Virus record (IMG/VR): IMGVR_UViG_3300025084_000191
Location: 1 to 25,788 of that record
DNA: 25,788 nucleotides
Origin: a virus
Lineage: Duplodnaviria > Caudoviricetes
Reading direction: 5' to 3' (one strand)
This document shows positions 1 to 25,788 of the stretch, piece after piece. The translations under genes and the position numbers were made by a program. The notes beneath the pieces were generated by a model. That model saw only the letters and a program-made list of their open reading frames with translations. It ran no database searches and had not been told where the DNA came from. Numbering within the stretch: position 1 is the first letter of the stretch; each line of letters begins with the position of its first letter.

Positions 1-5
1 TAAAC

Positions 6-173
6 TCATTCTATATTATTTAAAGTTGTTAATTGTGCTTCTAAACAAGCCTTAGCCTCAAATACTCCACCATCAGCAATAACTCTTGCTTTAAAGTCAC
101 TAACCTGCTTTTGTACAGGGGTTAATCCTCCTTTATTACTAGAAGGTAAAGACATTCCTAGTGCTAATCTCAT
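6..173 (-). CDS. Small tail-fibre-associated hypothetical protein, 55 aa (not in ORF track)
   Basis: Reads MRLALGMSLPSS...FKARVIADGGVFEAKACLEAQLTTLNNIE. Its ATG overlaps the upstream TAA (TAATG) and its TGA overlaps the next ATG (ATGA, MSL... running off the window at position 9). Confidence 0.8.
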   Translation of the reverse strand: MRLALGMSLPSSNKGGLTPVQKQVSDFKARVIADGGVFEAKACLEAQLTTLNNIE

Positions 174-457
174 TATGAAATAGCGTCATAGTAACAAATA
201 GCAATGCCACTTGTTAATTGTATATCAGTTACTGCAAGAAATAATGTAGTACCTGCTGCATAAGTAGTTTGTAATCTAGTTGCTGATGAACCTGTAACTG
301 CTTGTACGTTAGTTGCAGTAATATCTGCTACTACACTTTCCACAGGGAAATATATTGCATAATAATCTTTACCTGTCATTGCTGTTGTACCTATAACATC
401 ACATTTTTTTTTGCCTAATTGCTCTGTTAAGAGTTGTTGTACGCTTTTTATTGTCAT
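173..457 (-). CDS. Hypothetical virion protein, 94 aa
   Basis: Beta-rich, Thr/Ala-rich ORF in the late operon with an A-rich leader. Confidence 0.6.
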   Translation of the reverse strand: MTIKSVQQLLTEQLGKKKCDVIGTTAMTGKDYYAIYFPVESVVADITATNVQAVTGSSATRLQTTYAAGTTLFLAVTDIQLTSGIAICYYDAIS

Positions 458-468
458 TTTTTAGTTTT

Positions 469-951
469 TTATTGTCCGTAATATATATAATTTGTTGATG
501 AGCTTGGCTCATATTCATTGTATTGTACTTGTTGTGTTCCGTCTTTCTCTGCTACATACATCTTGCCTTTGGTAACTAACCCTTGCACTATGCCTTTAGT
601 GTCAGCAGGAGGGCTTAAAACATCATTCTCCGTTGCAGGAGCATTGTCTTCATCTATTACTACTGTACCTACCCAACTAACTTCGTAAACTTCATATTTC
701 CAATATCCTGCAGGTAAAAAGTTGATTCTACCTGAATATTCATAAGGAATTGCATTGTATGTAAAAGTAAATTCTGTATATCTTGGAAATATAGTCTCAG
801 TAGTTCCGTAAGCATATTGAACTGACTTATCCATATCATTAGTAAACTTTACTAAATGTCTTATCTGTGATGAAGCTACTAAAGTATTGATACGATTATC
901 TTCAGTTTGTAAGAAAGTTGCTAGATTAGTCTCTGTTATCGCTTGTATCAT
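469..951 (-). CDS. Putative virion structural protein (head-tail adaptor-like), 160 aa
   Basis: Follows the major tail protein, carries a GYWKYEVYE motif and is preceded by the late-promoter motif. Exact role not established. Confidence 0.55.
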   Translation of the reverse strand: MIQAITETNLATFLQTEDNRINTLVASSQIRHLVKFTNDMDKSVQYAYGTTETIFPRYTEFTFTYNAIPYEYSGRINFLPAGYWKYEVYEVSWVGTVVIDEDNAPATENDVLSPPADTKGIVQGLVTKGKMYVAEKDGTQQVQYNEYEPSSSTNYIYYGQ

Positions 952-954
952 ACT

Positions 955-983
955 ATATAATAGAAATTAAATGAATTTATTTG
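955..983 (-). promoter_or_regulatory. Putative phage late promoter, copy 1 (CAAAT-N15-CTATTATAT)
   Basis: One of five copies with an identical 15-nt spacer; 3 nt upstream of the ATG at 951. Confidence 0.75.
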
Positions 984-987
984 CTTT

Positions 988-1023
988 AAAAAAGAAAAGA
1001 GTAACAATTAAGCTACTCTCCTC
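988..1023 (-). terminator. Rho-independent terminator after major tail protein gene
   Basis: Minus strand GAGGAGAGTAGC-TTAATT-GTTACTCTTTTC followed by TTTTTT. Confidence 0.85.
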
Positions 1024-1047
1024 TAAGAAATATATGAAAACTACTAA

Positions 1048-1623
1048 TTAAGATGTTACGATTGATGTTAATTGTGTAAATCCTGCATTATCAAATGGCT
1101 CTGTTCCATAGTTTTCTAACATTGCAAATGGAATTGGCTCCATTCCGTCAAATGTTAAAGTGTAACCATTTCTATCTCCAAATGCTGCACCACTATCCAT
1201 AGTACCTGCATTAAGTTCTAATCCGTTTGACATACCTAAAGCTATAATAACGTCATTTCCACCTGCTAATTGCTGATTTAATTGTGCAAAAATTCTAACT
1301 CTACTCTGTGCTAATAATTTAATTTGATTTTGGTCCTCTTTTGAGAGTTTATTTAATATAATATTAACTGAAGGTGTTTGATAGTATGTTCCGTTTTCTC
1401 TAGAACCTACAATAGTATCTGTTACAGAAGAAACACCTAAAGGCATTGCATATCTATATATAGAAGTATTATTAAAATCAATAATATCTATTTCCAATGG
1501 ATTTGTGCCATCATAAGCGTATGTTATAGCTTCATCATATACTGAAAAATAGATGTACTTTACACCTCCACTAATTCTATTGCAGTCAAGTCCTCTTCCT
1601 TTTGTAATTGCTGTACAAGCCAT
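1048..1623 (-). CDS. Major tail (tube) protein
   Basis: MAC...KGRGLDC...GGVK N-terminus and SGAAFGDRNGYTLTFDGME C-terminus, as in Bacteroidota siphovirus tail tube proteins; directly after the capsid gene. Confidence 0.75.
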   Translation of the reverse strand: MACTAITKGRGLDCNRISGGVKYIYFSVYDEAITYAYDGTNPLEIDIIDFNNTSIYRYAMPLGVSSVTDTIVGSRENGTYYQTPSVNIILNKLSKEDQNQIKLLAQSRVRIFAQLNQQLAGGNDVIIALGMSNGLELNAGTMDSGAAFGDRNGYTLTFDGMEPIPFAMLENYGTEPFDNAGFTQLTSIVTS

Positions 1624-1644
1624 TTTTTATTATTTTTAAGTTAA

Positions 1645-1666
1645 GGGAGAGCTTTTACACTCTCCC
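1645..1666 (-). terminator. Stem-loop between capsid and tail tube genes (leaky terminator or mRNA stabiliser)
   Basis: GGGAGAG-TGTAAAAG-CTCTCCC hairpin followed only by TTAACTT, a weak U-tract. Confidence 0.65.
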
Positions 1667-1679
1667 GTTATTTGTGTTA

Positions 1680-2594
1680 TTACGATACCAATACAACGTC
1701 AGCTCCAACTCCTACTTGTACACCACCTGAGTATCTTGCTACTACTCTAATATTGTCACTTCCGTCTAAGTTAGCCATGTCCATCATATTAATTCTTGTA
1801 GCATCCGAAACTAAGTCAGTGCCGAAGAATAAGTTTGATTTTTGTGCTGCTACGATTTGGTCATCTGCCATTCCTTGACAAACTGCTAATCTAACTCCTT
1901 CAAAGATTTTAGTGTAATCTTCTGACATATTTGCAAAAGGGAAGTTAGTTAAAGCTGATATTGCAGTCATATATAATCTCCAAGACTTAGGACTTACGTA
2001 TAAGTATAAATCTTCTTTAGCATATACTGCTGTTGGAATTGCTGCTACTGCTGCACCTAAATTAGCTATAATATTAGCTGCTGTATAAGCTGTTCCTGCT
2101 CCACCTGCGTTTGCTACTGCTACTACATTTCCATCTACTGCAAATGCTCCTGTTGTAGCTGTTAAGAATCCTTCAAATTGTCCTGCTGTTCCATCAGCTC
2201 CTGACCATATAGAAGTTTCTGTACCATCTGCAATAATCTCACCTAAGTAAGAAATTACATAGTCATCAAAAGATGCTGGAGGTGGTGCGCCTGCTCCTGC
2301 TCTCATTTGTAACGCTTCCCACGAATCCAAAAGCGTGCTCTTGCAAATATCCGTATTGATTTGTAGATTCTTAGGCGTAAGAATTTGTTCGCTCAATGCT
2401 AATGTTCCTCCTTCATGAAAGTTACACGTTGCATCTTGAATCATTGCTGATGCTGCCATTCTCTGTATGTTACTTTTGTACTTGATATTTTCTATCATAG
2501 TCAAAAACTCCATAGAATTTGATTGTTTTAAAGCTGCTGAGATGTAAAATCCTGCTGCCTTTCCAGCATAATTGCTGTTTGTTGATAATGCCAT
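1680..2594 (-). CDS. Major capsid protein (HK97 fold)
   Basis: 304 aa; follows protease and scaffold; NIKYK, CKSTLLDSWEALQM and NLFFGTDL motifs typical of this phage group's capsid proteins. Confidence 0.85.
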   Translation of the reverse strand: MALSTNSNYAGKAAGFYISAALKQSNSMEFLTMIENIKYKSNIQRMAASAMIQDATCNFHEGGTLALSEQILTPKNLQINTDICKSTLLDSWEALQMRAGAGAPPPASFDDYVISYLGEIIADGTETSIWSGADGTAGQFEGFLTATTGAFAVDGNVVAVANAGGAGTAYTAANIIANLGAAVAAIPTAVYAKEDLYLYVSPKSWRLYMTAISALTNFPFANMSEDYTKIFEGVRLAVCQGMADDQIVAAQKSNLFFGTDLVSDATRINMMDMANLDGSDNIRVVARYSGGVQVGVGADVVLVS

Positions 2595-2614
2595 TTTTAT
2601 TTATTTTTTAATTA

Positions 2615-3304
2615 TTAATTGTGTAAGTTATGTAAAAATCTTTCTCGTCTTGACATTTTGCTTAAATCTTGTTTTACAACATTTGTCTTTTCTGAGCTAA
2701 ATTTATTTGTATTAATTGGTGAATCAGCAGGTAATTTTGCTAATTCAGTTTTTAGTTTTTCATTTTCAGATTTTAAATTTTCTAATTCTTCTTCTGCTGA
2801 AAATTCAACTACTTCAGTTGTTTTGATAGATTTAGGATTAGTAGATGGTTCTTCTACTTCTTCAGCTAATTCTTCAACCTCATCATCTCCCCCATCTTTA
2901 TCTTCTTTTAGTCTTGCTACTGCGTCTTCTAGGTTCTGTATTCTTTTCTCCATACCTTCCCAATCTCCTACTTCTGCATATTCTTCTTCTTCTTTTTCAG
3001 CCATTTCTTCTTTTTCTTTAGTAGCTTCTACTTCTTCTTCAGTCTCAGACTCCATAACTTCTGCTACTACACCTTCTTCCTCAACTCTAAAGCTAACCCC
3101 TTCAGCAGTCTTGTAAGTACCGATAGGTAAAAGGATAGTCGTTCCGTCCTCTGTGAGTACAGAAATATCTACTCCTGCTTCTAACTCCTCTGCAGTTGAA
3201 ACGAAAATAGTTCCGTCTTCTGACTTCGCTTGCCACTCTAATGTAATTGGTTCTTCAGTTTTGTTTAAACCAAGTGCTACTAATATTTGTTCTTTAATGT
3301 CCAT
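2615..3304 (-). CDS. Capsid scaffolding protein
   Basis: Very acidic and coiled-coil rich; LPIGTYKTAEG N-domain; lies between protease and capsid genes. Confidence 0.7.
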   Translation of the reverse strand: MDIKEQILVALGLNKTEEPITLEWQAKSEDGTIFVSTAEELEAGVDISVLTEDGTTILLPIGTYKTAEGVSFRVEEEGVVAEVMESETEEEVEATKEKEEMAEKEEEEYAEVGDWEGMEKRIQNLEDAVARLKEDKDGGDDEVEELAEEVEEPSTNPKSIKTTEVVEFSAEEELENLKSENEKLKTELAKLPADSPINTNKFSSEKTNVVKQDLSKMSRRERFLHNLHN

Positions 3305-3317
3305 AGTTTCTTTTTTA

Positions 3318-3346
3318 ATATAATAGATTTATTTTGACTTTATTTG
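3318..3346 (-). promoter_or_regulatory. Putative phage late promoter, copy 2 (CAAAT-N15-CTATTATAT)
   Basis: Same motif and spacing; 13 nt upstream of the scaffold ATG, overlapping the protease stop codon. Confidence 0.7.
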
Positions 3347-3943
3347 ATTTTCGTTAATTATTTCATTCAATGCTTCTAGTATTTGTTGGTCTGTTGGCTT
3401 TTGTTTTTGCATAGATTCAAATTTATCTGTAAAATAACCTTCTATACTTAAACCCTTAAGCTCCCCTGCTTTTATCTTTTGCCAAAGTTCTTCGTTCTCT
3501 ATCTTCATTTTGACGAACCAAGTGCCGTTAGGAAGGTCATAACCATACATCTTAGACTTATCCATATCACCTTCCTTAATCCAAGACTCAATAGTTAGAA
3601 CTCCTGAAACTCTATCTTGATGTTGATACGTAGCTTTGTGATGATTGTTATGTTTTAAATAAAGTTCACTAGCTTTTCTTACCGTATCAGGACTAAAATA
3701 AACATAGTAATCTGAGTCTGTATTTGGGTCGTGTCTAAATATTTGCTTGTTAGGAATTAAAGCAGGTGAAATTAACATACGTTTTTCTTTATCTACCTTT
3801 GCAAATGTCAAGTTGTTTTTCTCTTTACCAAAAAATACAAAGTCTTGTTCTATTGCAGGACTCGTAACCAAACTTATAGCATCAATAGCTAATTCTTGAT
3901 TATCGTCTTGAATAATTAGTTCTACTATTTTAGTTGCTTTCAT
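3329..3943 (-). CDS. Prohead (capsid maturation) protease, XkdF/Peptidase_S78_2-like
   Basis: AISLVTSPAIE, ALIPNKQIFR, ESWI, GTWFVKMKI and GELKGLSIEG motifs. Confidence 0.85.
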   Translation of the reverse strand: MKATKIVELIIQDDNQELAIDAISLVTSPAIEQDFVFFGKEKNNLTFAKVDKEKRMLISPALIPNKQIFRHDPNTDSDYYVYFSPDTVRKASELYLKHNNHHKATYQHQDRVSGVLTIESWIKEGDMDKSKMYGYDLPNGTWFVKMKIENEELWQKIKAGELKGLSIEGYFTDKFESMQKQKPTDQQILEALNEIINENQIKSK

Positions 3944-3946
3944 AAT

Positions 3947-3975
3947 ATATAATGGATTTTTAATTAAAATATTTG
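3947..3975 (-). promoter_or_regulatory. Putative phage late promoter, copy 3 (CAAAT-N15-CCATTATAT)
   Basis: Same motif; 3 nt upstream of the protease ATG. Confidence 0.75.
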
Positions 3976-3979
3976 ATTT

Positions 3980-5623
3980 TTAAATTGTAGCTCTACGTCT
4001 TATATTAGCTAATTGGTTTTGACTATTAGTCATTTCATCTGTAACTACGTATGCTCTAGTTGGTTCAGGTTCCATTCCACCACCTAATTGAAATGCTCCT
4101 GACATCATTTGAGGAGCAGGAGTTTGAGCTTCCATACCTCCACCTCCACCACCACTACTATCAGCTTTACCTCCACTCATTATTTTTTGTATTTGCATTG
4201 CTGAAAAAGCACCTGCTAATCCTGCCTGAATAAATGGATAAGCTGGAAATACTGATGTTATTGGAGACGCTGATGCAGTCGTAAAGGCATTTTGTACACC
4301 TTGTACACCTGATATTGTTGCTTGTGCTACTGCTGCTGCTTTTGCTACCTTAGTTCCTTCTCCTGCAATTTCTCCTATCAAACCTAAAGTTTGTCCTGCT
4401 ATATTTAATTTAGCATTTTTAACTGCTTCTTCTAATGCTATTTTTTCATCAGCTACTTTTTTAGCTTGTGCTTCTTCTTCATCTGCAGCTGCTTTTATTA
4501 TAGCTTGTTTTTCATCTTCAAATTGTTTCGTAATTTCAGTAGAATCAACTCCTGCTTTTCGTGCCATTTCTAGCTTTAAATCATAAGAGTTTTGTAATTC
4601 TTCTAATTCTCTTTCTATTCCTGAAAGTCCTGCAACTCTTAATTCGTTTTGAGTTTCTAGTAATTCTTTTTCTAATGCTACCTGATTAGTCTTTTGCTCA
4701 GATAGTTGTCCTGTTATAGTTTCTTCAAGCTCTAACATAGCAACTTCTTCTTGTTGTAATGCTATTAAATTTTCTTGACTTGCATTTAAATTGTATTGAG
4801 CTTGTGCTGCATCAATCTGTAATTGTATTTGTGCTTTCTGTGCTTTTTGTTGCTCTGCTAATATTTTATCTAACTTCTGATTGGCTTCTATTCTTTCTTC
4901 AAAAGTTTTAGTTTCATCATCTCTTATTTGTCTTTGTATCTCTGCGTCTTTTAAATACTGAGCATTTAATTTAGCAAATTTTACTGCTGCTAATTCTGCT
5001 GCTTTAGTCGTTGCAACTATTGCTTTAGCTTGTTTTATTGTTTTTTTAGTATAGTCTGTTATAGTTTTTGCTACTTCTTCATAACTATTATCAACACCTG
5101 TAAATACATCAACAGTTTGTTTACCAGCTTCTTTTATAGTATCAAATGCTGCACTAAATTCTCCTTTGATTAATTGTCCAAATGATTTAGCTACTAATCC
5201 AAATACTTCCAATGCTTGATTAAATCTATCTACAAGACCTTCTTTAATAGCATTTCCTAATTCTATAATTTTTTCTTTAGGATTTTCAAATAAGTCTTTA
5301 AAAAACCCTGTTATTACTCCTACGTTATCAGATATAAAACTAAATAAATCATTAAATGCTATCTCTAATGCAACCATAGTTGTGTTAAAAGCATCAACTA
5401 CTTTTTGATTCTTCATAAAGACTTCTCCAAGCTTAGCTAAAAGTGCTACTACTAATCCAATACCTGCTGCTTTTAATGCAGTACCTACTCCTTTTATAGC
5501 AGTACCCATTCCTTTAAACCCACCTGAAGCTTTATCAGTAGCTTTATCTAAATTTTTAACATCTTTAGTAACAGATTTAGTGTTACTTTTGATTTCCATC
5601 TCTAATACTTCCTTATCTGCCAT
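3980..5623 (-). CDS. Tape measure protein
   Basis: 547 aa, Ala/Gln/Lys/Glu-rich helical sequence with GIGLVVALL hydrophobic segments and a C-terminal RAYVVTDEMTNSQ motif. Confidence 0.85.
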   Translation of the reverse strand: MADKEVLEMEIKSNTKSVTKDVKNLDKATDKASGGFKGMGTAIKGVGTALKAAGIGLVVALLAKLGEVFMKNQKVVDAFNTTMVALEIAFNDLFSFISDNVGVITGFFKDLFENPKEKIIELGNAIKEGLVDRFNQALEVFGLVAKSFGQLIKGEFSAAFDTIKEAGKQTVDVFTGVDNSYEEVAKTITDYTKKTIKQAKAIVATTKAAELAAVKFAKLNAQYLKDAEIQRQIRDDETKTFEERIEANQKLDKILAEQQKAQKAQIQLQIDAAQAQYNLNASQENLIALQQEEVAMLELEETITGQLSEQKTNQVALEKELLETQNELRVAGLSGIERELEELQNSYDLKLEMARKAGVDSTEITKQFEDEKQAIIKAAADEEEAQAKKVADEKIALEEAVKNAKLNIAGQTLGLIGEIAGEGTKVAKAAAVAQATISGVQGVQNAFTTASASPITSVFPAYPFIQAGLAGAFSAMQIQKIMSGGKADSSGGGGGGMEAQTPAPQMMSGAFQLGGGMEPEPTRAYVVTDEMTNSQNQLANIRRRATI

Positions 5624-5633
5624 ATCTTTATTT

Positions 5634-6485
5634 TTAAAGTGCTACTCCTGTTTTAATTTGTGTAAATGTTATATTACTTGCCCATTCTATTGTTGTATCT
5701 GTTGCTCCTCTTACTTCTATTATAAAATCAGTACCATTAAATGTAGCTGTTGGTCTCCAATTTGTATGATTACCTGAACCCTTAATAGTATCTCTTTCTC
5801 TTTCTATGCTTAATGTTCCTGACTTATTAATAACTACTCCTCTTTCTACCCAACTTAAAAAGTCTCCAGCATTACCTGTTCCTGTGCCACCTACTCTTAC
5901 TGCTAAAACATCTGCGTGAAAATACATAGCAGTATTCTCAGGAATAGTAAAATAGTTATCTGTAATGTTATTTAAGTATGAATCTACTGTACTTCCTGCT
6001 GTTGTCTGTACTCCATACATTAATTGAATACTCTGTCTCTCAGCTAAATTGTCTGTTGGAGCATTACCTCCTAAAACTATTGAATTAGTCGCTGTAACCT
6101 CTCCTTTAGTACCATAGACACTAGAATTATTAACACCATTAGCTATTTCATTATTACTTCCTACTATAATGTTGTTTCTTGACAAACCTTTTACTTTATT
6201 ACTTTCTCCCATTATGTAGGTATTATTAGTACCTGTTTCTGTTACATTTCTTGAACCTTGTACATTGTTATTTTCATTAAATAGATTTCTCCCTAAATTA
6301 TTATTGTATGTATAAGCTTTACAAGTTCCTGTTGCTATATCATAAGTATAGCCATACGCTTCACATTGCTGTTGGTTAGGAGTTATATCATTAGTACCAT
6401 CAGTAAACGTAACTATACCTATTCCATTAATTGAATTAGGTTTTACAGGATAATCAGAAATAAAAGGAATTAGTGTTCTTGTCAT
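5634..6485 (-). CDS. Tail tip / fibre-associated protein with YadA-head-like beta-roll repeats
   Basis: QQQCEAYGYTY motif, then ~14-16 aa repeats (NNNVQGSRN, NTYIMGESN, NNIIVGSNN, NSSVYGTKG, NSIVLGGN) and a beta-sandwich-like C-terminus. Confidence 0.6.
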   Translation of the reverse strand: MTRTLIPFISDYPVKPNSINGIGIVTFTDGTNDITPNQQQCEAYGYTYDIATGTCKAYTYNNNLGRNLFNENNNVQGSRNVTETGTNNTYIMGESNKVKGLSRNNIIVGSNNEIANGVNNSSVYGTKGEVTATNSIVLGGNAPTDNLAERQSIQLMYGVQTTAGSTVDSYLNNITDNYFTIPENTAMYFHADVLAVRVGGTGTGNAGDFLSWVERGVVINKSGTLSIERERDTIKGSGNHTNWRPTATFNGTDFIIEVRGATDTTIEWASNITFTQIKTGVAL

Positions 6486-9160
6486 TATGGTATAAGTATA
6501 AATTCAACTGTTGCTAAGTCGTTTGGTTTGTAGTCTATTTTGTTTACTCTAAATTCTCTATTTTTAATAATTACAGTATCATAAAATTTAAAAGTGTTTA
6601 TATCTCCAGCTTTTAAGTTTACTTTTAAAGTCATAGTTCTTGTATCAGGATTATATAACTCGTTGAAATAAGGTAGCCAATAAGTATTAAATAGATTATT
6701 AGTAGTAGCATTACCAATAGGTTGCACAAGCTGACATTCTCCAAAATGAAAATCTTTAGTGTCTGTTACTAAAGGAGGTGTACTTGTTATAGTTGGTACA
6801 TCTGTTAAATGACTAAATTGTAAAAATTCAGTTGCATTTTCAGAAGATACTCCATTCTGTGAAGGTATGTAATAGGTACAACTTGTAAAAGTTCCTGCTG
6901 AAGCTGATTTAATTCCATTGTTAAACATTATTCTAGGACTATTATTAAAGCCATCAGAAGTACCATCATCTGCATTATAAGAATATATAGATGGAGTTAT
7001 AAAATCATAAAACTGAGACATTAAAGGTTTAGGTACAGTTGCTGCAAAAGGTTCTGCTATAATTTCTTTTGTTCCATCTAATATTGTAAATGCTGATGCA
7101 TCATATCTTTTACTACCATATAAAAAACCTGATAAAGAATTTCTATAAACATTAAAAGCATAGTCTTCATCATCTTCTACAAATTTAAAAATAGTATTCT
7201 TGTTTAAATCAGTTAAAGGTATAAGTTTCATTTCTGAAACATCTATTTTTTCTGTCCAATCTAATTGTTCACTATCACTATTATTTAAAAATACTTCATT
7301 ATAAGGTTCTATGATGATATTGTTTATATTATCCTTATCAGGAATAGAAACTAAATTAAACATAGTCATTATACCTTTTAAAAATTCCCATTGTCCTACT
7401 TCTCCTCTTAATGTATTTAAAGTTGCAGTATTAACTGAAATATTAGATACTGTAAAAACTGCTGAACTAGAAACAATTTCATTTTGCTCAATTATAGCAC
7501 TTGCATTAAATTGAGCTGACAAAGTATCTCCTGTATTTAAAGTTACTTGTAAGTTGCCTGTGTATGTAGCATTTGATGAAATTGCTATTGTCTGTAAATT
7601 AATAGGTATTGTTACACCCCCTGCTGTTGTATGTAACCATCTACAACTAACTGATGAAGGTGTACCTGCTGTATTTTTAAGTCTATATGTATAATTTATA
7701 TCATAATATTCATTGTCAGTTGTAGCTGTTATAATATATGTTAATGTATCATAATTAGGTGGAACTGTTGATGATGGTTGTCCACCTGTTACTCCAAAAG
7801 GTATTAATCTTAATTCTTTAAACGAACCATTGCCAATATTAGAAGCAACTAAAGGTCCATAATTCCAAGTTCCAGCATATTCATTTAATGAAACAGGTAT
7901 TTCATTACCTCCAAAGTTAAAGTCCATATATAACTTTTTAAAATCAGCAGTATCAAAAAAATCACTTGTAAAGCTAAATGGTGTTGCATCAAATATTCTA
8001 TCTATTAAATACTTTATATTTAAAAAAGGTCTGAATGCTTGTTCTAATGAAGTTAATTCAGGATTGTCAGGGGTTGCATTATTAAAAGCGCCATTTGCAA
8101 TTAGTATTTGATGATTCCAATCTACAAAAGGATATTTAACTGTATCAATAGTTCTAAAACCTGATGTACTTGGATTTGTGTATGTTACCCCTGTACTCCA
8201 ACTAGCTTTAATATTAGTCTTATTATATGCGTGTACAATTTCTGTAAAATCTATATCATTAAAAGTTTTGTTTTCTAATAAGTCAGCTAATGCAATAGCT
8301 TCAGAATATAGATTTACATTATAGCTTATTTCTCCTAATTTATCTTGTATGTCTATAAGTCTTAAATATCCTTGAAATAAAATAAAACCATCTTGCTTTA
8401 ATTCACATTGAGTTTTAACATAAGGATTAAATACAAAGCTATTAGTGTTTCTTGTTACTTCAAATATGTTATCGAAAATTTGATTATTTCTTTTAGTTGC
8501 TGGTAAGTTAAATGCTTTAGAATAAGACTGTACTTGTTCAGCTACATTTTTAAATTCGTCAACACTTAAAGTCAATGGTATATCTTCATCTTCATAAAGG
8601 TCTACTATTAGTTGTCCATTTCCTAATAATTGTATAGCACCACTAGGAGATTGTACAGACTGCTGTACTGATATACTTGATATTTGTGATACGCCTATTG
8701 ATTGTATTGCAATTATATCATCAGTAGAAGAAGCAGTAAAAGATACAGATTGTAAACCTGTTCCTATCAATACTGATGTGCTTTGTATTAGGTTACCATT
8801 ATATTGATAAAAATTTATACCTGATGCGTTAACTGATGCGTCTAAAATTATATCATAAGTTACACCCACAATCAGATTTGATAATTTCTGCATTATACCT
8901 ACACCTAATACCATTCCTAAATCTCCTGAAGATTCTGAAACAAAATTTGCATTTGGACTAAATCTATACCAAGTGTTTAATGTCATAGGAGATACAGTAT
9001 TTATAGCTGTCGGTACTAAATTACCTGTAACATTTACTTGTGAATTAGAAGTATTAACTGTATTAAAGTTAATTCCATCTACAACAAATTGAGTGAAGTT
9101 AGCACTTATTGGATTAGTACCATCATAAAATTGAGGATATATTATAAGTTGTATGCTCAT
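6485..9160 (-). CDS. Tail tip / baseplate hub protein
   Basis: 891 aa; DLYEDEDIPLT...SYSKAFNLPATKRNN, KYPFVDW, FLKGIMTMFNL, NLFNTYW and FRVNKIDY motifs. Confidence 0.7.
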   Translation of the reverse strand: MSIQLIIYPQFYDGTNPISANFTQFVVDGINFNTVNTSNSQVNVTGNLVPTAINTVSPMTLNTWYRFSPNANFVSESSGDLGMVLGVGIMQKLSNLIVGVTYDIILDASVNASGINFYQYNGNLIQSTSVLIGTGLQSVSFTASSTDDIIAIQSIGVSQISSISVQQSVQSPSGAIQLLGNGQLIVDLYEDEDIPLTLSVDEFKNVAEQVQSYSKAFNLPATKRNNQIFDNIFEVTRNTNSFVFNPYVKTQCELKQDGFILFQGYLRLIDIQDKLGEISYNVNLYSEAIALADLLENKTFNDIDFTEIVHAYNKTNIKASWSTGVTYTNPSTSGFRTIDTVKYPFVDWNHQILIANGAFNNATPDNPELTSLEQAFRPFLNIKYLIDRIFDATPFSFTSDFFDTADFKKLYMDFNFGGNEIPVSLNEYAGTWNYGPLVASNIGNGSFKELRLIPFGVTGGQPSSTVPPNYDTLTYIITATTDNEYYDINYTYRLKNTAGTPSSVSCRWLHTTAGGVTIPINLQTIAISSNATYTGNLQVTLNTGDTLSAQFNASAIIEQNEIVSSSAVFTVSNISVNTATLNTLRGEVGQWEFLKGIMTMFNLVSIPDKDNINNIIIEPYNEVFLNNSDSEQLDWTEKIDVSEMKLIPLTDLNKNTIFKFVEDDEDYAFNVYRNSLSGFLYGSKRYDASAFTILDGTKEIIAEPFAATVPKPLMSQFYDFITPSIYSYNADDGTSDGFNNSPRIMFNNGIKSASAGTFTSCTYYIPSQNGVSSENATEFLQFSHLTDVPTITSTPPLVTDTKDFHFGECQLVQPIGNATTNNLFNTYWLPYFNELYNPDTRTMTLKVNLKAGDINTFKFYDTVIIKNREFRVNKIDYKPNDLATVEFILIP

Positions 9161-10566
9161 TAGACTGATTGTGTTCTTAGTGTTTTACTCTTTTCTACTT
9201 CAAAAGTGTACTGCATTAGTTTGTCATTAGCTATTGTCTTTCTTGTAAAGCTAGATGTTGTAAGTCTTACAGGTGTTACATATTGATTTAAAGCTGCGTT
9301 TGTAATCTCTACTCTATAACCTTCTAATAGATATACTTCAGGACTATTTATAAGCTCCTCAAAGACTACTGTATCTGCTTCAGTAACAAATTCTGTATTC
9401 ATTGTTATCTTTTCTGTGGCATTTACTCTAAAAGCTTTCTTACCACCTTTAAAACTGTCTATCCTGTATTTACTTTGATTCCAAGTTCCTTCTAGTTGAT
9501 TATATGTAGAACCTTTTGTTGTTGTGCTTCTTATAGATTTCTGAGTGAATGTGTAGTAATCCCATACACCCCATTGATTTAACCAACAGAGTCTAACACT
9601 TTCATATCCTTTTAAATTAGGACAATTTAAGTTTATAGTGTAATCTTGTGTCTTAGGTCCTACTCCTGCTAGTTTAACTGTATAATACCCACCTTGTATT
9701 GTACCTGCTGTTATTAGTCCTTTAAAAGTAGTAGACCAATTCTGTAAGTTGCCGGGATAACACCCAACGTGTACTAATAGATTCTCTGCACTTGCTGACC
9801 AACTAGCATAAGCACCATTAGCTACTGTCTTATCTACTGATTCTCCTCCTAATAAAGTTCCATCTGATGCAAAATATTCAAATCTTACACTTGTTATTTC
9901 ATCTGCTAAAACGCTATCAGCTAAAAATGATAAAGTACCATAGTCATTAATATTAGAATATAAAGTTGCAGGAGCATTAGTCAAGAATTTACCTTGTGTA
10001 CTTTTAGGTCTAAATGGTTGCATATCAAAACCAAAGTTAGCTGATGTACTACTAGACATTTCTAATTCATCTGAATATTTTAAGTAGCCGTTGAATATTT
10101 GATATAAGTCTGAATTTACTGATGTACCTGCTGCTCTTTCTACTACGTTAGTTGTTGTGTTTAAATACTCTACAAAGAATTGTAAAACCATATATCTAAA
10201 TGAATTATTGCTTAAACTAAAAGAATCTATAATATGCAATGGATGTCTGTCATCTACTGTTGTAGTTGTTGTTTTATATTGACTCCCTAAAGCACCCATA
10301 TTGTCAGGTTTAACATAATTCTCTACTATATTTCTTAAATCAAATATACCTACACCTGCATTGTTAGGGGTTGCTTTGAATACACCTATAAGGTCATTAG
10401 CAGTTGATACGTTTGGTGGTGTTGTATTACTTATGTGTACCTCTACACCAAATTTTACTTTAGTTTCATTTGCTACTGCTGTATTATTAGATACTACGAA
10501 AATAATATCTTGTCCTGCTGGTAGTGTATTAAATTTTGGATGTTGTTCTATTATTGATGCTGCCAT
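9160..10566 (-). CDS. Tail/baseplate structural protein (distal tail-like)
   Basis: 468 aa; GIFDL, FLTNAP, WLNQWGVWDYYTF and ELINSPEVY motifs typical of Bacteroidota phage tail proteins. Confidence 0.65.
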   Translation of the reverse strand: MAASIIEQHPKFNTLPAGQDIIFVVSNNTAVANETKVKFGVEVHISNTTPPNVSTANDLIGVFKATPNNAGVGIFDLRNIVENYVKPDNMGALGSQYKTTTTTVDDRHPLHIIDSFSLSNNSFRYMVLQFFVEYLNTTTNVVERAAGTSVNSDLYQIFNGYLKYSDELEMSSSTSANFGFDMQPFRPKSTQGKFLTNAPATLYSNINDYGTLSFLADSVLADEITSVRFEYFASDGTLLGGESVDKTVANGAYASWSASAENLLVHVGCYPGNLQNWSTTFKGLITAGTIQGGYYTVKLAGVGPKTQDYTINLNCPNLKGYESVRLCWLNQWGVWDYYTFTQKSIRSTTTKGSTYNQLEGTWNQSKYRIDSFKGGKKAFRVNATEKITMNTEFVTEADTVVFEELINSPEVYLLEGYRVEITNAALNQYVTPVRLTTSSFTRKTIANDKLMQYTFEVEKSKTLRTQSV

Positions 10567-11090
10567 TATTTTATTGTTGTTAATCCTTCTATTATATCTT
10601 CTTTTAAATTACCTAATAAGTCTTTACCAAATTGTTTTAAACCTAATCCTAAAGGTTTTTGAAAGAAACTTATACCTTGTATTCCATCTCTTTTAATTGC
10701 TCTACCCATTATAAAAGCTAAAGACATATTGCTAATAAATCTTCCTGTTTTTTTATCTCTACCTTTAATTCCTTTCTTCTTTATCCATTTAGCTAATATT
10801 CCTGGAGGTGGTTGTTTATTAGTATATTTATAAGGACTTGATATTGTTTGACCTTTGTAGTCTTTAAAAGTTCTTTTTTGTTTATTACCTGATACACCTT
10901 TGTCTACAAATGTACCATAGCTATTCATATAGAATTGTACTGAGAAACCATCAGCATCAGTAATTACTTTGAAAGTTATAGAGTTTTCTAAGTTTCCACC
11001 TTTACCTGCTTTTTGTAGATTACCCTTAGCTCTATTGACTACTTGCTTACCAAAGCTGTTTAAATACTTTTCTATATTGTCAGTCTTCAT
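10566..11090 (-). CDS. Neck / tail completion protein (HK97 gp10-like)
   Basis: GNLENSI, YGTFVDKGVSG, PPPGILAKWIKKKGI and RAIKRDGI motifs; basic protein. Confidence 0.7.
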   Translation of the reverse strand: MKTDNIEKYLNSFGKQVVNRAKGNLQKAGKGGNLENSITFKVITDADGFSVQFYMNSYGTFVDKGVSGNKQKRTFKDYKGQTISSPYKYTNKQPPPGILAKWIKKKGIKGRDKKTGRFISNMSLAFIMGRAIKRDGIQGISFFQKPLGLGLKQFGKDLLGNLKEDIIEGLTTIK

Positions 11091-11539
11091 TACTCTAAAC
11101 CTACAAATACTTCTACTCTAGCATCTGTTGTACTTGCAGTTTCTACTGTTACCTTAGAAAGATTTTCTAAAGTAGGAAATGATGGTGTTGTACCTGTTTC
11201 TCCTATAAGGACTGCTTCAGCTTTACTTAAAACGTGAGAATTGCCTGGAGTTACTAATACAGTATATAAATTTGATGTACCAACAAAAGCTACTTCTATA
11301 TTCTCTGTTGTACTTAAATTAGTTATTCTAAAATACTTTGTTCTATCTACATCAATAGCACCTACTGAAGTATAAGGACTTGCTGCAAAAGAACATACTG
11401 TTGTCTGTTGTCCTTGTGTACATAATACTATTCTTTCAAATACATCATTGATTCCTGTTGTAGTTACTGAGTTTGTAGAACCTCTTAGTGAACCATTCAA
11501 GGTTACTGATTCTGATAATGTTGTTACTAAATCTGCCAT
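11090..11539 (-). CDS. Hypothetical virion protein, 149 aa
   Basis: Beta-rich with KYFRITNL motif; lies in the structural operon. Confidence 0.55.
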   Translation of the reverse strand: MADLVTTLSESVTLNGSLRGSTNSVTTTGINDVFERIVLCTQGQQTTVCSFAASPYTSVGAIDVDRTKYFRITNLSTTENIEVAFVGTSNLYTVLVTPGNSHVLSKAEAVLIGETGTTPSFPTLENLSKVTVETASTTDARVEVFVGLE

Positions 11540-11543
11540 AATT

Positions 11544-11894
11544 TTATTTTTTATCTATTTGTTTTAATTTATTAATTGCCCAATTTATACCTGAAGCACC
11601 ACCCCAAGCATCCCACATTAAACCACCACACCCTTCTGAGTAAGGTACATTTTTATGTTGTTGATGTCTTTTAAATGAAGCCATACGTGCTATTGTATCT
11701 CTACTTATCTTTTTCTTATCTGCTAATTGTCTTGCTCTTGTCCAACCTACCCTAGTACCACAACTACTACCATTTTCTTCCTTATACTTAATTGCTTTCT
11801 TAGCATTGTTACTAGCTGAAGCAGGATAGTCACTATAACTTTCTAAGTTAATACTTATATCTTCTAGCTTTTCTAATACATCATCATAGTTCAT
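11544..11894 (-). CDS. Conserved phage protein (SYSDYP...CGT.VG...WGG domain), 116 aa
   Basis: Start moved to ATG 11894 because of the ATGA overlap with the upstream micro-ORF and an A-rich leader. Confidence 0.7.
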   Translation of the reverse strand: MNYDDVLEKLEDISINLESYSDYPASASNNAKKAIKYKEENGSSCGTRVGWTRARQLADKKKISRDTIARMASFKRHQQHKNVPYSEGCGGLMWDAWGGASGINWAINKLKQIDKK

Positions 11895-11959
11895 AGTCTT
11901 ATTTTTATTTTTGGTGGTATTAATTGTATCTCTATTTTCCATATCTTAAATTTAAACAT
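11891..11959 (-). CDS. Micro-ORF, 22 aa (MFKFKIWKIEIQLIPPKIKIRL)
   Basis: Start overlaps the upstream stop (TAATG) and stop overlaps the downstream start (ATGA), filling the gap exactly. Confidence 0.65.
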   Translation of the reverse strand: MFKFKIWKIEIQLIPPKIKIRL

Positions 11960-12507
11960 TAGTAACCTGCACCTTGATTTAATACAGGTATATCACAAGT
12001 CTGAAAGTCATTCATTACTTTAACACCTATCTGAAAAACCCAACCACAACAGAGATTATCAAATCTTTCTTGAAATGGTTCTATTGTGAATTGGTCTTGT
12101 GTAAAGTATATTGGTGCATTAATATCATTAACCCCTTCAAGTGATTGCCTTGAACTATGTCTTAACATACCTATAAAGTCAGTAGCTATTTCTAAAGTCT
12201 GATTCCATACTTCTTGCTCATTGTTCTTAGTGTTTACTAATTTAGTAAGCAATTTTTGTTGTTCAGTCTTCCAATCTTTCTTTTCGCTTACCATATCCAT
12301 AATAAAGATTTGAAAGTTATATACTAACTCACTATCTCCTGTTGATACGTTTAAAGGATTAATGTGTAATAAAGGAAACTTCTCCATCTTCTCTAAGTTA
12401 ATATCATAGATGTCTCCAACTGATACAGTAGATATTTGATTATGATACTCTCCTAATCTACATAGAGTGTTTATTACGTTATTGTATGTCTTATTGCTTA
12501 CTGCCAT
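11959..12507 (-). CDS. Putative tail terminator / tail completion protein
   Basis: GDIYDI, FPLLHINP and EPFQERFDNLCCGW motifs; gpU-like size and pattern. Confidence 0.65.
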   Translation of the reverse strand: MAVSNKTYNNVINTLCRLGEYHNQISTVSVGDIYDINLEKMEKFPLLHINPLNVSTGDSELVYNFQIFIMDMVSEKKDWKTEQQKLLTKLVNTKNNEQEVWNQTLEIATDFIGMLRHSSRQSLEGVNDINAPIYFTQDQFTIEPFQERFDNLCCGWVFQIGVKVMNDFQTCDIPVLNQGAGY

Positions 12508-13269
12508 ATTTTACTTTATTTTGCGACTCTAAGTCTGTTTCATAACTTAACCAAGTAAATGCTTCTAATAGGTTAAGCTTTGTTATTTGTTCTAGTTTTG
12601 AAATATCTGCATTACACAATCTATAAAATATTCCAAAGTACCCCCACTTATCAGCAAAGGATTCTGTTGCTATTGCGTCTTCATTTCCTTCAGCCGTTCC
12701 GTCAAAAATGATTGCAAAGTCTGCAATGATTCGTTGGCGAAAGTGTAAAAAAAAACCAATGCACTTTGCACTTGTTCAGCTGACATCTGCTTCATCTGTT
12801 CGGCTCGTATTCTTATATCTCCATCATACGCTTTAATTGTATAGATGTCATTCTTTTCCTCTACTATCGGTCTATACAGTATAGCCATTATTTCAGGTAA
12901 TTGTTTCTCTATATCCATTTTAATCATAGTCTCTAAGTCAGCCCATTCTCCTAACGTGATAGAGTCTAAATTAGGATGAAACCCATATCTCTTACCATCT
13001 ATTTCAATTATCCTTTTTAAAGAACTATTTTGATTCTTTTGTAGCTCAGAAATTTTACGCATTATAATAGCTATATCATTTAATTCTAATTCCTTTATTA
13101 GCTTCTTAGGAATATTAGATAATGCTTTTATAGTTTCTAAAGCTTCTTCACTTTTACTAAGTTTATGATAATCAACAAGTTTTATCCACTTTTCTAATGT
13201 TACGTCTTCCCACTTGTTAATTAACTTGAACTCTTTTACTTTTCCCTTCTTCTTAATGTTTATCTTCAT
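12491..13269 (-). CDS. Tail assembly chaperone, -1 frameshifted (GT-like) form, ~259 aa
   Basis: A -1 shift at G TTT TTT TTT A (12747-12755) opens ...FADKWGYFGIFYRLCNADISKLEQITKLNLLEAFTWLSYETDLES..., ending at TAA 12491-12493 and filling the otherwise empty 12508-12669 gap. Confidence 0.85.
12670..13269 (-). CDS. Tail assembly chaperone, short (G-like) form
   Basis: WEDVTL, YGFHPNLDSITLGEWADLE and IMAILYRP motifs; T9 slippery run near the end. Confidence 0.75.
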   Translation of the reverse strand: MKINIKKKGKVKEFKLINKWEDVTLEKWIKLVDYHKLSKSEEALETIKALSNIPKKLIKELELNDIAIIMRKISELQKNQNSSLKRIIEIDGKRYGFHPNLDSITLGEWADLETMIKMDIEKQLPEIMAILYRPIVEEKNDIYTIKAYDGDIRIRAEQMKQMSAEQVQSALVFFYTFANESLQTLQSFLTERLKEMKTQ

Positions 13270-13275
13270 ATATAT

Positions 13276-13304
13276 ATATAATAGAAATTGTTGATATTTA
13301 GTTT
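13276..13304 (-). promoter_or_regulatory. Putative phage late promoter, copy 4 (AAACT-N15-CTATTATAT)
   Basis: Same downstream box with a variant upstream box; 6 nt from ATG 13269. Confidence 0.65.
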
Positions 13305-13319
13305 AAAATGTTATATTTG
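13287..13319 (+). promoter_or_regulatory. Bacteroidota sigma70-type promoter on the antisense strand
   Basis: TATATTTG (TAnnTTTG, -7 box) at 13312-13319, with TTG elements 18 and 21 nt upstream. Confidence 0.55.
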
Positions 13320-13322
13320 CCA

Positions 13323-13367
13323 AGTTTTAGTTAATAATTAGGGTATGCTTTATGCTGCCCTTTTTTT
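13323..13367 (+). ncRNA. Candidate ~40-45 nt small RNA
   Basis: Bounded by the + strand -7 promoter and a + strand terminator; contains no plausible ORF. Confidence 0.4.
13340..13367 (+). terminator. Rho-independent terminator oriented on the + strand
   Basis: AGGGTA(T)GC-TTTAT-GCTGCCCT followed by a T run. The G-U pair and the U-tract only work in the + orientation. Confidence 0.65.
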
Positions 13368-14568
13368 ATTGAACGTAATATTTACCTGCATTAGGATTGT
13401 CTAAATGGTAGATTACATTATACCTAATACCATCTATTGCGTGATTGTAGCTATCGACATATAACTTACTACCTTTATCTGCATAGACATAATTATTTAA
13501 TTCTTTAGCTATATTAGAAGATTCAGGTGAAACTATTAATTGATAGTCTTGCATACGAGTTATCCCACTTTCAACAGTACCTTTCTTTACAGGTTTAATG
13601 TTTACTCCTAAATGCCTTAGGTCTTCAATTAATCTTGGCTCTGCACTATCTGCTATAATTAGTTTATTTTCCACTTTATCTAAAACTATTTTAGCTAGTT
13701 CGTGTGATTTATAACCATTCTTATAGATATGTTCTTTTACATATATCTTCTTATGTTTTTTATCAATAGCTACTTCTGTAAGACTATCAGGGTCTATACT
13801 GAAACCAAAGTCCATTCCACAAGATGTCTGTAAATTATTAGGATTAAAGTCTCCAAATACCCAATTATCAAATACAACTCCTTCTGCCTTGTCTAACCAA
13901 CCACCAAGTATTTTATGTTTGTACTTTTTAAAATTAGTATGCATTAGGTGCTCTATACGCTCTAGGAAGCTTTCTGAGAGGTTTTCTTTGTTATCTTGAT
14001 ATGTACTATGAATATAACAAACATCGTCTTTAATACCGTTAAAACCAGCTTCTACACCTTTGTCTTGAAAGAACCTATTATATATCCAATGCTCTTTAGT
14101 TGTTGGATTTAATATAAGTATAACTCTATTTTGTACTCCTTTTTCTCTAATACTTAGGTCTATTGTATCAAATATATCTTCATTGATAAGTTCTTCTGCT
14201 TCATCAAGCACCCAAGTACTTATACCTTGTAATGATTTTAGTCTTGCAGTTTGATTCCCTGATGATGTCTTTATACCTCTAAATAGTATGTCTGATTGAT
14301 TACTTGTATTTAATACCTCTGCTTTATTTATACTAAATACTTCTTCAAATCCTAATAATGTTATTTTCTCTAAGAACTCTGGTATAATAGATAGGTGTGC
14401 AGATACCATTGTAAATCTTGTGAATAGAATCCTAATACCTTTAGTCATTGTAAGCAAAGTTAGGAATACTGTAACAGCAAAAGATTTTCCTGAACCTCTA
14501 CCTCCTGTTATTATAAAGTATCTAGCATCAGAATTAAATAAAGCATTATATTTCTTATTCAGTATCAG
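13366..14568 (-). CDS. terL: Terminase large subunit (PBSX/SPP1-like), ~400 aa with non-canonical start
   Basis: Walker A GGRGSGKS lies upstream of the tracked start at 14457. Walker B WVLDEAEE, LILNP, nuclease GMDFGFSIDP and NHAIDGIRY are present. The frame opens after TAG 14572-14574 with AAA CTG ATA CTG. Confidence 0.93.
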   Translation of the reverse strand: MILNKKYNALFNSDARYFIITGGRGSGKSFAVTVFLTLLTMTKGIRILFTRFTMVSAHLSIIPEFLEKITLLGFEEVFSINKAEVLNTSNQSDILFRGIKTSSGNQTARLKSLQGISTWVLDEAEELINEDIFDTIDLSIREKGVQNRVILILNPTTKEHWIYNRFFQDKGVEAGFNGIKDDVCYIHSTYQDNKENLSESFLERIEHLMHTNFKKYKHKILGGWLDKAEGVVFDNWVFGDFNPNNLQTSCGMDFGFSIDPDSLTEVAIDKKHKKIYVKEHIYKNGYKSHELAKIVLDKVENKLIIADSAEPRLIEDLRHLGVNIKPVKKGTVESGITRMQDYQLIVSPESSNIAKELNNYVYADKGSKLYVDSYNHAIDGIRYNVIYHLDNPNAGKYYVQ

Positions 14569-14908
14569 TTTCTACAAATGTTATTACAGGCATATTAATA
14601 GGTTTATTGCCTGATGTTATATCAATATTATTAGTTTCGTTCCAACCTAGTTTTGTTTTAGCTGCGTGTATTACAACTGATGGGACCTTGTCATTAACAC
14701 AATCATAGTATTTTGATTTTATAAAATCCTTTGAAATATTTTCTATATCATTTACTTTGTTAGCAAATTCTTCATCTTCTTTTAGCCATTTATAGAAATT
14801 AGTTCTTGATAAATCTGTTGTCTTTAAAGCAGTAGTTACAACCCCTAGACTTTTCTCTAGTGCTTTTAACATTTGCTTTTTTGCTATTTGTGTTCTATTT
14901 TGTTCCAT
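14555..14908 (-). CDS. terS: Terminase small subunit (HTH type)
   Basis: ALEKSLGVVT...SRTNFYKWLKEDEEF helix-turn-helix; immediately upstream of and overlapping terL. Confidence 0.8.
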   Translation of the reverse strand: MEQNRTQIAKKQMLKALEKSLGVVTTALKTTDLSRTNFYKWLKEDEEFANKVNDIENISKDFIKSKYYDCVNDKVPSVVIHAAKTKLGWNETNNIDITSGNKPINMPVITFVETDTE

Positions 14909-15728
14909 TAATATATGTTTTTAAGTCATTTTTTATCTCCCAATTCAATATTTTTTTGGTATCATTAGGAATAGTTACAGCATTATATCTTTCTCCTTTA
15001 CGTTCAGGAATAAATTCTATATTATCTGTAAACATTTTAGCAACATCAATTATCTTATAATCTTTATCTGAACTTAAATACCATTCTTTATTATAGTCTT
15101 GCTTTCTTATTTTATCTAAGGCATTAACTATATCATCTATATGGGTAAATTGTCTACTTTGATTTCCATTGCCTACAACAGTTAATGCTTTACCTTCCTT
15201 ATATTGTTTTTCAAATATTCCTATTACAGTTGCATAGTCTCCTTCTGATATATGATTCTTACCATAAACATTATAAAAATAACATACTTCATATTTTAAT
15301 TTATACCATTCTGAATAATTTTTAATCAACTCTACCATTTTAGCTTTTACCCAAGAGTAAGGACTTAAGTTTTCATTATTACCAAATTTACTACTAGACG
15401 CAGAATATATTAGTTTTGCATTCCATTTTCTACATTGTTCTAATACTCTGGTTGTTCCCCATAAGTTACTAGTCATTAAATATTCGACATCTTTAAAAGA
15501 AGGAACTACTCTTGAATATTCTCCAAAATGATATACTATATCTTGTTTTGGCAGTTTGTGTATATCCCAACTACAATCTTGTATATATTCAACACCCTTA
15601 ATATGATTTGCTTCTTTACCTGTAAAATAATTATCTAGTGAAGTTATCGTAGCATTAGTATGTTTTTTTAAATGCTTAATTAAATTACTTCCTACATATC
15701 CTGCTCCCCCTGTTACTAATATTTTCAT
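14895..15728 (-). CDS. NAD-dependent NDP-sugar epimerase/dehydratase (extended SDR)
   Basis: TGGAGYVG Rossmann motif, ASSS, catalytic YSWVK (YxxxK), FYNVYG and GNQSRQFTHIDD. Confidence 0.92.
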   Translation of the reverse strand: MKILVTGGAGYVGSNLIKHLKKHTNATITSLDNYFTGKEANHIKGVEYIQDCSWDIHKLPKQDIVYHFGEYSRVVPSFKDVEYLMTSNLWGTTRVLEQCRKWNAKLIYSASSSKFGNNENLSPYSWVKAKMVELIKNYSEWYKLKYEVCYFYNVYGKNHISEGDYATVIGIFEKQYKEGKALTVVGNGNQSRQFTHIDDIVNALDKIRKQDYNKEWYLSSDKDYKIIDVAKMFTDNIEFIPERKGERYNAVTIPNDTKKILNWEIKNDLKTYINGTK

Positions 15729-16606
15729 TTGTTATTTTTATAAAATCTTTGTAAGGTTTTACTTTTTATTTCTTTAACTTGTTTTAGTTTTAAGTCATTT
15801 TTTTTGTTTTTTATATCTTCCCAATCAATATCTTCTCTCCTTACCAATCCATGCTTAAAGTGTTTTCTCCAATTTACATAATGATGCGGTCTATTCCAAA
15901 CTATTTTTGTTTCTGCATATTGTGGCCATATTTCTTCTAAGGACCTTGCTTTCAAAACCTTTTTCTCAAAAGCATTTCCTAAATATAACTCATCTTGATT
16001 ACCACCTTTCATTTTAGCTGTTGTTGATGTTTTATCTACACAGAAAGCATTAAATAGTAAAGTACATAAACCATTATCTAATACTTGTAAACATAAATCA
16101 ACATCTTCATTATATTTTAATCTCCATCTATAAGGCATATTATTTTTCATTAGCATTGCACTGTACGCATGAACATTGAGCCAAAATGGTTTTTTAGTAG
16201 ATTGTGTAACAAATGTAGAATAGTTAAAACCCGTTATGCCTACATTTTCATATCTATCTGTAAATTCTTCTAAAGCTTTTATGGCTTTCTTACCATTACA
16301 AACAATTCTATTACCTTTATGTGCTCTCCTAAATAATCTTATATTGTCATCAAATACCCAATGCCTATCAAATCCGTTCTTAATACTATCTTCCCAAGCA
16401 TAGTTTCTAGCAGGATAACTACCTACACCTAAATTTGCAAAAGGTAGTTTTGTTACATATTTATCTCCTAATGACTTGCAATAGTTATCATATTCCTGTG
16501 GTTCAACTAATATTTGAAAATCAATATTATCATTTATAAATAGATTAGCTGTCATAGGATTTTCCCATCTTCCTTTAGATACTATATATACAGGATACTT
16601 ATTCAT
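15725..16606 (-). CDS. TAGT/GREB1-like GT-A glycosyltransferase (putative DNA base glycosyltransferase)
   Basis: YIVSKGR, VEPQEY, ARN, FDDNI (DD), NEDVDLCLQVL and KGGN motifs match the TET/JBP-associated glycosyltransferase pattern. Confidence 0.8.
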   Translation of the reverse strand: MNKYPVYIVSKGRWENPMTANLFINDNIDFQILVEPQEYDNYCKSLGDKYVTKLPFANLGVGSYPARNYAWEDSIKNGFDRHWVFDDNIRLFRRAHKGNRIVCNGKKAIKALEEFTDRYENVGITGFNYSTFVTQSTKKPFWLNVHAYSAMLMKNNMPYRWRLKYNEDVDLCLQVLDNGLCTLLFNAFCVDKTSTTAKMKGGNQDELYLGNAFEKKVLKARSLEEIWPQYAETKIVWNRPHHYVNWRKHFKHGLVRREDIDWEDIKNKKNDLKLKQVKEIKSKTLQRFYKNNK

Positions 16607-17201
16607 ATTTTAAAGAATTCATATCTTTTCTTCCTTCATAAGGATAATGTGTTGCCCAAGCAGTGGATAATTTTTTAGTAAATTCTAATTTATGTTCTTG
16701 TGCAAATACTTCTCTATCTTTTTCATTTTCAAAATGTATGATAATTTTTAAACTATTTTCAGCAGCTTCAAATTCAGGCATACCTACCCATTCAGAATTT
16801 TCATCACCTCTGTTAATTTTATTAATATTATCATCTAAATTTTGCCATACATCTAATCCCCAATCTTTTATTTCTGTTGAATCCCATTCATTAGCTAACA
16901 TAGTCCAATCCCATTCACCAAAGTTAACATTATCTTTTACTACAAACTCTTTCTTTTGTTCGTCTGTTAATCCTTCTGCAATATCTATCCATACTTCCTT
17001 TAGTCCTGCTTCCTTACTTGCTTTAAGTCTCATATTGCCACCTAGTACCATCATATCTTCATCAACTACTATTGGTCTTAACTTTAGCATTTCAGGAAAC
17101 TCTTGTATTGAACTTACCAATTTTTTGAATTTATCATTTTTAATAATTCTAGGATTATTAGGGTTTCCTTTTATTTTGTATATCTTAACTTGTTGTTTCA
17201 T
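16599..17201 (-). CDS. ParB/Srx N-terminal domain protein with C-terminal WxGMPEF domain
   Basis: NPNNPR, LRPIVVD, LGGNMRLKA and KDNVNFGEWD (ParB-N); C-terminal EWVGMPEF...IIIHFENEKDREVFA...YP. Confidence 0.85.
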   Translation of the reverse strand: MKQQVKIYKIKGNPNNPRIIKNDKFKKLVSSIQEFPEMLKLRPIVVDEDMMVLGGNMRLKASKEAGLKEVWIDIAEGLTDEQKKEFVVKDNVNFGEWDWTMLANEWDSTEIKDWGLDVWQNLDDNINKINRGDENSEWVGMPEFEAAENSLKIIIHFENEKDREVFAQEHKLEFTKKLSTAWATHYPYEGRKDMNSLKYE

Positions 17202-17204
17202 AGT

Positions 17205-17233
17205 ATATAATAGAAATTTTTGTTATTTATTTA
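17205..17233 (-). promoter_or_regulatory. Putative phage late promoter, copy 5 (TAAAT-N15-CTATTATAT)
   Basis: 3 nt upstream of the parB-like ATG; heads the modification plus terminase operon. Confidence 0.75.
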
Positions 17234-17450
17234 ATAATCTTTCTTTTGCTCTTGACCATAACTTATCACGTTTTTTACTTAATGTAGGTTCAGTACGCAC
17301 TATTGAAGGCAATCCTTCTTCAGGTTTACTTTCCATCCATAAACCACATTCACATCTCGCTTCTATTGTTTTCCACCCACCATCTCTATATCTAATAGTT
17401 TGTTTACCTATTTCTTGTGTGTTACCACATTTGCAACTATATAATGTCAT
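17223..17450 (-). CDS. Small zinc-ribbon protein
   Basis: CKCG and CECG cysteine pairs. Confidence 0.6.
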   Translation of the reverse strand: MTLYSCKCGNTQEIGKQTIRYRDGGWKTIEARCECGLWMESKPEEGLPSIVRTEPTLSKKRDKLWSRAKERLLNK

Positions 17451-17701
17451 TGTAGTTTATCTAGTTCAAAGTGTAAGTGGTTTATAGCTTTTCTTATATC
17501 TTGTATACCACCATCACTATGTTTGTTCTTACTTCGTAATAAATAACTTACTGCTGTTGCCAAGTTGTAGCTTAAATCAAAGTCTTCTACCACTCTACGT
17601 GCTTCATATCCGAAAACCTTACCAACGTAATAGTCAGGTATTCCTAGTTCTTCTTTGCTCATTAACATCTTAGGATTTATCAGTTCTTTTTTCTTTGTCA
17701 T
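17447..17701 (-). CDS. DUF3310 family protein
   Basis: PDYY...YNLATAVSYLLR..K...DIRKAINHL matches the DUF3310 pattern (T7 gp1.7-related). Confidence 0.7.
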   Translation of the reverse strand: MTKKKELINPKMLMSKEELGIPDYYVGKVFGYEARRVVEDFDLSYNLATAVSYLLRSKNKHSDGGIQDIRKAINHLHFELDKLQ

Positions 17702-17879
17702 TTTCTAGTATTTTAATTAGTCCGTCTTGTGTGTGTAAAGGTCTAGCATTAGTAAACTTTCTATATTCTTCAGGAGAGTATATAAGCTTTACTTCTTTTA
17801 CTAGGTCTTCATTATATTTCACTACCCATCTACTTGAGTAGTGCATCTTATTTCTTTTTAAGTGTGCTAGGTAACTCAT
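17670..17879 (-). CDS. Hypothetical protein, 69 aa
   Basis: ATGA overlap with the upstream gene. Confidence 0.6.
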   Translation of the reverse strand: MSYLAHLKRNKMHYSSRWVVKYNEDLVKEVKLIYSPEEYRKFTNARPLHTQDGLIKILENDKEKRTDKS

Positions 17880-18280
17880 TGGCTGTATTTTTTATATAGT
17901 TTCTTTATACCATCAAAGCAAGTTGATATACAAGAACCACAATTAGTATTAGTTTGATAGTTTGTATTGTATATTGTATTGTAAGTTTCTATCATTAATT
18001 TTTTAGCTTGTACGTTCTTAGCTCTGCCTGTCTTTAAGTCTTCCCACATATTTAATATAGCATCTATTATCTCTTGTGGTAAGTCATCAGGTGCTTTCAT
18101 AACCTCAACTGTCTGCTCCCAATACTTCTGTGGACAACTCTGATTAGCAATTCGTGCCTTGATTTTCATAAAACACATACAAATTTTGCAGCTACCTGTT
18201 GGCTTGTAATAGTAAGCACAACCTTTACAGATTTCTATTCTATCTTCATATACTTCATTTGGTACAAAAAATCTATTCAT
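17876..18280 (-). CDS. Cys-rich putative metal-binding protein
   Basis: RIEICKGC...CKICMCFM..K......CPQKYW N-domain plus TNCGSC C-domain. Confidence 0.65.
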   Translation of the reverse strand: MNRFFVPNEVYEDRIEICKGCAYYYKPTGSCKICMCFMKIKARIANQSCPQKYWEQTVEVMKAPDDLPQEIIDAILNMWEDLKTGRAKNVQAKKLMIETYNTIYNTNYQTNTNCGSCISTCFDGIKKLYKKYSQ

Positions 18281-18845
18281 CTAATTCCTTTTTAAGTATA
18301 TCCCTTACTTTATCTATTGTAGTAAATAAGCTATTCCTACTTATCTTAGTCTTGGTAGCTAAAGAGTCTAATGTGTTACCTTCATAATAGTATAACTTAA
18401 ATAATTCCCTATCATACCAATTTAACTTATCTAATTCTTTATCCACCTGTTCTAGTTTTGTCCAAATAAATGTTTCTTCAGGATTCGGTATGTTTGATAA
18501 CCCCCTATAATGAATACTATTATTTTCATAATTAAAATTATTGCTAGACAAAGAAACATTGTTATTAAAGCTATCAATATGTGTGTAATACTTTTCATAC
18601 TTATAATAAAAATTACTTCTCTTACTTGTCAATGCCCTTCTTAGTGCTACTGCTCCGTATCTTGTTAACCCATCTACTCCGTCTTTATCGTATATTGACT
18701 TTAATGTTGAGGGGTTCATTTGAAGGAAATAGAGCATCAACTCCTGCACTGCTTCGTTTATCTTGTTTTCATCTTTTGTTAATCCATAAGACATTGTCCT
18801 AAACTTATCAGTTAGTTTAGCTATTTCAAGATATATCTTATTCAT
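18273..18845 (-). CDS. Phage sigma70/ECF-like sigma factor (probable late-gene regulator)
   Basis: Region-2-like EAVQELMLYFL and region-4 HTH LNWYDRELFKLYYYEGNTLDSLATKTKISRNSLFTTIDKVR. Confidence 0.75.
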   Translation of the reverse strand: MNKIYLEIAKLTDKFRTMSYGLTKDENKINEAVQELMLYFLQMNPSTLKSIYDKDGVDGLTRYGAVALRRALTSKRSNFYYKYEKYYTHIDSFNNNVSLSSNNFNYENNSIHYRGLSNIPNPEETFIWTKLEQVDKELDKLNWYDRELFKLYYYEGNTLDSLATKTKISRNSLFTTIDKVRDILKKELDE

Positions 18846-19194
18846 TTGTTGTTTCTAATAAACTTAATCTGTCTACTGTTTCCTGAAGCATTTCCTCAAG
18901 GACTACCTTATACGCTCTAATTACTGCTCTGTTACGTTGTGTTTCAAGTCCTGCAAAGAACCCATTTGTTGCTACTGATAAGTTAATTGGTATTACCATT
19001 AGCCAATCATAAAAGTTGTTTTCTTTAACACCTTCACCATAACCATTGTGATATTCAAATATTACTGATACAACATCTAAATAGTTATAATATTTATTTT
19101 TACTGCTTACATCTTTTGCAAACTCCTTACACATTTTTACATAAACTTCTAATGTTGCTTTATGTTCTTGGCTTGAAAAGATTGGTTCAATCAT
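18838..19194 (-). CDS. Hypothetical protein, 118 aa
   Basis: Clean ORF overlapping the sigma gene start. Confidence 0.65.
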   Translation of the reverse strand: MIEPIFSSQEHKATLEVYVKMCKEFAKDVSSKNKYYNYLDVVSVIFEYHNGYGEGVKENNFYDWLMVIPINLSVATNGFFAGLETQRNRAVIRAYKVVLEEMLQETVDRLSLLETTNE

Positions 19195-19198
19195 TGCT

Positions 19199-19206
19199 CA
19201 AATGTA
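19199..19206 (-). promoter_or_regulatory. Bacteroidota -7 promoter box (TACATTTG) 4 nt before ATG 19194
   Basis: Matches TAnnTTTG in a 21-nt intergenic gap; no clear -33 box. Confidence 0.55.
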
Positions 19207-19215
19207 AGAAAATTT

Positions 19216-19626
19216 TTATTCTATTCCTTTTTCTTTTTTTAAGTTATGAACAGCTGATTTGTAATAAGTTATGTTTTCTTCATAATCAGCTCTAGTAAAT
19301 TTAGTTATTTGTCTTGCGTTAAATTCTAATTCTTCAGCAGTACCTTCTCCATATTTAGCATCTAAATTAAGAGCAAATCTATACTGCTCACCGTATCTAA
19401 ATACGTTGCAAGCAGGACATTGTACTTGGCAATTTATTTCTCCCCACCTTGTGGAATTATGTCTACGACTTTGGAAATGCCCATTCTGCATACGTTTGTA
19501 GTGGTCTACCTTACCACAAGTAAAGCATTGACAAACTCCTTCATTATTACTTTCTCTAAGTCTAACAAATAAACTGAACCACTTATCAAGTTCTTTCTTT
19601 AGTTTGCTTATAGTTTTCAATCCCAT
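19216..19626 (-). CDS. ninG: NinG/Rap family endonuclease
   Basis: LDKWFSLFVRLR, CFTCG, GHFQSR, RW.E.NCQVQCPACN and GEQY. Confidence 0.9.
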   Translation of the reverse strand: MGLKTISKLKKELDKWFSLFVRLRESNNEGVCQCFTCGKVDHYKRMQNGHFQSRRHNSTRWGEINCQVQCPACNVFRYGEQYRFALNLDAKYGEGTAEELEFNARQITKFTRADYEENITYYKSAVHNLKKEKGIE

Positions 19627-19895
19627 AAAACTTCTTGTATTAATTGAGCAGGTGGTGCTACATATATATATTTAGCTATTGTAGTATTCCTACCAAATCT
19701 AGTTTTTTTAATTAAAGGCATACTGCTTATATCATACCCTTCTTTCCTATGATTAAATATAATAGCTGAAAGTCTAGTTGCTCCATATTCTTTGATAGCT
19801 TCATAACTCGTTATACTTCCATATTGTTTCAAGTGCCATAGTATAGCATCTGATTGACTTTTTACTTCTCCTGATGTAATTTTAATTGTTTTCAT
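19617..19895 (-). CDS. Winged helix-turn-helix protein
   Basis: SQ..AILWHLKQYGSITSYEA...YGATRLSAIIF..RKEGYDI. Confidence 0.8.
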   Translation of the reverse strand: MKTIKITSGEVKSQSDAILWHLKQYGSITSYEAIKEYGATRLSAIIFNHRKEGYDISSMPLIKKTRFGRNTTIAKYIYVAPPAQLIQEVLWD

Positions 19896-20086
19896 AATAA
19901 CTTTTTATTATCTGCATATTCACAAGCATCATTGTATAAATTAGGATTTAGTTCTTGTATGTAGTCAACAAAATCATCATGCCATTCTAATTTTTCTACA
20001 TTTGATTTATTAATATGTAATGCTATATCAAATTCTGGAATATTGTCTCTCAATATTTTAATTCGTTCATCATTTGTTTTTTTCAT
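19892..20086 (-). CDS. Hypothetical protein, 64 aa
   Basis: Start reassigned to ATG 20086, which overlaps the upstream TGA. Confidence 0.6.
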   Translation of the reverse strand: MKKTNDERIKILRDNIPEFDIALHINKSNVEKLEWHDDFVDYIQELNPNLYNDACEYADNKKLL

Positions 20087-20451
20087 TTTAAAAGTTTTAG
20101 TGGTTCTTGATACCATAAGGTCTTTCCTTTTGGCTTTCCTAAAGTATGCACTTCATAATATGCATTGTCTATAAGTTGTTTTTGAGCATAACACCATTTG
20201 TAAAAAGTTCTGATGTTTAAGAATGGTTCATCTTTACCAAACCTAACACCCTGATGAAAAGCATCTACAACTTGATTCCAAGTCATATTACCAAATCTTT
20301 TCTCTTGTATTAAGTCTTGTGCAAATATCTTACTAAGACTTGCTAAGGTGTCTGCTTGTGTTCTGTGTCCTATTTCTACTGATGTCTTTGCTACTAAGTC
20401 TAGGACTTTCTCAGTTAGCTCTTGTAGATTCTCTTGTTTTAGTGGTTTCAT
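20083..20451 (-). CDS. Hypothetical protein, possible helicase loader/recruiter
   Basis: Helical with AFHQGVR...FLNIRTFYKW. Function inferred only from its position downstream of the initiator. Confidence 0.45.
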   Translation of the reverse strand: MKPLKQENLQELTEKVLDLVAKTSVEIGHRTQADTLASLSKIFAQDLIQEKRFGNMTWNQVVDAFHQGVRFGKDEPFLNIRTFYKWCYAQKQLIDNAYYEVHTLGKPKGKTLWYQEPLKLLK

Positions 20452-20630
20452 CTTAAATTATTTAATATCATTTCATAAAATTCTTCTTCATTGTTTTCTG
20501 TCCATTTTTGTATCTGTTCTTCAGTCATTTCTTTACCATTCTCATCTTCTGCATAACTTATAAATGCATCACAAAAGTCAGGGTAATCCCAAGATTTTAC
20601 ATCTTCTAATTCATAATCTGTTAATTTCAT
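20448..20630 (-). CDS. Conserved acidic phage protein (DYPDFCDAFI motif), 60 aa
   Basis: Start reassigned to ATG 20630 (ATGA overlap with the initiator stop). Confidence 0.65.
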   Translation of the reverse strand: MKLTDYELEDVKSWDYPDFCDAFISYAEDENGKEMTEEQIQKWTENNEEEFYEMILNNLR

Positions 20631-21262
20631 ATTAAGTTCTTTGCTTTTTGCCATTCATTAATTTGAGCATCTAACTTGGAAGTTCCCTTTGGCTTAGGTT
20701 TATCCCATTTCTTTTGATTAGTTACCCACGTCTTTAATCTTAATCCTGTCTTCCAAGTTTTGTTTAACTCGAATTTCATTTTTGTATTTGACTTATTTGG
20801 TTCAGTCCAATAATCTATAAAAGCATTTAATATACTTTCTTCATAATCAAAAGTTAAAACCTCAAAAACAAAATCATTCTTCCTATTAGATATATTATTA
20901 TTATTTGTATTATTAATATTAGTAGTATTACTCTTTACAGTTTTCTTTAATAGGGTATTATTGTTTTCTGTTATACCCCCCTTAAGAATTTTGATATACC
21001 TATTATCAATTTCTTTACTACCTTCCTTATAAGTATATTCTACTTCAATATAACCATACTTAACTAATTCACTTATCCAACCTGAAATAGCACCCTTACT
21101 TTTTCCATATAAATTAGCAAAATATTTATTAGTAGCAAAGCAATGACCATTCATATTGCATAACGCAGTAATCTCTGCGTACAGCAGTTTTGTGCTTGGT
21201 TTAAGGTTTATATCATATCTAACCTCTGCTGACAGTATAGCGTAATAGTTTGGCTTCTCCAT
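20627..21262 (-). CDS. Replication initiator (N-terminal wHTH, lambda O-like architecture)
   Basis: PNYYAILSAEVRYD...KLLYAEITAL...CFATNKYFA N-domain, Asn-rich linker, FIDYWTE...RLKTW C-domain. Confidence 0.85.
   Translation of the reverse strand: MEKPNYYAILSAEVRYDINLKPSTKLLYAEITALCNMNGHCFATNKYFANLYGKSKGAISGWISELVKYGYIEVEYTYKEGSKEIDNRYIKILKGGITENNNTLLKKTVKSNTTNINNTNNNNISNRKNDFVFEVLTFDYEESILNAFIDYWTEPNKSNTKMKFELNKTWKTGLRLKTWVTNQKKWDKPKPKGTSKLDAQINEWQKAKNLI
20885..21022. repeat. Putative replication origin: four degenerate 15-mers plus AT-rich tract inside the initiator gene
   Basis: gttttctttaatagg (20940), gttttctgttatacc (20963), gaattttgatatacc (20986), aatttctttactacc (21008); spacing 23/23/22 nt; nearly pure A/T tract at 20885-20930. 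Confidence 0.55.
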
Positions 21263-21771
21263 TATATTATATCAATTTTAAAATGATAGTTATTCATTGC
21301 TAACTTAATATTTTCTATTTGATTAGAAAAATCTAAGTATGAAGTATGGATAGTACATTTAGCTCTACCACTTTCTACCATTAATTTGACATCAGAATCT
21401 TTAGATTCCATCACTTTATTTTGCAATAGGTGATTTCTCATCTGTCTATTATTGATAAATATATCTTTCTGTCCATCAATATCTTTGTACTCCTTATAAA
21501 CTTTTGTAAAAGTATTTCTATATATTTTACAATGCTTAAAGTTCTTATCGTGAGTCCTTTCATAATGATATGTAGCTGTTCTATCTCTATTTAATACTTT
21601 AGCAATTACATTCCTGTCTATATTTTCTTCAATCAATCCAATATAACCTGCTACTGAACGAGCAGTCTGCAATTCCCTTTCTCTATTTTTTAAAGATAAA
21701 CAGCCACTAGGCAACCCTACTACTCTAGTAGTAAGGTCGCATATAGCTTTAAAGTTTAATTCTTCTGTCAT
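21262..21771 (-). CDS. DnaA C-terminal (domain IV)-like HTH protein, 169 aa
   Basis: R.RELQTARSVAGYI...IAKVLNRDRTATYHY resembles the DnaA domain IV signature. Start reassigned to ATG 21771, just after the SSB stop. Confidence 0.65.
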   Translation of the reverse strand: MTEELNFKAICDLTTRVVGLPSGCLSLKNRERELQTARSVAGYIGLIEENIDRNVIAKVLNRDRTATYHYERTHDKNFKHCKIYRNTFTKVYKEYKDIDGQKDIFINNRQMRNHLLQNKVMESKDSDVKLMVESGRAKCTIHTSYLDFSNQIENIKLAMNNYHFKIDII

Positions 21772-21772
21772 C

Positions 21773-22114
21773 TTAAAATGGTAAATCATCAGGTGTAGTA
21801 CCTGTAAAATCTGTACCCATAGTAACATTATCATCTGTTTTATTACTTTGTTGTACAAAATGGTACCCATCTATATTATGATAATATTTGCCATTGTATT
21901 CTCTTGAATAAACATTACAAAGAATAGTTACTGTCGTACCTTCTTCTAATTTATTCATTCGTTCAACTTTATCACCAAATGCACTTACTGCTACTAAATT
22001 GTTGAATTCATTACCTGTATCAATAACAACTGTTTGCTTTTGCCATTCTTTTCCTGACTTACTTGTTCCTGTTTCTATGTTTAGAAACTTAACTAATTTT
22101 CCTTTTACTTCCAT
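21773..22114 (-). CDS. DUF3127 single-stranded DNA-binding protein
   Basis: G.SKSGKEWQKQ, SREYNGKYY and an acidic DDLPF tail. Confidence 0.85.
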   Translation of the reverse strand: MEVKGKLVKFLNIETGTSKSGKEWQKQTVVIDTGNEFNNLVAVSAFGDKVERMNKLEEGTTVTILCNVYSREYNGKYYHNIDGYHFVQQSNKTDDNVTMGTDFTGTTPDDLPF

Positions 22115-22127
22115 TTTTTTTATTTAT

Positions 22128-22520
22128 TTAATTATTACTCTTTTTAAAATCTTCTGCTTCATCTTCCCCAAATACTCCAAGTTCATAGAAACCTGTAAGT
22201 TTTAGTACAGCTCTTGACATTGCTCGTTTCTCTGCCATTTCCATTACGTACCAAGTATTTGTATTACCATCTTTAAATCCTGCACCTTTAAGTGCTGAAC
22301 CAAAAGTCTGTATTGCAGTACCTTCTTTTCTTGCGTTTGCTTTAACTACACAAAAGTCTTTCTCGCAATTAATAACATCATAGTCAATATGTATGCTTTC
22401 AAGTGCTTGTATCTTATCTATGCCACTACGTGTAATAATAATGTAGTGCTGATGCTTAAAGACATCATCTTTAGTTAAATTGTACTTAATGTACTTTTCC
22501 TTCAAAATCTCTGTTTTCAT
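22128..22520 (-). CDS. Conserved phage protein, possible ssDNA-annealing recombinase
   Basis: IITRSGIDKIQ and MAEKRAMSRAVLK...EDE; sits directly upstream of SSB. Function is inference. Confidence 0.5.
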   Translation of the reverse strand: MKTEILKEKYIKYNLTKDDVFKHQHYIIITRSGIDKIQALESIHIDYDVINCEKDFCVVKANARKEGTAIQTFGSALKGAGFKDGNTNTWYVMEMAEKRAMSRAVLKLTGFYELGVFGEDEAEDFKKSNN

Positions 22521-22717
22521 TTTTTGTTTATGTATTTAGTTAATTGTTGTTTTATATATTCTAATTGTTCTTCATCTATCCATTCTATAAAGTTATAAGA
22601 GTCAAAACAAATTTGAAAGTCATTACCATATTCATCTGTTCCTCTTAAATAAACTTCATTTTCGTGTGCTTGGAATGTATTAATATCATTCATTCTTTTA
22701 TGTATTAGTTCTGACAT
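22517..22717 (-). CDS. Hypothetical protein, 66 aa
   Basis: Coupled to neighbours at both ends. Confidence 0.65.
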   Translation of the reverse strand: MSELIHKRMNDINTFQAHENEVYLRGTDEYGNDFQICFDSYNFIEWIDEEQLEYIKQQLTKYINKK

Positions 22718-23055
22718 TATCTTAAATTTATAATTAATACTTTGCTATTTCGTTCTAAATATAATTGATTTAGTTCCTTTAGCTTTTTATTTACTCTAAC
22801 ATTATAATCTGCATTGTAATGAAATGAACCAACAGGGTCTGCACATAGGTCATAAGCTTCATCTAAATTCAAACCTGTATTTTCTATATAATCATCTAGT
22901 GCTTTATCAATTTGTTCTTCTGTACCATACACCCTAATCTTAGTGCTAACCTGTTTTATATCATTACTAAAGGATTGAGTTAAACTATCCCAATTAACTT
23001 CAGTATTGAATTTACCATTGTCATAGAAATGGAAGTCTGTTGCCATTAATTCCAT
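22717..23055 (-). CDS. Hypothetical protein, ~110 aa
   Basis: Open frame; may instead start at ATG 23046 (TAATG overlap). Confidence 0.65.
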   Translation of the reverse strand: MELMATDFHFYDNGKFNTEVNWDSLTQSFSNDIKQVSTKIRVYGTEEQIDKALDDYIENTGLNLDEAYDLCADPVGSFHYNADYNVRVNKKLKELNQLYLERNSKVLIINLR

Positions 23056-23270
23056 TGTAGTACGATATTAGTTATCCATATAATTAAAGTTACAGCAGCT
23101 ACACCAACTACAATATCTGATATGAAATTATATCTTTTTGCTTCTTCATACTTTATTGAGCTGATTGCATAATCAGACATTAGATTCTTATTGAAAAATC
23201 TTTTTATTTCTTCAGAATTAAAGATATGTTCCTGTCTTGTTGTACGATTTATTACTCGAAATTTTGTCAT
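23046..23270 (-). CDS. Small protein with C-terminal transmembrane helix
   Basis: IVVGVAAVTLIIWITNIVL segment; preceded by the repeated leader. Confidence 0.65.
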   Translation of the reverse strand: MTKFRVINRTTRQEHIFNSEEIKRFFNKNLMSDYAISSIKYEEAKRYNFISDIVVGVAAVTLIIWITNIVLQWN

Positions 23271-23290
23271 CTTAGTTTTAGTTTTAATTA
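23268..23290 (-). repeat. Early-gene leader repeat TAATTAAAACTAAAACTAAGATG
   Basis: 22/23 identical to 23588-23610 and 21/23 identical to 23923-23945. Confidence 0.75.
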
Positions 23291-23590
23291 TTAAAATTGT
23301 TGTATTATAAATGCTCCGTTGCCTAATTCTATTACTTGTGTATAATCCATTATTGAATCAATATCAGGATAATCCTCGTGGTCATATTCTAAATGAAATT
23401 CTGCAATGTTATCATATTCTGAATATTCACAACATAAAGCTATTGGGTCAAACTCAATGCTTTCCCCTGTACTTTCTTCGTATTCCTCTAGGTAATCAAA
23501 TAACCCGTGTAAACCTACTCTGCTAAATTTATCTGGTCTGTTCTGTTGAAACCATCTGCTGAACTCATAAAAATTAATTGTTTTTTTCAT
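23291..23590 (-). CDS. Conserved acidic early phage protein, 99 aa
   Basis: FS..GL..LFDYLEEYEE.TGE.IEFDPIALCCEYSEY motif. Confidence 0.75.
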   Translation of the reverse strand: MKKTINFYEFSRWFQQNRPDKFSRVGLHGLFDYLEEYEESTGESIEFDPIALCCEYSEYDNIAEFHLEYDHEDYPDIDSIMDYTQVIELGNGAFIIQQF

Positions 23591-23605
23591 CTTAGTTTTA
23601 GTTTT

Positions 23606-23655
23606 GATTAAGACGCTTCACAGCGTTTCGACCATTGAGGTCTCGTCAGTTAATC
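23606..23655 (-). ncRNA. Type I hammerhead ribozyme
   Basis: GAUUAA CUGACGA GACC-UCAAU-GGUC GAA ACGCU-GUGA-AGCGU C UUAAUC: full CUGANGA/GAAA/GUC core and three perfectly paired stems; intergenic. Confidence 0.93.
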
Positions 23656-23658
23656 TAT

Positions 23659-23925
23659 TTAGTAGTTTAATTCAAGTAGCTCAAGTGCTTTTTGTTCTTG
23701 TTTCCATGTTCTGATGATACTTCCATTACCTTGATTGTATCGGTGGTCAAAAAATGCATATGGTGAATGTGTAATTGTGTCTTCACAAAACCAATACCAA
23801 ACATTTCCGTTTGAAGTGAATCCAATGAAGTTGCTTATTTTATGTTTTGTGTCTTCTGCTTTGATGAAAGATGTTTTGAATCCTTTGTTTTCGATTGCTT
23901 GTTTGATGTCTTTAATTCTTGCCAT
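23659..23925 (-). CDS. First early gene, hypothetical protein, 88 aa (MARIKDIKQ...)
   Basis: Start reassigned to ATG 23925, after the repeated A-rich leader and downstream of the promoter. Confidence 0.7.
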   Translation of the reverse strand: MARIKDIKQAIENKGFKTSFIKAEDTKHKISNFIGFTSNGNVWYWFCEDTITHSPYAFFDHRYNQGNGSIIRTWKQEQKALELLELNY

Positions 23926-23959
23926 TTTAGTTTTTGTTTTAATTAATAATTTGATATGA

Positions 23960-23967
23960 CAAATATA
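23960..23967 (-). promoter_or_regulatory. Early promoter, Bacteroidota -7 box TATATTTG
   Basis: TAnnTTTG match in the largest intergenic region, 34 nt upstream of ATG 23925. Confidence 0.7.
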
Positions 23968-24058
23968 AAACAAATATTTTAATTAACACTCTTTTTTACA
24001 AACTTTTTAACAAAAAATATGGTTCTTATCCAGTAGATTAAATAAAAAAACATTAAAA

Positions 24059-24808
24059 TTATAAAGGCATTAACAGATTTAGAGGTGTTTTTCCGTTATT
24101 TAAGACTATTGCACAACCAACTGCAGGACGTTTTCCATACTTTGCATAAGCCATTGCGTATGCTTTGTGATTAATTCCACAGCCAACCTGAGTTCCAAAG
24201 ACTCTGAACTTTTTACCAACATAATGCTCTGTATAACATTGTGTATGTAGGTGTCCTTGTACGGTATTCATCATATCTGCACGACATTTAGTCCTAGCCG
24301 TACCACCTTCTCCGTGTATATACTGTACATTATCTACTTCATATCTTTCCACAAAGTTCCAATCTGGTGTCTCTAATACTTCTTTATAAGACTTAATCCA
24401 TTTGCTAGGTATTGAGCTAGTCTGTGCCTTACGCATTATAATTCTGTCATGGTTTCCTATGATTACAGTAGCTTTAGGAAAAGCATTTCTCCATCTTGCA
24501 ATACGTTTGATAGCAAATTCTAATTCATCTGCACCACCCATGCCATCTGCTGAGGTTTCATGGTAGCTAGAAAAATGGTTGTCTATTACGTCTCCAATAA
24601 AGACTACTTCAGTGCATTTATAAGCATAGTATTGTTCTATGCACCAATCAAGATAGCCGTCTAAACAGAATGGTTCGTGCAAGTCTCCTATAACTAATAC
24701 GTTACGATTTTCAGACTCTCTCATTTTCTGTAAAGCGACTATCTCATGTGGCTTTAATCTATAACGATTATTTCTTTGACTTTCCAAAATCTGCGAATGA
24801 TTGTCCAC
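24059..24808 (-). CDS. Calcineurin-like metallophosphoesterase
   Basis: GDLH, GDVID, GNHD, HG and GHLH motifs. Exact start uncertain (GTG 24808 or TTG 24787). Confidence 0.9.
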   Translation of the reverse strand: MDNHSQILESQRNNRYRLKPHEIVALQKMRESENRNVLVIGDLHEPFCLDGYLDWCIEQYYAYKCTEVVFIGDVIDNHFSSYHETSADGMGGADELEFAIKRIARWRNAFPKATVIIGNHDRIIMRKAQTSSIPSKWIKSYKEVLETPDWNFVERYEVDNVQYIHGEGGTARTKCRADMMNTVQGHLHTQCYTEHYVGKKFRVFGTQVGCGINHKAYAMAYAKYGKRPAVGCAIVLNNGKTPLNLLMPL

Positions 24809-24956
24809 CTAGCATAGCGATTAATGACCACCAAATTTTAGATACTGATTCTTCATCTACATTTAAAGCATTTGCAATTAAAGGAATAACAATAGATGCT
24901 AGTCCTAACCATACCTTCTTAGATGTAAGAAGTTGTGTAAGAATGTAATTTTTCAT
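24768..24956 (-). CDS. Putative holin (two hydrophobic segments), 62 aa
   Basis: SKKVW followed by two transmembrane-like segments and a basic C-tail; adjacent to the endolysin. Confidence 0.65.
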   Translation of the reverse strand: MKNYILTQLLTSKKVWLGLASIVIPLIANALNVDEESVSKIWWSLIAMLGGQSFADFGKSKK

Positions 24957-24957
24957 T

Positions 24958-25476
24958 TTATTTATTTTTAATTATTAATTTAATATTTTCCCCCCCCAAA
25001 TATATAATTTCCTGCATAAGTAAATCCATAGCCAAAGATGAATTACTAACAAAGTCTTGTTGACGTTTCTGCCCTACTAGAATACAACCCCTTGAATCTT
25101 CTGCTTTATTGCCTTTGTGAAATAGTATATAGTCTCTATTAGGAACATCTTGTACTAATAGGTGTAAATAGTCTCTTGTACCACTTTCTCTAGGGTATCT
25201 AAGCCTTACATTATATTCTCCGATAGGAATACTAGAGATACGTCTTTGATTATCTTTATAAGGCAATTCTAAAGTATCACAGAACATTTCTCCATTTACG
25301 TGCAACTTGCCAATTATTGACTTTTTTGTAAAAGTATCTCTAATTAAAACTAGATTAACGACCTTGTCCTCTGTAAGTGTTTTTGTCTTGCTTTGAATGC
25401 CTACCTTTCCTTTTTCTTCTAACGCTCTTAGAAGTGCTTGAAATAACTTTACGAGCCATTTATTTATCTTCTTCAA
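24958..25476 (-). CDS. DUF5675 family putative endolysin
   Basis: LIRD....SIIGKL, CDTLE, IPIGEY, VPNRDYILFHKGN and DSRGCILVG (His/Cys catalytic-type motif). TTG start. Confidence 0.8.
   Translation of the reverse strand: MKKINKWLVKLFQALLRALEEKGKVGIQSKTKTLTEDKVVNLVLIRDTFTKKSIIGKLHVNGEMFCDTLELPYKDNQRRISSIPIGEYNVRLRYPRESGTRDYLHLLVQDVPNRDYILFHKGNKAEDSRGCILVGQKRQQDFVSNSSLAMDLLMQEIIYLGGENIKLIIKNK
25355..25459 (-). CDS. Nested basic peptide, 34 aa (MARKVISSTSKSVRRKRKGRHSKQDKNTYRGQGR)
   Basis: ATG immediately follows the stop of the upstream membrane protein; lies in another frame inside the endolysin 5' end; ends in YRGQGR. Confidence 0.7.
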   Translation of the reverse strand: MARKVISSTSKSVRRKRKGRHSKQDKNTYRGQGR

Positions 25477-25618
25477 ATTTAATAAATTTATATATAGTAA
25501 ATAGTATCGCTAAAATTAACGATATTAATGTTAAATATTGATTGCATTCAGTTATGCTAAATCCAATAGCTGATGCGTTAGCTAATCCTACTTGTAGTGT
25601 GTCTCTTAGGTCGTTCAT
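25460..25618 (-). CDS. Small membrane protein, holin/antiholin-like, 52 aa (not in ORF track)
   Basis: MNDLRDTLQVGLANASAIGFSITECNQYLTLISLILAILFTIYKFIKFEEDK; clear transmembrane helix; upstream of the endolysin. Confidence 0.7.
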   Translation of the reverse strand: MNDLRDTLQVGLANASAIGFSITECNQYLTLISLILAILFTIYKFIKFEEDK

Positions 25619-25700
25619 TCTTATTATTTTTTGGCTTACTCTCTAAGTAGGATTTCAGCTTAGTTACATTAATTATTTTTGGTTTATAGTGTTTCTTCAT
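25578..25700 (-). CDS. Small basic protein, 40 aa (MKKHYKPKIINVTKLKSYLESK...)
   Basis: TAATG coupling to the upstream stop. Confidence 0.5.
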   Translation of the reverse strand: MKKHYKPKIINVTKLKSYLESKPKNNKNERPKRHTTSRIS

Positions 25701-25788
25701 TATACGTAATCAGATGCGTTTAAAAAGTTTCTTAAAGTAAGTCTAGTTCCCTGTTGTCTAGGTCTCTCTAGGTTCATTCCATTATAGT
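25700..25788 (-). CDS. 3' end of an upstream gene, probably a head-tail connector-type structural protein (partial)
   Basis: Open frame from the window edge: YNGMNLERPRQQGTRLTLRNFLNASDYV*. The function is a recollection of similar C-termini and is weakly supported. Confidence 0.45.
   Translation of the reverse strand, partial: YNGMNLERPRQQGTRLTLRNFLNASDYV

Follow-up and report, generated by a model that had tools for sequence, protein, structure and literature searches.

The window analysed here, a stretch of 25,788 nucleotides that makes up an entire assembled contig, looks like a tailed phage: genes for terminase, head protease, SSB, a replication initiator and NinG-like proteins all lie on its minus strand. 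Its terminase is 63% identical to that of Nonlabens phages, and this similarity, together with leaders that lack a Shine-Dalgarno sequence and the recovery of the region from marine RNA runs, points to a host among the Flavobacteriia. The stop of gene 1 and the start of gene 2 are separated by an intergenic gap of 68 nt that holds a hammerhead ribozyme motif (Table 1). The TAA of gene 1 ends 3 nt ahead of stem I, and the ATG of gene 2 at 23590 lies 21 nt past the predicted cut; an earlier interpretation made from the letters of the window (the sequence-only reading) had placed stem I, the cut and the leader in this way, and the coordinates agree. Gene 1 gave no match in PHROGs, Pfam or cultured phages, one viral locus is identical to it, and atlas matches stayed below 0.85.

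Upstream of gene 1 lies a TAnnTTTG motif, which we take to fit the Bacteroidota promoter consensus and which would place gene 1 at the head of an operon running into the replication genes; gene order and this consensus suggest that it is the first early gene. A sigma-70 promoter scan returned 18 sites against 17.7 expected and no terminator, the scanned consensus being the wrong promoter type for this host. Genes 1, 2 and 3 share a near-identical A-rich leader (23946-23923, 23611-23588 and 23288-23268, minus strand). The four determinants of initiation described for Flavobacterium, A-3, A-6, A-12 and A-13 (PMC6847099), are all present before gene 2 and lie outside stem I, which takes up -21 to -16. 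Elsewhere on the minus strand, nucleotide-sugar epimerase-like and glucosyltransferase-like genes (14895-16606), possibly for glycosylation of DNA or capsid, are located just upstream of the terminase genes. Just upstream of the putative early promoter, at 24958-25476, a DUF5675 gene precedes genes for a membrane-like protein of 62 aa and for a metallophosphoesterase, and the DUF5675 region is possibly the lysis end of the late operon.

Table 1. Features around the gap between genes 1 and 2, in minus-strand order
Feature	Positions	Strand	Description or basis
Putative Bacteroidota-type promoter	23960..23990	-	TAnnTTTG at 23967-23960, 19-nt spacer; -33 position AGTG here, TTTG in some relatives
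335-nt cassette	23612..23946	-	leader, gene 1 and the ribozyme as far as the cut; absent from L002 and L594
Gene 1	23659..23925	-	88 aa; accessory, missing from most close relatives
A2.7	23656	-	predicted tertiary partner of first loop II base U (23638); covariation
Type I hammerhead ribozyme motif	23606..23655	-	sequence, Rfam match, folding, descriptor scan
Stem I 5' strand, GAUUAA	23655-23650	-	sequence
Core, CUGACGA	23649-23643	-	sequence
Stem II	23642-23639 (GACC), 23638-23634 (loop UCAAU), 23633-23630 (GGUC)	-	
GAA	23629-23627	-	sequence
Stem III	23626-23622 (ACGCU), loop GUGA, 23617-23613 (AGCGU)	-	
C17 of GUC triplet	23612	-	predicted cut between 23612 and 23611
Stem I 3' strand, UUAAUC	23611-23606	-	sequence
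A1.7	23605	-	predicted tertiary partner of last loop II base U (23634); covariation
Leader left on downstream product	23591..23611	-	21 nt; no Shine-Dalgarno; A at -3, -6, -12, -13
Gene 2	23291..23590	-	99 aa; widespread phage protein, phrog_9974

A type I hammerhead in the gap

The element comprises 50 bases, with a stem I of 6 bp, a stem II of 4 bp closed by a 5-nt loop and a stem III of 5 bp closed by a 4-nt loop, and its G+C content is 46% against 31% for the contig. It carries the CUGANGA core, the GAA, the A15.1-U16.1 pair and the NUH triplet of the hammerhead class; three stems surround the core, with stem II closed by G10.1-C11.1, and the topology is that of type I, stem I being open and stems II and III capped by loops. 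The sequence-only reading had called the minus-strand gap a complete type I hammerhead, and each component it listed was found in the sequence, with the minimum free energy (MFE) fold in agreement; the span of 23591..23658 that it gave is the whole gap, of which the ribozyme itself takes up 23655-23606. For 23680-23580 the MFE structure is the hammerhead (z -2.3), and four of 200 shuffled sequences folded as low.

The search with Rfam models proposed by that reading gave RF00163 (Hammerhead_1) as the sole Rfam match in the window at E<=1, aligned over the whole model (positions 1-45) with E 0.0018, at a score of 29.2 bits that falls below the gathering score of 34. A descriptor scan of both strands of the window returned the element as its single match, and among 200 Markov-simulated windows none held an equally strong match and two held a loose one. 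By sequence and structure the element is a real type I hammerhead, and it is very probably an active ribozyme. Hammerhead cleavage yields a 5'-OH and a 2',3'-cyclic phosphate end.

Geometry and loop contacts in a group of phage hammerheads

Pattern scans gave estimates of about 330, 1300 and 520 stretches of viral contigs for three stem II patterns and of about 160 for prokaryote genomes. The descriptor recovered at least 359 distinct type I hammerheads in the viral loci listed plus the window and 66 more in genome loci; it demanded pairing in stems I to III, so that covariation within those stems is partly by construction. Two scans without a requirement on stems I and III listed 242 core matches, 165 of them type I with a stem I of at least 5 bp. 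The other 77 (L342-L592), many of which stand right before a leader, have no type I arrangement of stems I and III and are probably type II or III hammerheads, with some chance matches in coding repeats. Among the type I matches listed, 314 of 359 have a stem I of exactly 6 bp and 318 of 359 carry GUC as the triplet; loci hold up to nine copies at a median spacing of about 500 nt, with at least two copies on one strand in 111 loci and copies on both strands in none.

Arrays of five to nine type I hammerheads were seen in L081 (1-6666) and L082 (1-6027), which belong to one contig, as well as in L152, L275-L277 and L266, with a copy behind almost each small gene, varied stems II and III and a shared stem I. 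The phage-like array contig of L275-L277 is binned in an Aliivibrio MAG, yet its leaders look Bacteroidota-like. A small extra hairpin follows directly after stem I near 3406 in L081, near 5791 in L082 and near 3830, 3431 and 1346 in L152; it sits in the new 5' leader and may shield the 5' end. Several type I hammerheads in prokaryote assemblies (L305, L332, L334-L336, L290 and L318) have no phage-like leader behind them, and two of these adjoin TA repeats, possibly as part of other mobile elements or contaminating DNA.

The position of the group relative to genes is narrow. Among the matches listed, 244 of the 349 copies with enough flank have an ATG 18-35 nt past the cut, versus 21 of 341 in the antisense control. 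The stop of a sense ORF falls no more than 10 nt from the start of stem I in 208 of 252 listed copies (control 27), or in 184 (control 7) when ORFs of at least 50 codons are required, a closeness that is partly built in because the motif itself contains stop triplets. Stop positions in the listed matches peak at +6 and +10, overlapping stem I or the core, and the distance from cut to ATG has a floor near 19-23 nt, with a median of 27 where a Shine-Dalgarno-like word is present (n=132) versus 23 where it is not (n=144). Both the ATG and the stop spacing of the listed matches support the earlier proposal of a protein-free processing site between cistrons, an idea that is not new (PMC3088659).

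The same geometry bears on what cleavage may be for. The ribozyme could cleave to destabilise, either cutting off the accessory gene or opening the message to decay and so confining expression to a brief early phase, much like a glmS ribozyme without its ligand, and cleavage in glmS does lower gene expression (PMC6765202). A position at the first genes of the operon fits short-lived products, and cleavage would depend on ribosomes being absent where a stop codon overlaps stem I or the core. The cut, however, always leaves a full initiation region, a spacing that a decay trigger does not need, and the upstream piece retains two hairpins at its 3' end; we regard destabilisation as unlikely.

Contacts between loop II and the flanks of stem I were analysed in those 326 listed copies that have a 4-bp stem II, a loop of 4-6 nt and a stem I of at least 6 bp (33 of 359 excluded); neither pair considered here was demanded by the descriptor, and the counts treat related copies as independent. 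Of these 326 listed copies, 297 have a last loop II base complementary to position 1.7 (shuffles: mean 207, maximum 226), as U-A in 241, A-U in 54 and G-C in 2, the 29 non-complementary cases including 21 G-A, and the first base of loop II and position 2.7 are complementary in 307 of the 326 (shuffles: mean 259, maximum 271). Both forms of the pair with 1.7 co-occur in 10 of 222 listed loci, some of them related. Covariation, one of the checks suggested with the sequence-only reading, was seen for both pairs, and close relatives keep core and stems. In the hammerheads of Schistosoma and sTRSV, U1.7 forms a Hoogsteen pair with the last A of loop II (PMC2553840, PMC9217987, PMC11875169). By covariation the same two positions interact in the present group, a minority of which has the U1.7/A form; unlike those ribozymes, the window copy carries A1.7/U in place of this canonical contact, as do most of the group members listed, and a second covarying pair joins 2.7 to the first loop II base. 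A literature search that covered few subscription journals found no description of the swapped A1.7/U form. If real, the swapped and doubled contact would widen the rules for fast minimal hammerheads and be useful for the design of compact insulators.

Folding models, which ignore tertiary contacts and ribosomes, predict stem I with a probability of 0.93-0.99 in the isolated element; once the end of gene 1 is added, the values fall to 0.00-0.23 in one set of folds and 0.11-0.47 in another, varying with window and temperature. For the group in context the median is 0.05 at 20 C (n=332, matches listed). The sequence-only reading had taken the short stem I for a slow timer that hides the leader of gene 2 until the cut. 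On its own, stem I has little stability (-2.1 kcal/mol), in the folding model of naked RNA it can be displaced by the end of gene 1, and the predicted unpaired probability at -21 to -15 rises modestly after the cut. Stem I, however, covers only the far end of the leader and leaves the initiation adenines outside, so that sequestration holds weakly at most, and the sequence that competes with stem I belongs to a coding region and is not conserved where relatives carry other upstream genes. Since the usual form in the group is a 6-bp stem I with covarying tertiary contacts, and since engineered hammerheads whose residue 1.7 is unpaired cleave fast (PMC11875169), a slow timer is not supported, and we hold it to be very improbable.

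The region is also present as contigs in four marine metatranscriptomes of one study, with flat cover across genes and gaps. Two of these contigs, X1 (23343-24413) and X4 (23357-23661), cross the cut site, which fits uncut RNA or DNA carry-over; no back-joint is listed among the RNA-library contigs, and assembled contigs cannot show RNA ends. Loose contig ends at 23611 and 23650 were considered as cleavage ends and rejected, as they represent other hammerhead copies that share only the core. Contigs from the marine RNA runs further hold an insertion of 105 letters between genes 4 and 5 to 6 (22711-22715) and a different segment within the replication initiator gene (20902-21264), indicating that the local phage population varies at further sites of the early region.

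Turnover of accessory genes in close relatives

Records sharing a 21-nt promoter-proximal motif were collected as close relatives, leaving out the window's own record (L597) and one that is too short and begins with gene 1 (L599) and merging duplicates of one contig, which left nine usable ones. Behind one promoter motif these near-identical records exhibit six gene orders, with the ribozyme present in five and absent in four. One record (L001) has gene 1, ribozyme and gene 2 as in the window, whereas L002 and L594 proceed directly to gene 2 and L598/L604 and L602 directly to gene 3. Two ribozymes are found in L003 and L596, in the order A, ribozyme, B, ribozyme, C, gene 2, and a single one follows X in L595 and B in L600, in both cases ahead of gene 2. 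Presence of the ribozyme follows the accessory gene upstream of it: it stands behind four of the five accessory genes (gene 1, A, B and X), C being without one, and gene 2 occurs both with and without a ribozyme ahead. As four of the nine relatives and gene C do without it, the ribozyme is dispensable. In a set of 75 gene 2 loci it is present in two (L001 and L003), more distant relatives having no such ribozyme, and a comparison of 11 loci with Rfam found no other ribozyme class at the same place. With between zero and two ribozymes downstream of a shared promoter motif, these near-identical phages amount to a natural experiment.

The cassette missing in L002 and L594 is bounded by 11-nt near-repeats (23946-23936 and 23611-23601), the second of which begins at the cut, and the 21-nt leader that follows the cut matches the final 21 nt ahead of gene 2 in L002 at all but one base. 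In L600 the leader of A is fused to the ORF of B, and in L598/L604 and L602 gene 2 has been lost between leader repeats with no ribozyme present; the fusion in L600 and the loss in L598 point to DNA recombination at short repeats. The motif could be mainly a hitch-hiking repeat or recombination site, with cleavage tolerated and no selected effect on expression: many phage pairs have similar ribozymes with differing gene neighbours, near-identical copies flank swappable genes, and some relatives lack the ribozyme. The observed crossovers, however, map to leader and start-codon repeats, and stems II and III are free to vary within a genome while core and contact bases are kept, which argues for selection for catalysis and not for DNA identity. 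Stem II is identical in 24 and stem III in 3 of the 125 adjacent same-phage pairs among the matches listed, and the six copies in five close-relative records other than the window's own differ only at N7, loop II position 2 and loop III, with no change in core, stems or contact bases. A mere hitch-hiking or recombination repeat appears quite improbable to us.

A further possibility is that pairs of ribozymes release single-gene RNAs that form circles or are spliced and are perhaps copied back to DNA as mobile cassettes. The missing 335-nt unit does end at the cut site, and stem I is more alike within than between phages (cross-pairing of 5.1 versus 3.8 of 6 among the matches listed, and perfect in 68 of the 125 adjacent pairs). 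Matching specific to circles is absent, however, since in these listed matches adjacent copies pair no better than non-adjacent ones (5.10 versus 5.07), and pairing is not favoured in the circle direction over the reverse (68 versus 76 of 125). Stems II and III do not clearly track the upstream gene, no clear asymmetry between upstream and downstream genes being found (stem III identity 0.68 in 16 pairs versus 0.65 in 17 pairs, at 70% protein identity). No reverse transcriptase was detected among the 39 window proteins scanned, and Perreault et al. sought circles and spliced forms without finding any (PMC3088659). With its single copy and a group that displays no adjacency-specific matching of stem I, the element also departs from retrozymes and viroid-like circular RNAs, which have tandem ribozymes and a circularising monomer. 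Of all readings weighed here, we consider RNA mobility the least probable.

Candidate insulator role and known systems

On balance, we think it probable that the element is a self-cleaving insulator at the 3' end of an accessory gene, with predicted cleavage shielding the downstream genes from insertions. This reading draws on the intact core, stems and GUC, the covariation, the fixed geometry relative to genes, the six gene orders and the known cleavage of tandem hammerheads; we counted against it the RNA contigs across the cut, the competition for stem I, gene C without a ribozyme, the four of nine relatives without one and the loss of gene 2 where no ribozyme is present. The DNA shows gain and loss of accessory genes directly downstream of a single promoter motif. 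Core conservation and covariation suggest that loop II contacts the flanks of the 6-bp stem I and confers a useful cleavage rate, and a ribosome on the stop of gene 1, 3 nt upstream, would block folding of the ribozyme. By the established chemistry, cutting would leave two hairpins and then a 2',3'-cyclic phosphate at the end of the upstream piece and a 5'-OH at the start of the downstream one. The gene 2 message would receive a 21-nt leader nearly as in the ribozyme-free relatives, and its 5'-OH may slow decay that depends on the 5' end, an effect described for such ends (bioRxiv 10.1101/2020.07.22.216051), so that the downstream early and replication genes would be expressed whatever is inserted upstream. 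The cassettes themselves would move via DNA recombination at the short leader and start-codon repeats and not via an RNA copy.

More tentatively, and with odds we put below even, the compact hammerheads may form a distinct subfamily, in which two swappable pairs clamp loop II to the flanks of a 6-bp stem I, and at the same time serve as the punctuation of an integrase-free phage gene-cassette system. The self-cutting 3' end of each accessory gene would recreate the promoter-proximal leader for the gene that follows and allow genes to be stacked or dropped without polar effect, as in a natural RiboJ array.

The early RNase III sites of T7 are cut between cistrons by a host enzyme that leaves a 5'-phosphate, and RiboJ is an engineered ribozyme insulator placed at the promoter. 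The element resembles both in that a cut between cistrons would give a defined 5' end independent of the upstream sequence. With Rfam RF00163 (clan CL00010) it shares topology and core, and it differs in lacking an extended stem I with an internal loop and in its loop II.

Perreault et al. described in 2011 that multiple hammerheads flank phage genes and proposed that they process long transcripts to gene-sized mRNAs. In their work tandem phage hammerheads cleaved both in vitro and in E. coli, and the type I hammerheads that they list comprise 860 from environmental sequences as well as copies in phages PaP3 and LUZ24 (PMC3088659). Like those clusters, the element is intergenic and on the sense strand, between small phage genes whose identity changes; the several copies per genome seen there are not found in this contig, which has one in 25.8 kb and may be incomplete, versus two in L003 and L596. 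The compact type I form with two loop II/flank pairs, the stop-to-start geometry and the strain-level turnover are not described in the available parts of that paper, and no matching sequence was found in the parts of its supplements that were covered; members of the group may be among the 860. The HHphage hammerhead of halovirus HF1/HF2 is alike in cutting just upstream of an early gene, and there a mapped transcript end lies within 3 nt of the cut; it differs in lying 13 nt upstream of a helicase gene, in belonging to an archaeal virus and in being a different structural variant (PMC3088659). The purpose of phage hammerheads was still listed as open by Weinberg et al. in 2019 (PMC6765202).

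Both the arrangement and the processing idea have thus been known since 2011, and what is added here is the variant contact and the strain-level cassette turnover; the basic phenomenon being known, the value of the locus lies in its testability and detail. Multi-copy queries against cultured phages returned only Cellulophaga phage phi19:3 and short, weak matches. An 86% identical copy with the same stem I lies between gp051 and gp050 of phi19:3 and overlaps the stop of gp051; unlike the window copy, it has an unrelated gene context and the U1.7/A form of the contact, and the element is unannotated there. Phage phi19:3 offers a close copy in a cultured Bacteroidota phage with its host.
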